A DNA stretch of 64,000 nucleotides from Vicinamibacterales bacterium (GCA_965242835.1 OZ251506.1:3907860-3971859), one strand, 5' to 3'; counted from the stretch's first letter, positions 1 through 64,000 are shown. The notes: a model not told the origin generated them from the letters alone. Numbers and translations are program-made.

Positions 1-1459
1 CCGCGGCCCACTCGCCCGCCGGATTCTCCGGCAGGACGTGTTCGATCGTGCCCGGATCGGTGTCGGGATCGCAGCCGCGCCCGGCCGCGTCCGCCTCGAG
101 CCGCGCGAGGACGTACTTCGCGAGTCTTCTCCGCCGGCCGCGGGTGTCGACCGACAGCAGGGCGAAGTCGCGGCGCATCCGGTCGTCGTCCACGTAGATC
201 GGCCGCAGCCGCTCGAAGACGCCGCCGGGCCGGCGGGCCGCACCGTCGAGGACCGCCCTGGCCGCGTGATGATAGGCGGCTTCGAGCGCGCCGGGGTTCA
301 GGTCGCTGACCACGGAATAGCGGAACGAAACGACGCTGACCAGCTTCAGGACCCGGACGAAGTCGTCCCCGTCGAACGTCTCCCACGCCGCGAACAGCAA
401 CGGCATCACCTGCCGCACGCGAAACAACCCGAGATCGCGGACGTGGGCCCGGGCGCCGGGCAGGTCCATCCAGTAGCCGTGGCTCGGGTCCGACATCGCC
501 GCGAAGAGCTCCGCGCGGCGTTCGAGGCCGTCGAGCAGGGCGAAGACGTCCCGGGTGGTCCGCGTCCGGTCCCGCACCAGCTTGAACAGCCGCTGGCTCC
601 GCACCCTCGGCAGCTCGCAGAGCATGTGGTGGCGCAGGAACTCCGGGAACCGCGCCGCGTCCACCGCCGCCGTCAGCGCCCGCCAGCGGCGCCGCAGGGC
701 TTCGAGGTCGGCCGTCACCCGCACCCGCGAGAACAGGTAGTTCTTCAGCAGGTCGGTGGTCGTCAGTTCCAGACCGCGCGCGTTGAGGGTCTCGAAGACG
801 GTGTAGGCGTTCAGCTCGTCGTCCACCGTGATCAGGATGAACAGCAGTTGCCGCGCCGCCGTCTCCGACAACAGGCTCGCCACCGCCCGTCCGTCGTTCC
901 GCCAGTCGTCCTCCAGCGCGCCGAGCCGCTGGACGAACCAGCGGAAACAGTCCCACAGCAGCCGGTTCGACGCCGGCAGGCCCCGGGGCTCGAGCGGCGG
1001 CCGGAGCTGCACCAGACAATCCTGGTAGAAGGCGTCGTCGGTCTCGTTCAGATAGAGGCGGCTGCTCTCGGTCAGCGACGCCGGGTCCTTCTCGCCCACG
1101 AAGCGGTTGCGGAGCTCGCGGGCGCGTTCCGCGTTCGCCTCGGCGTCGACCTCTTCGCCGGCCAGGGCGCCCAACCGGGCGATCACCGCCAGCGCCAGCA
1201 GGCTCAACGTCGCGAGACGCTGCTGGCCGTCGATGACCAGGAACTCGCGGTCCGACTTCTCTTCGACGACCAGCGCGCCCAGGTAGTGGCGGCGGTCCGG
1301 GTGCGGGCGCAGCGCAAGGACGTCGGCCCACAGGTCCTCCCACTGCTCCTCGGACCAGGAGTAGTCGCGCTGATACGGCGGCACGCGGTACGACCGGCCG
1401 TTGCCGATCAGCTCCAGGTAGGTGATCGTCCGCGTGTTCAGGACGTTCGCGCGGGCCAT
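1..1459 (-). CDS. DUF262/DUF1524 (GmrSD-like type IV restriction-type) protein, C-terminus runs off the window
   Basis: Not in the ORF track because it has no stop in the window. Reverse-strand ATG at 1459 gives MARANVLNTRTITYLELIGNGRSYRVPPYQRDYSWSEEQWEDLW...LVIDGQQRLATL (DUF262 hallmarks YQR..W and DGQQR). Near position 1 it reads ...DPGTIEHVLPENP (DUF1524-like EH.LP). The 38..1585 + ORF is its antisense artefact. Confidence 0.8.
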   Translation of the reverse strand, partial: MARANVLNTRTITYLELIGNGRSYRVPPYQRDYSWSEEQWEDLWADVLALRPHPDRRHYLGALVVEEKSDREFLVIDGQQRLATLSLLALAVIARLGALAGEEVDAEANAERARELRNRFVGEKDPASLTESSRLYLNETDDAFYQDCLVQLRPPLEPRGLPASNRLLWDCFRWFVQRLGALEDDWRNDGRAVASLLSETAARQLLFILITVDDELNAYTVFETLNARGLELTTTDLLKNYLFSRVRVTADLEALRRRWRALTAAVDAARFPEFLRHHMLCELPRVRSQRLFKLVRDRTRTTRDVFALLDGLERRAELFAAMSDPSHGYWMDLPGARAHVRDLGLFRVRQVMPLLFAAWETFDGDDFVRVLKLVSVVSFRYSVVSDLNPGALEAAYHHAARAVLDGAARRPGGVFERLRPIYVDDDRMRRDFALLSVDTRGRRRRLAKYVLARLEADAAGRGCDPDTDPGTIEHVLPENPAGEWAA

Positions 1460-1549
1460 CGGGGGGCTCCGGTCATCCGCCGCCGCGTCACCGCGGCTGT
1501 CGCTTGCGCCCCTGCAGCACCGCGTGACGCAGGCGCGCCACAACACTGC

Positions 1550-1738
1550 TCACGGGGTCCATGCCGACCTCGGGACCGTGGTTGATCGGGCGAACGAAAC
1601 CCACGTGAAGACGGTGGTGGCGGTGAGGGCGGCGGAAAGGAAAGCGAAGAACAAGGCTCCGGCATAGGAACGGTCCACCAGAGTCACTATCAGGCACCCG
1701 ATATACACCAGCGTGATGAAGCCGAGGATGATGCTCAT
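1550..1738 (-). CDS. small hypothetical membrane protein (62 aa)
   Basis: Last 62 codons of ORF 1550..1897: MSIILGFITLVYIGCLIVTLVDRSYAGALFFAFLSAALTATTVFTWV, two hydrophobic helices. Start chosen at internal ATG 1738. No family recognised. Confidence 0.3.
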   Translation of the reverse strand: MSIILGFITLVYIGCLIVTLVDRSYAGALFFAFLSAALTATTVFTWVSFARSTTVPRSAWTP

Positions 1739-1815
1739 CACGCGCCAGAGCCGGTCGTCGAGGCGGCGCACGTCGGCGCGGACTTCGGCCCGCGGGCCGG
1801 CAGGAGTCCGCCCGT

Positions 1816-2385
1816 TTACGGCGCAAAACCCTGGCCGAACAGACGCAACGCCGCGACCACCAGGCCCGTGACCGCGACGCTGTTCGCTACCATCCACTTG
1901 ACGAGCCGGAGTTCCTGCGCGCTGATCCTGGCCTCGATGCGCGCTTCGAGCGACTTCATCTCGCGCTGGAAACCGGTGATTTCGGCGCCCATGCGCGCTT
2001 CGAGCGACTTCATCTCGCGCTGGAAACCGGTGATTTCGGCGCCCATGCGCGCTTCGAGCGCAGTGACGTTCGCCTGGACCCCGGCCATGTCCGACTTCAG
2101 AGCCGCGACGTCCGTCTTCATCTCGGTTTGGACCGCGGCGAGGTCCGACTTCAGAGCGGACTCGACGCCGGCGAGGTCCGACTTCAGAGAGGACTCGACG
2201 CCGGCGAGGTCCGACTTCAGAGAGGACTCGCCGGCGAGGTCCGACTTCGTGGCCAGCGTCTCGACGTCGATGGCGGCGGCGTCGTGCTCGGCGGCCAGGC
2301 GCACCGCGTCGGTGATGGCATCGGCCTGGGCCGGCGTGAGGTCCGCCTCGGTCAGGGCGCGGGCGACCGCGTGGGTGTCGAACAT
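1816..2385 (-). CDS. DUF1640-like coiled-coil protein with C-terminal TM anchor
   Basis: Internal ATG 2385 of ORF 1816..2895: MFDTHAVARALTEADLTPAQADAITDAV..., then coiled-coil repeats and a terminal hydrophobic helix (VANSVAVTGLVVAALRLF). The upstream ~170 codons of the track ORF are Arg/Pro-rich artefact. Confidence 0.7.
   Translation of the reverse strand: MFDTHAVARALTEADLTPAQADAITDAVRLAAEHDAAAIDVETLATKSDLAGESSLKSDLAGVESSLKSDLAGVESALKSDLAAVQTEMKTDVAALKSDMAGVQANVTALEARMGAEITGFQREMKSLEARMGAEITGFQREMKSLEARIEARISAQELRLVKWMVANSVAVTGLVVAALRLFGQGFAP
1937..2060. repeat. 54-bp tandem repeat x2.3, in frame inside the DUF1640-like gene
   Basis: Unit atgcgcgcttcgagcgacttcatctcgcgctggaaaccggtgatttcggcgccc is identical at 1937-1990 and 1991-2044, with a partial third copy. 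It encodes LEARMGAEITGFQREMKS twice. Confidence 0.9.
2138..2248. repeat. 33-bp tandem repeat x3.5, in frame inside the DUF1640-like gene
   Basis: Unit gcgaggtccgacttcagagNggactcgacgccg starts at 2138, 2171 and 2204 (the last lacks 3 nt), with a partial copy at 2234. It encodes SLKSDLAGVES-type repeats. Confidence 0.9.
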
Positions 2386-2483
2386 CAGAACTTCACGATG
2401 ACACGGGCCGAAAAGCCGAGCGAAATCGGTGCAACCGGGGCGGCGGTCCCCGGCGCCGGGACGAGCCGCTGGCGCCCACCAAG

Positions 2484-2557
2484 CGTCGCCTTGCGGCTCC
2501 GCTCGGCGCCCAGCCCTTCCGAACAGGAGTCCGCGCCGTCCGCGGCGCAGACTCCTA
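2484..2557 (-). repeat. 74-bp 3' element with stop-codon-abutting hairpin (copy A)
   Basis: Shares cgtcgcctKgcggctccgctcggcgccca... plus a hairpin with 4244..4317. Stem 2526-2538 / 2543-2555 (13 bp). The single C.A mismatch on the + strand is G.U in the - strand RNA. The last stem base is the G of the ankyrin gene TAG stop. Confidence 0.75.
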
Positions 2558-4024
2558 GCGCGCGTCCGGCTCCCGCACGACGTCCGGCGGGCTCGGCTCC
2601 GCGCCCAGCCGCCGCAGCAGCGCGGCGGTCGTGTCGGACTTCGCGAAGTTGCCGCCGGTGTGGATGCCCTCGGCGATGACCAGCGGCGTCCAGGCGCGGT
2701 TGTTCTTCGCGTCGATGTCCGCGCCGCGGTCGACGAGGAACCGCACGATGGAATCCGCGCGTTCGCGCCAGGCCGCGCCGTGCAGCGCGGTGTCGCCCTT
2801 CTGGTTGACCGCGTTGACGTCGCCGCCCGTCTCCACCAGCAACTCGAGGGCCTCGAGAGCCTCCCCTTCGGTGGACCGCGTGATGCCCGGCTCATGGCCG
2901 ACGCCGGCCGCGTGCATCAGGGCCGTGGTGCCGTCGACGGTGGGGATGAACGGATCTGCGCCCGCGGCGAGCAGCGCGCGCATCACCGGCAGGTCGTTGG
3001 CCTTGGCCGCGATCACGAACGCCGTCGCGCCGCGCATGTTCCCCAGATGGCCCTTCACCTGGATGCCGAACCCCGGGGTGCGCGCCGTCCGCAGGTTCGG
3101 ATCCGCGCCGTGGTCGAGGAGGCGGCGCACCATGCGGAGGCGGTCGGCGGCGTGCAGCCCGCCGAACGGGCTCCATCGATTGCCCTCGGCGACGCCGTTG
3201 GAGAGGTCGTTCAGCTCCGTGTCCCACTTCCCCGCCGCCCAGTGCAGCGGCGAGAAGCCGGGTCCGAGGTTCGGGTCCGCCCCCTGCTCCAGCAGGAACT
3301 CCGCGTGGTCGAGCCGCCGGCGAACGGTGGCGACGACCAGCGCGGTGGCGCCGTCCGCGGCCGAGGCGTCGACGTCCGCGCCCGCCTCGAGCAGCGCCTC
3401 GGTCGTCTCGCGGTAACCCTCCCGCGCCGCGAGGACGAGCGCCGTGTAGCCCGTCGTCGTGCGCGCGTCCACGTCCGCCCCGTGCTCGATCAGCGCGCGG
3501 ACCACGTCCGCGTGCCCTTCCCACGCGGCCCACATCAGCGCCGTCTGGCCGCGGGCGGCTTCGCCCGCGTTCACGTCCGCGCCGCGAGCGAGCAGCGGGG
3601 TGACCGCGTCCAGCACGCCCCCGCGCGCGCAGGTCATCAGGACCGTCTCGCCCGTCGCCTGCGCGCCGCGCGGGTCCGCGCCGGCCTCCAGCAGGCGCTC
3701 GACCATGCCGGGGCTGGCGTTCGTGCAGGCCAGCACGAGCGGCGTGACCCCGTAGCGGTCGGCCGCGTCCACGTCCGCCCCGGCGCCGAGCAGCAGGCCG
3801 GCCAAGTCCGCGCGGTCCCACTGCGCCGCCCAGTGCAGCGCGGTGAAGCCGTCGGGCCGGACGCCGTCCACCGCGGCCCCGGCGGCGAGCAGCGCGCGGA
3901 CGGCCGCGACGTCCCGGTTCCGGGCCGCGTCGGCCACGCGCAGGTCGGGCGGAGCCGCGAAGGCCGCCGCGGACGACGCCAGAACGACGGCCGCAACGTT
4001 CACGAGTCGCATGGTCATGGGCAT
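2555..4024 (-). CDS. secreted ankyrin-repeat protein
   Basis: Signal peptide MRLVNVAAVVLASSAAAFA followed by more than 10 ankyrin repeats (G.TALH.AA..G....V..LL..GADVNA pattern throughout the 489 aa). Confidence 0.9.
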   Translation of the reverse strand: MPMTMRLVNVAAVVLASSAAAFAAPPDLRVADAARNRDVAAVRALLAAGAAVDGVRPDGFTALHWAAQWDRADLAGLLLGAGADVDAADRYGVTPLVLACTNASPGMVERLLEAGADPRGAQATGETVLMTCARGGVLDAVTPLLARGADVNAGEAARGQTALMWAAWEGHADVVRALIEHGADVDARTTTGYTALVLAAREGYRETTEALLEAGADVDASAADGATALVVATVRRRLDHAEFLLEQGADPNLGPGFSPLHWAAGKWDTELNDLSNGVAEGNRWSPFGGLHAADRLRMVRRLLDHGADPNLRTARTPGFGIQVKGHLGNMRGATAFVIAAKANDLPVMRALLAAGADPFIPTVDGTTALMHAAGVGHEPGITRSTEGEALEALELLVETGGDVNAVNQKGDTALHGAAWRERADSIVRFLVDRGADIDAKNNRAWTPLVIAEGIHTGGNFAKSDTTAALLRRLGAEPSPPDVVREPDAR

Positions 4025-4243
4025 CTGTCATCCGTCCTTCGAATCCGAACCCCGCGGGGCGAACCGCGGCGCATACACATCGCCGCGCGCATTCGCACCC
4101 GCCCCTTGCTCACCCGGCCGAGCGGCCGAGCGGCCCCGCCGCGCGCCGACCGCTCCCCGTCACGTCCGCGCGGCGTCGTCCGCGCCGGTCGCGCCCCCCC
4201 CTCACGCCGCGCGGCGTCCGCCGGCCCCGCTCGCCCGCCAACC

Positions 4244-4317
4244 GTCGCCTGGCGGCTCCGCTCGGCGCCCAACCCAATCCTCCAGGAGTCCGCGCCGTTC
4301 CAGGGCGCAGACTCCTA
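4244..4317 (-). repeat. 74-bp 3' element with stop-codon-abutting hairpin (copy B)
   Basis: Same element as 2484..2557. Stem 4285-4296 / 4304-4315 (12 bp, same G.U position in the - strand RNA). The last stem base is the G of the DUF1552 gene TAG stop (4315-4317). A degenerate third copy lies at 21257..21285, again ending on a TAG stop. Confidence 0.75.
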
Positions 4318-5673
4318 CACGCCCGACAGGATCGGCAGTTCGCCGGTGGCGTCGCCGAGACGCTCGGCCGGCAGGCCCATCTTCTCGAGCAGCGTCAGGT
4401 GCATGTTGGCCAGCGGCGTGCCCTCCGGCAGCCGCACGTGCCGGCCGCCCCGCAGCGTTCCGGCGCCGGAGCCGGCCACCACGATCGGCAGGTCGAGCGG
4501 GTCGTGCGCGTTGCTGTTGCCCATGCCGGCCCCGTAGACGACCATCGCCTGGTCGAGCAACGTCCCGTCGCCGTCCGCCGTCGCCCGCAGCTTCTCCAGG
4601 AAGCGCCCGAAGATCCGCGTGTGGAACGTGTTGATCTTCGCCAGCTTGACCAGTTGCTCCTCGCGGTGCCGGTGGTGCGAGACGGGGTGGTGCGGCTCGG
4701 CGACCCCGATCTCGGGATAGGTCCGCACGCTCTTCTCGCGGCCGACCAGGAAGGTGCAGACCCGCGTCAGGTCGGCCTGCCAGGCGACCAGCATCAGGTC
4801 GAACATCAGGTCGGCGTACTCCTCGAAGTCGGCGGGGATGCCGGCCGGCTGCTCGACCTCCGGCAGCCCGCGGCCGCTCTGCGACTCGGCGATCTGGATG
4901 CGCCGCTCGACGTCGCGGACCGAATCGAGGTACCCGGCGAGCTTCGAGCGGTCGCCGCGGCCGAGCCGCCGCCGCAGGTCGGAGATCTCGGCGTTCACCG
5001 AGTCGAGGATGCTCCGGTCGCGGCGCAGCGCCCGCGCCCGCGCGGCCGGCTCGGTGCTGTCGACGGCGCCGAACAGGTGCTCGAACACCGCGCGCGGGTT
5101 GGTCTGCATCGGCAGCGGCGTGTTCGCGTCGCGCCAGGCGATGGTGGCGCTGTAGGCGCAGCCGTAGCCGTCCTCGCACTGCCCCACCAGCTCGTTGGCC
5201 TCCAGCGACAGCTCCAGCGAGGCGAGCTGCGTGTCCTCGCGCAGCTCGCGGGCCGCGAGCTGGTCCATCGACACGCCCACTTCCAGGGTGCTGTTGGTCC
5301 CCGACGCCTTCACCGCGTGGGCGCCCGTGAGGTAGGCCGCCTGGCAGCGCGAGTGGTCGCCGTCGCCCTCGTCGAGGCGCTGCTTGGCCTCCTTGTTGGC
5401 CATGCCGCTCAGCACCAGCAACTGGTCCTTCACCGGGGTCAGCGGCGACAGGATCGGGGTCATCTCCAGGGCGCCCTCGGTGGGCGGCAACCAGCGCGCC
5501 ATGCTCATGCCGTTCGGCACGTAGATCGCGCCGAGCCGCCGGACGGGCCGCGCCGCGGTGTTCCGGATGGCGGCGAACGCCGGGACCATGCCGTCGAGCA
5601 GCGGCAGCGCGATGCTCGCTCCGAGGCCCCGCAGCATCGTTCGGCGTGACAGCGACTTCTTCGTGATCAGCAT
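4315..5673 (-). CDS. DUF1552 domain protein (Tat-type signal)
   Basis: MLITKKSLSRRTMLRGLGASIALPLL twin-Arg signal. Whole-length resemblance to DUF1552 proteins that pair with DUF1592-type proteins. Starts 45 bp downstream of the partner gene stop. Confidence 0.85.
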   Translation of the reverse strand: MLITKKSLSRRTMLRGLGASIALPLLDGMVPAFAAIRNTAARPVRRLGAIYVPNGMSMARWLPPTEGALEMTPILSPLTPVKDQLLVLSGMANKEAKQRLDEGDGDHSRCQAAYLTGAHAVKASGTNSTLEVGVSMDQLAARELREDTQLASLELSLEANELVGQCEDGYGCAYSATIAWRDANTPLPMQTNPRAVFEHLFGAVDSTEPAARARALRRDRSILDSVNAEISDLRRRLGRGDRSKLAGYLDSVRDVERRIQIAESQSGRGLPEVEQPAGIPADFEEYADLMFDLMLVAWQADLTRVCTFLVGREKSVRTYPEIGVAEPHHPVSHHRHREEQLVKLAKINTFHTRIFGRFLEKLRATADGDGTLLDQAMVVYGAGMGNSNAHDPLDLPIVVAGSGAGTLRGGRHVRLPEGTPLANMHLTLLEKMGLPAERLGDATGELPILSGV

Positions 5674-5718
5674 CAGAGTCTCCTCGTTGCCCGGCCCGTC
5701 CGGGTCTTCGACGCCGCG

Positions 5719-8205
5719 CTATTGCTGTACTGCCGCCGCCGCGTCCGCGCGCGCCGCGCGCAACTGGAACGGCGGGCTTTCGACGATTCCCAGAACCAGC
5801 GACGACCAGCGGTGGTCCGCCGGCGCCGCGTCGCGCAGGATGGCGCGGACCGCCGGCATGTCGGTGTGCCGGACCGGCCGGCCGAGGGCGTAGGTCAGGA
5901 GCTTCTCGGTGAACGTGCGCACGAACTCCCCGCTCCGGTCGAGCAGCGCCTCGCGGAATTCGACCGGACCGTCGAACGCCGTCCCGTCCGGCAGGACGCC
6001 CGAGGCGTCGACCCGCGTCCCGCCGTCGGTCTCCCGCCAGCGCCCGATGCCGTCGAAGTTCTCGAGCGCGAAGCCCAGCGGGTCCATCTGCAGGTGGCAC
6101 GCGGCGCAGGCGGGGTTGCGGCGGTGGGCGGCCATGAGCTCGCGGATCGAAGCCGGCTCGCCCCCGTCCCCGGCGGCTTCCTCCAGCGCCGGCACGTCGG
6201 GCGGCGGGGGCGGCGGGGGCGAGCCCAGGATGTTGTCCAGCAGGTACTTGCCGCGCACCACCGGCGAGGTCCGCGTGGCGTAGGAGGTGACGGTCAGGAC
6301 GCTTCCGTGGCCCAGCAATCCGGCCCGGGCGGGGTCGCCGAGCGGCACGCGGCGGAAGTGCGCCCCGTACACGTTGCGCACGCCGTAGAACCGCGCCAGC
6401 CGCTCGTTCAGATACGAGTAGTCGGCCGTCAGCAGCTCCGTCAGCGGGCGGTCGCCGCGCAGTTGGCTCTCCAGGAACAGCTCGGTCTCGCGCCGGAACG
6501 CTTCCCGCAGGTTGTCGTCGAACTCCGGGTAGGCGCTGGCGTCGGGGTCGACGGCCCGCAGGTTGCGGATGCGCAGCCACTGGCCGCCGAAGCTGGCGGC
6601 CAGTGCCCGGGCCCGGGGGTCGGCGAGCATGCGCCGCACCTGGGCTTCCAGCACGCCCGGCTCCCGCAGCGTGCCGCCGGCCGCGGCGTCGAGCAGCTCG
6701 TCGTCCGGGATGCTGCTCCACAGGAAGAACGACAGCCGCGAGGCCAGCTCCAGGTCGCTGACGCGGTACGCGCCGCCGGCCGCGGCGTGCGCCGGGTCGC
6801 GCTCGATGCGGAACAGGAACCGCGGCGAGACCAGCAGCCGGGCCAGCGCCTCCTGCACGCCGCGCTCGAAACCGCCCTCCTCGCGCCCGGCGCGGTAGAA
6901 CCGCAGCAGGGTCTCGACGTCCTCCCCGGCCGGCGGGCCGCGATAGGCGCGCCGCGCCAGCGTCTCGAGGATCCGCCGCGCGCACGGCTCCTCGTCGGCT
7001 TCGCCGGCGGGCCGGCAGACGAACACGCGGCGGCGGCTCGGCGTGTCGCCCGGACCCGTCGGGTCGAAGGGCCCCTCCAGCCGCACGGTGTCGACGTCCA
7101 TCCGCGGCGCCTCGTAGGTGGAGCTGGTGTGCCGCGGCGGCAGCAGCGTCGGCGCCATGCCCTCGGTCAGCACGCTCTTGCGGACGAACGCCACGCCGAG
7201 GTCGCGCGGGCCCGCGGGGGCGGAGAACCGCGCCTCCAGGGTGTCGTCCGCCGTCAGGTGGTACGGGGACGTGCGGTAGATCCCGGACCCCGTGCAGCGC
7301 GGCGCGTCGGAGTCGTTGCACTCTCCGCCGATCGTGAAGCGGGTGACCAGCGCTCCGTCGAGCAGCACGTCGATCTCCTCCCGCGTGCCGATGGCGCGGA
7401 TGCGCGAGTTCGTGAAGTTCCGGCCGAGCCGGATCTTCACCACGTACTCGCCGTCCAGCGGGAAGTGATGCCGCACGAGGGCGCCGCCGCGCGTGCCGTA
7501 CGGCAGGCCCTCGTGCATGCGGGCGTCCTGCCGCAGCCCGCGCGACAGGTCGAAGGTCTCGACCGACGGCCCGAGGGCCGGGTCGCCGACCGCGAGCTGG
7601 CTGATGCGGCGCGCGGCGAACATGTAGCGGCCGAGCAGCGTCGGCGACATCGACAGCACGTCGGCGATGTTGTCGAAACCCTGGTCCGACTCGTCGGCCG
7701 GCAGCAGCTCGGCGGGATCGATCTCCAGCGCCAGCAGGTCGCGGACGGCGTTGCCGTACTCGAAGCGGTTCAGGCGGTGGTCGGCGACGCGGCCCGGATT
7801 CGGCCGGGCGGCGGCGTGGCGATCGAGCTCGGTCTCGAGCCACGTCACGAACGCGTCGAGCGCCGCCGGCTCGGGGCGGCGGCGGCCGGGCGGCGGCATG
7901 GCGCCGCTGCGCAGCTTGCGCGCCACCTTCTCCCAGGTCTCGGCGCCGGCGCCGACGTGGTCCACGTCGGCCGCGTCGAGCAGGAGGTTGGCGGTCCGCA
8001 GCCGCTCGTTGTGGCAGGCGACGCAGTGGCGGTCGAGGAAGGCGCGCGCGTCGGGCGCGCCGACGCGGGAGACGGCCCGGGCCGCGGCGGCCGGCTCCGG
8101 GCGGGCCGCGGCTTCTTCGGCCCGTAGCGGCGCGGCGTCCAGGAACGACGCCGCCGCCAGCACGACGATGCACGCCGCCGGGACGCCGCGTGACGACCTT
8201 GACAT
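5719..8205 (-). CDS. DUF1592/DUF1595/DUF1588/DUF1587/DUF1585 multidomain protein with haem-c-like motif
   Basis: Internal ATG 8205 (MSRSSRGVPAACIVVLAAASFLDAAPLRAEE signal). CVACHNERL near the N-terminus. Long body typical of planctomycete-type PSD/DUF159x proteins. The 96 upstream codons of the track ORF cross a tandem repeat and look artefactual. Confidence 0.8.
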   Translation of the reverse strand: MSRSSRGVPAACIVVLAAASFLDAAPLRAEEAAARPEPAAAARAVSRVGAPDARAFLDRHCVACHNERLRTANLLLDAADVDHVGAGAETWEKVARKLRSGAMPPPGRRRPEPAALDAFVTWLETELDRHAAARPNPGRVADHRLNRFEYGNAVRDLLALEIDPAELLPADESDQGFDNIADVLSMSPTLLGRYMFAARRISQLAVGDPALGPSVETFDLSRGLRQDARMHEGLPYGTRGGALVRHHFPLDGEYVVKIRLGRNFTNSRIRAIGTREEIDVLLDGALVTRFTIGGECNDSDAPRCTGSGIYRTSPYHLTADDTLEARFSAPAGPRDLGVAFVRKSVLTEGMAPTLLPPRHTSSTYEAPRMDVDTVRLEGPFDPTGPGDTPSRRRVFVCRPAGEADEEPCARRILETLARRAYRGPPAGEDVETLLRFYRAGREEGGFERGVQEALARLLVSPRFLFRIERDPAHAAAGGAYRVSDLELASRLSFFLWSSIPDDELLDAAAGGTLREPGVLEAQVRRMLADPRARALAASFGGQWLRIRNLRAVDPDASAYPEFDDNLREAFRRETELFLESQLRGDRPLTELLTADYSYLNERLARFYGVRNVYGAHFRRVPLGDPARAGLLGHGSVLTVTSYATRTSPVVRGKYLLDNILGSPPPPPPPDVPALEEAAGDGGEPASIRELMAAHRRNPACAACHLQMDPLGFALENFDGIGRWRETDGGTRVDASGVLPDGTAFDGPVEFREALLDRSGEFVRTFTEKLLTYALGRPVRHTDMPAVRAILRDAAPADHRWSSLVLGIVESPPFQLRAARADAAAAVQQ

Positions 8206-8355
8206 CCTGCTGCCCTCCTCCACCGGACGAAACGGCGCACGGACGGCGGGCCTGCCGGGAAGCTCCCCGGGCCGCGAGATCGTTCCCGCCCCGTAGTATA
8301 GCAACCCACGCGGCCGCGCGGCGTATTTTTCGGAGGCCGGTTCGGCGGTTCCTCC

Positions 8356-8530
8356 CCGGCGCGCCGCGGGGCGGGTTCGCGGCCGGACCTCCGTGGCAGG
8401 AGTCGCGGATCGACGACTCGCCGGCCTCCGGCGCGCCGCGGGGCGGGTTCGCGGCCGGACCTCCGTGGCAGGAGTCGCAGATCGACGACTCACCGGCTCC
8501 GGCGCGGGGCGGGTTCGCGGCCGGAACCGA
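8356..8530. repeat. ~71-bp intergenic tandem repeat x2.4
   Basis: ccggcgcgccgcggggcgggttcgcggccggacctccgtggcaggagtcgcRgatcgacgactcRccggc repeated from 8356 and 8428, with a partial third copy from ~8499. Contains the small hairpin gagtcg-cggat-cgactc. Confidence 0.85.
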
Positions 8531-8607
8531 ACCGGCGCGGAGCGGCACGGTCTTCGCGACCCGGGGCGTGGACGGCGTGTCCGCGGGCCGCCCCGGCGCC
8601 GGCCGCG

Positions 8608-9339
8608 TCATCCCCGGCGCGCCTGCAGGCGCTCGACGAACGCCGCGTGGTCCGGTTCGCCCAGGGCGCCCCGCTGCGCCGCCACGACGGCGGGCAGGTC
8701 GTCGCGCAGCATGGCGTCCACCGCCAGGCGGAGCCCGGGGAACACCCGGCTGCTCACCAGCCCGGAGGCGTCCGGCGTACGCGGCCGGTAGACGCCGTCG
8801 ACCAGCTCGAACCAGTCGAACCGGCGGTCCAGCGTGCGCCACACCAGGTACTCGCGCACGCCGTTGCGACGGTAGGCGCGCAGCTTGTCGTGCAGGTCGT
8901 ACGACGCGCTGCTCGCGGCGACCTCGGCGACCAGCTCCGGCGCGCCTGCGACGTAGTCGTCCTCGTCGACCCGCGCCTGCCCGCCGGCCTCCGGATCGAT
9001 GAACAACGCCGCGTCCGGCTGCGGCTCGTTGTCGAGATCGAGACGGATCGTCGGGTTGTCGTTGATCTGCACGCCCGGCGTCGCCAGAGCGTAGGTCCCC
9101 AGCCAGACGACGGTTGCGGCGTGCGGCCGGGCGTGGCTCCCGGAGCGCGTCGGTGACGGCACGTGGACGACCCCCTCGATCAGCTCCGCCTTCTTCAGGT
9201 CCGGCCGCGCCTCGTAGCGGCGCTCGAACTCGGCGCGGGTCAGGCGGTCGCCGTTTTCCAGCACCGGCGTCGAGCCGGCCGGCCGGTCCGCGGCGGGCGC
9301 GGGGGCGGACGAAACGTTCACCGATCCCATGACCGCCAT
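8608..9339 (-). CDS. Uma2-family (DUF820) endonuclease, tandem copy 1
   Basis: MAVMGSVNVSS...LTRAEFERRYEARPDLKKAELIEGVVHVPSP...EPQPDAALFID...APELVAEVAASSASYDLHDKLRAYRRNGVREYLVW: PD-(D/E)XK pattern of Uma2 proteins. The start ATG (9339) shares one nt with the TGA of copy 2. An alternative ATG lies at 9330. Confidence 0.85.
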   Translation of the reverse strand: MAVMGSVNVSSAPAPAADRPAGSTPVLENGDRLTRAEFERRYEARPDLKKAELIEGVVHVPSPTRSGSHARPHAATVVWLGTYALATPGVQINDNPTIRLDLDNEPQPDAALFIDPEAGGQARVDEDDYVAGAPELVAEVAASSASYDLHDKLRAYRRNGVREYLVWRTLDRRFDWFELVDGVYRPRTPDASGLVSSRVFPGLRLAVDAMLRDDLPAVVAAQRGALGEPDHAAFVERLQARRG

Positions 9340-10073
9340 CACCCGCCACGTTGCGCTCGCAGGCGCTCGACGAACGCCGCGTGGTCCGGTTCGCCCAGGG
9401 CGCCCCGCTGCGCCGCCACGACGGCGGGCAGGTCGTCGCGCAGCATGGCGTCCACCGCCAGGCGGAGCCCGGGGAACACCCGGCTGCTCACCAGCCCGGA
9501 GGCGTCCGGCGTACGCGGCCGGTAGACGCCGTCGACCAGCTCGAACCAGTCGAACCGGCGGTCCAGCGTGCGCCACACCAGGTACTCGCGCACGCCGTTG
9601 CGACGGTAGGCGCGCAGCTTGTCGTGCAGGTCGTACGACGCGCTGCTCGCGGCGACCTCGGCGACCAGCTCCGGCGCGCCTGCGACGTAGTCGTCCTCGT
9701 CGACCCGCGCCTGCCCGCCGGCCTCCGGATCGATGAACAACGCCGCGTCCGGCTGCGGCTCGTTGTCGAGATCGAGACGGATCGTCGGGTTGTCGTTGAT
9801 CTGCACGCCCGGCGTCGCCAGAGCGTAGGTCCCCAGCCAGACGACGGTTGCGGCGTGCGGCCGGGCGTGGCTCCCGGAGCGCGTCGGTGACGGCACGTGG
9901 ACGACCCCCTCGATCAGCTCCGCCTTCTTCAGGTCCGGCCGCGCCTCGTAGCGGCGCTCGAACTCGGCGCGGGTCAGGCGGTCGCCGTTTTCCAGCACCG
10001 GCGTCGAGCCGGCCGGCCGGTCCGCGGCGGGCGCGGGGGCGGACGAAACGTTCACCGATCCCATGACCGCCAT
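9339..10073 (-). CDS. Uma2-family endonuclease, tandem copy 2
   Basis: Protein identical to copy 1 except for the last ~6 residues (VERLRAQRGG vs VERLQARRG). The DNA is identical over ~700 bp (period 734 bp). Its start overlaps the copy 3 stop by 1 nt. Confidence 0.85.
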   Translation of the reverse strand: MAVMGSVNVSSAPAPAADRPAGSTPVLENGDRLTRAEFERRYEARPDLKKAELIEGVVHVPSPTRSGSHARPHAATVVWLGTYALATPGVQINDNPTIRLDLDNEPQPDAALFIDPEAGGQARVDEDDYVAGAPELVAEVAASSASYDLHDKLRAYRRNGVREYLVWRTLDRRFDWFELVDGVYRPRTPDASGLVSSRVFPGLRLAVDAMLRDDLPAVVAAQRGALGEPDHAAFVERLRAQRGG

Positions 10074-10801
10074 CACCCGCCACGTTGCGCTCGCAGGCGC
10101 TCGACGAACGCCGCGTGGTCCGGTTCGCCCAGGGCGCCCCGCTGCGCCGCCACGACGGCGGGCAGGTCGCCGCGCAACAGGGCGTCCACCGCCAGACGGA
10201 GCCCGGGGAACACCCGGCTGCTCACCAGCCCGGAGGCGTCCGGCGTACGCGGCCGGTAGACGCCGTCGACCAGCTCGAACCAGTCGAACCGGCGGTCCAG
10301 CGTGCGCCACACCAGGTACTCGCGCACGCCGTTGCGACGGTAGGCGCGCAGCTTGTCGTGCAGCTCGCACGACGCGCTGCTCGCGGCGATCTCGGCGACC
10401 AGTTCCGGCGCGCCTTCGACGTAGTCGTCTTCGTCGATCCGCGCCTGCCCGCCGGCCTCCGGGGTGATGAGCATGGCCGCGTCCGGTTGCGGCTCGTTGT
10501 CGAGGTCGAGGCGGATCGTCGGAGTGTCGCCGACCTGCACGTCCGGCGTCGCCCGGGCGTAGGTCCCCAGCCACAAGACGGTCGCGGCGCGCGGCCGGGC
10601 GTGGGCGACGGCCCGCGCCGGCGACGTCAGGTGGACGACCCCCTCGATCAGCTCCGCCTTCAGCTCCGGCCGCGCATCGTAGCGGCGCTCGAACTCGGCG
10701 CGGGTCAGGCGGTCGCCGTTCTCCAGCAGCGGCGCGCGCGGCGAACCGGCCGGCCGGGCCGCGGCGGGCGCGGGGGCGGACGAGACGTTCATCGATCCCA
10801 T
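10073..10801 (-). CDS. Uma2-family endonuclease, tandem copy 3 (diverged)
   Basis: MGSMNVSS...LTRAEFERRYDARPELKAELIEGVVHLTSP...APELVAEIAASSASCELHDKLRAYRRNGVREYLVW. The upstream ATG of copies 1/2 is ATT here. Confidence 0.8.
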   Translation of the reverse strand: MGSMNVSSAPAPAAARPAGSPRAPLLENGDRLTRAEFERRYDARPELKAELIEGVVHLTSPARAVAHARPRAATVLWLGTYARATPDVQVGDTPTIRLDLDNEPQPDAAMLITPEAGGQARIDEDDYVEGAPELVAEIAASSASCELHDKLRAYRRNGVREYLVWRTLDRRFDWFELVDGVYRPRTPDASGLVSSRVFPGLRLAVDALLRGDLPAVVAAQRGALGEPDHAAFVERLRAQRGG

Positions 10802-10809
10802 GACCGCAA

Positions 10810-11535
10810 TCACCCGCCGCGTTGCGCTCGCAGGCGTTCCACGAACGCGGCGTGGTCCGGTTCGCCCAGGGCGCCCTGCTGCGCCGCCACGACGGCGGGC
10901 AGGTCGCCGCGCAACAGGGCGTCCACCGCCAGACGGAGCCCGGGGAACACCCGGCTGCTCACCAGCCCGGAGGCGTCCGGCGTACGCGGCCGGTAGACGC
11001 CGTCGACCAGCTCGAACCAGTCGAAACGGCGGTCCAGCGTGCGCCACACCAGGTACTCGCGCACGCCGTTGCGACGGTAGGCGCGCAGCTTGTCGTGCAG
11101 GTCGTACGACGCGCTGCTCGCGGCGACCTCGGCGACCAGCTCCGGCGCGCCTTCGACGTAGTCGTCCTCGTCGACCCGCGCCTGCCCGCCGGCCTCCGGG
11201 TCGATGAACAACGCCGCGTCCGGCTGCGGCTCGTTGTCGAAGTCGAGCCGAACCGTCGAGTTGTCGCCGAGCTGCGCACCCGGCGTCGCCAGAGCGTAGG
11301 TCCCCAGCCAGATGACGGTTGCGGCGTGCGGCCGGCCGTGGTTCCTGAAGCGCGTCGGCGACGGCACGTGGACGACCCCCTCGATCAGCTCCGCCTTCTT
11401 CAGGTCCGGCCGCGCATCGTAGCGGCGCTCGAACTCGGCGCGGGTCAGGCGGTCGCCGTTCTCCAGCACCGGCGTCGAGCCGGCCGGCCGGGCCGCGGCG
11501 GGCGCGGGGGCGGACGAGACGTTCATCGATCCCAT
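10810..11535 (-). CDS. Uma2-family endonuclease, tandem copy 4 (diverged)
   Basis: MGSMNVSS...AELIEGVVHVPSPTRFRNHGRPHAATVIWLG...APELVAEVAASSASYDLHDKLRAYRRNGVREYLVW. An alternative ATG lies at 11550. Confidence 0.8.
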   Translation of the reverse strand: MGSMNVSSAPAPAAARPAGSTPVLENGDRLTRAEFERRYDARPDLKKAELIEGVVHVPSPTRFRNHGRPHAATVIWLGTYALATPGAQLGDNSTVRLDFDNEPQPDAALFIDPEAGGQARVDEDDYVEGAPELVAEVAASSASYDLHDKLRAYRRNGVREYLVWRTLDRRFDWFELVDGVYRPRTPDASGLVSSRVFPGLRLAVDALLRGDLPAVVAAQQGALGEPDHAAFVERLRAQRGG

Positions 11536-11820
11536 GATGCCGCGGCGCATGGCCGCGGAAACCGTGGCGGTCAACGATCCCGCCGTCGAGGTGAATGGCA
11601 GACGGCCATCCGACGCACGAGTACGAGGCGCGTTTCGGGCGGCGCCCATCGCCTCCGCCAGTATAGCGGCGGAAAACCGCGCGGTTCGATTCAGTCCAGC
11701 GAGAGCAGGCCGACCGGCGCGGGCCCGGGCCCCGGCCGCCCCGGCCGGCGTCTCAATCCGGCGGCGCGGCGCCGTCCGCCAGCTTCTCGGCGACCCTTGT
11801 TTCGTGTTCCGAATCGATGG

Positions 11821-14800
11821 CTACGGTGTCGGCTCCCCCCGGCGGACCTTCCGCGGAACGAGGGCGTCTTCCGGCAGGTCGAGCGCCGCGGCGAGATGCC
11901 GGGAGAATTCGCGGAGGCGTTTCCACAAGGTATCCACGCCGCGTTCACGGGCGTCGTCCCGGAACGCGCGCGCGGCCAGGATCACCTCCGCGTGGTACTT
12001 CGATTCACCCTTCACGCCGGCGCCACGCAGCGGCGGGCAGGTCATGCGCCACGCGCCGGGCACGTGGTCCGCGAGGAGATCGTCGAACCGCCGGCCGACC
12101 GGATTGTTCGGGTTCAGGTTCAGTGCGAACAGGAGAACCGCGGCGCGACCGGCCATCTCCGCCATCCGCGGCACGACCGCCGGCGCCTCGTCCGGCAGGA
12201 ACCGGTCGTAAGGGTCGAGGAGCACGAGGTCGCCACCCTTCGCGCCACGGACGATCTCACTGAACGCGGCATACCCGTCGTATCCACTCGCGCCGCGGCC
12301 CGGAAAGTCATCGGCCAACATCTGCAGGCCGCCCAGGCCGCACTCTTGAAGGCGCTTCCGTTTGGCCGGATCCTGGTCGGAGACCAGCACGCGAACGCCG
12401 GCGCGCCCGCAAGCATCCGCCACCCGCCGCACTACCAGGCCGCTACCGTAGTAGCGGCCGTGATCGATCTCGGACTGCGCCGATCGCAACGCGCATTCCT
12501 CCGGCAGGGACCGGACGCGGCGCGCCACTTCTGCACGGGGCGCGCTCCACGGCTCGCCGCCGAACGGATCGAGGAAGCGGAACGCCACCTTCGATTCGCA
12601 TTGCCAGCGGACGAACTCGGCGAGGACGCCGTGCTTGAGCAGGTCGCCCGCGTTCCCCATGTCGTACGGCAGGTCCACGTCGGGCCTCCGGCCTTCTTCA
12701 TGTCTCCCGGCGTCGAAAGTCGGTGACCGACCGCCCGAAGCGATCGCGCGCTTCAACAGGACGCGGCGCTGACGCGCGTGAAACCAGTCGCCGTGCGGCG
12801 CCGCGGCGGACAGCCCGACCGCCGCCAGGAACTCTTCACGCTGTGGAACGGGGAAGACCGTCGTCCGCTGCCGGAGCGTTTTCCGAAGCGATTCCGACAG
12901 GCGGACGCGCGCGAAAGACGCGGGATTCCAGTCCACGGCGCGGCGATTCCGGTACGGGCATCCATCGTCACCCGCGGCGGACTCACCAGGACCGACGACC
13001 CGGCCGTAGCGAAGACGGCCGACATCGAGCTCGGGCGTGAGCACGTAGTCGCCCTCGCGGATGCGGAACAGAAAATTGTAGTACTGCCCGGTGTAATTGC
13101 GGATGAGACCGGCGTTCCAGTCCGGATGCGCCTGCTCGCAAAGGCGCCGGATCTCGTCCCGGTCCTTCGCCGACGACACGTCGACCGTGCCTATGCCGGC
13201 GTAGCCGTTGGCGACGAAGTGTTCCGTATAACTCAAACTCCCTCTCTTGGCGCGAACCACCCAGACGGCGGCCGGCCGCTCGTTGTCGGTGGTGGATGTC
13301 TTTGGGTAACCGATCGCCGTATTGGACTTGCGGTGCGAGGCTTTCCCGACGTTCCCGACGTCCTCGATCTTCGGCCCGTCCTGGGAGGCCGCGCGCGGTT
13401 CGCCCGCGTCGGGTGAAACGTCGCCGGAACCGGCATCCGTCGCCGGCGCCGGAATCGACACGGCCGGCGGGGTATCGACCGCCGTGGCCGACGACGGCGG
13501 CCGGAGCGCCAGCCCGCGCGCGCTGAGACCGATCTCCGCGAGCAGGGTGTCGAGCGCGGCGCCGCCGGCGCCGACGGCCGGCGGCGGGTCCGGGACGGCC
13601 GCCGGCGGCGGGTCCGGGACGGTCTCGGGCCGCGACGCGGCCAGGAAGACCTGCCGCCACGCCCGCAGCATCTCCTGCGCGTTGTCGAACCGCTTGCCGA
13701 ATTCGCGGCGCAGCGCCCGCCCGAAGAACGCCGTCAGCCCCTCCCGGACCGCCGGCTCGAAGGCGTCCGCGTCGACCGTCGCCTCGCAGTCGAGCACCGC
13801 CGGCTCGCTGCGTCCGTCGCCCCAGCGCGGAAGCGACCCCGCCGCCATCTCGTGCAGCGTCACCGCCGCCGCGAACCGCTCGGCGTGCGTGTCCCAGCGC
13901 GGCGGCCGGCGTGCCGCCAGGAACGGGTCGAGGTAGGGGCGCGTGCCCGCCCGGACGTTATCCGCCGGCGTGCGCGCCAGCGAGAAGTCGAACAGCACCA
14001 GGTGCAGCCGGCTGCCCACCTTCGCCACGCCCAGGTTCTCCGGCTTGACGTCCCGGTGCGGAACGCCCTGCTGCTCCAGCCAGTCCACGGCCGCCAGCAG
14101 GTCCTCGCCGAACCGCTCCAGCAGCTCCAGGTGCAGGGAGCCCTCCTCGCGCAGGCGGTCGGCCAGCGTCTCCCGCCCCGCCCGCGCCATGAGCAGGCCG
14201 ACGCGATCGCCGAACCGCAACACGTCGTGCAGCTCCACGACGGACTGGTGGCGCAGCCGGCGCAGCACCTCCGCCTCCGCCTCCAGGCGGCCGTTGTCCT
14301 CGGACGACAGCGCGACCTTCAGCACCTGCTCCCGGCCGCCGCGTTCGACGAGCAGCGCCAGCGCCGTCGAGCCCCGGCCCAGCCGCCGCTTCACGGTCAA
14401 CCCGTGATCGAGTTCGTCGCCCGGGCGCGCCTCCAGCGGGTCCGGCCGGGAACGGACCTCCGGCGCCGTGAGCTCGTCCTCGACGGCCTCGAGTCCGGCC
14501 AGGAAGTCGGCCACCGACGCGAGGCGCAGCGACACGTCGGGATGGGTGGCGTCCTGCACCAGCCGCTGCAGCGACTCCCCCGCCCCGTCGAGCACGGACG
14601 AGATCCGCAGGCCCTGCTCACGGCGCAGCCGCTCGTTCATCTCGATCGGGCTCGACGCCGGCGCGCGCCCGGAGAACAGGTGGCAGGCCAGGGCGCCGAG
14701 CGAGAAGACGTCGCTCTGCTCGGCCGGCGCGCCGTGGCCGGTCACCGCCTCCGGCGCAAGGTAGATCCAGGCCGCGTCCTCGACCAGCGTCCCCAGGCGG

Positions 14801-15933
14801 GTCGCCCCGGACGTGACCGCGCCGGCCGTGCCGGCGCCGCGCGCCCCGGTCTGCCAGTTGAAGACCTGCACCCGCGGCAGCGCCGCGTCGGGGTCGAGCA
14901 CGAGCAGGCTCTGCGGCGACAGCGCCCGGTGCACCAGCCGCCTGGCGTGCGCGTGGCGCAGCGCCTCGGCGATCTGCCGCAGCAGATGGATCCGGACGTC
15001 GACGTCGAGGCGCTCCGCCCGCGCCGCGAGCCAGTGGTCGAAGCGCTCCGCTCCGTCGCGGTGCGCGAAGACGAGCGCCGGGCCGAGCGGATGGCCGGTG
15101 AACGCCTTCGCCGCCAGGATCCCCTCGTGGCGCACGTCCTGCAGGATCCGGTACTCGCGCTCCGCCGCCCGCGCCAGCGCCGCGCGCTCCTCGTCCGAGA
15201 CGCCGCGGGGCGCGCCGTAGATCCGCACCCGCGCCCGCTCGGACTCGACGGCGACGTGATGCGCGGTCCAGTCCTGGTAGCCCGGCCCCTCCAGCAGCAG
15301 TTCGTCGAGCCGGTAGTCGCCCACCTGCCGCGACCGCTGCGAGCGCCGGACGCCCGCCTCCTCCATCGCCCGCCGCAAGGCCCGCGCCAGCGGGGCGCGC
15401 CGCCGGCCGGCCGGCGGCGCGCCCCGCGTGAGCGCCGCGACGATCCCCGGCCGCTCGGCGCGCCCCGCCCCCGCGTCGCGGAGGTGGACCCGGCCGCGCA
15501 ACTCTTCCGGCAGCCGGCAGTCGACCGACTCGTGCGACAGGAAGACGCGCGCCTCCAGGAAGGGGCTCGGCACGGACCGCATCGCCGGCTGCCGCCGCAG
15601 CAGCGCGATCAGCTTCTTCGCCTTGCGGTTGGCCAGCAGCAGCGGGTTGTCGACGGTGCGGACCCGCTTCTCGCGCCGCCACGTCCAGACGCCCCGATCG
15701 CCCTCCACCACGCCGGGGGCGCTCTTGATCTCGACGAGGTGGAAGCCCTTCGGCGTCAGCGCCAGCAGGTCGACCTCGTTGAGCGACCCGTCGTCGGCGA
15801 TGAACTCGAAGTTCGTCCAGACCTGGTACGGCTCGATGTCCGGCAGCCGGCCGCGCACGAACGCCAGCGCGTCCCGCTCCCACGGGTATTCGGAGACGGT
15901 GATCTCGCGCCAGCGGGGGGAGGCGGCGTCCAT
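11821..15933 (-). CDS. 1370-aa NERD / pseudokinase / Ser-Thr kinase / reader-like domain / RlmJ-like methyltransferase fusion (PglW-like N-terminal two thirds)
   Basis: One uninterrupted, protein-like ORF. NERD-like aa ~15-150 (EVDLLALTPKGFHLVEIKS). Kinase-like aa ~205-485 with degenerate motifs (HRALSPQS, VFNW). Canonical Hanks kinase aa ~505-765 (VLKV, HRDVKPEN, DFS). Pro-rich linker. Small domain aa ~889-1035. aa ~1085-1325 RlmJ-like (GNAGDLLKH, FLDPFGG, YYGSG, LLDPYD). Confidence 0.85.
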   Translation of the reverse strand: MDAASPRWREITVSEYPWERDALAFVRGRLPDIEPYQVWTNFEFIADDGSLNEVDLLALTPKGFHLVEIKSAPGVVEGDRGVWTWRREKRVRTVDNPLLLANRKAKKLIALLRRQPAMRSVPSPFLEARVFLSHESVDCRLPEELRGRVHLRDAGAGRAERPGIVAALTRGAPPAGRRRAPLARALRRAMEEAGVRRSQRSRQVGDYRLDELLLEGPGYQDWTAHHVAVESERARVRIYGAPRGVSDEERAALARAAEREYRILQDVRHEGILAAKAFTGHPLGPALVFAHRDGAERFDHWLAARAERLDVDVRIHLLRQIAEALRHAHARRLVHRALSPQSLLVLDPDAALPRVQVFNWQTGARGAGTAGAVTSGATRLGTLVEDAAWIYLAPEAVTGHGAPAEQSDVFSLGALACHLFSGRAPASSPIEMNERLRREQGLRISSVLDGAGESLQRLVQDATHPDVSLRLASVADFLAGLEAVEDELTAPEVRSRPDPLEARPGDELDHGLTVKRRLGRGSTALALLVERGGREQVLKVALSSEDNGRLEAEAEVLRRLRHQSVVELHDVLRFGDRVGLLMARAGRETLADRLREEGSLHLELLERFGEDLLAAVDWLEQQGVPHRDVKPENLGVAKVGSRLHLVLFDFSLARTPADNVRAGTRPYLDPFLAARRPPRWDTHAERFAAAVTLHEMAAGSLPRWGDGRSEPAVLDCEATVDADAFEPAVREGLTAFFGRALRREFGKRFDNAQEMLRAWRQVFLAASRPETVPDPPPAAVPDPPPAVGAGGAALDTLLAEIGLSARGLALRPPSSATAVDTPPAVSIPAPATDAGSGDVSPDAGEPRAASQDGPKIEDVGNVGKASHRKSNTAIGYPKTSTTDNERPAAVWVVRAKRGSLSYTEHFVANGYAGIGTVDVSSAKDRDEIRRLCEQAHPDWNAGLIRNYTGQYYNFLFRIREGDYVLTPELDVGRLRYGRVVGPGESAAGDDGCPYRNRRAVDWNPASFARVRLSESLRKTLRQRTTVFPVPQREEFLAAVGLSAAAPHGDWFHARQRRVLLKRAIASGGRSPTFDAGRHEEGRRPDVDLPYDMGNAGDLLKHGVLAEFVRWQCESKVAFRFLDPFGGEPWSAPRAEVARRVRSLPEECALRSAQSEIDHGRYYGSGLVVRRVADACGRAGVRVLVSDQDPAKRKRLQECGLGGLQMLADDFPGRGASGYDGYAAFSEIVRGAKGGDLVLLDPYDRFLPDEAPAVVPRMAEMAGRAAVLLFALNLNPNNPVGRRFDDLLADHVPGAWRMTCPPLRGAGVKGESKYHAEVILAARAFRDDARERGVDTLWKRLREFSRHLAAALDLPEDALVPRKVRRGEPTP

Positions 15934-16073
15934 AGTCGGGTTCCGGGCTTCGTGCGCGGCGCGATCGGTTCGCGGCGGATCATACCGGCCGCGGCGCGGT
16001 CGATGTGCTACCGTAACGATCGACGCCGGAGCGGACCCGGCGGCGCGTCTTCGATTCCGAGGAGGGACGACCC

Positions 16074-17087
16074 ATGCGCAGACGCAGGCTTTCCGTCACG
16101 GCCGTGCTCGCCGCCGGCCTGGTGCTCGCGGCCGGGGCCGCGGCGGCCCAGGACGAGTCCTGGACGGCGCCGCGGACCGCCTTCGGCCACCCCGACCTGC
16201 AGGGGGTCTGGGCCAACAACAACGCCACGCCGCTGCAGCGGCCGGAAGCGCTCGGCGAGCGCGAGTTCCTCACCGACGAGGAGGTGGCCGCGCTGCAGTC
16301 GCGCGCCGAGGAGCTCTTCGCCCTCGACGGGGGCGACGCCGCCTTCGGCGACAGCGTCTTCACGGCCGCGCTGAACGAGGTGCGGAACTTCACCTCGCGC
16401 GACCGGGCCACCGGCAACTACAACCAGTTCTGGATGGTCGAGCGCGACTGGGACAACCGCACCTCGCTGATCGTCGATCCGCCGGACGGCCGGCTGCCCG
16501 CGCGCACGGCGGCGGCCGCGATGCGCGCCGAGAGCGCCGCCGCCCGGCGGCAGCGCCACGCGGTCTGGACCGACGACCGGAGCCTCGGCGAGCGCTGCGT
16601 CAGCTTCGGCGCGCCCCGCCTCGGCGCCGGCTACAACAGCTACTACCAGCTCTTCCAGACCCCCGACCACGTGGTCATCCTGATGGAGATGGCGCACGAC
16701 GCGCGGATCGTCCCGCTCGACGGACGCCCCCATCTCGACGACGGCGTCCGGCAGTGGCTCGGCGACTCGCGCGGCTGGTGGGACGGCGACACCCTGGTGG
16801 TGGAAACGAAGAACTACTCGCCGTTCGCCAACTTCCTGGGCGCGGCCGAGCACCTGCACGTCACCGAGCGCTTCACGCGGGTGAGCGAGGACGTGCTGCG
16901 CTACGAGGTCACGGCCGACGATCCGACCACGTGGGAGCGGCCGTGGACGGCGATGATCCCGCTGCGCGGCAGCCCCGACGCGCTGTACGAGTACGCCTGC
17001 CACGAGGGCAACATCGGCATGGAGGGCATCCTCGCCGGCGCGCGGCGCAAGGAGGCCCAGGAGGCGCAGGCCGCGGCGAACCGCTGA
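16074..17087 (+). CDS. secreted conserved hypothetical protein, YEYACHEGN-motif family (paralogue 1)
   Basis: Signal peptide (MRRRRLSVTAVLAAGLVLAAGAAAAQ). Motifs shared by 4 paralogues in the window: WTAPRT..G.PD.QG.W.N, NYNQFWM, DGR.P, DGRPH, W.GDSRG.W.GDTLVVET, YEYACHEGN.G. No family name recalled. Confidence 0.85.
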   Translation: MRRRRLSVTAVLAAGLVLAAGAAAAQDESWTAPRTAFGHPDLQGVWANNNATPLQRPEALGEREFLTDEEVAALQSRAEELFALDGGDAAFGDSVFTAALNEVRNFTSRDRATGNYNQFWMVERDWDNRTSLIVDPPDGRLPARTAAAAMRAESAAARRQRHAVWTDDRSLGERCVSFGAPRLGAGYNSYYQLFQTPDHVVILMEMAHDARIVPLDGRPHLDDGVRQWLGDSRGWWDGDTLVVETKNYSPFANFLGAAEHLHVTERFTRVSEDVLRYEVTADDPTTWERPWTAMIPLRGSPDALYEYACHEGNIGMEGILAGARRKEAQEAQAAANR

Positions 17088-17149
17088 CCCGCGCCCGGCG
17101 CAGCGTTCAGTCATCGAACGGCCGCCGCTCCGGTTCAAGGACCGGAGGG

Positions 17150-17490
17150 CGGCCGTTCTTTCATTGGCGCCCGGTGTCGATCCGCCTCCGGCCGCAGCCC
17201 GCGGCGCGGACCCGCTCGCCGCGCTGGTTCTTTCATTGGCGCCCGGTGTCGATCCGCCTCCCTGACGCGGCCCGCGGCGCGGACCTGCCCGACGTTGCGC
17301 CTTGCGGACCGTCCGGCTCGTCCGAGCGTCCGGCTCGTCCGGCTCCGCCGCCCCGCCCGGCTCCGCCGCCCCGCGGCGGCGTGCTATGGCCCGCGGCGCG
17401 GACCTGCCCGACGTTGCGCCTTGCGGGACCGTCCGGATCGTCCGGGCGTCCGGCTCGTCCGGCTCCGCCACCCCGCGGCGGCGTGCTATT
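17150..17490. repeat. composite intergenic repeat region
   Basis: ggccgttctttcattggcgcccggtgtcgatccgcctcc occurs twice (~17151 and ~17226). A ~119-bp unit gcccgcggcgcggacctgcccgacgttgcgccttgcgg...ggcgtgctat occurs twice (from 17270 and 17389). The first copy carries an extra internal 18-bp duplication. Confidence 0.85.
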
Positions 17491-17525
17491 CTGGCGGGGA
17501 ACGCCGCCCGCCGAGGAGGTCACCG

Positions 17526-18512
17526 ATGCAGCGCACCGCCGTCCCCGCCGCCTTCGTTCTCGCCGCCTTCGCCTTCGCCGCCCTGGCGCCGGCCGCCGCG
17601 CTCGCGCAGTCGGCCGGCTGGACGGCGCCCCGCACGGCGTGGGGCGCCCCGGACATCCAGGGCATCTGGACGAACGCCACCCTGACGCCCGTGGAGCGGC
17701 CCGCGGCGATGGCCGGCCGGGAGGTCCTGACGGCGGAGGAAGCGGCGGCGTTCGAGACGTCGTCGGCGGAGGCGCGCGCGGCCTCCGACCGCTTCATCCC
17801 CGGCAACGTCGGCGCCTACAACCAGTTCTGGATGGACAGCGGCAAGGTGGTGACGGGCGACCGCCGCACGTCGCTCGTCACCGACCCGGCCGACGGCCGC
17901 ATCCCGTGGACGCCGGCGGGGCGCGAGCGGCTGGCGTCCGACTCCGCGCGCTACGGCGTGGGGCCGTTCCACTCCTACACGGACGCCGACACCGGCGAGC
18001 GCTGCCTCACCGACGGCCTGCCCTTCGTCCCGCTGCAGGGCTACAACATGAACTACCACGTCCTGCAGTCGGAGGGCTGGGTGGTCATGCTGAACGAGAT
18101 GTTCCACGAGTTCCGGCTGATCCCGACCGACGGACGGCCGCACGTCCCGGCCCGCGTCGGCCAGTGGCTCGGCGACTCGCGCGGCCGCTGGGAGGGCGAC
18201 ACCCTGGTCGTCGAGACGGCCGCCTTCGCCGACAAGAGCCGCTACCTGTGGCGGGCGACGTGGCGCGCGGCGCGGCCCGGCCTGCGCCTGGTCGAGCGGT
18301 TCACGCGCGTCGACGACGAGACGCTGGACTACGAGTTCACGATGACCGACCCGGACATGTTCACCCGGCCGTGGACGGCGCGGGTCCCGATGACCACGGA
18401 CCACGCCTCGCGCGGGGTCACCTCCGGCCCGATGTACGAGTACGCCTGCCACGAGGGCAACTACGGTCTGCTGAACATCATGCGCGGCGCCCGCGCGGAA
18501 GACGCCCGCTAG
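17526..18512 (+). CDS. secreted YEYACHEGN-motif family protein (paralogue 2)
   Basis: Internal ATG 17526 preceded by GAGGAGG. MQRTAVPAAFVLAAFAFAALAPAAALAQ signal, then the same motif set (WTAPRTAWGAPDIQGIWTN ... YEYACHEGNYG). Confidence 0.85.
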   Translation: MQRTAVPAAFVLAAFAFAALAPAAALAQSAGWTAPRTAWGAPDIQGIWTNATLTPVERPAAMAGREVLTAEEAAAFETSSAEARAASDRFIPGNVGAYNQFWMDSGKVVTGDRRTSLVTDPADGRIPWTPAGRERLASDSARYGVGPFHSYTDADTGERCLTDGLPFVPLQGYNMNYHVLQSEGWVVMLNEMFHEFRLIPTDGRPHVPARVGQWLGDSRGRWEGDTLVVETAAFADKSRYLWRATWRAARPGLRLVERFTRVDDETLDYEFTMTDPDMFTRPWTARVPMTTDHASRGVTSGPMYEYACHEGNYGLLNIMRGARAEDAR

Positions 18513-18544
18513 GCTCCGAGCGCGCAACGGAACTGGAAAGTACC

Positions 18545-19645
18545 ATGAACAGGGATTCCGCTCGCCCGTCGCCGTCCCCCGCGCGCCGCGCGCCCCGCCG
18601 GCCGTTGAGCCGGCGCGCGTTCCTCGGCGCCGCGGTCGTCTCCGCGGCGATCGCGCCGGCGCGGGCCGCCGCGCAACGGGCGGGCCTGCCGCCGTACGAG
18701 CCGCGCGACTGGTCGGGCCGGGACCCGCTGCACTATCCCGACCCGGACGTCATCGCGCTCGACCCGCGGTTCCGGCGCTACGTCCTCTTCAACACCCCGA
18801 TCCGGCGCCACTACACCGGCACGCTGTGGGCGGAAGGGCCGGCCTGGAACGGCAGCGGCCGCTACCTGGTGTGGAGCGACATCCCGAACGACCGCCAACT
18901 GCGCTGGCTGGAGGAGGACGGCCACGTCAGCGTCTTCCGCCGCCCCGCGGGCCACAGCAACGGCAACACGTTCGACCACGAGGGACGCCAGATCTCGTGC
19001 GAGCACGGCGGCCGCCGGGTGGCGCGCTACGAACACTCCGGCGAGGTCACGGTCGTCGCCGACCGCTTCGAGGGCCGCCGCCTGAACTCGCCCAACGACG
19101 TCGTCGTCCATCCCGACCGCAGCATCTGGTTCACCGACCCGCCGTACGGCATCCGGGGCCGCTACGAGGGCCATCCGGCCGAGCAGGAGCTGCCGTTGTC
19201 GGTCTACCGCGTCGACGGCGCGAGCGGCGCGATCACCCGGGTCACCGACGAGATCGGCGCGCCGAACGGGCTCTGCTTCTCCCCCGGCTACGACCGGCTC
19301 TACGTCGCGGACACCGGCAGCGGGCAGGAAGTGAAGGTCTGGGACGTCGACGGCGAACGCCTCGTGAACGGCCGCCGCCTCGTGCAACTCTCCGTGCCGG
19401 GCGACCCCGAAGCGCGGTCGGTCGCCGACGGCATGCGCTGCGACGAGGACGGCAACGTCTGGGCGGGGGCCGTGCCGGGCGTGCAGGTCATCGCCCCGGA
19501 CGGCGACGTCATCGGCGTCGTCCGCCTGCCGGAGCGCTGCGCCAACGTCTGCTTCGGCGGAACGCGGCGCAACCGGCTGTTCATGACCGCGAGCCAGTCG
19601 CTCTACTCGGTCTACGTCGGCGTCCGCGGCGCGGGCATCGCCTGA
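18545..19645 (+). CDS. SMP-30/gluconolactonase/LRE-family protein (Tat signal)
   Basis: The last 366 codons of the artefactual 15428..19645 ORF. RRAFLGAAVVSAAIAPARA signal, then ...LWAEGPAWNGSGRYLVWSDIPNDR...NSPNDVVVHPDRSIWFTDPPYG...PNGLCFSP...LYVADTG: six-blade lactonase pattern. Confidence 0.85.
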   Translation: MNRDSARPSPSPARRAPRRPLSRRAFLGAAVVSAAIAPARAAAQRAGLPPYEPRDWSGRDPLHYPDPDVIALDPRFRRYVLFNTPIRRHYTGTLWAEGPAWNGSGRYLVWSDIPNDRQLRWLEEDGHVSVFRRPAGHSNGNTFDHEGRQISCEHGGRRVARYEHSGEVTVVADRFEGRRLNSPNDVVVHPDRSIWFTDPPYGIRGRYEGHPAEQELPLSVYRVDGASGAITRVTDEIGAPNGLCFSPGYDRLYVADTGSGQEVKVWDVDGERLVNGRRLVQLSVPGDPEARSVADGMRCDEDGNVWAGAVPGVQVIAPDGDVIGVVRLPERCANVCFGGTRRNRLFMTASQSLYSVYVGVRGAGIA

Positions 19646-19780
19646 GCAGGCGGGCCGTCCCCCCGCGGGGAAGGCATCGCCGAAAAGGCCAGCCGCGCGG
19701 CGAAGGAACGGCATCGCCGGCATCGCCGGAGAGAGCCAAACCGCGCGGCCCCGAACGCGGGCAAGCCCGGGCAAGCCCTG

Positions 19781-21229
19781 CTACGCGCGCAGGTCGTAGC
19801 AGAGAAGCCGCGGACCGGCTCCGGTGAGCAGGTCCCGCGCGTTCTGCGTCACGTAGAGCAGGCCGCGGGAGAGCACCGGCAGCCCCCACGACTCGCGGGC
19901 CGCGAAGAGCCAGCCGCGGGAGATCTCCGTGTACCCCTCGGGGGTCAGATCCATCCACAGCAGGTGCCCCATTTCGCCGAGGCACAGGAACTGCCCGTCC
20001 GCCGCGAGCAGCGACCCGCGCGCCGTGCCCAGGACCTGCTCGTACTCCCGCCCGTCGACGGTGAACCGCTCGCGCCACTGGGGAACGGCCCGCCAGGCCG
20101 TCTCCCCCGTCGCCGCGTCGATGCAGGCCAGCGAGGAATCGCCCATGTTGCGGCCGTCGAATCCGTAGAGCCAGCCGTCCCGATGCACGGGCGTGTTGAA
20201 GTGCAGCGCGAACTCCCGCGTGGTCCACGCCAACTCGGGCGTGAAGTCGGGCCGCACCGCGACGAGGGCGCCGCCGGCGCGGTAGCTCGCGGTGACGAAG
20301 ACCTTGTCGCCGAAGGCGACCGGGCACGCGGCGTTGACCGATTCGTAGGTGCGGCTGCGCCACGGAAAGGCGAAGTCCACCCGCCCGTTCGCCGGGTCGA
20401 TGGACAGGAGTCCGCCGGACGGCGGCCGCGATTCGCCGCCCGCGAAGACGAACACCCGGCGCTCGCCGTGCACGACCGCCGGCACCGGCGAGGCGTAGCT
20501 CGCCCCCCACTCGCCGCCCGCCCGCCAGACCTCCGCGCCCGTCTCGAGGTCGAACGCCGCCACCGTCGGCCCGCCCGGCGCGCCGACGTTGACGATCAGC
20601 AGCCCGCCTTCGACGAGCGGCGTCGAGCTGACGCCGAAGAAGTCCTGCCGCACGTCGTACGCGGCGCGCAGGTCGGAACGCCAGACGACGCGGCCGGTCT
20701 CCAGCTCCAGGGCGTGCAGGCGGCCCTCTGCGCCGACCGTATAGACCCGGCGGCCGGCGGCGTCGATGACCGGACTCGAGCGCGGGCCGTCGTTGTAGCC
20801 GTAGCGATCGCGGTACGCCGACGGATACCGCAGACGCCAGCGGGCGCCGCCGGTCTCGGCGTGCAGGCACTCGACGACCTCCTCGCCGCCGATCCGGTGC
20901 AGGTAGACGAGGCGGTCGCCGTGGACCGCCGGCGAAGCGTAGCCGGAACCGGCCGGCAGCTCCCAGACCAGCGGCGGGGGCAGGGTCCGGCTCAGGCGCG
21001 TCTCGGTCGAAACCGCGTCGTGGGTGGGTCCGAGAAACGACGTCCAGTCGTGCGTGACCGCGTCGGGCGCCAGCGGCCCCGGAGCGCGGTGGACGATCGC
21101 CGAACCGGTGCCGGGCTGGCCTCCGCCGCCCGGCCTCGGCCGCGCCGGCCGGCGGGCGGAAGCGTCCCGCGCCGCCAGCAGCGGCGCCGCCAGCGCGCCG
21201 AGCGCCGAGCGCCGCGACAGGTTCCGCAT
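19781..21229 (-). CDS. PQQ-like beta-propeller repeat protein
   Basis: Internal ATG 21229 (MRNLSRRSALGALAAPLLAARDASA signal). Repeated ...G..VW... / A.D..TG...W propeller motifs over 482 aa. Confidence 0.8.
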   Translation of the reverse strand: MRNLSRRSALGALAAPLLAARDASARRPARPRPGGGGQPGTGSAIVHRAPGPLAPDAVTHDWTSFLGPTHDAVSTETRLSRTLPPPLVWELPAGSGYASPAVHGDRLVYLHRIGGEEVVECLHAETGGARWRLRYPSAYRDRYGYNDGPRSSPVIDAAGRRVYTVGAEGRLHALELETGRVVWRSDLRAAYDVRQDFFGVSSTPLVEGGLLIVNVGAPGGPTVAAFDLETGAEVWRAGGEWGASYASPVPAVVHGERRVFVFAGGESRPPSGGLLSIDPANGRVDFAFPWRSRTYESVNAACPVAFGDKVFVTASYRAGGALVAVRPDFTPELAWTTREFALHFNTPVHRDGWLYGFDGRNMGDSSLACIDAATGETAWRAVPQWRERFTVDGREYEQVLGTARGSLLAADGQFLCLGEMGHLLWMDLTPEGYTEISRGWLFAARESWGLPVLSRGLLYVTQNARDLLTGAGPRLLCYDLRA

Positions 21230-21282
21230 CGGGACACCCGTTCGCCCGCCCCGCACGAGTCCGCGCCGTTCCACGGCAGCCC

Positions 21283-21741
21283 CTAGTGCGGGCGGTGCGA
21301 CAGCACCAGGAACGCGCCGGCCGCGGCCATCAGGATGCCGAGGAAGAACAGCGGCGACGGGCTCTCCCGCGGCGGGTTGTAGAGCATGGCCACGAAGACG
21401 CTGACCACCGGGGCGCCGGCGAAGACCAGCGGCGGCACCACGTTCGGGCGCCCGCCGTTGGCCAGGGCCAGCACGATGCCGAGCGCGCCCACGGCGCCGA
21501 GCACGCCGGCGGCGAAGGTGAACGCCATGCCGCCGGTGTTGCCGGTGAACACGCTCCACGACCCGGCGCGGGCGACCATCAGCCCCGGCACGGCGATGGC
21601 CACGAGCACGTAGGCCAGCCCCACCATCAGAAAGGCGTGCACGCCGCTGCCGCCCAGCGTGCTCTGGCCGCGGTGCAGCGTCGGAATGTAGGTTCCCCAG
21701 CTCAGCACCGTCAGCACGACGAAAGGCAACCAGGAACGCAT
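21283..21741 (-). CDS. small multi-pass membrane protein (DMT/EamA-like half-size)
   Basis: Internal ATG 21741 with GGAGGA 8 nt upstream. 152 aa, 4-5 hydrophobic helices (MRSWLPFVVLTVLSWGTYIP...LFFLGILMAAAGAFLVL). Confidence 0.6.
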   Translation of the reverse strand: MRSWLPFVVLTVLSWGTYIPTLHRGQSTLGGSGVHAFLMVGLAYVLVAIAVPGLMVARAGSWSVFTGNTGGMAFTFAAGVLGAVGALGIVLALANGGRPNVVPPLVFAGAPVVSVFVAMLYNPPRESPSPLFFLGILMAAAGAFLVLSHRPH

Positions 21742-21860
21742 GGACGATCTTCCTCCGGGAAAACGGGGACAGAAGAAAAGGCCCGCCCCAGCGCGCTGAG
21801 ACGGGCCCGCGAAGTCGCGTGTCGGGACCGGCGCGGCGCGCCGGCCGGCGGGGTCCGGCG

Positions 21861-22862
21861 TCAGCGGACCGACGTCACGGCCTGCGTGTCCTTGCGCCGC
21901 GCGCCGGCCATGATGCCGTGCATCCCGATGTTGCCCTCGTGGCAGGCGTACTCGAAGAGCGGGCCGTCGGTCCGGCGCAGCGGCATCATCGCCGTCCACG
22001 GCCGCGCGAAGTTGTTCGGGTCCTCGACCGTGAACTCGTACGCCACGGTGTCGGCGTCGATCCGCCGGAAGCGCTCGACCAGGAACGTGTCCTTCGACGA
22101 ACCGCCCAGGCTGGTCTCCCGCAGGAAGTTCTTCGTCTCGACGACCAGGGTCTCCCCTTCCCAGCGCCCGCGCGAGTCGCCCGACCACTGCCGGAGCGCG
22201 CCGTGCGGCCGGCCGTCGACGGGGATGATGCGCGCGTTGTGCACCATCTCGTTCAGGATGACCACGTAGCCGGGGACCTGGAGGATCTGGACGTTGTTGT
22301 TGTAGGCGCTCGAGACCATCGGGGGGCCGGCGTTGAAGCCCATGATGCAGCGGTCCGCGAGGCTCCGGTCCGTGTAGTGGTCCGCGAAGCCGTTACGCAG
22401 GTTGAGGCGCCGAATCCGCGACGCCTGCTGGTACTCCGGCTTGAACGGGATGCGCCCGTCCGGCGGGTCGACGACCAGCGACGTCCGCTTGTCGGAGGTC
22501 AGCTCGATGCCCCGCTCGTACCAGAACTCGTTGTACGACAGCACGCCGCCCTCGGCCCGCGACTGGTAGCCGGCGTTCGGCGCGCCGGTCTCCGGGTCGA
22601 ACAGGTCGCGGTTCAGCCGGATGCGCTCGGAGGCCTCGAACTGGGCCGCCTCCTCGGCGCCGAGCCTCTCCCGGCCCTCGAGCGCCGCGGGGCGCTGCAG
22701 CGGGGTCAGGGTCCGGAAGGTGAAGATGCCGGAGATGTGCGGCTGGCCGTCCGGCGTCCGCATGGCCGCTTCCGACCCGGCCGACTGCGCGCCGGCGGAA
22801 AGGGGCGCCGCCACCGCCGCAACGAGCGCCGCCGCGATGACCGTCACGAATCGCTGACTCAT
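21861..22862 (-). CDS. secreted YEYACHEGN-motif family protein (paralogue 3)
   Basis: ATG 22862 with GGAGGA upstream. MSQRFVTVIAAALVAAVAAPLSAGAQS signal; ...SYNEFWYERG...DGRPHGALRQWSGDSRGRWEGETLVVET...FEYACHEGNIGMHGIMAGARRK. Confidence 0.85.
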   Translation of the reverse strand: MSQRFVTVIAAALVAAVAAPLSAGAQSAGSEAAMRTPDGQPHISGIFTFRTLTPLQRPAALEGRERLGAEEAAQFEASERIRLNRDLFDPETGAPNAGYQSRAEGGVLSYNEFWYERGIELTSDKRTSLVVDPPDGRIPFKPEYQQASRIRRLNLRNGFADHYTDRSLADRCIMGFNAGPPMVSSAYNNNVQILQVPGYVVILNEMVHNARIIPVDGRPHGALRQWSGDSRGRWEGETLVVETKNFLRETSLGGSSKDTFLVERFRRIDADTVAYEFTVEDPNNFARPWTAMMPLRRTDGPLFEYACHEGNIGMHGIMAGARRKDTQAVTSVR

Positions 22863-22919
22863 CTGCAAGTCCTCCATCCGCTCCAAGCGGAAACGTCGAT
22901 CCTACCCGGAATCGGCCGG

Positions 22920-23100
22920 CCGTTCAACGGCGCCCGGCGGACGGGCGGCCGGCGCACCTGGACGGCGGCACGCACGACGGCCGGGCCGCCCCGTTCAACG
23001 GCGCCCGGCGGACGGGCGGCCGGCGGGAGGCCCGTCGCGCAACTCGGCATCCTCGGCGCCGACGCGGAGCGTTCAACGGCGCGCGGTGGACGGGCGGCCG
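22920..23100. repeat. three spaced ~33-nt direct repeats upstream of paralogue 3
   Basis: ccgttcaacggcgcccggcggacgggcggccggcg at 22920 and 22991 (identical), and a diverged copy gcgttcaacggcgcgcggtggacgggcggccg at 23069. Spacing 71 and 78 bp. A related single copy lies near 25354, and related cattggcgcccggtg motifs near 17160/17235. Confidence 0.8.
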
Positions 23101-23191
23101 TCGAAGGCCCCGGGCGCGAGACCGCTCGCGGGCCGTTCCCGCTCCCGGCGCGGTGGCTGGTCCCGACCGTGCCCGCGATCCGCACCTGGGA

Positions 23192-23220
23192 TTGACAAAT
23201 CATCATTCATTGACTACACT
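23192..23220 (+). promoter_or_regulatory. near-consensus sigma70-type promoter for the toxin-antitoxin pair
   Basis: TTGACA (23192-23197), 17 nt, TACACT (23215-23220), in an AT-richer patch ~110 bp upstream of the DUF4258 gene. Confidence 0.45.
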
Positions 23221-23327
23221 ATGCCTCACGAACCCGAGGTGGTTCAGTGCAGAACATCCGGGAATTAAGTCTTGTCAGAAACAGAACAGGAGGCCCCCGA
23301 TGAACCCACGCTCACGAGGAGAGTGGC

Positions 23328-23606
23328 ATGATCGCCAGTGACTCGCTTGACCCGAACACCGCCAAACGAGTGATTCGGGACTGCATCACCCGCGGTAGCC
23401 TGAGATGGTCGAACCACGCGCTCGAACGGATTCCGGAGCGGGGACTCACGACGGTCGACTGCGTCAACGCGTTGAAGTCCGGCGTGGTAGATCCCCCGGA
23501 ATGGGAGAACGGCTCGTGGCGGTACCGCGTGCGCTCCGGGGAGGTCACCGTGGTGGTCGCGTTCCGCGGCGCGCGGGAAGTGACCGTGATAACGGCATGG
23601 CGGTGA
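23328..23606 (+). CDS. DUF4258-domain toxin-like protein
   Basis: ...LRWSNHALERIPERGLTTVDCVNALKSGVVDPPEWENGSWRYRVRSGEVTVVVAFRGAREVTVITAWR matches the DUF4258 pattern. GGAG lies 6 nt upstream. Followed 7 nt later by an MqsA-type gene. Confidence 0.75.
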   Translation: MIASDSLDPNTAKRVIRDCITRGSLRWSNHALERIPERGLTTVDCVNALKSGVVDPPEWENGSWRYRVRSGEVTVVVAFRGAREVTVITAWR

Positions 23607-23613
23607 CGACGGC

Positions 23614-24120
23614 ATGACGGACGACGACAAGACCCTGACGTGTTTCGGCTGCGGCCACGGGATGACCTCCGGGCCGGAGAACGTCCGGTACGACGCGTGC
23701 GGGCTGCCGGGGGTCACCCTCGTCGGCGTCGAGGTCAGCCGTTGCGGCCATTGTGGCCGGTACGAGGTCGCGATTCCGCGGATCGAGGAGCTGCACCGCG
23801 TGATGGCCCTCGCCCTCGTCCGCAAGTCCGCGCGCCTGACGCCGGCCGAGATTCGCTTCCTCCGCACCACCCTGGGGTGGTCCGGCCGGGAGCTGGCCGA
23901 CCACATGGGCGCCGCGGCCGAAACCGTCTCCCGCTGGGAACACGGCAAGACCCCGATGGGGCCGCAGGCCGACCGCCTCCTGCGCCTCATGGTCCTGCAC
24001 GGGACGCCGCCGGAGTTCTTCGCTCTCTCGCACCTGAAGGACGTCGCGAGACGGGCGCCGGCCGACCTGCGCGCGCGGCTGGTCGCCGGCAAGGCGGGCT
24101 GGACCACGGAAGCCGCCTGA
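23614..24120 (+). CDS. MqsA-family antitoxin (YgiT-type zinc finger + XRE HTH)
   Basis: CFGCGHG...RCGHCGRYEVAIP zinc ribbon, then LTPAEIRFLRTTLGWSGRELADHMGAAAETVSRWEHGKTP HTH. Confidence 0.8.
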   Translation: MTDDDKTLTCFGCGHGMTSGPENVRYDACGLPGVTLVGVEVSRCGHCGRYEVAIPRIEELHRVMALALVRKSARLTPAEIRFLRTTLGWSGRELADHMGAAAETVSRWEHGKTPMGPQADRLLRLMVLHGTPPEFFALSHLKDVARRAPADLRARLVAGKAGWTTEAA

Positions 24121-24198
24121 TCGCCCGGCGGCGGCCCGCTCCGGGAAGTCCGGAGACGGGCCGCGCCCGGCGGGCGGTCCGCGCGGCTTCGCCCGCGG

Positions 24199-25194
24199 TC
24201 AGCGGATCTCGCCGACGCGCTGCGTGTCCTTGCGGCGCGCGCCCGCCATGATGCCGTGCATCCCGATGTTGCCCTCGTGGCAGGCGTACTCGAACAGCGG
24301 GCCGTCGGTGCGCCGCAACGGCATCAACGCGGTCCAGGGGCCGGTCAGGTTGTTGGGGTCCTCGACGGTGAACTCGTACATCACGGTGTCGGGGTCGACG
24401 CGGCGGAAGCGCTCGACGACGCGGGTGTCCTTCGACGAACCGCGCAGGCTGGTCTCCGTGATGAAGTCGTGCGTCTCGACCACGAACGTCTCGCCGTCCC
24501 AGCGGCCGCGGGACTCGCCCGACCACTGCCGCAGGCCGTGGCGCGGCGCGTCGTCGTCGACGGGGATGATCCGCGGGTTGTGCACCATCTCGTTGTAGAT
24601 CACCACGTAGCCGGGGATCTGCAGGATCTGGACGTTGTTGTTGTAGGAGGCCGCGGTCATCGGCGGCCCGGCGTTGAAGCCGAGGATGCAGCGGTCGGAC
24701 AGGCTGCGGTCCGTGTAGTGGTCCGCGAAGCCGTTGCGCAGGTTGAGGCGGCGGATGCGCCGTGCCTCGCGGTGCTCGTCGGTGTACGGGATGCGGCCGT
24801 CCGGCGGGTCGACGATCAGCGCCGTCCGCTTGTCGGCGGTCAGCTCGATGCCCCTCTCGTACCAGAACTCGTTGTACGACAGCACGCCGCCCTCGGCCCG
24901 CGACTGGTAGCCCGCGCTCGGCGCCCCGGTCTCCGGGTCGAACAGGTCGCGGTTCAGCCGGATGCGCTCGGAGGCCTCGAACTGCGCCGCCTCCTCGACG
25001 CTCAGCCGCTCGCGCCCTTCCAGGGCCGCCGGCCGCTCCAGCGGCGTCAGCGTGCGGAAGGTGAAGGTGCCCGAGATGTGCGGCTGCCCGTCGGGGGTCC
25101 GCATCTCGCCGCCGCCCGACTGCGCGGCGGCCGGCTGCGCAAGCAGCGCAACGGCCGCCAGCGCGAAGAACGCCGTCGTCACACGATGTCGCAT
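24199..25194 (-). CDS. secreted YEYACHEGN-motif family protein (paralogue 4)
   Basis: ATG 25194 with GGAG upstream. MRHRVTTAFFALAAVALLAQPAAAQ signal. Highly similar to paralogue 3 (…RTPDGQPHISGTFTFRTLTPLERP…FEYACHEGNIGMHGIMAGARRK). Confidence 0.85.
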   Translation of the reverse strand: MRHRVTTAFFALAAVALLAQPAAAQSGGGEMRTPDGQPHISGTFTFRTLTPLERPAALEGRERLSVEEAAQFEASERIRLNRDLFDPETGAPSAGYQSRAEGGVLSYNEFWYERGIELTADKRTALIVDPPDGRIPYTDEHREARRIRRLNLRNGFADHYTDRSLSDRCILGFNAGPPMTAASYNNNVQILQIPGYVVIYNEMVHNPRIIPVDDDAPRHGLRQWSGESRGRWDGETFVVETHDFITETSLRGSSKDTRVVERFRRVDPDTVMYEFTVEDPNNLTGPWTALMPLRRTDGPLFEYACHEGNIGMHGIMAGARRKDTQRVGEIR

Positions 25195-25421
25195 CGATTC
25201 GTCTCCTTCAAGTCCGTCTCCGTTCGACGTTTCCACCGCATCGGCGCGCCGGACGCGCCGATGCAGCCGACTGCGCCGGGACCGTCCGCGTTCTTCGACG
25301 CCGGGAATCCGCGCGCGAACGCCTCCGCCGCTCCCGTATCGTAACGCGGCGCGCCGGAGCGTTCAACCGCGACCCGGGGCGAGCGCCACCGGCCGCGGGG
25401 GCGGACGGCCGCATCACCTTC

Positions 25422-26978
25422 TCACGCCGCGCGCTCCACCTCGAAGGCCACCAGGTTGCGGGCGTCCCTGCTGAACTCCACGGCGATCAGGTGAATCGGC
25501 TGCCCCAGGCGCCGGTACTTGTCCGCGTAGCGCCTCTCCTTCAACTGCGCCATCGCCGCGCCCTCGGGCTCCAGCTCCACCACCTTGAACTCGAACAGGT
25601 ACACGTTGGCGTTGAACCGCACCGCCATGTCCAGGCGCCCGCGGCTCGTGCTGTCCTCCACCGTCACGTCCAGGCCCAGCCCCGCGAAGTAGGAGTAGAA
25701 CACGCTCGCGTAATACCCCTCGAAGCGCGCGATGTCGTTGTTGGCGTACCACTGGTGGGGAATGCTGGCGTAGAAGGCGTGGAACAGCGTCTTCAGGCCC
25801 GCGAAGTCGTTGGCTTCGAGCAGTTCGTGGAGCCGGATGCTGTTGGCCGTCTGGCGCGTCGAGTCTCCGGCCAGGTGGCGCGACAGGCTGTCGTTGAGGC
25901 TCTGGCGCACTTCCTGGTTCGGATAGCCCAGGCGGTACACCGTCCGGCCGCCGACGCGCTTGTGGTCCCGGATGGTCAGATAGCCGGTCTGGAACAGCAG
26001 CGCCTCGGTCGCCATGTCGTCCACGTCGAAGGTCGAGAGCAGGTCGTCGGTGCCGGCGATCCCTTCCAGGGCGAAGGAGCCCACCCCCCGCTTGACCAGC
26101 GTGTCGATCAGGAACGTCGGCGTGCCGGTCCGGAACCAGTGGGCGGCGAACTCGCGGCTGCGGAAGAGCAACAGGATGTCGAAGGGGTTGTAGACCCACT
26201 CACCGCCCAGCCAGTCGTAGCCGTTGTACCAGCGCCGGATCTCGTCGCGGTCCAGCCCCGGCAGCTCCGGCGCGAACACCGCGTCCAGGTCCGCGTCGGT
26301 GTAGCCGCAGATGGTGGAGTAGCGTGGGTCAAGGGTGATGTCGGTGAGGTTGTTGAGGCCGGAGAACAGGCTGACCTTCGAGAACTTGCTCACCCCGGTG
26401 ATGAACGTGAACCGGACGTGGGCGTCGCTGTCCTTCACGACCGAGTACACGCCGCGCAGGAAGTCCCGGTTCGCGCGGGCGACGTCCGGCGCGGCCAGCG
26501 CGTCCAGGATGGGCTTGTCGTACTCGTCCACCAGCACCACCACCCGCCGCCCGGTCTCGCGGTGCAGCGCCGCGAGCAACGCGGCGAAGCGTCCGGGGGC
26601 CGTGGCGTAGTCGGTGGACACCCGCGCCTCGGCCTCGGCTGCGGCCAGCTTCTCCATGAAGTTCGCTTCCAGGAAACCCGGTTCCCTGAAGTTGCCGTAA
26701 CCGAAGCTGAGCCGCAGCACCGGGTGAGGCGCCGGCCGGTCCCGGCGCCCGTGGACGGCCAGCCCTTCGAACAGCGCCTCGGCGCCCTCGAAGAACTCCT
26801 TCAGGGTGTCCAGGAACAGGCTCTTGCCGAAGCGCCGCGGGCGGGACAGGAAGTAGTGCTTGCCGCCGTCATCGAGCAGCCGGCCGATGAAGGCGGTCTT
26901 GTCGACGTAGTACAGGCCCTCCTCGCGGATCTCGCGGAAGGTCTGGACGCCGATGGGCAGCTTGCGTCTCGAAGTCAT
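25422..26978 (-). CDS. AAA-ATPase_like + PD-(D/E)XK (PDDEXK_9/DUF1703-type) protein
   Basis: MTSRRKLPIGVQTFREIREEGLYYVDKTAFIGRLLDDGGKHYFLSRPRRFGKSLFLDTL... is the characteristic N-terminus of this family. The C-terminus ...RLDMAVRFNANVYLFEFKV... is nuclease-like. Confidence 0.85.
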   Translation of the reverse strand: MTSRRKLPIGVQTFREIREEGLYYVDKTAFIGRLLDDGGKHYFLSRPRRFGKSLFLDTLKEFFEGAEALFEGLAVHGRRDRPAPHPVLRLSFGYGNFREPGFLEANFMEKLAAAEAEARVSTDYATAPGRFAALLAALHRETGRRVVVLVDEYDKPILDALAAPDVARANRDFLRGVYSVVKDSDAHVRFTFITGVSKFSKVSLFSGLNNLTDITLDPRYSTICGYTDADLDAVFAPELPGLDRDEIRRWYNGYDWLGGEWVYNPFDILLLFRSREFAAHWFRTGTPTFLIDTLVKRGVGSFALEGIAGTDDLLSTFDVDDMATEALLFQTGYLTIRDHKRVGGRTVYRLGYPNQEVRQSLNDSLSRHLAGDSTRQTANSIRLHELLEANDFAGLKTLFHAFYASIPHQWYANNDIARFEGYYASVFYSYFAGLGLDVTVEDSTSRGRLDMAVRFNANVYLFEFKVVELEPEGAAMAQLKERRYADKYRRLGQPIHLIAVEFSRDARNLVAFEVERAA

Positions 26979-27174
26979 GACGACCCGCCGCCGGACGCGG
27001 CGCCGCCGGTCCCGAAGGCGCCGACGAAGCGTCCGAGTCGCCCGCCGGAATTCTTCATGGCGTCCGCGATGCGCCGCATCGGCACGGCGATTCCGAACCG
27101 CCGACGATACCGCGGCCCCCGCCGCCCGAGCCGGACGTCGTCGTAGTCGACGAGTGCGATCACGCGCCGTTCCG

Positions 27175-28545
27175 CTACTCGCCGGCGTCCTTCGCGATGC
27201 GGTAGAGCTTCGACGCGGTGCGCAGGAAGAGGCTGCCGCGGGCGATCGCCGGGGTCGCCATCGTCATCTCGCCGCCGAGCGAGTTGCGCCGCAGCACCTC
27301 GAAGTCCTCGCCGGCCCGGATGACGAAGGTGTCCCCGTCCTCGCTCAGCGCGAAGATCCTGCCGTTGTAGGCCCAGGGCGACGCCGTGAACAGCGTTCCC
27401 GCGGTGACGCGCCGGCGCGGATAGACCGGCTGCCCGGTGCGGGCGTCGTAGCACATCAGGATGCCGCGATCGAGCAGCGTGTAGTGGTGGCCGCCGTAGA
27501 CGAGCGACGACGGGTTGTAGGAGCCGAGTTGCGGGTGCGACCAGACGACGTAGTCGTTGCTGGCGCTCCCCGGCCCCAGCGAGATGTCGCCGCTGGCGCC
27601 GGCGCGGACGGCGTACACCGGCCGGTTCGTGTCGGCGATGTAGCCGGAGTTGATGAAGAGCAGGCCGTGGTCGGCGAACGGGGTCGGGATGACGAGCGAC
27701 GACATGCCGTGCAGCTCCCAGAGCAGCTCGCCGTCGAGGCCGTAGGAGCGGACGCCGCCCGTGCCGGTGGTCACCAGCTCGGTGCGGACGTCGTTCTCCC
27801 AGACGAACGGCGTCGACCAGTTGGTCCCCTCGTCGCGGCCGGTGCGCCAGAGCTCCTCGCCGCTGGCCGCGTCGAAGGCCGCCACCCACGACTGCTCGTC
27901 GTTGTCGTTGACCACGTAGAGCCGGCCGTCGTGGAGCACCGGCGAGCCGGCCGCGCCCCAGTTGCGCCGCGGCAGCCACTCGAGCGGCGCCGACCACGCC
28001 TCTTCGCCCTCGAAGTCGACCGCGAAGATCCCTATGTCGGCCAGATAGACGTAGACGCGCTCGCCGTCGGTCACCGGGGTCTCCGACGCGAACGTGTTCT
28101 TCTGGTGCGCGGTCAGCGCCGGCGCCGCGGCGTGCAGCTCGCGCTCCCAGCGGACCGCCCCGGACTCGAAGTCGACGTCGTAGAGCACCCAGCGCAGCGG
28201 CTCCGCCTCCCGGTCTATGTCGGCGCCGGTCATCGACCCGCCCAGCGACCGCGCCCGGTAGGCCTCGATCGGCATCGGCTGCGCGTCGGTCTCGCCGCGG
28301 ACGCGGGTCACGGTCAGCACGAAGACGTGCTCGCCCCAGACGATGGGCGAGCTCCAGGCGCGCCCGGGCACGTCGATGCTCCAGGCTACGTTCTCGTCCG
28401 GCCCCCAGCGTTCCGGCAGCGCCGGATCGTCGGCGACCACGCCGGCCACTCCGCCGCGGAACTGCGGCCAGTTCGTCTGGGCCGAGGCGCCCGCCGCCGC
28501 CGACAGCGCCAACACCGACATCAGGATCACTCGCGTCGTCTTCAC
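27175..28545 (-). CDS. PQQ-like beta-propeller repeat protein (secreted)
   Basis: MKTTRVILMSVLALSAAAGASAQTNWPQFRGG... signal plus the typical WPQFRG start, with repeated propeller motifs. Confidence 0.85.
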   Translation of the reverse strand: MKTTRVILMSVLALSAAAGASAQTNWPQFRGGVAGVVADDPALPERWGPDENVAWSIDVPGRAWSSPIVWGEHVFVLTVTRVRGETDAQPMPIEAYRARSLGGSMTGADIDREAEPLRWVLYDVDFESGAVRWERELHAAAPALTAHQKNTFASETPVTDGERVYVYLADIGIFAVDFEGEEAWSAPLEWLPRRNWGAAGSPVLHDGRLYVVNDNDEQSWVAAFDAASGEELWRTGRDEGTNWSTPFVWENDVRTELVTTGTGGVRSYGLDGELLWELHGMSSLVIPTPFADHGLLFINSGYIADTNRPVYAVRAGASGDISLGPGSASNDYVVWSHPQLGSYNPSSLVYGGHHYTLLDRGILMCYDARTGQPVYPRRRVTAGTLFTASPWAYNGRIFALSEDGDTFVIRAGEDFEVLRRNSLGGEMTMATPAIARGSLFLRTASKLYRIAKDAGE

Positions 28546-28697
28546 CTCGGCCTCCCTGGAAACGTCAATCGTCGAGCCGGCTCCATTCTATCGCGCGGCC
28601 GCGCCTGCGCGCCGATGCGCCGCGAGCCCGGTCCGCCGGACGGCGCCTTCCCCGGCCCCCGCCGCGGCTCCGCGCCGACCCCGTACACTGTTGCGCC

Positions 28698-30542
28698 GTG
28701 ACCCTGATCCGCTGGACGGCGGCGTTCCTCCGCCCCTACCGCGCGCGCGTCGCCGCCGTCCTGGGGCTGTCGCTGGTCGAGATCGGCCTCGTCACCGCGG
28801 CGCCGTGGGCCCTGAAGCTGATCGTGGACAGCGTGCTCGGCGGGCAGCCGCTCCCCGCGCCGCTCGCCGCCCTCCTGCCGTTCGCCGCCGACTTCGGGAC
28901 GATCGCCCTGCTGGCGCTGTTCGCCGGCGGCGGCCTGCTCGTCGAGCTGTCGGCGGAGGCGGTCCGCCTGGCGCATACGCAGATCGAGGTGGACGTGGGC
29001 CAGCGGGTCGTCCACGACCTGCGCAGCCGCCTGCTGGAGCACCTGGAGGCGCTGCCCCTCCGGCACCATCTCACCCACCGCACGTCGGACGCGGTGTACC
29101 GGCTGGACGCCGACGCGTACTGCATCAACGACCTCGTCACCGGCGGCGCGCTGCCCATCGCCCTCGCGGCGCTGCATCTGGGCGTGATGTTCGCCGTGGT
29201 GCTGGCCCTCGACGCGGGGCTCGCGCTGCTGGCGCTGGCCGTGGCGCCGTTCCTGTACCTGTGCCTGCGCCACCACGCGACGACGCTGAGCGAGCGGGCC
29301 GAGCAGGTCAAGCTGCTCGAGTCCGGACTGGTCGAGCGGGCCTGGGAGACGCTGCGCTCCATCGCGGCGATCAAGAGCTTCGCCCGCGAACGGCACGAGC
29401 TCGGCCGCTTCGCCCGCGCCAGCCGCGACACGGCGCGGGCGCGGGTGCGCCTGACCTGGCAGGAGTCGCTGTTCTCGCTGGCCGTGACCACGGTGACGCT
29501 GGCCGGCACGGCCGTGATCCTCGTCCTGGGGGGGCTGCGCGTCGTGGAAGGGACGTTGACCGTCGGCGAGCTGCTCGTCGTCATCGCCTACCTGGCGCGC
29601 GTCTACGACCCGGTGGCCGCGATCGCCCACACCGTGGGCGCGCTGCAGCAGGCGGTCGTCGGGGCCGGCCGGGTGCGCGACGTCCTGGCGACGGCCCCGG
29701 AGCCGGCCGACGCGCCGGACGCGGTGGACGCCCGCGGCCTGGCCGGACACGTCCGCTTCGAAGACGTCTCGTTCTCGTACGACGGCGCGCGCACCGTCCT
29801 CGACGGCGTCAGCTTCGACGCGCGGCCCGGCGAACTGGTCGCCGTCGTCGGCCCGACCGGGGCCGGCAAGACGACCCTGGCGCACCTGATCCCGCGGCTC
29901 TTCGAGCCGACCGCGGGGCGCCTGCGGATCGACGGGCGCGACGCCGGGGCCTACCGCCTCCGCACGCTCCGCGAACGGATCGCGCTGGCGCCGCAGGACC
30001 CGCTGCTCTTCGCGGGCACCATCGCCGACAACGTCCGCTACGGACGGCTCGACGCCTCGGACGCGGAGGTCGAGCGCGCGGCCCGCGACGCGCAGATCCA
30101 CGACGCCGTCGCCCGGCTGCCGCGGGGCTACGACACCCCGGTCGAGGAGGCCGGGGCCACGCTCTCCGGCGGCGAGCGGCAGCGCCTCGGCCTCGCCCGG
30201 GCGCTGCTGAAGGACGCGCCGATCCTGATCCTCGACGAGCCGACGTCCGCCGTCGACACGATCGCCGAGGCCGCGGTGTTCGACGCCCTGCGCCGGCGGC
30301 GGGCGGCCCGGACGACGATCGTGATCGCCCACCGGCTGTCGACCATCCGCGACGCCACGCGCATCCTGGTCCTGCAGGACGGCCGTGTCACGGCGCAGGG
30401 GCCGCACGACGCGCTGCTCGCCGCCAGCGACTTGTACCGCCGCCTGTGGGAACGCCTGGCCGCCGGGGGCGCGCTCGACGATCCCGGCCCGGCGGGTTCC
30501 CCGGCCGCGGCGGCCGCCGATCCGGCGGCGCGATCTTCCTGA
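28698..30542 (+). CDS. ABC transporter permease/ATP-binding fusion (MsbA-like exporter)
   Basis: GTG start. Six-TM domain, then Walker A GPTGAGKTT, signature LSGGERQRLGLARAL and Walker B ILILDEPTSAVD. Confidence 0.9.
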   Translation: MTLIRWTAAFLRPYRARVAAVLGLSLVEIGLVTAAPWALKLIVDSVLGGQPLPAPLAALLPFAADFGTIALLALFAGGGLLVELSAEAVRLAHTQIEVDVGQRVVHDLRSRLLEHLEALPLRHHLTHRTSDAVYRLDADAYCINDLVTGGALPIALAALHLGVMFAVVLALDAGLALLALAVAPFLYLCLRHHATTLSERAEQVKLLESGLVERAWETLRSIAAIKSFARERHELGRFARASRDTARARVRLTWQESLFSLAVTTVTLAGTAVILVLGGLRVVEGTLTVGELLVVIAYLARVYDPVAAIAHTVGALQQAVVGAGRVRDVLATAPEPADAPDAVDARGLAGHVRFEDVSFSYDGARTVLDGVSFDARPGELVAVVGPTGAGKTTLAHLIPRLFEPTAGRLRIDGRDAGAYRLRTLRERIALAPQDPLLFAGTIADNVRYGRLDASDAEVERAARDAQIHDAVARLPRGYDTPVEEAGATLSGGERQRLGLARALLKDAPILILDEPTSAVDTIAEAAVFDALRRRRAARTTIVIAHRLSTIRDATRILVLQDGRVTAQGPHDALLAASDLYRRLWERLAAGGALDDPGPAGSPAAAAADPAARSS

Positions 30543-30720
30543 AGGAGCCGCCCGGAACCGGTGCGGCCGACGACGCCGAAGGGCAGGCCGGCCGGCTCCC
30601 TGCTGTGCCAGTTTCGCTCGCCGTTCGCCCCCCGTGTTAGAAAAAGGGTACATTTTCGATACCGAAGGGCTGGATAACGTATACATTTTGCAACTCCGGC
30701 CGTGAACGCCGGCGCGCGGG

Positions 30721-32085
30721 TCAGGCGTCGGCGGCCGACGCGGAGCGGCGGCCTCTCACTTCGCGATCGAGGAGCGCGGGAAGGCTCTCGACGGCGTAGA
30801 GCGGGACGGAAAGGATTCCGCCGCCGCGGTGGAACGGGCCGCCGTAGACGCGGACCGCGGCCTCGGGGCGGTAGCGCTCGACGAACGAGTGGAGGCTGCG
30901 CAGACGGCCGGTCTTGCCGGATTTCACTTCGACCGGGACCACCCGCCCGCCGGCGGGCAGGAGGTAGTCCACCTCGGCGGCGCTGCTGCTTTCCCGCCGC
31001 GCCCAGAAGAAGAGTTCGGGCGTCCGCTCCGGCGGTTGCGCGGCCAGGAGTTCCTGTCCCACGAACTGTTCGGCGACGGCGCCGTCGTGGATACGCATCG
31101 CGTCACCGTCCAGCAGGTCCTCGGTCGCTCCCAGCACGTTCTGCATCAAACCGACGTCGAACAGGACGAGCTTGTAGTAGCGGTCGTCCGCCTCGGCGCC
31201 GAGCGGCAGGCCGGCCCCGCTGGTGGCGCGGACCCTGTGAACGATTCCCGCCTTCTCCAGAAGATCCACCGCTTCCCGGAGGTCGCGCGACCGCGCGGCC
31301 GGGTCGGCCCGCGAATACACGAACTTGCGGCCCGCCATCCGCGCCGCGGCGGAGAACACCCGGTCGAGATGCTGGTGGCGGGACTGCCGGGCGTACTTGC
31401 GGAAGTCGTCGCGCAAGGTCTGGACGATCGCGGCCTGCAACCGCATCGCCCGCGCGGCGCTCCCGCTCTCGACGTACTCGGCGACGACTCCCGGCATGCC
31501 GCCGAGCAGCAGATAGGTTCGGAGCAGCCGCGACAGATGCTCGTGCGCCACCGCCGAAAGCGCAGGTTCCCACTGCCGCGACGCCGCCAGGGCGCCGTCC
31601 TCTCCCAGTGCGCGCAGGAACTCGGCGAAAGACAGCGGATGCAGGAACCACGACTCGATGCGGCCGACGGGCATCCGCAGGTCTTCGGAATCGAGGGCGA
31701 ATTCGAGAAGCGATCCGGCGCCGATCACGTGCAGTTCGGGCATCTGTTCCCGAAAGTACCGGAGCGCCACGACGGCCCGCGGGCATTCCTGGATCTCGTC
31801 GAGAAAGAGGAGCGTCCGGCCCGGCGCGACGAGCGGCCCGCGGAGCACCGCGAGCCGGTCGAGGATCGCTTGCGGCTCCAGGGTGTCGAAGCAACCGCGC
31901 CAGGCGGGCCGCTGCTCGAAGTTGACGATCGCCGCGTCCTCGAACCGCCGCTCGGCGAGCGCCCGGATCGTCCAGGTCTTCCCGACCTGCCGCGGACCGC
32001 GAATCAGGAGCGGCAGGCGGCGCTCGTCGTCGACCCACGCGTCGAGGGCGTCGTCCAGAACCCTGCGCAACCGGCGCCTCCCCAT
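30721..32085 (-). CDS. AAA_14/DUF4143-type ATPase (COG1373-like)
   Basis: LLIRGPRQVGKTWT Walker A, LLFLDEIQ Walker B, ...YKLVLFDVGLM... and AEVDYLLPAGGRVVPVEVKSGKTG nuclease-like C-terminus. Confidence 0.8.
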   Translation of the reverse strand: MGRRRLRRVLDDALDAWVDDERRLPLLIRGPRQVGKTWTIRALAERRFEDAAIVNFEQRPAWRGCFDTLEPQAILDRLAVLRGPLVAPGRTLLFLDEIQECPRAVVALRYFREQMPELHVIGAGSLLEFALDSEDLRMPVGRIESWFLHPLSFAEFLRALGEDGALAASRQWEPALSAVAHEHLSRLLRTYLLLGGMPGVVAEYVESGSAARAMRLQAAIVQTLRDDFRKYARQSRHQHLDRVFSAAARMAGRKFVYSRADPAARSRDLREAVDLLEKAGIVHRVRATSGAGLPLGAEADDRYYKLVLFDVGLMQNVLGATEDLLDGDAMRIHDGAVAEQFVGQELLAAQPPERTPELFFWARRESSSAAEVDYLLPAGGRVVPVEVKSGKTGRLRSLHSFVERYRPEAAVRVYGGPFHRGGGILSVPLYAVESLPALLDREVRGRRSASAADA

Positions 32086-32187
32086 GCGGACTGCACGACG
32101 TCATGCTACAGGATGGCGAAAACAAGGGGCAAACAACGCCAGCGGGTGGCGAAAAAAGCGGGTTGTTCAAGCCAAAGCCAGCCGCCG

Positions 32188-33489
32188 TCACCCGACGTCG
32201 AGGAGGAATCGCCACGCCGGGACCACGTCGATGGCGCCGGCGCCGACCGGGATCGTCTCCTCCTCGCCGCGGGTCACGATCGTCCCGGCGCGCAGCCCCA
32301 GCTCGTCCATCGCCCGCCGCAGCGCCGTCACCTCCCGCTTGCGCGTCCGCGGCTCCGCCAGCGACTCGCAGACCTGGACCAGGAGGCGGGAGCCGTCCGG
32401 CATCCGCGCCGCGAAGTCCACTTCGCGCCCGTTCGCGCCCTTGAAGTAGCGGATCTCCGGCGTGCGCCGGCGCAGCGCAGTGAACACCAGGTTCTCGAGC
32501 AGATGGCCGGCGTTGACGAGGACGCCCGAGCCGACCGACCTCGCCAGCGCGTGGTCGATGCAGTAGATCTTCTTCGGGTTCGCGTGGGCGCGCGTCAGCG
32601 AGGCGTCGAAGACGCGCACCGTGAACAGGAAGAAGGCGTCCTCGAACCACTCCACGTAGTCGGCGACGGCCGACTTCGGCGCCCGGTGCCCGAGCGAGTG
32701 CAGGTACGCGGTGAGCCGGTTGACGGAATAGAGCGACGCGGCGGCGTCGACCAGCCGGTGCGCGAGGTCCGAGACCGCCCGGGGGTGGGCCACGTCGTGG
32801 CGCTCCACGAGGTCGCGGAACAGCATCGCGCCCCAGTACTCCTGGTGGATCCGGATGCGCAGCGCGCGGTCGAGTCCCGCCACCTCCGGAAAGCCGCCCC
32901 GCTCCCAGTACTCCTCGAACGCCTTGCGCACCAGGAGGCGCCGGCGCGTCGACAGCGGGCCGCCGGCGTCGATGCCCCGGAAGTCGAGGAACTCCCGGAA
33001 CGAAAAGGGGAAGATCTCCCACGACAGCGCCCGCCCGCGCATCTGGGTCGCGATCTCCCGCGACAACAGTCGGGCCGAAGATCCGGTAACGTGCACCGTG
33101 CACTTTTCGGTCCGCATCAGGCGGTCGACGAACGGCTCCCAACCCGGCACGACCTGGAGCTCGTCGAAGAAGCAGTGGACCGTTTCGGTGTTCTTCTTCT
33201 CCGGATGGAGGGCGAAATAGGCGTCCGCCACGGCGCCGGGGCCGTCGCGCTGCAGACGGCGGAGGCGGTCGTCGAAGAAGTTCAGGTAGAGCACGTTCTC
33301 GCGCGGCACGCCGCGATCGAGCAGCTTCCGCACCTGCTGGAACAGGAACGTCGACTTGCCGGCGCGCCGCGGACCGATGCAGACGGTGGCCTTGCCCGGC
33401 GCCGCCGTCACGTCGACCCGGCGCGGCACGCCGGTCGGCAGCTCCGCCTCGCGGAAGTCGAGGATGATGTCCTTCAGCGAATCCGGCAT
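32188..33489 (-). CDS. AAA_14/DUF4143-type ATPase (second, diverged tandem copy)
   Basis: Start taken at ATG 33489 (MPDSLKDIILDF). VCIGPRRAGKSTFL Walker A, YLNFFDDR, ...KIYCIDHAL..., REVDFAARMPDGSRLLVQVCES C-terminus. Confidence 0.8.
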   Translation of the reverse strand: MPDSLKDIILDFREAELPTGVPRRVDVTAAPGKATVCIGPRRAGKSTFLFQQVRKLLDRGVPRENVLYLNFFDDRLRRLQRDGPGAVADAYFALHPEKKNTETVHCFFDELQVVPGWEPFVDRLMRTEKCTVHVTGSSARLLSREIATQMRGRALSWEIFPFSFREFLDFRGIDAGGPLSTRRRLLVRKAFEEYWERGGFPEVAGLDRALRIRIHQEYWGAMLFRDLVERHDVAHPRAVSDLAHRLVDAAASLYSVNRLTAYLHSLGHRAPKSAVADYVEWFEDAFFLFTVRVFDASLTRAHANPKKIYCIDHALARSVGSGVLVNAGHLLENLVFTALRRRTPEIRYFKGANGREVDFAARMPDGSRLLVQVCESLAEPRTRKREVTALRRAMDELGLRAGTIVTRGEEETIPVGAGAIDVVPAWRFLLDVG

Positions 33490-33560
33490 GGCCCTACCGG
33501 ACGGAATCATCGCCGAAAACATGCCGAATCGGCAACGTATTTTTCCAGAACAGCGGAACC

Positions 33561-34682
33561 ATGAGGATCCTCTTCGCCGGCATCATCGGGCGCTATCCGT
33601 TCGGCGGCGTCACCTGGTGCTCGCTGATGTACCTGCTCGGGCTGCGCGACCTCGGACACGAGGTCTGCTATCTCGAAGACACCGGCGAGTGCGTCTACGA
33701 CGCGGACGCCGACGCCATCTCCGAGGATCCCGCCTACGGCACGCGCTACATCCACGACGCCCTCGCGCCGCACGGCCTGGGGGACCGCTGGTGCTTCGTC
33801 AACTACGACGGGACCTGCCACGGCTGGTCGCGCGAACGGTTGCGGGACTACTGCCGCGGCGCCGACCTGTACGTCGACCTGTCGGGCGGCTGCTGGTTCT
33901 GGCGCGACGAGTACCGGGCCGTCCCGCGGCGGATCTTCATCGACTCGGACCCGGTGTTCACGCAGCTCGCCATCGCGAAGGGCGTCGCCTGGTACGTCGA
34001 TTTCTTCCGCGGTTTCGATCACCTCTTCACGTTCGGCGCGAACGTCGGCACGGCCGCCTGCGGTGTCCCGACCGGCGGGTTCACGTGGCGCAAGACGTGG
34101 CAGCCGGTCGTCACCCGGCTGTGGCGCGCCGGCCGCCCTCCGGCCGACGGCCGCTTCACGACCGTGATGACCTGGAAGACCGAAAGCTTCACCGACGTCG
34201 ACGGCGGCAAGGACCGGGAGTTCGTCCGGTTCATCGACCTGCCGGCGCGCACCCCGGCGCGATTCCGGCTCGCGGTCAACGGACCCCGCGAGCTGCTGCG
34301 CGAGCGCGGCTGGTCGCCGGTCGACGCGATGGCCGTCTCCCGCACCCCGGCGCGCTATCGGGACTTCATCCGGGAATCGAAGGCAGAGTTCGGCGTGGCG
34401 AAGCACGCCTACGTCGCGCACCGGTCCGGGTGGTTCAGCGACCGCACGGCCTGCTATCTGGCCGCGGGCCGCCCGGCCGTCGTGCAGGACACCGGGTGGA
34501 GCGCCCACCTGCCGTCGGGCACGGGCCTGGTCCCGTTCGCCACCGTCGACGAGGCGGTCGACGGTCTCGCCCGCGTGGAGAGCGACTACGCGCGGCACGC
34601 GGCACGGGCCGCCGAGATCGCCCGGGAGTGTTTCGACGCCTCGCGGGTCCTGCCGCCGCTGCTGGACGCGGCGTGCGGGTGA
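33561..34682 (+). CDS. glycosyltransferase-like protein (GT-B, CgeB/Glyco_trans_1_2-like C-terminus)
   Basis: MRILFAGIIGRYPFGGVTWCSLMYLLGL... and C-terminal ...FIRESKAEFGVAKHAYVAHRSGWFSDRTACYLAAGRPAVVQDTG...VPFATVDEAV.. pattern. Function unassigned. Confidence 0.6.
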   Translation: MRILFAGIIGRYPFGGVTWCSLMYLLGLRDLGHEVCYLEDTGECVYDADADAISEDPAYGTRYIHDALAPHGLGDRWCFVNYDGTCHGWSRERLRDYCRGADLYVDLSGGCWFWRDEYRAVPRRIFIDSDPVFTQLAIAKGVAWYVDFFRGFDHLFTFGANVGTAACGVPTGGFTWRKTWQPVVTRLWRAGRPPADGRFTTVMTWKTESFTDVDGGKDREFVRFIDLPARTPARFRLAVNGPRELLRERGWSPVDAMAVSRTPARYRDFIRESKAEFGVAKHAYVAHRSGWFSDRTACYLAAGRPAVVQDTGWSAHLPSGTGLVPFATVDEAVDGLARVESDYARHAARAAEIARECFDASRVLPPLLDAACG

Positions 34683-34871
34683 CCCGGAGCACGCATCGCG
34701 ATGCCTGGAACGACGCCGGGATTCGCGCCGGCGATCCGAACGCGGCGCGGCGGCTGGACGCGCCGTCCCGCGCGCCCCGGCACCGTGCGCGGCGTGGACC
34801 GTGGATCGGCCGGCGGGCGCGGCGGCGGCGGACGCGCCGGCGAGTGAGTGCAGGTTTCAGGGACTGCCCGG

Positions 34872-35930
34872 ATGCGGATCGCGCTCGTCGCCCCGGTCGC
34901 TCAATCGGTGCCGCCGGCCCGTTCCGGCTCGATCGAGACGGTGACGGACCTGCTGGCGCGGGGACTGGTCGCCCGCGGCCACGACGTCACGCTGTTCGCC
35001 GCGGGATCGTCCGCGACCCCGGCGCGGCTCCACGCCACCTTCGCGGAGGGGTACCACGCCGACGAGTCGCTCTGGCCGTGGGAGCTGTGCGAGCTGTTCA
35101 ACCTGAGCGCGGCGGTCAAGCGCGCCGCGACGTTCGACGTCATTCACGCGCAGGCGGAGTACGCGCCGCTCGGCCTGGCGTTCGCGCGGCTGTCCGCGGC
35201 GCCGCTCGCGCACACCGTCCACCACTGGCCGGCCGAGGCGGAGGTGGCGCTCTGGTCGCGCTGCCCGGACGCCCCGTTCATCGCCGTCTCCGCCGCCCAG
35301 GCCCGCCGGCTCGCCGGACTGACGGTGGCCGGCGTCGTGCACCACGCGGTGGACCCCGCCCGGTTCCCGTTCCGGCCCGAGCCCGACGACCACCTGCTGT
35401 TCTTGGGCCGCTTCACGGCTGGCAAGGGCGTAGTGGAGGCGATCGACGCGGCGCGGCGCGGCGGCCTGCGCCTCGTGCTCGCCGCGGCCGAAAACGACTA
35501 CTACCGGCGGACCGTCGCGCCGCTGGTCGACGGTGACCGGGTCGTCTACCGCGGGGAGGTCGACGCGGCGGCCCGGGCGGCGCTGCTGGGCGGGGCGCGG
35601 GCGCTGCTCTACCCCGTGCAGGCCGACGAGCCGTTCGGGCTGGTGCTGGCCGAGGCGATGACCTGCGGGACTCCGGTGGCGGCGCTCGACCGCGGCGCGG
35701 TCCGCGAACTCGTCGACGAGGGAGTCACCGGCCACGTCTTCGACGGTCTCGACGCCCTGGTGGCGGGCCTGCCGCGGACCGTGGCCCTCGATCGCGCGCG
35801 GGTCCGCCGCCGCGCCCTGGAACGCTTCCATCCGGACCGGATGATCGCGGAGTACGCCGAAATCTACGCCGGCCTGGCGGCGGCCGGGCGCCGGAGAAGG
35901 TCGTCCCCGAGTTCTGGCCGGCGCGCGTAG
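34872..35930 (+). CDS. glycosyltransferase family 4 protein
   Basis: ATG 34872 (MRIALVAPVAQSVPPARSGSIETV...) and EPFGLVLAEAMTCGTPVAALDRGAVRELV (E-x7-E GT4 motif). Confidence 0.85.
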   Translation: MRIALVAPVAQSVPPARSGSIETVTDLLARGLVARGHDVTLFAAGSSATPARLHATFAEGYHADESLWPWELCELFNLSAAVKRAATFDVIHAQAEYAPLGLAFARLSAAPLAHTVHHWPAEAEVALWSRCPDAPFIAVSAAQARRLAGLTVAGVVHHAVDPARFPFRPEPDDHLLFLGRFTAGKGVVEAIDAARRGGLRLVLAAAENDYYRRTVAPLVDGDRVVYRGEVDAAARAALLGGARALLYPVQADEPFGLVLAEAMTCGTPVAALDRGAVRELVDEGVTGHVFDGLDALVAGLPRTVALDRARVRRRALERFHPDRMIAEYAEIYAGLAAAGRRRRSSPSSGRRA

Positions 35931-35971
35931 AGGAACCCCGCGGACCGGACGGCGCGTTCGACGTGGACGAA

Positions 35972-36514
35972 GTTCTCCCCGGCACGCGCGTAGAGCGACC
36001 CGCCCGGCGGCGCCGTCGCCGCGAGCCGGACCGATTCTCCCCGGCATGCGTAGAGCGACCCTGGACGTGACGGTCGGAGAATACGCCAGCCCCGGCGTCC
36101 GCGCGACGGGCGGCGGCGTGAGAACAGGGGGAAGGTAGTGGGCGCGGGGCAGTGACGGGTTACTCGTCGGACTCGTTCTCGTCCTCGTCGTCGTTGAGGC
36201 CGACCAACAAGAACGGCATGCAGAGCCACATACCTGCGTACACGGCCGCACCCGCCACGAATGCCGGTTCCAACATTTGGCCGGTAGTGTAACAGACCGG
36301 GATGCGTAGAGCGACCCGTCGCGCCGACAGCACGCGCCGGGCGTGGGAGAGTTCCTGCGGGAGCCGCCTCCGTTCTCGCCGGCCCTGGCGCGTCGCGCCG
36401 ACAGCGCGCGCCGGGCGTGGGAGAGTTCTCCCCGGCATGCGTGGAGCGAACGCGCGAGCGCGAGCGGACATCCCCGGCGGGAGCGAGTTCTCCCCGGCAT
36501 GCGTAGAGCGAACC
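35972..36514. repeat. degenerate spaced-repeat cluster, unit GTTCTCCCCGGCATGCGTAGAGCGA(A)CC, type I-E CRISPR-repeat-like
   Basis: Good copies at 35972-36000, 36034-36060, 36425-36451 and 36487-36514 (spacing 60-62 bp within pairs). Partial or degenerate copies near 36088, 36296-36317 and 36372. Interrupted by an AT-richer patch (36160-36300). No cas genes in the window. Confidence 0.6.
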
Positions 36515-36767
36515 ATCACGGAGCACGATGATCACGATGATCCGACCATGCCCACACCCCCCCGATCTCCACGAGCATCCGGGATCCCGCGCGCGTTGCC
36601 GGCGCGGATGATTCAATTCGACCATGCCCGCGCCCCCCGGTCTCCACGGCCGATCGCTGCTGGCGGTGTTCGCGCACCCCGACGACGAGTCCCTCGCCTG
36701 CGGCGGGACGCTGGCGTGGTGCGCGCATCTGGGCGCCGACGTGTCGCTGCTGTGCATGACGCACGGC

Positions 36768-36830
36768 GAGCACGGCCCCGGCGCCGAAGAGCACGGCCCC
36801 GGCGCCGAAGAGCACGGCCCCGGCGCCGAA
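36768..36830. repeat. 21-bp perfect tandem repeat x3 inside the PIG-L gene
   Basis: gagcacggccccggcgccgaa at 36768, 36789 and 36810. In frame (EHGPGAE x3). Confidence 0.9.
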
Positions 36831-37201
36831 GACGTCCGGCGCACCCGCGGCCGGGAGCTGGAGTCCGCGGCGCGGGCGCTCGGCGTCCACGCCGTGACGC
36901 TGCTCGACCACGAAGACGGCATGTTGCCCTGGCTCCCCGCCGCTGCCCTGCGGTCCGCCGTCGAACGGGAGGTTCGCGCCCGGCGGCCGGAGGTCCTCGT
37001 CACCTTCGACACCGACGGTCTCTACTGGCACCCCGACCACGTCGCCGTCCACGAGGCCGCGACGGCCGCCGTGGCGCGGCTGGGCGGCGCCGCGCCGGCC
37101 TTGTACTACGTCACGATGCCCCCCGGATCGATGCGCGCCGTCGCCGACCACGCCGCGGCGTCGGCGAACGCTCCGGCCTCCGGCGGGGCCGCGGGACCGG
37201 C

Positions 37202-37360
37202 ACGGCCACGGAAGCGGGATGATCCGTTCGCCCCCGACCGGCCGGCAACCCCGGCGGGGACGCGGCGCCCATACGGCCGCGGAAGCGGAATGATTCCGTT
37301 CGCCCCCGGTCGGCCACCGACCCCGGCGGGACCGCGGCGCCCGCACGGCCGCGGAACGGC
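37202..37360. repeat. 71/72-bp tandem repeat x2.2 (the insertion that breaks the PIG-L frame)
   Basis: Units start at 37202, 37273 and 37345 (ACGGCCRCGGAAGCGGRATGAT(T)CCGTTCGCCCCCG...). The third, partial unit is continuous with the native coding sequence. Confidence 0.85.
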
Positions 37361-37658
37361 CCGGCGACCCGGATTCTCGGTGTCGCCGACCCCGACGCGT
37401 TCGGTTCGGCGGCCCCGGCGCCCACGCTGGTGGTCGACGCCGGCCGCTTCGCGGCGCGCAAGCTGGCGGCCCTGGCCTGCCACGCGTCGCAGTTCCGGGG
37501 CGGCGCGCTGGCGTCCGTCGGCGAGCGCGACGCAGCCCGCCTGCTCGGCGTCGAGCACTACCGGCGGGCCGGGATCGGCGCCGCCGGACGCACGTTCCTC
37601 GACGATCTCGGCTCCTGTCCCGCGCCCGCGGAGGGGCCGCGCGGCGATGGCGCGAACG

Positions 37659-37840
37659 CGCGAGGAAACTGAACCGTTACCCTCATGCGGACCGAGACTT
37701 CCGGGTGTTCCAGCCGTGCTTCGGACGAGGGCGCGGAAGCCGAACCGTTACCCTCACGCGGATCGAGACAGGCGCGCTTCGGCAGCCCGCGGGACTCCAC
37801 GCCCGCGGAAGCTGAACCGGCCCCATGCGGATCGAGACCC
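37659..37840. repeat. 71/72-bp tandem repeat x2.5 duplicating the 5' end and start codon region of the downstream methyltransferase gene
   Basis: GGAARCYGAACCGTTACCCTCAYGCGGAYCGAGAC at ~37664 and ~37735, and GGAAGCTGAACCGGCCCCATGCGGATCGAGAC at ~37807. The last contains the real ATG 37825. The first has an ATG (37685) opening an out-of-frame 100-codon ORF. Confidence 0.8.
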
Positions 37841-39411
37841 TCGCCCTGCTGCGCTGTCCGTTCTGCGGCGGCCGCCTGTCGACTGTCGAGAACGCGGTGC
37901 TCGAACGCGGACCGGACCGCATCGAACACGGCGCCCTCGGCTGCGAGTGCTGCGCCTTCCCGGTGGTCGCGGGCATCCCGGTCCTGATGGCCGACGACGC
38001 GGCCCGCGACGCCCTGCGCGCGCTGGAGGCGGGACGGCGCGGCGACGCGTTGCACGCGCTGCTCGGCCTGGACGGCGCGCGGCGCGACACCTTTCGCAAG
38101 CTGACCGCCCCCGGCGGCCGGCCCACGTACCGCGACCTGCTCGGCGTGCTGTGCGCGGACGCCGAGGCGGACTACCTGCTCCACCGGTTCTCCGACCCGA
38201 CGTTCCTGCTCGCCGAAAGCCTGCTCGACGCCCTGGGACGGGCGCGGCGGCGGGGTCCGGCACCGGAATCTTCGAACGCGCCGGCCGCCCCGACGCACCA
38301 GACGGCGGGACGGCGGGGACCGGCGCCGGAATCTTCGAACGCGCCGGCCGCCCCGACACACCAGACAGCGGGACGGGACGGACGGCGGGGACCGGCGCCG
38401 GAATCGGAGTCGCCGGCCGATCCGCGGAGCTCCGACGACGCCGGAACCCCGGCTTCGACGTCGACGACGGCCGGCAGCGCCGGTCGGCCGAGGCCGCGGA
38501 GCTTCGACGACGCCGGCGCCCCGGCTTCGACGGGCTCGGAGTCGCCGGCCGATCCGCGGAGCTCCGACGGCGCCGGAACCCCGACATCGGCGGACCCCGA
38601 GGCCGGGCGCGCCCTCGACCTGTGCGGAGGTTCCGGACACCTCGCCCGCGTCCTGTTGCGCCAGCCGGCCTGCGCCGGCGCGGTCGTCGCCGACGTCCAC
38701 TTCTGGAAGCTGTGGCTCGCCGCCCGGTTCGTGGCTCCCGCCTGCGAGCCGGTCCGCTGCGACGCCGACGCGCCGCTGCCCTTCGCCGACGGCCGGTTCG
38801 CGACCGTCCTGCTGAGCGACGCGTTCCCCTACGTCTGGCACAAGCGCCTGCTCGCCGGCGAGATGCAGCGCGTCGCGACCCGCGGCGGCGTGATCGTCAT
38901 GCCGCACCTGCACAGCGCGCACGGCGAAAACCACTCGGCCGGCGACACGCTCTCGCCGGCCGCCTACCGCGACCTGTTCGCCCCCTTCGCCCCCCGGCTA
39001 TTCGACGACCGGAAGCTCCTGGCCGCCCTGCTCGACGAGGGCTTCGTCGACCTGGCGAACCACACGCCGCCGGCCGAATGCGGCGACACGCCTTCGGTCA
39101 CGCTCGTCGCGGCCCGCGACGGGAGGCTGTACCGGCGCCACGCCGCCCGCGTCCGCCCCGGCGTGACCGGCGTGCTGACCGTCAACCCGCTCTACCGCGT
39201 GGACTACGCCGACGGCGTCTCGCGCCTGACGCTCGCCTTTCCCGGCCCGGAATACGAGGAGGAGTTCGGGCTCGCCCGGCGCTACCTGCCCGCGAGCCTC
39301 GCGGTGGAGGGCGATCTGCGCGGCGCGGTCGCACCGGCCGCCGCCGGGCAGCGCCTCGCCGAACTGCGCCGGCGGCGGGTGCTGCTCGACCTGCCGCGCG
39401 GCTACTGCTGA
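37825..39411 (+). CDS. Trm112-like zinc-ribbon + class I SAM-dependent methyltransferase with a low-complexity repeat insert
   Basis: MRIETLALLRCPFCGGRL...LGCECCAFPVVAGIPVLM (Trm112p-like). ALDLCGGSGHLARVL (SAM motif I) after a ~120-aa repeat-derived segment. Confidence 0.8.
   Translation: MRIETLALLRCPFCGGRLSTVENAVLERGPDRIEHGALGCECCAFPVVAGIPVLMADDAARDALRALEAGRRGDALHALLGLDGARRDTFRKLTAPGGRPTYRDLLGVLCADAEADYLLHRFSDPTFLLAESLLDALGRARRRGPAPESSNAPAAPTHQTAGRRGPAPESSNAPAAPTHQTAGRDGRRGPAPESESPADPRSSDDAGTPASTSTTAGSAGRPRPRSFDDAGAPASTGSESPADPRSSDGAGTPTSADPEAGRALDLCGGSGHLARVLLRQPACAGAVVADVHFWKLWLAARFVAPACEPVRCDADAPLPFADGRFATVLLSDAFPYVWHKRLLAGEMQRVATRGGVIVMPHLHSAHGENHSAGDTLSPAAYRDLFAPFAPRLFDDRKLLAALLDEGFVDLANHTPPAECGDTPSVTLVAARDGRLYRRHAARVRPGVTGVLTVNPLYRVDYADGVSRLTLAFPGPEYEEEFGLARRYLPASLAVEGDLRGAVAPAAAGQRLAELRRRRVLLDLPRGYC
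38247..38600. repeat. 60-72-bp repeat units inserted in frame in the methyltransferase gene
   Basis: cggggWccggcRccggaatcttcgaacgcgccggccgccccgacRcaccagacRgcgggacgg x2 (RRGPAPESSNAPAAPTHQTAG x2). ggagtcgccggccgatccgcggagctccgacgRcgccggaacccc x2 (38406, 38538). Confidence 0.8.
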
Positions 39412-39443
39412 TCTGCGCGCCGCGCCGTTCCTCCGCGCCCGCC

Positions 39444-39851
39444 TCAGTCCCCGAACCGGCGGGCATGCAGACGGGCGAACAGTTCGGCTTCCGTCCCGCA
39501 CTCGATGATCCAGTCGCCGACCTCCGCCAGCCTGTCCGCGTCGCTGACCTCCGCCAGCGCAGCGGCCAACCGACGCGCGGCGGCGGCGCCGAACTTCCGC
39601 GCCGCCAGACGGCACAGCAGCGCGCGTTCCTCCTCACGGCCCTTCTCCAGGCCCTGTTCGAGACCCTCCGCGCGGCCCTTCTCCAGCCCCTGCTCGCGGC
39701 CTTCGGCCACCCACTCCGCCGTCCATTCCCGCACCGTCTCTTCCAGCATCGTCCGCACCTCCTCCAGCCGCGGCAGAGACTCCGGCCGCACGCCGCGGAA
39801 CCGCCGCGGCAACAACACCTGCGCAACCCACGCACGGAACGCCTGCTCCAA
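39444..39851 (-). CDS. DUF4351-domain protein (C-terminal module of Rpn/YhgA-type PD-(D/E)XK transposase-like proteins; nuclease domain absent)
   Basis: ...RTMLEETVREWTAEWVAEGREQGLEKGRAEGLEQGLEKGREEERALLCRLAARKFGAAAARRLAAALAEVSDADRLAEVGDWIIEC: typical DUF4351 EGxxxG repeats plus a helical tail. Confidence 0.55.
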   Translation of the reverse strand: MEQAFRAWVAQVLLPRRFRGVRPESLPRLEEVRTMLEETVREWTAEWVAEGREQGLEKGRAEGLEQGLEKGREEERALLCRLAARKFGAAAARRLAAALAEVSDADRLAEVGDWIIECGTEAELFARLHARRFGD

Positions 39852-39953
39852 CTCCGCGTCGCCCTGCTCCCCGAGAAGCCCGATCCGCGACCGTGCCGCG
39901 TAACCATCCCGCGGCCTGTCGTCGAGGCCCTCGGCCAGCCCGTTGTCATCCGT

Positions 39954-41645
39954 TCACGGGGCCGGCACGGCGGCCGCCGGGGCATCCCCGAAGGCGTCGA
40001 GCAGCAGCGGCAGCAGCGCGTGCATCCGGGCGACGGTCTCCCGGCCCGGCGCGAGGCCGTCGCCGAAACCCCGGCGCCGCAGCCTGTCAAGCAACGCCGG
40101 GCGGCCGGCGACCACGTGGACCGGCACGTCCCAGGACGCCCCTTCCCCGCTCACCAGGGACGGAGGCTGGTGGTCGCCGACCAGGATCATCACGAGGTCC
40201 CGGTCCGCGCGCAGCCGCAGGTAGCCGCCGATCGTGGCGTGGGCGTAGCGCAACGCCTGCACGTAGCTCGGACCCAGGTTCAGCCAGTCGGGCTGCTCGG
40301 ACCAGGCGGCGTGCAGCTCGTCGTCGTCGTAGGGCCGCGGCGAGAGCACGCGCTCCCAGTCCGGCTGGTACGGCGGGGCCGGCGTGAAGGGCGCGTGGGT
40401 GCTGATGGTCGAGAAGAAGACGAAGCGCGGCGCCCGGCCGCGCGGCGCAAGCTCCAGGCGGTCGACGAAGGCCAGGGCGTACTGATCGTTGACGCTCCAC
40501 CAGCCGAACGGCGGCCCGCGGTAGCCGAGCCGCTCGTAGTCGTAGATCTCGTCGAATCCGTAGAAGGCGCCCTCGGGCCAGGCGACGAGCAGCCCGGGCG
40601 TCAGCGCCAGCGCCCGGTAGCCCCCCCGCTGGAAGACCGTCACCAGGGTGTCCCGTTCCTGGGCCATCAGGCGCGCGTTGGCGCGGTCGTCCCGCACCTC
40701 GGTGCCGGACAGCAGCGAGACGTGGGCCAGCCAGGACTCGCCGGCGAAGGTCGTCGACTCGACCCGCGCCGAGACGACCTCGCGGCCCGTCTCCCGGACG
40801 TCGGCCTCCAGCCGCGCCCGGCTCGCGGCCAGCGCCTCCACGAACGCCGGGCGCTCCCAGCTCACCGCGCCGTACGACTCCAGGAACACCAGGAGCACGT
40901 CGGCCCCCGCCACGCGGGACAGGTCCGAGCGCAACACCGGGGGCGGCCCGAGCGCGGCCAGCCCGGCCCCGCTCATCTCGTACGCCAGCTCGTACGCCTC
41001 GCGCGCCCAGGCCGACGCCACCGGGTCGGCGAAGCGCAGGCGTTCGATCGGCCGCCAACCGGCGTGCGACGCCGCGAAGAGCGCCGCCGAGACGGCCGCC
41101 GCGCCGCCCAGCACGCGCCGCGCCGCCGGGTCAGCGGCCGCGCGCCCGACCCGTCCGACGCACCACCGCGCGGCCGCGTAGACCGCCAGCGGCCCGGCCA
41201 CGGCCGCTCCCGCGAACGCCGCCAGTTGCCACGGTTCGGCGACCTCCGCGAACATCGCGCCGACGGCGGGCACGTGGCGCAGGTCCCAGTAGGGGTTGAC
41301 GTCCCGGCCGTAGAGCGCCCGCGTCGTGACGTCCACGTAGCGCCCGGCGATCAGCAGCAGCCAGACCACCGCCGCGCCGCGCAGGACCCGCCGGGAGACT
41401 CCGCCGGCCCACCGCCGGAGCAGCAGAAGGACCAGCAGACCGATCGCCAGGTCCGGCGACAGGTCGGCCGTCGGACGGATCGCGAGCGTCGGCCAGACGT
41501 TGCGGAAGGTGAGCGAGAGGTTGAGCAGCAGCAGCGCCGCGGCGGCCCCGGCCCCGACCGCCAGCCGCGAGCGGACGTTCGCGGACAGGCCGCGCCCCTT
41601 CCGGGAACCGGGGGCGCGCCGGCCGCGTGAGGCGTCCGCGGGCAC
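39954..41645 (-). CDS. membrane-anchored sulfatase-like hydrolase/transferase (LTA-synthase/alkaline-phosphatase superfamily)
   Basis: N-terminal TM helices, then ...ADVLLVFLESYGAV..., FFSTISTHAPF and MILVGDHQPP motifs. No in-frame ATG downstream of the DoxX stop, so GTG 41645 is proposed as the start (uncertain). Confidence 0.7.
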   Translation of the reverse strand: MPADASRGRRAPGSRKGRGLSANVRSRLAVGAGAAAALLLLNLSLTFRNVWPTLAIRPTADLSPDLAIGLLVLLLLRRWAGGVSRRVLRGAAVVWLLLIAGRYVDVTTRALYGRDVNPYWDLRHVPAVGAMFAEVAEPWQLAAFAGAAVAGPLAVYAAARWCVGRVGRAAADPAARRVLGGAAAVSAALFAASHAGWRPIERLRFADPVASAWAREAYELAYEMSGAGLAALGPPPVLRSDLSRVAGADVLLVFLESYGAVSWERPAFVEALAASRARLEADVRETGREVVSARVESTTFAGESWLAHVSLLSGTEVRDDRANARLMAQERDTLVTVFQRGGYRALALTPGLLVAWPEGAFYGFDEIYDYERLGYRGPPFGWWSVNDQYALAFVDRLELAPRGRAPRFVFFSTISTHAPFTPAPPYQPDWERVLSPRPYDDDELHAAWSEQPDWLNLGPSYVQALRYAHATIGGYLRLRADRDLVMILVGDHQPPSLVSGEGASWDVPVHVVAGRPALLDRLRRRGFGDGLAPGRETVARMHALLPLLLDAFGDAPAAAVPAP

Positions 41646-41653
41646 GGCCGCCC

Positions 41654-42100
41654 CTAGCGGAGGCTGAACGGCAGCGCGCGCCCGCCGATGGTCAGCGCGA
41701 GCAGACCGCCGACGACCGGCGGCCCGAAGCCGTTCCAGAGATAGCCCCACGTGAACATGATGCCGCTCGCGAAGTGAAAGTTGAGCACCATCGCCAGCGC
41801 GAGCCCGGCGGTCAGGCGGACGCTGAAGCCGATCGCCAGCGCCGTGCCCGCGGCGAACTCCGCCAGCGGCACGATCCGTGCGAAGATCGGCGCGTACGGA
41901 ATGCAGACGGCCTCCAGGTACCGCAGACTGCTGCCGGAGGCCAGCCCGCGCCAGCGCTCCAGCTCGGCGACGAGCGCACCGCTGTCGAGAAGCCAGCCCG
42001 CCTTCTGCCCCGCCATCAGGATCAGGAACAGCCCCATGCACATCGACAACACCCGCAGGCCGACGCCCTGGTCGGTACCGTGGAAGGACATGCCCGCCAT
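41654..42100 (-). CDS. DoxX-family membrane protein
   Basis: The last 148 codons of artefactual ORF 41654..43543: MAGMSFHGTDQGVGLRVLSMCMGLFLILMAGQKAGW...FAAGTALAIGFSVRLTAGLALAMVLNFHF, four TM helices. Confidence 0.6.
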   Translation of the reverse strand: MAGMSFHGTDQGVGLRVLSMCMGLFLILMAGQKAGWLLDSGALVAELERWRGLASGSSLRYLEAVCIPYAPIFARIVPLAEFAAGTALAIGFSVRLTAGLALAMVLNFHFASGIMFTWGYLWNGFGPPVVGGLLALTIGGRALPFSLR

Positions 42101-42185
42101 TGTAAACCGCGCCGGCGCCGCCCCGGAACGGAGGCGCGCGGGGCGGCGCGGCGTTCGGCGCGCGCCGGGCGTGTCCGCGCGGTCG

Positions 42186-42684
42186 GCGGGACACGCGCGA
42201 GCGGGGCGAGACTCCACCGATCCGATCGCGGCGCGGCGGGAAGACGCGGGACACGCGCGAGCGGGGCGAGGCGAGGCGGCTGGCCAGCCGGCTGTCTGCC
42301 GATGCGCGGGACACGCGCGAGCGGGGCGAGGTTCAGCAACGCGGGCCGATTGAGCTTCATGCGCCGCGGGACACGCGCGCGCGGGGCGAGGCGTACCGGG
42401 TCGTGTCGCTCGAGGCGGTCGATGCGCAGGACACGCGCGCGCGGGGCGAGGCGTGGTATCGTGAGGCGTTCTCGGCCGTTGAACCAGGAAATTCGCTGAC
42501 CTCAGCCTGGCTTGGGTGAAATACACCTGTAAGGACGGACGGGCGGCCTGGGGGCGCCGCTGGCGGCCGAGAACACTATCCCCCCTTTCGTCGGTGTTTC
42601 CCGCGCCCGCGGGACACGCGCGCGCGGGGCGAGGGCCAGCCGACCGCCCGCGGCGCCCCGCGGGACACGGGCGCGCGGGGCGAG
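42186..42684. CRISPR. orphan CRISPR-like array: 5 repeats at an exact 60-bp period plus 2 more after a 158-bp gap
   Basis: GCGGGACACGCGCG[A/C]GCGGGGCGAG at 42186, 42246, 42306, 42366 and 42426 (the last starts GCAGG), with unique 35-bp spacers. Further copies at 42609 and 42660 (period 51). An inverted partial copy lies at 42161-42180. Intergenic between the DoxX and FkbM genes. No cas genes in the window. Confidence 0.5.
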
Positions 42685-42694
42685 GCTCCGCCCC

Positions 42695-43603
42695 GTGAGC
42701 CGCGTGCGCCGCGCCGGCGGGCTGGCCCGTTCGCTGCTCGTCTATCACGCGATCCCGGGACGGCAGCGGCGGCTTCGGCGGCTGTACCGCCGGTTCGTCT
42801 CGGCCGGGGACCTCGTCTTCGACCTCGGCGCCCACGTCGGCAACCGGACCCGCGCCCTGCGGGCGCTCGGGTGCCGGGTGGTCGCGCTGGAACCGCAACC
42901 CGACTGCGCGCGGGTGCTGCGCGCGCTCTTCTCCCGGTCGCCCGGCGTCACCGTCGTGGAGTCGGCGGTCGGAGCGGCCGGCGGCCGGGTCCGGCTGACG
43001 ATCAACGAGCGGCGCCCGACGCTGACCACCGCCGCGGACGGCTGGCGCGCCGAGCGGCAGCGCGACCCGCGGTTCGCCGACGTCCGCTGGGACCACGCGG
43101 TGACCGTCCCGGCCACCACGCTCGACGGCCTCATCGACCGGTTCGGGGAACCCGCCTTCGTGAAGATCGACGTCGAAGGGGGCGAACCCGACGCGCTGGC
43201 CGGCCTCGGCCGGCCCCTGGCGGGCCTGTCGTTCGAGTACCTGCCGGGCGCGCTCTCCGCCGTGCGCGCCTGCGTGCGGCAGCTCGCCCGCCTCGGGACC
43301 TACCGCTACAACTGGTCGCCCGGCGAGACCTTCGAGCTGGCCGCCGAAGAATGGCTGACCGGCGACGGGCTCGTGGCGGCGCTGTCGACGGCGGCCGCGG
43401 CCCGGCGCTCCTCCGGCGACGTCTACGCCCGCCGGGAAGCGGCCTCCGGAACCGGCGGCGCCCGCCCCGCCCCGACCGACCGGCGGCCGGCGGCCTCCAC
43501 GCCCCCGCCCGCGCGCGCCTTCTCCGCGACCTTCTCCGGTCACCGATCGGCAGGCGGCCGGCGACGTCCCCGCCCCCGGGAGACGGGACCGGGGCGCCGA
43601 TGA
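42695..43603 (+). CDS. FkbM-family methyltransferase
   Basis: GTG start. ...DLVFDLGAHVGNRTRALRALGCRVVALEP... and FVKIDVEGGEPDAL (the FkbM signature). The C-terminal ~60 aa are low complexity. Confidence 0.8.
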   Translation: MSRVRRAGGLARSLLVYHAIPGRQRRLRRLYRRFVSAGDLVFDLGAHVGNRTRALRALGCRVVALEPQPDCARVLRALFSRSPGVTVVESAVGAAGGRVRLTINERRPTLTTAADGWRAERQRDPRFADVRWDHAVTVPATTLDGLIDRFGEPAFVKIDVEGGEPDALAGLGRPLAGLSFEYLPGALSAVRACVRQLARLGTYRYNWSPGETFELAAEEWLTGDGLVAALSTAAAARRSSGDVYARREAASGTGGARPAPTDRRPAASTPPPARAFSATFSGHRSAGGRRRPRPRETGPGRR

Positions 43604-43825
43604 CGATCCGCTTCGATCGGGAGCAGGTCCAGCGCTGCTACGACCGGCATACCGCGGCCTTCCTGCGCCACGGCCAGGGCGGCGGCGCGGGAGCCATCCA
43701 CCGGGAGACGGGACCGGGGCGCCGATGACGATCCGCTTCGATCGGGAGCAGGTCCAGCGCTACTACGACCGGCATACCGCGGCCTTCCTGCGCTACGGCC
43801 AGGGCGGCGGCGCGGGAGCCATCCA
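43576..43825. repeat. 125-bp tandem duplication spanning the FkbM stop / methyltransferase start junction
   Basis: 43576-43700 and 43701-43825 differ at 2 positions. Each carries gccgATGAcgatccgcttcgatcgg. The first copy yields a 42-codon ORF (43600..43728, MTIRFDREQVQRCYDRHTAAFLRHGQGGGAGAIHRETGPGRR). Confidence 0.9.
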
Positions 43826-44615
43826 CCGCGCCGTGTGGGGGCCGGGCGTCGAGACCCGCGCGGCGGCGTTCCACTACGTGGAGGACCGCATCGCCGAGCA
43901 GCTCGACGGCCCGCGGGGCGCCGCCGAACCGACGGTCGTCGACCTCGGCTGCGGCGTCGGCGGCAGCCTCCTCCATCTCGCCGCGCGGCTCCCGATCCGC
44001 GGCGTCGGCGTCACGCTGAGTCCGGTGCAGGCGCGGCTGGCGGCCGGGCGCATCCGCGCCGCCGGCCTCGACGGCCGCATCCGCTGCGTCGTGGGCGACT
44101 ACGCCGACCCCGGCCTCGACCTGCCGGCCGCCGACCTCGCCTACGCGATCGAGTCGTTCGTCCACGGACCCGACCCCGCCGCCTTCTTCGCCCAGTGCGC
44201 CCGGGTGGTCCGGCCGGGGGGCCTGCTGATGGTCTGCGACGACGTGCTGCGCCCCGCCGGGGGGCGCCGCGCCCGCCGCGCCGTCGACCGCTTCCGCCGC
44301 GGGTGGCGCGTCAACGCCCTGCCGGACCGGGACGGGCTGCGCGCGCTGGCCGCGGCGGCGGGGTTCGAGCACGTCGCGACGCGCGACCTGACGCCGTTCC
44401 TCGAGCTGGACCGGCCGCGCGACCGGGCGCTCGGGCTGCTCGCGGCGCTGGCCGGGTGGCTCCCCGCCGAGGCGCGCCTGGGCCACCTGACCGGCGGCGC
44501 CGCGCTCCGCGCGTGTCTGCGGCGCGGCTGGATCGGCTACGATCTCGCGCTGTTCCGAAACGTCGGCGGCCCGCCCCCGCCCGCTGCCTCCACAGCCAGT
44601 CCGGGCAGGTCATGA
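43725..44615 (+). CDS. class I SAM-dependent methyltransferase
   Basis: VVDLGCGVGGSLLHLA (motif I), ...AYAIESFVH..., VVRPGGLLMVCD. Confidence 0.8.
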   Translation: MTIRFDREQVQRYYDRHTAAFLRYGQGGGAGAIHRAVWGPGVETRAAAFHYVEDRIAEQLDGPRGAAEPTVVDLGCGVGGSLLHLAARLPIRGVGVTLSPVQARLAAGRIRAAGLDGRIRCVVGDYADPGLDLPAADLAYAIESFVHGPDPAAFFAQCARVVRPGGLLMVCDDVLRPAGGRRARRAVDRFRRGWRVNALPDRDGLRALAAAAGFEHVATRDLTPFLELDRPRDRALGLLAALAGWLPAEARLGHLTGGAALRACLRRGWIGYDLALFRNVGGPPPPAASTASPGRS

Positions 44616-44726
44616 TCATCATGTTCCGCAGCGTCGGCGGCACGACCCCGCCCGCTGCCCGCCGCCCCGTCCCGCAACGGACCGCGCGGGCCGGGACGGA
44701 TTCCGATCGCGCGTGGGTCACGCCCG

Positions 44727-45533
44727 ATGCCTGAAGACCCGATCCCCTGGTGGCATGCGCTGACCGGTCCCGAGGCGCAGCGCGTCGCCGGGCGCGACCC
44801 GGTACTGGTGCTGCCGCTGGCCGCCGTCGAACAGCACGGCCCCCACCTGCCGCTCTCCACCGACGTCGACGTCGGACGCGGCCTGCTGGCGCGCGCCGCC
44901 GCCCGGCTGCCGGCCGACTTCCCGCTCCGGGTGCTGCCGCTGCTGCCGGTCGGGGCCAGCACGGAGCACGCGCATCCGGGGCTGGCCGGCACCCTGCACC
45001 TCGAATCCGGCGACCTCGCGGCGGTCGTCGCGCGCATCGGCGCGGCGCTGGCCGGGTACGGCGTCCGGCGCCTCGTCCTGAGCAACAGCCACGGCGGCAA
45101 CCGGCACGCCATGGAGACGGCGGGCCTGCGGCTGCGCCGCGAGCACGGGCTGCTGGTCGTCAAGGCGACGTACTTCGCGTTCGAGCGGCCGCCGGACGTC
45201 GACCTGCCGGAAGCCGAGTGGCGGCACGGACTGCACGGCGGCGCGGTCGAGACCGCGATGATGCTGCACCTGCACCCGGAGCGCGTCCGGACCGGACACG
45301 CGGCGCGCTTCGCGTCGCTGGGCGAGGAGCTCGAGGCGGCCGGTTCGCGGATCCTGCCGGAGGGGCCGGCGGCGTTCTCGTGGCTGGCCGGCGACCTCCA
45401 CCGGGCCGGCGCCGCCGGAGACGCCCGTCTCGCCACCGCGGAGATGGGCCGGCGGCTGGTGGAACACTACGGCGACGCGCTGGCGGCGATCATCCGCGAC
45501 GCCCGGGCGTTTCCGCTGGAACGGCTCGCCTGA
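44727..45533 (+). CDS. creatininase-family amidohydrolase
   Basis: ...VLVLPLAAVEQHGPHLPLSTD..., VLSNSHGGN and HGGAVETAMMLHL: the metal-binding motifs of the creatininase/ArfB/MftE family. Confidence 0.8.
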   Translation: MPEDPIPWWHALTGPEAQRVAGRDPVLVLPLAAVEQHGPHLPLSTDVDVGRGLLARAAARLPADFPLRVLPLLPVGASTEHAHPGLAGTLHLESGDLAAVVARIGAALAGYGVRRLVLSNSHGGNRHAMETAGLRLRREHGLLVVKATYFAFERPPDVDLPEAEWRHGLHGGAVETAMMLHLHPERVRTGHAARFASLGEELEAAGSRILPEGPAAFSWLAGDLHRAGAAGDARLATAEMGRRLVEHYGDALAAIIRDARAFPLERLA

Positions 45534-45619
45534 TCCGGCGGCGCGCCCCGCCCGGGTCCGAACGGCCCGCGGCGGCGCCGGACCGTGCGAACCGGAGCCG
45601 CCGCGCGGCGCCCGGGGGT

Positions 45620-46744
45620 CTACTTGGGGGAAGGCGTGCCGGACAGCATGTCCGCGAGCCAGTGGCCGGCGCGCTGCATCTTCGCCTTCACGTACGGCAG
45701 GTTGTGGCGGTTGAGCGTGCCGTACAGGGGGCGGCGGTCCTGCACGTCGATGCCCCCGGCCCGCAGCGCCTCCACCTTGGCCGGGTTGTTCGTCAGCAGC
45801 TTCACCCGCTGCACGCCGAGGGCCTTCAGCATCTCGACCGCCGCGACGTACTCCCGCTCGTCGGCCCCGAAGCCGAGCACGCCGTCGGCGTCCACCGTGT
45901 CGAGGCCGTGCTCCTGCTGCAGCGTGTAGGCCCGGAGCTTGTTGGCCAGCCCGATGTCGCGCCCCTCCTGGCCCATGTAGAGCAGCACGCCGCCCCCGGA
46001 GCCGGCGAAGTGGCGCAGGCTGCCGCGCAACTGCTCGCCGCAGTCGCAACGCAGGCTGCCGAAGAGGTCGCCCGTCAGGCACGCCGAGTGGATGCGGACC
46101 GGCGCCGGGTCCGGCCAGTCGCGCCGGCGCCCCACCAGCACCGCCACGTGGCCGAGCAGTCCGTGCGCCTCGCGGAAGAAGACGAAGCGGGCGTACTCGG
46201 CCTCGGCCAGCGGCACCGGCCCTTCGCTGACCTGCGTGACGCGCACGTCCACGCTGCCGGCCAGCTCGTCGATCTGCGCGCGGGTCACCGACAGCGCGGC
46301 GCCGCTGGCGATGCGCTCGCGCAGCGTCCGCGAGCGCGCGGGGTCGGCGGGCACGCTGACCACCGCCGGGAGCAGGCGGCCGAGCCGCGCCAGCATGAGG
46401 CCCCCGATCTCGACGGCGGTCGCGCGCCGCACGTCCCCGGGGCGGATCGAGAAGCGGCCCTGCTCCATCGCGAGCTGCAGGATGCGTTCCGGGCCCTCCC
46501 CGTTCAGCGAGAGGCTGACGCCGTGCGCCCCTTCCACGGCGGCGGGAACCAGCCCCATCGACGTCGCCCGGTGGCGCGTCACCACCAGGCGCAACGGCCC
46601 TTCCGCGCGCAGCGTCTCCAGGGCCCGGTCGCTCAGGCCGTCCACCGTGGCGATCAGCGCGTCCGGCTCGCCGGCCGCCGTGACGTGCACGGACCGTCCC
46701 TGCCGCAAGTCGAACAGCGCGCGTTCCGCGTCGTGATTCCCCAT
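45620..46744 (-). CDS. ribA: GTP cyclohydrolase II with a ~170-aa N-terminal extension
   Basis: VRIHSACLTGDLFGSLRCDCGEQL (zinc Cys triad), LLYMGQEGRDIGLANKLRAYTLQ, VKLLTNNPAKV. Confidence 0.8.
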   Translation of the reverse strand: MGNHDAERALFDLRQGRSVHVTAAGEPDALIATVDGLSDRALETLRAEGPLRLVVTRHRATSMGLVPAAVEGAHGVSLSLNGEGPERILQLAMEQGRFSIRPGDVRRATAVEIGGLMLARLGRLLPAVVSVPADPARSRTLRERIASGAALSVTRAQIDELAGSVDVRVTQVSEGPVPLAEAEYARFVFFREAHGLLGHVAVLVGRRRDWPDPAPVRIHSACLTGDLFGSLRCDCGEQLRGSLRHFAGSGGGVLLYMGQEGRDIGLANKLRAYTLQQEHGLDTVDADGVLGFGADEREYVAAVEMLKALGVQRVKLLTNNPAKVEALRAGGIDVQDRRPLYGTLNRHNLPYVKAKMQRAGHWLADMLSGTPSPK

Positions 46745-46781
46745 GCGTCGTGGCCGTTTCCTGCTGTTACTCTAGCAGCCC

Positions 46782-47855
46782 TTGACAAGCGACCCGCCGG
46801 AACCGGACCTCCGCTCCCCCGCCGACGAGCTCCCGCTGCTGGACGAAGACGCCGCCTGGCGCCTGGTCCGCGCCGTCCGGCCGGGGGGCGGGGGCCTCGC
46901 GCGCGGGCATGATCGCAAGCCGGACGTCCCGCTGCAAGTGTATCCGTCCGGCGCCTGGAACACGAAGGCGCGGCTGACCGGCGCGGCGCGTCAGGTCTTC
47001 GACCTGTTCCTCCCGCTGCAGGCGCGGGCCGACCTGGTCGTCGCCCAGGCCGGTCAGAGTCTCGACGGCCGCATCGCCACGGCCGCCGGGCATTCGCACT
47101 ACGTGACCGGCCCCGGCGACATCCGGCGTCTCCACCGGCTGCGGGCGCTGGTCGACGCCGTGATCGTGGGGGCCGGCGCAGTCGCCGCCGACGACCCCCG
47201 GCTGACGGTGCGGGAAGCGGACGGCGACAACCCGCTACGCGTCGTCATCGACCCGAACGGCCGCCTCGACCGGTCGCGGCGGGTCTTCCGCGACGGGGCG
47301 GCTCCGACGGTGGTGATCCGGCGCGCCCCGGACGCGGGTCCGGGGAGGCCGCCCCCGGAACGGGACGCGCCTCCGCGCGGCACGGGCGCGGAGCTCGGCG
47401 GCGGAGACGAGCTCCCTCTCGGCGTCGCGGGTCCGCGCGGCGCGGGCGCGGAGGCGCGACGCGCGCCGTCCGAGCGCCCCGCTCCGCGCGGCGCGGGCGC
47501 GGAGCGCGTCGACGTCGTCGAGCTGCCGTGCGGCCCTTGCGGAACCATCGATCCGCGCGACGTCCTGGCGGCGCTCCGGGAACGCGGCTGCCGCCGTTTC
47601 CTGATCGAGGGCGGCGGCGTCACCGTCTCGCGGTTCTTGGCCGCCGGCGCGGTGGACCGGCTGCACGTTGCGGTGGCGCCGCTGTTGATCGGCTCCGGCC
47701 GGCCGGCCTTCACCCTGACGCCGATCGCCACCCTGGAGCAGGCGCTCCGCCCCGCGTGCCGGGTGTTTCGCCTGGGCGACGACGTGCTCTTCGACCTCGA
47801 CCTGCGCTCCCCGGCGCCGCCGGCGGGGCCGGCAGGTCGAGGCGGCCCACGGTGA
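46782..47855 (+). CDS. RibD C-terminal-domain (DHFR-like reductase) family protein with a repeat-derived insert
   Basis: ...AQAGQSLDGRIATAAGHSHYVTG..DIRRLHRLRALVDAVIVGAGAVAADDPRLTV...FLIEGGGVTVSRFLAAGAVDRLHVAVAPLLIG. The TTG start at 46782 is uncertain (no in-frame ATG). Confidence 0.7.
   Translation: MTSDPPEPDLRSPADELPLLDEDAAWRLVRAVRPGGGGLARGHDRKPDVPLQVYPSGAWNTKARLTGAARQVFDLFLPLQARADLVVAQAGQSLDGRIATAAGHSHYVTGPGDIRRLHRLRALVDAVIVGAGAVAADDPRLTVREADGDNPLRVVIDPNGRLDRSRRVFRDGAAPTVVIRRAPDAGPGRPPPERDAPPRGTGAELGGGDELPLGVAGPRGAGAEARRAPSERPAPRGAGAERVDVVELPCGPCGTIDPRDVLAALRERGCRRFLIEGGGVTVSRFLAAGAVDRLHVAVAPLLIGSGRPAFTLTPIATLEQALRPACRVFRLGDDVLFDLDLRSPAPPAGPAGRGGPR
47371..47504. repeat. three 23-nt palindromic repeats inside the ribD-C-like gene
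   Basis: CTCCGCGCGGC[A/G]CGGGCGCGGAG at 47371, 47431 (begins GTCC) and 47482. 8-bp inverted arms CTCCGCGC/GCGCGGAG. Spacing 60 and 51 bp. In frame (PRG[TA]GAE x3). Confidence 0.85.
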
Positions 47856-47926
47856 GGCCGGCTCCGGGGCGGCTTCGAAAAGCGGGGCGGTTGACCGACG
47901 AGAGTCCGAGCCGCCATGATGGCGGC

Positions 47927-48303
47927 GTGCGGACACGGAACCTGTCGTTCCGGCGCGGCGGCGTCCTCGTGCTGTCGACGCTGGTCGCCCTCGCCGGTCT
48001 TCACTGGACGGGCGTGGCGCAACCGGTCGCCGCCGCGCAGACGTCCGACATCCGAACGCGCGCCGAACAAGGCGACGCAGGCGCGCAGAACAACCTGGGG
48101 GTCATGTATGCCCTTGGACAGGGTGTCCCACGGGACTACCGAGAGGCCGTGCGATGGTTCCGACGCGCCGCTGAACAAGGAAACGCCAACGCACAGAACA
48201 ACCTGGGGTTTTCGTTATTCCAACGGACGGGGCGTCCCACGGGACTACCGAGAGGCCGTGCGATGGTTCCGACGCGCCGCTGAACAAGGAAACGCCAACG
48301 CAC
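47927..48303 (+). pseudogene. Sel1-repeat protein, frameshifted and 3'-truncated
   Basis: GTG 47927: signal-like N-terminus, AEQGDAGAQNNLGVMYALGQGVPRDYREAVRWFRRAAEQGNANAQNNLGF. The next repeat (SNGRGVPRDYREAVRWFRRAAEQGNANAQ) continues only in another frame (shift near 48205-48215). Coding ends abruptly at the low-GC patch at ~48303. Confidence 0.65.
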
Positions 48304-48573
48304 AACCAACTCGAACTTGCAAAACCTTTTCAATCCCAAACTCAAGAGCCGCCTTGCTCAATCGTGGTGGCTCCTGAAGTTCTCGAACGATCTGGTTCTC
48401 GTGGAAAGGCTCCACTTGGCGAACCATGTTCATCTCCGGATCGAAATCTTGCGGCCCCATCTCGTCCCCAATATAACAGATCTTGCAGCAGCGTCATTGG
48501 CGTCTCGGCCGTCTCGGCCCGATCGTGAACATCGTGAACAAGCTCGTGAACTACGCGCCGACTCGCCGCGCGC

Positions 48574-49149
48574 ATGTCCTCGTCGCAGATCGCCGAGGCC
48601 CAACGGCTGGCGCGAGAGTGGCGGCCTCCTCCCTGCGGCCGCGCGGGGCGTGGCGCGCGACGACGCCAGCGACTTGGCTCTGCTCGACGGGCCGCCGCCC
48701 CGCGCGGTCGCGTCCTTCCGCGCGGGGCGGGGCATCGGCCCGGTGCCGAAGTGATCGTGGTCGGCTATCCGTTGTACGGCCTGCTCGCCTCCGGGGCGAA
48801 CGTCACGCGCGGCAACGTCAGCGCACTCGCTGGTCCGGGCGACGACCGCCGGCTCTGTCCAGATGACCGCGCCCGTGCAGCCGGGAAACAGCGGCGGTCC
48901 GGTCCTCTACCTCGCCGGGCGTGTCGTCGGCGTCGCCGTGGCCCGGCTCGACGCCCCAAGCCGTCGCCCGTGCCCACAGGCACCCTTCCGCAGAACGTCA
49001 ATTTCGCCGTCGGCGTCGGCACGGTTCGGGCGTTCCTCGACGCCGAGGGCGTGCCGTACGAGACGGCGCCCGCGGACGACGCGCTCGGGGCGGAACGCGT
49101 CGCCGCGGACGCGCGGCCCTTCACCGTGCCGGTCGAATGCCGGCAGTGA
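48574..49149 (+). pseudogene. trypsin-like (S1/DegP-type) serine protease remnant, multiple frameshifts and an internal deletion
   Basis: Fragments lie in three frames: SSSQIAEAQRLAREW; DASDLALLDG...FRAGRGI; AEVIVVGYPLYGLLASGANVTRGNVSAL; MTAPVQPGNSGGPVLYLAGRVVGVAV (catalytic Ser motif); PQNVNFAVGVGTVRAFLDAEGV. No His-motif region is left. Confidence 0.65.
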
Positions 49150-49224
49150 CGGTCCCCGAGTCGGTGACGGCAATGCAGGATCGGGCGTGCGGCCTGCCGC
49201 GCGCGGCTTGACGCGCCGATTGGC

Positions 49225-49893
49225 ATGAATCATGCTTCAGGCAGCGGCATGCAGTCGCTCATCCGGGTCACCGCGTTCGTCGACTGGAACACCCAGATTC
49301 GCAAGGTGGACGCCGCCGAGGGCGAGCGGCCCCACGTTCGCGCCGGACGAGCGCTGAGACGCACGGTGCGGGTCATCGGCAAGGTGCTGGCGGAACGGAA
49401 TCCATCGGCCCGGTTCAGGGTCGGCCTTCGCGTCTACCACGGCTGGTACAAGGGCTTCGAGCCGACCGAGAATCGAAAGGCCATGGCGGCGGTGGTCGCG
49501 GAAACCGACTTCGCCGATCTGTCGCCGAGTCCGAGCGTGGACGTTTCGCCGGACGTGCGCTACGGCGACGATCTTCTGGCGGCGCTGCCGGAACGACGCC
49601 ACGTCCGGCCCGCGATCCATCTCCCCGCCACGCTGCGCCGCCCGGACAGGAACTCGCCGTGGGTCGAGAAGATGGTCGATACGGCGCTGGCCGCCGACCT
49701 GCTGGCCCTGGCCCGGGACGAACCGCGCGACTGGGCGCTCGTCCTGTCGGAAGACGACGACGTGGCGCCGCCCGTGTTCGCGGCCGAAGCGTGGATGAAG
49801 CCGCACGGCGGCCGGACGTTCATCGTGCGGACCCGCGGAAGCAGCCGGAACTTCCTCAAGCTCGACGGTCTTCTCGCAGAGGTGACGCCATGA
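49225..49893 (+). CDS. NYN/PIN-like (LabA-like) predicted ribonuclease-domain protein
   Basis: IRVTAFVDWNTQ..., EKMVDTALAADLLALA and WALVLSEDDDVAPPV: three acidic clusters in NYN order. The TGA overlaps the ATG of the next gene (ATGA at 49890-49893). An alternative start lies at ATG 49249. Confidence 0.65.
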   Translation: MNHASGSGMQSLIRVTAFVDWNTQIRKVDAAEGERPHVRAGRALRRTVRVIGKVLAERNPSARFRVGLRVYHGWYKGFEPTENRKAMAAVVAETDFADLSPSPSVDVSPDVRYGDDLLAALPERRHVRPAIHLPATLRRPDRNSPWVEKMVDTALAADLLALARDEPRDWALVLSEDDDVAPPVFAAEAWMKPHGGRTFIVRTRGSSRNFLKLDGLLAEVTP

Positions 49894-52166
49894 CTCCCGA
49901 GCGGTTTCTCGACGAACTCGCGCTGTTCGCCGACCTCGGCGCCGACCCGCCGCGCCTGACCGGCGACGGAGATCGCTTTGCGATCAGGTTGTGGCGCGGC
50001 GGCGAGGAGGTGGAACTCGAGTTCGGCGCCGCCGACGCCGGCCGCATCGTCGAGCGCACGATCGGCACGCTCGACAGCGGAGAACGGCGTACGCGTACGC
50101 ATGCGTCGTACGCCGCCCTGCTCGCGTCGGAGAAATTCGGAAACCTGCGCAGGTGGGCGGACGCCCAGAAAGCGTTCCTGGAATCCCGTCTGAAGTCGCT
50201 CGACCGGAATCTCGTAAACGGCGTGTTTTCCGAGGACGGCGCGCCGGCCGGCCTCGAAGCGGTGGACGACGCCCTGGCGACCCCGGAACGCCGGGACGCC
50301 CAATCGGTCCAGGTGCTGTTGATCGACGGCCCGGCGGGCATCGGGAAGACGAAGTTCATCGAGCACCTTGCGCTGTCCCGGGCGGCGAATTTCAAGAGGA
50401 CCGGGCGTCCGCTGATCCTGCACGTCCAGAGCCGCGGCCGCGTGCTGACCTTTCTTCAGGACCTGATCGCGTTCAGCCTGCAAACGTTGCGGCTCGGCGT
50501 CACCTACGATCAGGCGCCGGTGCTGGCGCGGCACGGCCTCATCGCGATCGCCATCGACGGCTTCGACGAGCTCGGCGACCCGAACGGCTACGACCTAGCC
50601 TGGGGGCAGGTGAACGAACTCGTCAACCAGGTTCGCGGAGGAGGAACCCTCGTTCTGGCCGGCCGCGAGACGTTCATCGGCCGCGAACGCCTGCTCCGCG
50701 AGGTCAGTTCCCTGTCCGAGGATCGGGACGCGGTTCGCGCGCTGTCGTTGCAACCGCCGAATCCGTCGGCGGCGAAGGAATGGCTCGAGCGCCACGACTG
50801 GTCCCGCGAGGACCTCGGCCGCACGGCCGAATTGTTCGAGGACGGCAGCTATGCCCTGCGGCCGTTCTTCCTGGCCCAGCTCGCGGACGGCGAAACGGCC
50901 GCCGCCGTCCGGAAGGCGGCCGCGGGCAGTCCGCTTCTTCCCTTTCTCGTCGATCTGATGATCGAGCGCGAGGCGTCCAAGTTCGGTGAAAGGGTCGAAA
51001 ACGTCATGTCCGACGGCGAGCGCCGTGCCTTCGTCAGGGCGTTCCTTCGGGAGGTCGCGCGCAACATGGCGGACGATCAGACCGAGGCGCTCGACGATTC
51101 GATGATCTCCTGGCTGGTGGAGATCGCCGTGCCGGACGGGATGTCCGCGGAGGTGACGGCGCTTCTCAGGAACCGCGCCGCGGTGATGGCGTTCCTGACG
51201 CTCGACGATCGGCCGAAGTACCGGCGTTTCGCGCATTCGCAGTTGCTCAATCACTTCCTCGGCGAGGAAACGGTCGACCGGCTCGCCAAGCGAGAGATGC
51301 CGCGGTACGTCAGGCGGAACATACTGGGCGCGGACTTCCTCTCGGTGTTCGGCGATCTCACGGCGCATCTGGCCGACTCGGACCCGGAGCGGATTCGAAA
51401 CTGTTTCGACGCGGCGTCGGAGCTGGCGCGCAACTATCTGTGGACCGACCGGGGCGCGCGCAACCTCGGCGGACTGCTGGTTGCCATGCTGCCGGCGATC
51501 GAGGACGCGGAGAACCTTCAGCTCGAGGACCTGCACGTCGACGAAGCCCTGTTGCAGGACGTCGCGCCCCCGGCCAGGCTGGTGCGCGTCGTCATGAACC
51601 AGTTCGACGTCCGCGGCGCCGATCTCCGGGAGCTGCGCTTCGAAGATGCGACGATCGTGACGCTCATCGGGGACCGCTCCACGCGGATCCCGGCCTCGAT
51701 TCCGGTTCCATCCATCATTCGGAACGAGGGGGACGGCGGAGACCGCTTCATCACTGATCCGGAACCGATTGGCCGGTGGCTCGACAGCCACGGAAGGCGG
51801 CCCGTGGACGACGACGGCGAAACCGGCCACGCCGCTCCGGTGCCCGCCGCCCTGCACGATCACGATCTGGTCAGGCTTCTCGAGCGCGCCTGCCGAAGCA
51901 GGGCGTACTGGATTCCGGAACGGCGCGAAGGAGACGACCGCGGCAACCGGTTCGTGGACGAGGACGAGTGGCCCGAGTTGCGAGATCTCCTGAAGGAACA
52001 CGATCTGGTCAGGGTCGAGAAAAAGGCGTCTTCCGGCCGCGTCAGCGACTTCCTGCACATCGTGAACCGCCGGGAACTGCTGCAAGGGTTGTGGAACGAG
52101 TCCGAAGACCCGAAGGTGAGGGCCTTCTACCGGGAGTTGGTCGAGAGGACGTCGGCGCCGGGATGA
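49890..52166 (+). CDS. NACHT/STAND-type P-loop NTPase (758 aa)
   Basis: Internal ATG 49890 of ORF 49659..52166. Walker A LLIDGPAGIGKTKF (~50328-50351), Walker B GLIAIAIDGFDELGD (~50538-50570), and a long helical C-terminal half including the pentapeptide-like stretch FDVRGADLRELRFEDATIV. Confidence 0.75.
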   Translation: MTPERFLDELALFADLGADPPRLTGDGDRFAIRLWRGGEEVELEFGAADAGRIVERTIGTLDSGERRTRTHASYAALLASEKFGNLRRWADAQKAFLESRLKSLDRNLVNGVFSEDGAPAGLEAVDDALATPERRDAQSVQVLLIDGPAGIGKTKFIEHLALSRAANFKRTGRPLILHVQSRGRVLTFLQDLIAFSLQTLRLGVTYDQAPVLARHGLIAIAIDGFDELGDPNGYDLAWGQVNELVNQVRGGGTLVLAGRETFIGRERLLREVSSLSEDRDAVRALSLQPPNPSAAKEWLERHDWSREDLGRTAELFEDGSYALRPFFLAQLADGETAAAVRKAAAGSPLLPFLVDLMIEREASKFGERVENVMSDGERRAFVRAFLREVARNMADDQTEALDDSMISWLVEIAVPDGMSAEVTALLRNRAAVMAFLTLDDRPKYRRFAHSQLLNHFLGEETVDRLAKREMPRYVRRNILGADFLSVFGDLTAHLADSDPERIRNCFDAASELARNYLWTDRGARNLGGLLVAMLPAIEDAENLQLEDLHVDEALLQDVAPPARLVRVVMNQFDVRGADLRELRFEDATIVTLIGDRSTRIPASIPVPSIIRNEGDGGDRFITDPEPIGRWLDSHGRRPVDDDGETGHAAPVPAALHDHDLVRLLERACRSRAYWIPERREGDDRGNRFVDEDEWPELRDLLKEHDLVRVEKKASSGRVSDFLHIVNRRELLQGLWNESEDPKVRAFYRELVERTSAPG

Positions 52167-52228
52167 TTCGCCGCCGGACGGCGCCCGGCGGCGAAGTGGT
52201 CGTGGTCACCCTTGCGCCTGTTCCGCCC

Positions 52229-52258
52229 TTGACGATCGGCTCTCCTCGTGTGCAGAAT
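52229..52258 (+). promoter_or_regulatory. candidate sigma70-type promoter for the pentapeptide gene
   Basis: TTGACG (52229-52234), 18 nt, CAGAAT (52253-52258). GGGAGG lies 5 nt upstream of GTG 52340. Confidence 0.3.
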
Positions 52259-52339
52259 GACCTAGTCCGCGCCGTCCCCAGGGGCCGGCTGGAGGCGGCG
52301 GAGGGTCAAGTGAAGGCTTGAAGGCCAAGGGAGGCGCTG

Positions 52340-52717
52340 GTGGACATTCTGAACCGAGTGAGGCTGATTCTGCAGGAGACGTTCGAGTCGCCGTTCACGG
52401 ATTCGTACCTCGTGAAGATCAACGGCCGCACCGTCGTTCTGAAGCGGGCGGGAAGCTATCCGGGCATCGACCTGACCGGCGTCGATCTGCATCGCGCGCA
52501 CCTGGAGGGAGTGAACCTGAAGAACGCCATCCTAGTGGGCGCCAATCTGTGGGGGGCGCATCTCTCGGGCGCCAATCTGGAGGGAGCCGACCTGAAGAAC
52601 GCGGTCCTGACGGAAGCCGATTTGGAGAACGCCATCCTGACCGGGGCGGATCTCAAGGGCGCCAAAATCGATCGGGAGACGTTGTCGAAGGCGCGAGGAG
52701 TTGAAGGGGGCGTCTGA
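52340..52717 (+). CDS. pentapeptide-repeat protein
   Basis: GIDLTGVDLHRAHLEGVNLKNAILVGANLWGAHLSGANLEGADLKNAVLTEADLENAILTGADLKGAKI: A(D/N)LxX repeats. GTG start with a good SD. Visibly lower GC. Confidence 0.8.
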   Translation: MDILNRVRLILQETFESPFTDSYLVKINGRTVVLKRAGSYPGIDLTGVDLHRAHLEGVNLKNAILVGANLWGAHLSGANLEGADLKNAVLTEADLENAILTGADLKGAKIDRETLSKARGVEGGV

Positions 52718-52720
52718 GCC

Positions 52721-52942
52721 GTGGAGTCGATACCTTCTTCCTTCAAGCTCACTCTGCTGGTTGTCGCGCTCATGACCGCGGCGAGCTTTGTCGGTTTGGT
52801 TCTGCTTGCCTTCTTCGGAAGTGGCGCCACTACGGAATCGGACGTTCCCCACTTGCAGTCGCTCTTGTCGGCGACGTGTGATTTCGGTTTCAAGGCCGGC
52901 TTCGGCGGTCTGTTGGGACTATTGGGGGCGAAGACGAGTTGA
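52721..52942 (+). CDS. small membrane protein (73 aa)
   Basis: Starts 3 nt after the pentapeptide stop. LTLLVVALMTAASFVGLVLLAFFG and FKAGFGGLLGLLGA hydrophobic segments. Confidence 0.5.
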   Translation: MESIPSSFKLTLLVVALMTAASFVGLVLLAFFGSGATTESDVPHLQSLLSATCDFGFKAGFGGLLGLLGAKTS

Positions 52943-52954
52943 GTGAGAGATGCT

Positions 52955-53317
52955 TCATGACCGAACGTCTTTCTTCAGCCCCGACCGCCGCAATTCATCG
53001 ATCGCCTCCTCGAAGCCGTCGTCGTCGTCGCCCGGCCACGTGCCGAAAAGAGCGTCCGCGTCGAGCGGCCCCACGTTCTGCGCCTTCGCCAGGTCGTCCA
53101 GAGTCGGCGACGTCCAGAAGTCCTGCGAAATGAACGCGCCCGGCGGCGGATCCTTGACGGCCGTGTCCAAGTCGGTCTTCGTCACCGGCGCGCCGACCGC
53201 GCGGGCGATCACTCGGACCAACGCCTCGGCCTGCTGCTCGGTGAAGCCCGCGGCGCGCAGCTCCCGCACCGCGGCGTGCGTGTCGAACGTGACGGTGTTC
53301 ATGGTCTGCGCTCTCAT
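52955..53317 (-). CDS. chimeric small protein: DUF1640-like N-terminus + antitoxin-like C-terminal segment
   Basis: MNTVTFDTHAAVRELRAAGFTEQQAEALVRVI (same start as the 1816..2385 protein), then FWTSPTLDDLAKAQNVGPLDADALFGTWPGDDDDGFEEAIDELRR, a pattern common in small antitoxin-type proteins. An alternative start lies at 53302. Confidence 0.55.
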   Translation of the reverse strand: MRAQTMNTVTFDTHAAVRELRAAGFTEQQAEALVRVIARAVGAPVTKTDLDTAVKDPPPGAFISQDFWTSPTLDDLAKAQNVGPLDADALFGTWPGDDDDGFEEAIDELRRSGLKKDVRS

Positions 53318-54625
53318 GACAGCATAACGGATCCGCGGGCGTGCTCACGGTGCTCACGTGCACGGCGCACACGGTCGCGGCCGGACGTTCGACGGAGCCG
53401 GTTCCGCGCGGCGCGCCGAAATGCGGGTCCGGGTCGACGGCGTCCGCGCCCCGGACGGCCGGCGACAGGATCCTGGTCGTCGCGCCGGGACTCCGTTTCC
53501 CGCCGGGCGCACGGCCGGAACGTGCGCTCATCCCGTGGCGCAGCGCGAGCTTCCGCACCGGGTCCCCGGCGGCCGACGCCGCCATTCACGGCACGTCCAG
53601 TTGCAGGAACACGATCCCTTCCGGGCGGCGTCCGGCCCGTTCCTGCACCCCGACGCCGCCGGTAACGAACTCGTCTATAGTATGGAAGTGCAGAGAAAGG
53701 TGAACCGCATCGGGGCGCATTCCGACACCGTGCACGCCAGCGGGCGGCGGCGCGCCGCTGGCGACGTGTGAGCCCGGACGCGGCGCGGACATCGAGAGCG
53801 GGTGCGGGCCTGGCAGGATGCCGAGCGGCAAGCCGCTTCTTTCAACAGAGGATCGGATGAACAGGCAGATCATGGCGGCGGCGGTACTGGCGTTGGCGAT
53901 GGCGGTAGCGTGCGCGGATGACGGACCAGAAATCCCCGGCGCGCCGACGGCGGACGCGCAACGGTACGCGGGCGATGCGCCGATGGCGCCGGCCAGCGCG
54001 CCGGTGTTCGGACCGGAGGACGCGGCGCGGGGCGTGACGCCGCCGCACCACGGACACCGGCACGATGACTTGGACGGGCATTTCCATCGGACGCTGATCT
54101 ACGGCGACGGTTTCCAACAATACGATCCCGCCAGCGACGATTACGTCGACTGCACGGAGGATGATCGAGACGCAACCGGCGCGCGCGTACGGTGCATCGA
54201 TCATCGGTACTGGTTGAGCGATCTCCAGTCGAACCCCGAGACCCTGCGCGTGGTCGTCGATACCGCGACCGTCTGGCGGCAGACCGAAAACTACCAGGAT
54301 CAGGATGGACTGGTGCCGGACAGTCAGTGCCGCGTCTCGGATCTGCGAACACAGCGCGGTCACAGGTTCGTCGATTCCATCGCACGGGATACGGACAAGT
54401 ACATTCGTGAAGCGACGGGGCGAACCTGGCTCGGAAGCACGCACTACCGCCGTCCTGGGGCTTGGTCTCACCCGAATACCGTTGTGCTTCGATTCGTCGT
54501 GGACGGGTGCGGCGGTGAGAACGCCGCGGCGTGTGCGGTTATTGGTCCTCCGTGGTCTTCCTGGGGGCTGTCGGACGAAGACGGCGGGCGTATAAACATC
54601 GTGATCGATGACGGTTGCAGAGCTA

Positions 54626-56414
54626 GTGTCAGCCAGAAAACCCCCCGTGCAGGTGGAGATCCGGAACAGATTTGCACGATTCAGGCGATGTTTCCGCCAC
54701 GAATCCGGCGGCTCTGGCCGCAACAAGCGGTCCGCGGGCCGAATCGGCCGGAAGCAGCTCGATACACCGATGTTCAGAGCTGAGAGGAGCGTTGCCGTCT
54801 TTTGTGACGGCCGGAGACCGAGCAGGAATTCGGAACCGCGCCGCTCAGGCGGCGCGGTGGCGTTGTCGCCGTTTGCGCTCTCGCTTCTGCAGGATCGACC
54901 CGATGCGATGCAGGTTGGCGGCCAGCACCGACAGGGCGACCATTCGCGCGAAGCCGTCGGCGCCGTGACTGCGGACACGGTCGAGGCCCCGATGCTCCAG
55001 TCCGTTGATGGCCGATTCAATCGCCGGATGGGCACGCCGGGCCGCAACAAAGGCCCCGTCCTCTTCCCGCTCCCGGGCGGCCTTCGAAAGATACCCCTTT
55101 CCCGGCAGTGCGTTGACGTCGAGCAACGCATCGAGCCGCACCCGGTTGTCGGGACTGTGAAAGCCGCGGTCGAAACTGCACGCCCGCAACGCCGGATACA
55201 GGGCCTGCGTCTCCTCAACCATCGGCACCGCCACGTTCACGTCCTCCCCCTCCCACAGGATCCGATGGTGCAGGATGAACTGATACTGGTCCTCGATGAG
55301 GGCGACAGGCACCCCGAATTCCACCGGCGTGCCCGCCTTCCCTTTGGAAATCCAGCGCGTGTGCTCTTCGAAGATCGAAAAGACCTTCTCCGCGTGAGGA
55401 ATCGTTTCGCCCCGCACAAGCCGCCGCTCCACATGGTCCATCTGGCGCCGGGCGTGAGCGAGGAAGCCTTCGATCACCTGACGAGTGCTTTCCCCGACGT
55501 TCTTGTCGCGCAGCGCAGCGAGCGTTTTCTCCGCCCGTTCGACCAGGCCGCGACAGCGCTCCAGGTACGCCGACACCCGTTCCGGATGGTGCTTCGCCCG
55601 CCGCGTCGAACGCACCCGGTTGAACAGATTCCGGACCTCTCGCGTCAGATGGAGCCACTGACGCCACCCGCCCACCGACTCCTGCACGGCCGCACGGCCG
55701 GTCTCGCGCAGCAGGCACCGCATCGCGTCCCACAGCAGGTTGACGTCGGTCGGGTAATGCACGTCGGTTTCGACCACGAACGAATCACACCGTCCGCGCA
55801 ACGGCTCGCCAGGCTTTTTTTTAGCGACCTTGTGCCCGCTCTCCACCACCAGGCGCCCGACCGCCGACAGCAATTCCGGCGTCAACAGAGACACGTTGTC
55901 GACCACCGTCTGGTACTCGTAGCGCGTCCGGTCGGCGAAGTCGCCGTGCCCCAGGAACTCGCGGATCTTCCCGTGATGGTTCGCCAGGTCGTGGAGGCGG
56001 TCGAAGTCGCAGCCCAGGCCCTGTTTCAAGACGGCCAGCACCAGGACCCGCCACAGGTCCATTCCGGGGCGCCCGACGGTGCGGTCGGTTTCCGGCAGCA
56101 CATGCTCGTCCAGCAGCTCGAACAGCCGCGCGCGCAGCGCCTCGTCGCACCAGATGTGTTGCAGCCCCTTCAACACCGCCGGGATGTCGTCCCGCGACTT
56201 CGGGTCGATTTGGATCTTGTCGATCGACACCTGACCGAGTTGGAACTGCCGCTTGTAGATTTCTCTCATGGAAGTCGATGCCGCAAAGGTTGCCGAACGG
56301 TCCGGGAATCGTGCCTCTCACCTGCAAGAATACAACATCGAGGCGATCTTCGCCACTGGAAATCAGGGATAACGTCCTTTAAAATCAACCACTTACCCGT
56401 TTTCTGGCGGACAC
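54626..56414 (-). mobile_element. 1789-bp insertion sequence (IS4/IS5-superfamily, ISNCY-like transposase) with 6-bp target duplication
   Basis: IRL gtgtcagccagaaaac (54626-54641) vs IRR gttttctggcggacac (56399-56414), 15/16 match. Flanking direct repeat GAGCTA at 54620-54625 and 56415-56420. Confidence 0.85.
54845..56269 (-). CDS. DDE transposase of the IS element
   Basis: MREIYKRQFQLGQVSIDKIQIDPKSRDDIPAVLKGLQHIW...GRPGMDLWRVLVLAVLKQGLGCDFDRLHDLANHH..., an N-terminus I associate with ISNCY/IS5-like transposases. Fills the IS. Confidence 0.8.
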   Translation of the reverse strand: MREIYKRQFQLGQVSIDKIQIDPKSRDDIPAVLKGLQHIWCDEALRARLFELLDEHVLPETDRTVGRPGMDLWRVLVLAVLKQGLGCDFDRLHDLANHHGKIREFLGHGDFADRTRYEYQTVVDNVSLLTPELLSAVGRLVVESGHKVAKKKPGEPLRGRCDSFVVETDVHYPTDVNLLWDAMRCLLRETGRAAVQESVGGWRQWLHLTREVRNLFNRVRSTRRAKHHPERVSAYLERCRGLVERAEKTLAALRDKNVGESTRQVIEGFLAHARRQMDHVERRLVRGETIPHAEKVFSIFEEHTRWISKGKAGTPVEFGVPVALIEDQYQFILHHRILWEGEDVNVAVPMVEETQALYPALRACSFDRGFHSPDNRVRLDALLDVNALPGKGYLSKAAREREEDGAFVAARRAHPAIESAINGLEHRGLDRVRSHGADGFARMVALSVLAANLHRIGSILQKRERKRRQRHRAA

Positions 56415-56687
56415 GAGCTATGAACCACAGCCGGATCGCGATGGACGAACTGTACGCGCACGAACTCGGACACGTGCTCGGTTTCCACCACCCGGAGAAC
56501 ACAACCGACGCGGACGAGATGAGTGTCAGCGGATACAACGGGCGCGCGGGTTTCAGTCGGCGAGAGCAGATCCACATGCGGCACGCCTACGCTCACGGGC
56601 GCGGTTGGCGCGGAAACGACGGTCGGCACTTGGAAGGCCCGCGCCGGACTCGCCGTCCGGTGTGGATCGTCGATTAGGAGCAGGCGA

Positions 56688-57557
56688 TTACGCCGGCAGG
56701 GCCAGCAGGTCCAGGTGCCCCACGGTGAGGCCGAAGCGGCCGGACGCGATCGTCGCCCGCCGCCGCTCCGCCCAGGCGCGCACGCGGTCCACGCCGGCCG
56801 CGTCGGCGGCCGGCGCCTCCCCGAGCCGTTCGATGGCGGCGGCCTCCCAACCGTCGACCAGCGCGCGGGCCAGCGCCGCGTCGCCCGGGCCGAGCAGCCA
56901 CGGGCTGGGCAGCAGCCAGGCGCGGTAGCCGGCCGCGCGGAAGGCGGTCTCGGCCGCCAGCCCGGCCATCGGGCCCAGGGCCGGGCCGAGCCCCTTGTCG
57001 CGCCGCTGGTGGGCGTTGACGGAGCGCCGGACGAGCGCGTCGTCCGGGTCGTCGGACGGCCGGGGGTCGTTCGCGCCCGCGTGCCACCGGGTCCCGCCGT
57101 CGTAGTTCAGCGCGAACAACGCCGCGCTCCCGGACCGGCGGCAGGCGGCGGCCAGCGCGTCCAGCCAGTCCTTCGACGTCAGGTCGAGCAAGGCCGACGC
57201 GGTCACCAGATCGGCGTTCGACTCTCCGACGGCGTCCAGGCCCGCCGCCGCCAGGTCGCCGACGACGCGGGTCAGTTTCGCGCCGTCCGGGGCCGCCGCG
57301 CGCGCCAGCAGCGCCGCGTCGTGGTCGACCAGCGTCCAGCTTCGGACCCCCGGCAAGCGCGGCGCGAGGTAGCGCAGGTTCGAGCCGGTCCCGGCGCCCA
57401 GGTCGACCACCCGCGACCAGCCCCCGGCCCGCCACGCCGGCGCGAGCAAGGACACGGCGGCGGCGGCGCGCGAACGGTGGTCGACCGGTTCGCGCAACGC
57501 GAGCCACGCCGGATCGAACGTCTCGCTCGCGCCAGCGCCCTTGATGCCTGCCGTCAC
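56688..57557 (-). CDS. class I SAM-dependent methyltransferase
   Basis: VVDLGAGTGSNLRYLA motif I. GTG 57557 is proposed as the start, overlapping the upstream GT stop (GTGA). The rest of the 56688..58082 track ORF is artefact. Confidence 0.7.
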   Translation of the reverse strand: MTAGIKGAGASETFDPAWLALREPVDHRSRAAAAVSLLAPAWRAGGWSRVVDLGAGTGSNLRYLAPRLPGVRSWTLVDHDAALLARAAAPDGAKLTRVVGDLAAAGLDAVGESNADLVTASALLDLTSKDWLDALAAACRRSGSAALFALNYDGGTRWHAGANDPRPSDDPDDALVRRSVNAHQRRDKGLGPALGPMAGLAAETAFRAAGYRAWLLPSPWLLGPGDAALARALVDGWEAAAIERLGEAPAADAAGVDRVRAWAERRRATIASGRFGLTVGHLDLLALPA

Positions 57558-58696
57558 GACGCCGCGCTCCCGCGACGGCCCGCCGCCGTCGCCCCCCGCC
57601 CCGGGCGCGCCTCCTCCGGCGCCAGGGACAGCAGGTGTTCTTCGAACGTCCGCACGGCCGCCTCCCAGTCCGGCAGCGCGGCCGCCTGCCGCCGGGCCGC
57701 GGCGGCGAGCGCGGCGCGGCGGCGGGCGCCGGCCCCGGCGGCCTCCCCGTCCGGGTCCAGGAGCGAGCCGAGCGCCTCGGCCAGCGCGCGGTCGTCGCCG
57801 GGCGGCGTCAGCAGCGCCGCGTCGGAAGCCACCGTGTCGGGAATCGCCCCGCCCGCCGTGGCGACCACCGGCAGACCGCGGGCCAGCGCCTCGGCCAACG
57901 CCATTCCGTAGCCCTCGTAATGAGACGCGAGGACGAAGACCGAGCTGCCCGCGTACAGGCGGTCCAGCGCCGGGCGCCCGCATTCCCCGGCGAACCGGAC
58001 GCGGCCGGCGAGCCCCCGCTCGTCGACCGCCGCGCGGACCCGCCGCGCGTGGGCGGGCGCGCGGTCGAGGCTGCCGGCGCACACGCAGCGCCAGGGCAGG
58101 TGGCGCAGGCGGGCCAGGGCCGCCACGAGCACGTCGTGGCCCTTGCGCGGCACGACCGACGCCACGGAGAGCAACCGCGGCGGCTCTCCGGGTCCGGGGC
58201 CTGCGGCCGGCGGCGCAGGGTCCGTGCCGGGCCGCGCCACGCGCACGCGGGCCGCGGGCACCGCGAAGCGTTCGAGACCGCGCGCCGTGTAGCCGCTGGT
58301 CACGATCACGCCGGACGCGGCGGCCAGGGCCCGGCGTTCGCGCGCCGCCAGGCTCGACCGGACGGCCGCCGGCAGTCCGGTCTCGTCCGACAGCGGGTGG
58401 TGCACGAGGGCGAGGATGCGCAGCCGCCCGCCGTGCGCGGCCGCCGGGCCGGGCAGTCCGCCCAGCGCCAGCCCGTCGACGAGCACCCGCGAGCCGTCTT
58501 CGAGAGCGCGGAGCACCCCGTCCAGGCTGGCCTCGGCGGCCGCGTCGGCGTCGGGGAACGCGCCCTCCAGGTTGTGGACCTCCACGGTCCAGCCGCGCCG
58601 CCGCAGCCCGGCGGCCATGCGGGCGTCGTAGAGGTAGCCGCCGGTCTGCTGCTCGAGCGGGCCGGGCACGGCCAAGTGCAGCCGGGGCGCGCTCAC
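57554..58696 (-). CDS. glycosyltransferase (GT4/GT1-superfamily)
   Basis: ...[17 protein letters not shown]..., [36 protein letters not shown] (E-x7-E). The GTG start overlaps the PTPS-like stop (GTGA). Confidence 0.85.
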
Positions 58697-59091
58697 GGAC
58701 GCCCTTCGTAGCGGCCCCAGGCGACGTGGGATTCGTGCAGCGTCACCGCGATGGAGGTCACGCCGCCCGCGCCCGCGCCCAGCTTCCCCGCGCGGAGCGC
58801 CGCGGCCAGCCGCTCGAATATCTCGCGGGCCAGGAACTCCGTGGTGGTGTTGCGGCCGGCGAACGCCGGCTCGTCGTCGAGGTTGCGGTAGTCGAGCTCC
58901 GCGAGGACCGCCTTCAGGACGGCGCCGGCCCGGCCGATGTCGACCACCAGGCCGTCGGCGTCGAGCTCCGGCCGGGCGAAGGTGGCGTCGACGACGTAGG
59001 TGGCGCCGTGCAGCCGTTGGGCCGGCCCGAACGCCTCGCCGCGGAAGCTGTGGGCGATCATGAAGTGGTCGCGGACGTTGAGGCTGTACAC
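58693..59091 (-). CDS. 6-pyruvoyl-tetrahydropterin synthase/QueD-family protein (variant HGA instead of HGH)
   Basis: [38 protein letters not shown]...DYRNLDD...[13 protein letters not shown]: PTPS fold pattern, with the third zinc His replaced (LHGATY). Confidence 0.75.
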
Positions 59092-59110
59092 GTCGTCTCC
59101 CCCGCCGCGC

Positions 59111-60118
59111 TCAGGCCCCGGCCGGCGGGTCCGGATAGCGGATGCGATGACAGAGCGTATCCCCCGGCCCGGCGGCCAGCGCCGCGAGCACCGCCGGGAG
59201 TTCTTCGAACGGGCTCTCCCCCGTCAGCAGCGCGTCGAGCCGCGGGTCCGCCAGCAGGGACAGCGCCAGCGCCAGGCGCCGGCGGCGCGACCAGCGGGGG
59301 GCGCGGGCGGGCGGCACGTGGCCGACCTGGCTGCCGCGGAGCGTCAGACGCCGGGCGTGAAACGCCTCGCCGAGCGGCAGCGGGACCTGCGCCGTCCCGT
59401 ACCAGCTCGCCTCGACGACGGTCGCCTCGTGTCCGGCCGCGGCCAGCGCCGCCCGCAGTCCGTCGGGCCGTCCGCTGGCGTGGATGACCAGGTCGGCGGA
59501 CGCCGCGTCCGGGGGGCGCGGGCGGTAGCCGAGACCGAGGGCGGCCGCGACGGCCGCGCGCGAGCGGGCGGGGTCGACCACCGTCACCCGCGCGCCCGGC
59601 AGGTCGCGGCACAGGGACGCGGCCAGCAGCCCGACGACGCCCCCGCCGATCACCACGATCTCGTCGCCGGGGCCTGGGCGGGCGTCCCAGACGACGTTGA
59701 CCGCCGTCTCCATGTTGGCGGCGAGCACGGCGCGCGGCGGCGGCACCCCGGCCGGTAGCGGATGCGCCGCCTCGGCGGGCACGCAGTAGCGGTCCTGGTG
59801 CGGATGGAGGCAGAAGACCGTCCGGCCCCGCAGCCCGTCCGGCCCCTCCTCGACCACGCCGACGCTGCTGTAGCCGTACTTCACGGGACCCGGAAAGTCC
59901 CCTTCCTGAAACGGAGCGCGCATCGCCGCGTATTGCGAAGGCGGCACCCGCCCGCGGAAGACCAGGGCCTCGGTGCCGCGGCTGATGCCGCTCCAGAGGG
60001 CGCGGACCCGCACCTCGCCGGCTTGCCTCGGCGGAAGCCCGGCGCACAGAATCCGACCGTGGCCGGGTTCACGGATCCAGAACGCACGAGCCGTCGGCGC
60101 GGGATCTCCGAGGGACAT
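59111..60118 (-). CDS. zinc-type (MDR) alcohol dehydrogenase-family protein
   Basis: ...[21 protein letters not shown]..., [24 protein letters not shown] Rossmann motif. Confidence 0.8.
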
Positions 60119-60163
60119 GAGGAAATCGCGGACGCGGTCCGGGAACCTTATCGGACGATCGTC

Positions 60164-60946
60164 ATGCCGCCGCGCGCCCGGCGGCCCGCGCGGACCGGCC
60201 GCCCGATCCGCCCCGTCCGCGCCCTCGCCGACCTGGCCCTCGGCCTGCTTCCCCTGGCCGCCTGCGCATTCACCACCTCCCGGCTGCTGGAGCTCCCGCC
60301 ACGGTACTTCACCGACGTCCTGGGCCTCTATACTCTACTGGCCGCGCTCGTCGTGCGGTTTCTGCCCCGCGGCCTGCCGCCGCCCGGCCTGGGCGCGGCA
60401 AACCAGGTCACCCTGGTCCGCGCCACCCTCGTCGTGCCGCTGGCGGGCCTGACCCTGCAGCCGCCGCCGGACGCGGCCGGCCTCTGGTGGATCGCCGGGA
60501 TCGCCGCGGCCGCGCTGGCCCTCGACGGCGTCGACGGGCGCGTCGCGCGGCGGCGCGGACAGGAGACCCGGTTCGGGGCGCGGTTCGACATGGAGCTGGA
60601 CGCGTTCCTGATGCTCGCGCTCTCGGTGCTGGTCTGGCGGGCCGGCCGCGTGGAGGCCTGGGTGCTGCTCATCGGCGCGCTCCGCTACCTGTTCGTGGCC
60701 GCCGGCCGGCTCTGGCCTCCGCTGACCGCCGACCTGCCGGACAGCGCGCGGCGCAAGGCGATCTGCGCCGCGCAGGGCGTCGCGCTGATCGTCTGCCTCG
60801 CGCCCGCCGTGCCCGCCGAACCGGCCGCCCGGGTGGCCGGCGGCGCACTGGCCCTGCTGGTCTGCTCCTTCGCGATCGACGTCGTCTGGCTGGTCGCCAA
60901 CGCGCCCGCGCGCGGCGGGTCCCGGGCCTCCGGAGACCCGTGGTGA
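60164..60946 (+). CDS. CDP-alcohol phosphatidyltransferase-family membrane protein
   Basis: Internal ATG 60164. LDGVDGRVARRRGQETRFGARFDMELDAF = D-G-x2-A-R-x8-G-x3-D-x3-D signature. Multiple TM helices. Confidence 0.8.
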   Translation: MPPRARRPARTGRPIRPVRALADLALGLLPLAACAFTTSRLLELPPRYFTDVLGLYTLLAALVVRFLPRGLPPPGLGAANQVTLVRATLVVPLAGLTLQPPPDAAGLWWIAGIAAAALALDGVDGRVARRRGQETRFGARFDMELDAFLMLALSVLVWRAGRVEAWVLLIGALRYLFVAAGRLWPPLTADLPDSARRKAICAAQGVALIVCLAPAVPAEPAARVAGGALALLVCSFAIDVVWLVANAPARGGSRASGDPW

Positions 60947-61335
60947 CCCCGGCGCCCGACGGTCCGCTACGCCGGCTCGCCCTCGCCGCCCTGTTCGCCG
61001 CGGCCGCCGCCGCCTGCCTCGACGGCCCCGGCGCGGACGCGCCCCGGCCGTCGGTGGACGAGCTGCTCGAGCGCGCCGAGCGCGGCGACGCCCGGGCGCT
61101 GTTCGAGCTCGGCAACCGCTACGCCGCCGGCGACGGGGTGGCCCGCGACGACGTGCTCGCCTACATGTGGTTCGAGCTGACGGCCGAGCGGTCGGCCACC
61201 GAGGAGGGCTACGAGGCCCGGCGAATGCAGCGGCGCCTCGACCCCGACATGTTCCGGCACCAGATCGCGGAAGCCGAGCGGCTGGCCCGCATCTGGAAGG
61301 CCCGCCGGGCCGGGCGCGGCGGCGGGGGGCCCTGA
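60940..61335 (+). CDS. Sel1-like repeat lipoprotein (small)
   Basis: GTG start overlapping the upstream stop. LRRLALAALFAAAAAAC lipobox-like, then AERGDARALFELGNRYAAGDGVARDDVLAYMWF (Sel1 repeat). Confidence 0.5.
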   Translation: MVTPAPDGPLRRLALAALFAAAAAACLDGPGADAPRPSVDELLERAERGDARALFELGNRYAAGDGVARDDVLAYMWFELTAERSATEEGYEARRMQRRLDPDMFRHQIAEAERLARIWKARRAGRGGGGP

Positions 61336-61351
61336 CCCGCCGGCGGCCGTC

Positions 61352-62603
<1,252 letters not shown>

Positions 62604-62617
<14 letters not shown>

Positions 62618-63974
62618 CGCTCTCCCGGCGGCGGTCGCTGGTGAGGACCTCCGACGTGTCGTTCGCCACCAGCTCGTACAGGACCGCCTTCTTGTCGCCC
62701 TGCTTGCGGAGGATGCGGCCGAGCCGCTGCACGTACTCGCGCACGGAACCGCTACCCGATATCACGACGCCCACGTTGGCCGCGGGCAGGTCCACCCCTT
62801 CGTTGAGGACCTTCGACGTGACCAGCGCGTTGTAGCGGCCGGCCGCGAAGTCCTCCAGGATCCCGACCCGCTCGGACACCTTCGTCTGGTGGGTGATGAT
62901 CGGGGCGAGGAAGCGGCGCGAGAGCGCGTAGGCGGCCGCGTTGCGTTCGGTGAACAGCAGCGCGCGGTCGCGCCGGTGCCGGTGGAGCAGCGCCTCCACG
63001 TAGGCCAGCTTCGACGGCGCGGCGAAGGCCAGCATCTTCTGGCGCTGGTACGCGGCCATCGCCCGCCGGCCCTCGGCGCTCTGCGACGAGCGGATGATGA
63101 ACCGCGTCCAGCCGTCCGGGGCGGACATGCGGATGCCCTGGCCGACCACGAAGTCGCGGTAGACGCCGCGCGCCTCGTCGTACTCCCGGCGCTCGTCCGC
63201 GGTCAGCTCCACGAGGATCCGCTCCACGGTGTAGTCGGCCAGGTACTCGCCCGCGAGGTCGCGCACCTGCCGGCGGTAGACGATCGGCCCCACCAGCGAC
63301 TCCAGGTCCGCGTGGCGCCCGTCGGCGCGCTCCGGCGTCGCCGTCAGTCCGAGGCGGTAGGGGGCCAGGCTGTGCTGGGCGGCCAGCGCGTAGGCGTCGC
63401 CCGGCAGGTGATGGCACTCGTCGAACACCACCAGGCCGAAGCGGGCGCCGAGATGCTCCATGCGCAGGAAGGCGGAGTCGTAGGTCGAGACGGTGACCGG
63501 CTCGATCCGGTAGTCGCCCCCGCCGACGACGCCGACCTCGCGGCGCAGCCGGGCGCCGAGCAGCCGATGCCACTGCGTCACCAGGTCGAGGGTCGGCGCC
63601 ACGACCAGCGTGTCCCGCCGCACCCGGTCGAGGGCCAGCAGCGCGACCTCGGTCTTCCCCGCGCCGGTCGGCAGCACGACCACGCCGCGGCCCTGCGCGG
63701 CGCGCCACGCCTCCAGCGCCTCCGTCTGGAAGGGGCGCGGCTCGCGGCGCACCTGCAGGCCCTCGTCGAGCGCGCCGTACCGCCGCGCTTCGTCCTCGTA
63801 CGGGATCCGGCGCCGCACCAGTTCCCGGACCACCCGCGCGTAGGCGGCGGCCGGCGCGCGGAAGCGCCGCGTGCGCGGGTCCCAGCGGCAGGCGTCCGGC
63901 AACCGGGCGCCGTCCGACTCGGCGAACCCGGCGACGTCCAGGGTGCCGGCGACGAAGTGCAGGGAAACGGTCAA
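62604..63974 (-). CDS. XPB/Ssl2 (ERCC3)-like superfamily 2 DNA helicase
   Basis: PRPFQTEALEAW, VVLPTGAGKT (motif I), VVFDECHH (DExH), GLTATPER (motif III), LVTSKVLNEGVDLP, QRLGRILR (motif VI). Confidence 0.85.
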
Positions 63975-64000
63975 CGTTCTCGCCGCGAAGCGCCGCGGCG

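Follow-up and report, generated by a model that had tools for sequence, protein, structure and literature searches.

The window analysed here, a 64,000-nt stretch of a Vicinamibacterales genome (GCA_965242835.1 OZ251506.1:3907860-3971859), carries two overlapping genes, ORF1 and ORF2, with the following features.

49225..49893, + strand: ORF1 (222 aa), a predicted nuclease with a divergent NYN (PIN-like) domain; conserved acidic set D20, E148, D152, D158, D177, D179
49273..49293, + strand: NYN motif 1, AFVDWNT (aa 17-23), at the end of strand beta-1; D20 aligns with the first conserved Asp of PF01936
49666..49713, + strand: NYN motif 2, EKMVDTALAADLLALA (aa 148-163); the counterparts of K149, D152 and D158 in the NYN reference alignment are K81, D85 and D91
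49738..49776, + strand: NYN motif 3, LVLSEDDDVAPPV (aa 172-184); D177 and D179 align with the Asp pair of NYN SGDSDF
49890..49893, + strand: ATGA, shared by the stop codon of ORF1 and the start codon of ORF2 (translational coupling)
49890..52166, + strand: ORF2 (758 aa), a NACHT-clade STAND NTPase by its motifs, homologues, AF2 model and Foldseek matches
49890..50294, + strand: N-terminal domain of ORF2 (aa 1-135), beta-rich with helices, of no recognisable family; candidate docking or regulatory surface for ORF1
50328..50351, + strand: Walker A, GPAGIGKT (aa 147-154), invariant in 55 sequences
50547..50570, + strand: Walker B with NACHT signature, IAIDGFDE (aa 220-227); D223-G-F-D-E227 corresponds to D[GAS]hDE and is invariant
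50760..51509, + strand: NACHT helical and winged-helix subdomains (aa 291-540), including the FAHSQ motif and a near-invariant H449
51510..51764, + strand: short pentapeptide-repeat beta-helix (about aa 541-625), a probable sensor, from PDB profile matches and AF2 strands
51864..52163, + strand: C-terminal region (aa 659-758) with a winged-helix-like pattern, recognised by secondary structure only; a probable sensor or a part that binds nucleic acid

At the junction the sequence is ...GTG ACG CCA TGA CTC..., with the ORF1 stop codon at 49891-49893 and the ORF2 ATG at 49890-49892, and thus the two overlap. A preliminary description of this DNA had proposed an ATGA-coupled two-gene layout; both reading frames and the overlap are present at the coordinates listed above, and every motif that it quoted was found in the ORF1 and ORF2 translations. 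The start of ORF1 may be either of two ATG codons, at 49225 or at 49249 (214 aa from the latter), and the second is the start used in close homologues and in the gene call of a sister contig. Full-length homologues form 264 clusters for ORF1 and more than 757 for ORF2 at 90% identity, and the acidic residues of ORF1 and the P-loop motifs of ORF2 are invariant. The only protein name on the homologue records is 'hypothetical protein', and an exact look-up of the ORF2 sequence itself returned no entry. Rfam and tRNA scans gave no match near the gene pair, and a sigma-70 promoter and terminator scan gave no site upstream of ORF1 and no terminator, a result that is uninformative in a genome of 70-75% GC.

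The GC content of ORF1 (0.69) and ORF2 (0.67) is lower than that of the neighbouring genes (0.77), and the island from 47.9 to 56.7 kb has a GC content of 0.66 overall, in agreement with the lower-GC stretch that had been pointed out. The decayed genes placed on one side of the pair correspond to a broken Sel1+trypsin gene at 48050-49149, now spread across three frames, whose counterpart in the sister contig is intact (389 aa). The insertion sequence placed on the other side is an element of the ISNCY type whose terminal inverted repeats, 24 nt each, lie at 54618-54641 and 56399-56422.

ORF2 belongs to the NACHT clade of STAND NTPases. Its Walker B is followed by D[GAS]hDE, which is the NACHT signature (bioRxiv 10.1101/2022.07.19.500537). 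When the AF2 model of ORF2 (pLDDT 84) was compared with the PDB by Foldseek, the top 43 matches were all NLR proteins (NLRC4, NOD2, NLRP3, NLRP9 and others); NLRC4, NOD2 and NLRP3 were the best, with E values of about 1e-12 (down to 2.6e-12), and Apaf-1 and Cdc6/ORC scored lower. ORF2 itself reached 21.8 bits (E 1.9e-4) with Pfam NACHT PF05729, short of the gathering threshold of 26.7 bits, and two distant members of its family passed that score (35.4 bits for L065 and 36.8 bits for L069). Precomputed PF05729 matches were also found on many homologues. The assignment to STAND/NACHT-like NTPases made from the first inspection is borne out by Walker A, the DGFDE Walker B and the NLR-best structural matches, and both Foldseek and the D[GAS]hDE signature group ORF2 with NLR NACHT proteins instead of housekeeping AAA families.

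The C-terminal half of ORF2, described at first as long and helical, is so only in part, the helical NACHT subdomains being followed by the pentapeptide-repeat beta-helix and the winged-helix-like region. An ORF2 profile searched against PDB sequences matched Np275/Np276 (E 1.4e-4), QnrB1 and McbG-like proteins over the pentapeptide-repeat region, which forms short regular strands in the AF2 model. The winged-helix-like region is less conserved than the NTPase core; its pattern, which covers aa 659-755, would fit a DNA-binding regulator too. At the other end of the protein, the N-terminal domain matched nothing among PDB sequences, and its only invariant positions are F13, D15 and Q93, which do not form a conserved catalytic-looking constellation.

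For ORF1, three acidic clusters in the order typical of NYN nucleases had been proposed, and AFVDWNT, EKMVDTALAADLLALA and LVLSEDDDVAPPV were all found in register with NYN. D20, K149, D152, D158, D177 and D179 are invariant or nearly so in relatives that are 25-37% identical to ORF1, and these six residues align with D13, K81, D85, D91, D111 and D113 of 41 real PF01936 proteins. No canonical NYN gene that could serve as a reference turned up when the fetched loci were all scanned by regex; the real PF01936 proteins were therefore retrieved with a consensus-like probe, which is not itself evidence. ORF1 alone scored 12.2 bits with Pfam NYN (E 0.27), below the gathering score of 24.2 bits. Among its relatives, PF01936 was found at E <= 1 in 31 of 47 close relatives and at E <= 0.1 in half of the distant members (22 of 44, best 8.5e-6), and it was the sole recurrent Pfam family in the distant set. 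Alignment of the ORF1 family to the real PF01936 proteins by hhalign gave a local E of 2.7e-5 (probability 74%) and a global E of 6.7e-6 (67%), with every invariant NYN residue in register. This comparison succeeded with the more diverse ORF1 profiles only; the profile of close relatives (A1, Neff 2.5) gave a probability of 0.3% against real NYN proteins. The PADLOC model of the NYN candidate HEC-09 matched ORF1 (E 2.4e-5) and 13 of the 44 sequences in an alignment of ORF1 with 43 distant relatives (A3).

The AF2 model of ORF1 (pLDDT 82) has an order of strands and helices that is compatible with PIN/NYN. Foldseek against the PDB returned generic, weak Rossmann-like matches only (best E 2.5e-3, TM about 0.3), which taken alone speak neither for nor against NYN, and profile HMMs of ORF1 relatives found no match among PDB sequences. 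Against BFVD, FEN-1, a 'NYN domain protein' and a LabA-like protein were within the top 11 (probability 0.99-1.0), weak matches by E value (1e-3 to 2e-2). The recurrent PF01936 matches, HEC-09 and hhalign provide moderate evidence for the divergent NYN/PIN-like domain that the preliminary description had seen in ORF1. Canonical NYN/LabA-like proteins (PF01936) share with ORF1 the order of strands and helices and the positions of the first Asp, the Tyr, K-x-x-D, the following Asp and D-x-D. ORF1 differs from them in an insertion of about 55 residues, specific to its family, before the K-x-x-D helix, in a long extra helix after strand 1, in having DDD where the canonical sequence is SGDSDF, in falling below the Pfam gathering threshold and in belonging to a family that is paired with a NACHT gene. 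Y71, G73, W74 and T136 are further invariant positions beyond the NYN core.

Whichever gene is used as the query, the two are strictly paired; this applies to more than 130 loci, which come from at least five phyla. ORF1 lies directly upstream in 58 of 61 genome loci that were retrieved through ORF2, and ORF2 lies downstream in all 75 metagenome loci that were retrieved through ORF1 and had room downstream; the linkage expected in other genomes is therefore there. The pairing is maintained down to 26-27% identity, and the identities of ORF1 and ORF2 rise and fall together (r = 0.96). Junctions show a 4-nt overlap in 40 of 60 loci and an 8-nt overlap or a gap of no more than 15 nt in nearly all others. 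The nuclease is a separate gene in the 58 paired genome loci and in the 75 metagenome loci, and no fused form was seen among them. The split architecture had been called unusual: the separate, coupled gene is real, and it is the rule throughout the family rather than a local oddity. That an NLR-type protein can recruit a separately encoded effector is already known in principle. At one locus a DUF1643 gene replaces the NYN gene in the coupled upstream slot, which looks like an effector swap.

Carriers were found among Acidobacteriota, Spirochaetota, Alpha-, Beta- and Gammaproteobacteria and Cyanobacteria, amounting to hundreds of protein clusters, with a sporadic, patchy distribution across phyla in which most genomes lack the cassette. 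A tblastn search of 72,556 plasmids and 50,697 phage genomes gave no match to the pair. Across loci the GC content of the pair is lower than that of the host, and the flanks vary, housekeeping genes predominating over prophage tail genes and defence genes. We looked for a conserved third gene and rejected it, as the flanks differ and no family recurs beside the pair. On one IMG/VR contig the pair adjoins baseplate and tail-fibre genes and on another it is near Zot-like inovirus genes; in Thiomicrospira it lies between an AAA_15/AAA_21 + DUF3226/RloB pair, a DNA methylase and a Fic gene. The clear single cases are one locus in a defence island (L065) and one in a prophage (L159). Raw counts of PADLOC matches for 149 flanking ORFs from 38 loci were four for mad3, four for mad8, two for methyltransferases and two for AriA, and the remainder were housekeeping genes, so that the association with defence islands appears modest. 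The cassette is horizontally mobile and lands in unrelated contexts, including prophages and one defence island.

Among described systems, the bacterial NACHT proteins (bNACHT) of Kibby et al. (bioRxiv 10.1101/2022.07.19.500537) resemble ORF2 in the central NACHT module with the D[GAS]hDE Walker B, in a sensor region C-terminal to that module and in their sporadic, horizontally transferred occurrence. The same study distinguishes 25 clades, names pentapeptide repeats among the NACHT sensor repeats and shows Walker A-dependent anti-phage activity for several bNACHTs. The bNACHTs described there have a fused N-terminal effector, except that clade 14 (bNACHT01) has none and has no operon partner, and the RNases given among the effectors are Schlafen and HEPN, with NYN absent. 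The pair differs from both arrangements since its nuclease is a separate, translationally coupled gene, neither a fused effector nor missing as in the stand-alone proteins of clade 14. Avs proteins also combine a STAND NTPase with a C-terminal sensor and a nuclease-type output, and recognition of a phage protein leads to their oligomerisation; in contrast to the pair, an Avs protein is one polypeptide that includes a fused effector and a large sensor (TPR or other), whereas ORF2 is a NACHT-clade protein with a short sensor. No Avs model was among the PADLOC v2.0.0 matches of ORF2 at E <= 1.

In the trans-effector STAND/NLR systems (those with effector-associated domains, and CARD-NLR-like systems with a separate protease and gasdermin), the NTPase and the effector are likewise separate neighbouring genes. 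Both partners in such systems carry homotypic adaptors (EAD, Death-like, CARD; PMC7159879). ORF1, by contrast, is essentially a NYN domain only, with no room for an additional domain in the AF2 model, and a profile of the ORF2 N-terminal domain aligned with the ORF1 profile gave an hhalign probability of 0.3%. Because it has no similarity to ORF1, the N-terminal domain is not a homotypic adaptor, and an EAD-like link between the two proteins was rejected. HEC-09 (Payne et al., bioRxiv 10.1101/2024.01.29.577857) shares with ORF1 a NYN/MARF1-like nuclease domain with three conserved Asp residues, over a match of about 43 residues only, in the active-site region. Unlike the pair, HEC-09 consists of one gene, lies within Hma systems, lacks an NTPase partner and has an HTH-like region at its N-terminus, and as the only stand-alone NYN defence candidate to have been tested it gave no protection in assays (bioRxiv 10.1101/2024.01.29.577857). 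The PADLOC comparison suggested at the outset showed that no model describes the pair: in PADLOC-DB v2.0.0 no single system was matched by both proteins, ORF1 having only the partial match to the single-gene candidate HEC-09 and ORF2 only noise-level matches (GajB 0.0084, mad8 0.03). Kaur 2020/2021, Kibby 2022, the 2026 STAND census and the wider literature searched contain no description of a NYN+NACHT pair.

A role of bacterial NACHT proteins as anti-phage sensors has been shown by experiment (bioRxiv 10.1101/2022.07.19.500537). Judging from the genes alone we favour, with some reserve, the reading that the two genes constitute a self-contained conflict module that moves horizontally, and that this module is most likely an anti-phage system of the NLR-like, abortive-infection type. 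Both proteins would be produced at a constant ratio and bind each other, with the NACHT protein holding the NYN nuclease inactive. Once the C-terminal module of ORF2 has recognised a phage-derived protein or nucleic acid, the NACHT module would exchange its nucleotide and oligomerise in the way known from NLRs and bacterial NACHT proteins, and the clustered N-terminal domains would then release or activate the nuclease. The nuclease would cut RNA (possibly single-stranded nucleic acid generally), halting phage replication with host growth as the cost. How the partners might be held together is more tentative: the switch may be of the NLR type with no shared adaptor, NACHT and NYN proteins forming a pre-formed heterocomplex through the previously unseen N-terminal domain and a phage factor triggering release, perhaps at the pentapeptide-repeat module and the winged-helix-like region. 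Since DNA mimicry is known for pentapeptide-repeat proteins, this module could lure a phage protein that binds DNA.

A tightly built operon of two overlapping, strictly co-inherited genes, often alone among housekeeping genes, could also be a toxin-antitoxin-like addiction or stress module, the more so as PIN-like nucleases are classic toxins. ORF1 would then be a constitutively active toxin of the RNase kind, which the NACHT protein would inhibit or chaperone in an ATP-dependent way, and the pair would stabilise mobile DNA or mediate growth arrest without specific phage sensing. We think this unlikely since ORF2 is a 758-aa multidomain NACHT protein with a sensor-like C-terminus, we know of no antitoxin near its size, and the gene order and NLR-type architecture fit a sensor and switch better. 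The toxin-antitoxin-like and abortive-infection readings overlap and are not mutually exclusive. NYN domains also work in normal RNA processing, yet a role in housekeeping RNA metabolism, or the chance that two unrelated genes merely lie side by side, is so improbable as to be effectively refuted by the two-way strict pairing over all those loci and phyla with the overlap kept, and the patchy distribution, with the cassette absent from most genomes, speaks against it as well.

The winged-helix-like C-terminal pattern in the AF2 model and the predominance of housekeeping neighbours would suit a physiological rather than an immune role, with ORF2 acting as a STAND-type transcription factor like MalT/AfsR that places its winged-helix-like region on DNA and ORF1 processing or degrading specific transcripts; one report (bioRxiv 10.64898/2026.09.02.748808) describes bacterial NLR-related proteins with non-immune regulatory roles. 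Such a regulatory pair has little probability in our view given that no target genes are conserved beside it, the flanks varying by locus, that it is sporadic across phyla with GC below that of its hosts, that some copies are prophage cargo and one is in a defence island, and that the winged helix is assigned from secondary structure only. Also improbable is a catalytically silent ORF1 that would bind nucleic acid as an adaptor or sensor and signal foreign RNA or DNA to the NACHT protein, with the toxic output coming from the ORF2 N-terminal domain or a host factor. The 135 N-terminal residues of ORF2 that match no known family would leave room for such an output, and the family-specific insertion of ORF1 and its invariant residues beyond the NYN core for another role. 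However, the acidic residues that define an active NYN/PIN site are all invariant at 25-37% identity, which argues for retained catalysis as far as sequence conservation can indicate it, and the ORF2 N-terminal domain lacks a constellation that looks catalytic.

From bacteria to humans, immunity relies on NACHT/NLR proteins as central switches; those of animals recruit separate effector enzymes and the bacterial ones described so far mostly carry a fused effector. The pair is most likely an undescribed anti-phage system in which the effector is a separate protein rather than a fused domain. The combination of a NACHT protein with a stand-alone NYN protein, strict and widespread and without a recognisable adaptor domain, could give a simple two-protein model of an NLR-type NTPase that controls an enzyme in trans. 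With a length of only about 3 kb and with cultivable Proteobacteria among its carriers, such as Stutzerimonas stutzeri K1, Xanthomonas sp. NCPPB 1128 and Herbaspirillum sp. GW103, the cassette is directly testable. If the switch indeed works with no shared adaptor, the replacement of NYN by DUF1643 would point to an 'effector gene slot' whose content can be exchanged, equivalent in a two-gene system to the shuffling of effector domains in fused NLRs. If the anti-phage reading is correct, NYN nucleases would join the confirmed effector repertoire of prokaryotic immunity, and a system missed by current annotation tools would be added.

Two genes encoding a putative NYN nuclease (ORF1) and a NACHT NTPase (ORF2) were found in the window at exactly the positions reported in the preliminary description, together with its quoted motifs and the ATGA coupling. 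The features of the pair and its surroundings are as follows.

49225-49893, plus strand: ORF1, 222 aa
49890-52166, plus strand, the same as ORF1: ORF2, 758 aa
49890-49893, plus strand: ATGA overlap of the ORF1 TGA with the ORF2 ATG
48050-49149: Sel1-repeat and trypsin-like protease gene, broken over three reading frames
52340-52717: stand-alone pentapeptide-repeat gene, 125 aa, with a promoter-like site at 52229-52258
53818-54617 and 56423-56677: secreted protein gene, split by an ISNCY element
54618-56422: ISNCY-family element with 24-nt inverted repeats
54845-56269, minus strand: transposase of the ISNCY element

Translation of ORF1 may begin at an alternative ATG at 49249 rather than at 49225, as the former is used by close homologues and by the gene call on a sister contig (L078). 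The low GC content ascribed to the pair was borne out (0.67-0.69 compared to about 0.77 in flanking housekeeping genes), and the island around it, from 47.9 to 56.7 kb, has a GC content of 0.66.

The NYN-NACHT pair is genuine: its two genes are intact and form a conserved module. A search of species-representative genomes with ORF2 yielded 72 loci, in Vicinamibacterales, Holophagales, Spirochaetia, Alpha-, Beta- and Gammaproteobacteria and a cyanobacterium. Pairing was counted over 61 loci from the genome scan and earlier look-ups, all non-redundant and with a substantial match to ORF2. An ORF1 relative lies directly upstream on the same strand in 58 of these; two of the remaining three are cut by a contig end and one (L025) is a real exception. 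Metagenomes searched with the ORF1 motif alone gave 80 loci, and a NACHT gene was next downstream in all 75 that extended more than 200 nt further downstream. Linkage of the two genes thus held from either side of the pair, and it is kept down to 26-27% ORF2 identity (Thiomicrospira and a cyanobacterium). The junction is a 4-nt overlap (ATGA, GTGA or TTGA) in 40 of 60 loci and an 8-nt overlap in six; the other 14 include eleven gaps no longer than 15 nt, one 11-nt overlap and one 31-nt overlap, and two of the 60 loci look frameshifted. The two proteins also diverge together, with the identities of ORF1 and ORF2 relatives to the window proteins correlated at r = 0.96 (49 loci). No conserved third gene was present among the flanks compared, and no fused NYN-NACHT form was seen among the family loci. 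At the exception, in a Pseudomonadales MAG, a different gene replaces NYN as the coupled upstream partner of NACHT, which may represent an effector swap.

L025 5474-5986: DUF1643 gene (Pfam E 6e-37), 4-nt overlap with the downstream NACHT gene

ORF1 probably belongs, by sequence, to a divergent branch of the NYN family. The window protein alone gave a thin match to Pfam NYN (E 0.27) and matched HEC-09, a single-gene NYN candidate of PADLOC, at E 2.4e-5 over 43 residues only. Pfam NYN was recovered at E <= 1 in 31 of 47 close relatives and at E <= 0.1 in 22 of 44 distant ones (best 8.5e-6), and is the sole recurrent Pfam family in the distant set. In the distant alignment (ORF1 and 43 distant relatives), 13 of 44 sequences matched HEC-09 and one matched the LabA-like NYN model of PADLOC. 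For profile-profile comparison, 41 real proteins with precomputed PF01936 assignments were aligned as a reference. Against this, hhalign gave the ORF1 family E 2.7e-5 and a probability of 74% for the C-terminal half, and E 6.7e-6 and 67% in global mode. NYN residues D13, Y50, K81, D85, D91, D111 and D113 align with D20, Y71, K149, D152, D158, D177 and D179 of ORF1, all seven being invariant or near-invariant in both families. The branch is set apart by an insertion of about 55 residues and by extra invariant residues (Y-H-G-W at 71-74 and T136). The AlphaFold2 model of ORF1 (pLDDT 82) has a strand and helix order compatible with NYN. It gave no significant structural match in the PDB, and only weak ones in BFVD, among them FEN-1, a 'NYN domain protein' and a LabA-like protein. 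The earlier NYN/LabA-like assignment is therefore upheld by the family-wide Pfam and profile matches, structure comparison being weaker; statistics of moderate strength argue for homology to NYN with the predicted acidic site intact.

ORF2 is a NACHT NTPase. The window protein scored 21.8 bits against Pfam NACHT, just below the 26.7-bit cut-off, which was passed by many of its homologues and by two distant family members. Both the Walker A motif GPAGIGKT and the Walker B motif DGFDE, which carries the NACHT-specific D[GAS]hDE signature, are invariant among 55 family sequences. The best PDB matches to the AlphaFold2 model (pLDDT 84) were NLRC4, NOD2, NLRP3 and other NLRs, the lowest E being 2.6e-12; Apaf-1 and Cdc6/ORC ranked below them. 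The NACHT/STAND type proposed beforehand was thus confirmed, but the long helical C-terminal half was not: the helical and winged-helix subdomains are followed by pentapeptide repeats and a winged-helix-like end. A profile built from the C-terminal 225 residues was matched by pentapeptide-repeat proteins (Np275/276, E 1.4e-4; QnrB1; McbG-like), and the end of the model, with its helix-helix-helix-strand-strand order, looks like a winged helix as judged by secondary structure. The N-terminal 135 residues make up a beta-rich domain for which no relatives were detectable in Pfam or among PDB sequences. Length is nearly constant across the family (732-763 aa), with conservation highest in the NTPase core and lowest at the termini.

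The decayed genes described upstream of the pair correspond to the broken Sel1-trypsin gene. Its ortholog is intact (389 aa) at 8092-9261 of L078, which is 96-98% identical, and the window copy is either a true pseudogene or the product of assembly indel errors. Direct repeats of 59 nt (93%) and 117 nt (92%) flank the 3.1-kb cassette on L078, and their downstream copy is a mosaic derived from the 3' portion of the trypsin gene upstream of the cassette.

L078 8853-8911 and 9150-9266 versus 12282-12446: direct repeats around the cassette, with a trace in the window at 52177-52205

This arrangement hints that recombination or integration at the trypsin gene's end brought the cassette in; no integrase is present. 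The sister contig also carries a one-base deletion near 9878 (window 49766), GTGGCGCC to GTGG-GCC, which shifts the frame within the DDDVAPP motif of ORF1. The deletion may have truly inactivated the nuclease in this close relative, or it may be an artifact of long-read assembly. Immediately 3' of ORF2, whose product also has a pentapeptide segment, lies the 125-aa pentapeptide-repeat gene; the sister contig lacks it, so it probably does not belong to the module. A CCDC90-like (DUF1640-type) gene downstream of the L078 cassette contains a 21-nt periodic repeat in seven copies (12574-12781), and the window matches only its first ~51 codons (53150-53302, minus strand). The insertion sequence claimed at 54.6-56.4 kb proved to be the ISNCY-type element, and the C-terminal piece of the gene it splits encodes a zinc-protease motif, HELGHVLGFHH. 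Elsewhere in the window, ARAGORN called a tRNA-Asp at 13432-13533 (102 nt, anticodon at position 39), which is unusually long for bacteria; the call may be false, or the tRNA may carry an insertion.

The pair is mobile. Its flanks differ between lineages and are mostly housekeeping genes (ABC transporters, dehydrogenases, aconitase and others), with a few mobile-element genes and a few matches to PADLOC defence models (mad3, mad8, methyltransferases, AriA). In many hosts above 58% GC, it fails a GC3 filter that host genes pass. It occasionally resides in prophages and in a defence island: four IMG/VR contigs carry it, one with baseplate and tail-fibre genes 170 nt away and another with Zot-like inovirus genes within a few kb, and in Thiomicrospira cyclica (L065) it forms part of a compact defence island. 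The plasmid and phage genome collections gave no match. Cultivable carriers of the pair include Stutzerimonas stutzeri K1, Xanthomonas sp. NCPPB 1128, Herbaspirillum sp. GW103 and Bradyrhizobium lablabi.

L065 1917-11149, all on one strand: AAA_15/AAA_21 ATPase, DUF3226/RloB-like, N6/N4 DNA methylase, NYN, NACHT, Fic, solute-binding protein

Among known systems, the pair most closely resembles the bacterial NACHT (NLR-related) anti-phage proteins, whose defining NACHT features ORF2 possesses. Those described have a fused effector, or none in a stand-alone gene, whereas here the nuclease is encoded separately, and NYN is not among the effectors listed for them (bioRxiv 10.1101/2022.07.19.500537). 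Where effectors are recruited in trans, the partners have an adaptor domain in common (PMC7159879); comparison of the ORF2 N-domain with ORF1 by hhalign ruled out such a domain in this pair. HEC-09 is a distant single-gene relative of ORF1 without demonstrated activity (bioRxiv 10.1101/2024.01.29.577857). No PADLOC v2.0.0 system matches the pair, and text searches of the literature covered found no description of a NYN-NACHT cassette, which may sit unnamed in large STAND censuses.

The domain identities are shown, that of NYN with moderate statistics, the active-site and P-loop residues are intact and the coupled pairing is obligate. On balance we favor an NLR-like anti-phage module in which a NACHT sensor licenses a separate NYN nuclease. 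[quoted passage not shown] This would lead to nucleotide exchange and oligomerization, by analogy to NLRs and bNACHTs, after which the nuclease would be allowed to cleave RNA, or single-stranded nucleic acid generally, and infection would be aborted. It is unlikely that the pair is instead a toxin-antitoxin-like module. We give still less weight to ORF2 being a STAND-type regulator with an RNA-processing partner, and equally little to ORF1 acting as sensor or adaptor rather than effector.

Our results support the preliminary interpretation and place the NYN-NACHT pair, most likely, within NLR-like prokaryotic immunity, with no new category. What sets it apart is the very strict pairing, a putative effector type and an adaptor-less split that are both unreported, and a system small enough to be tested easily.
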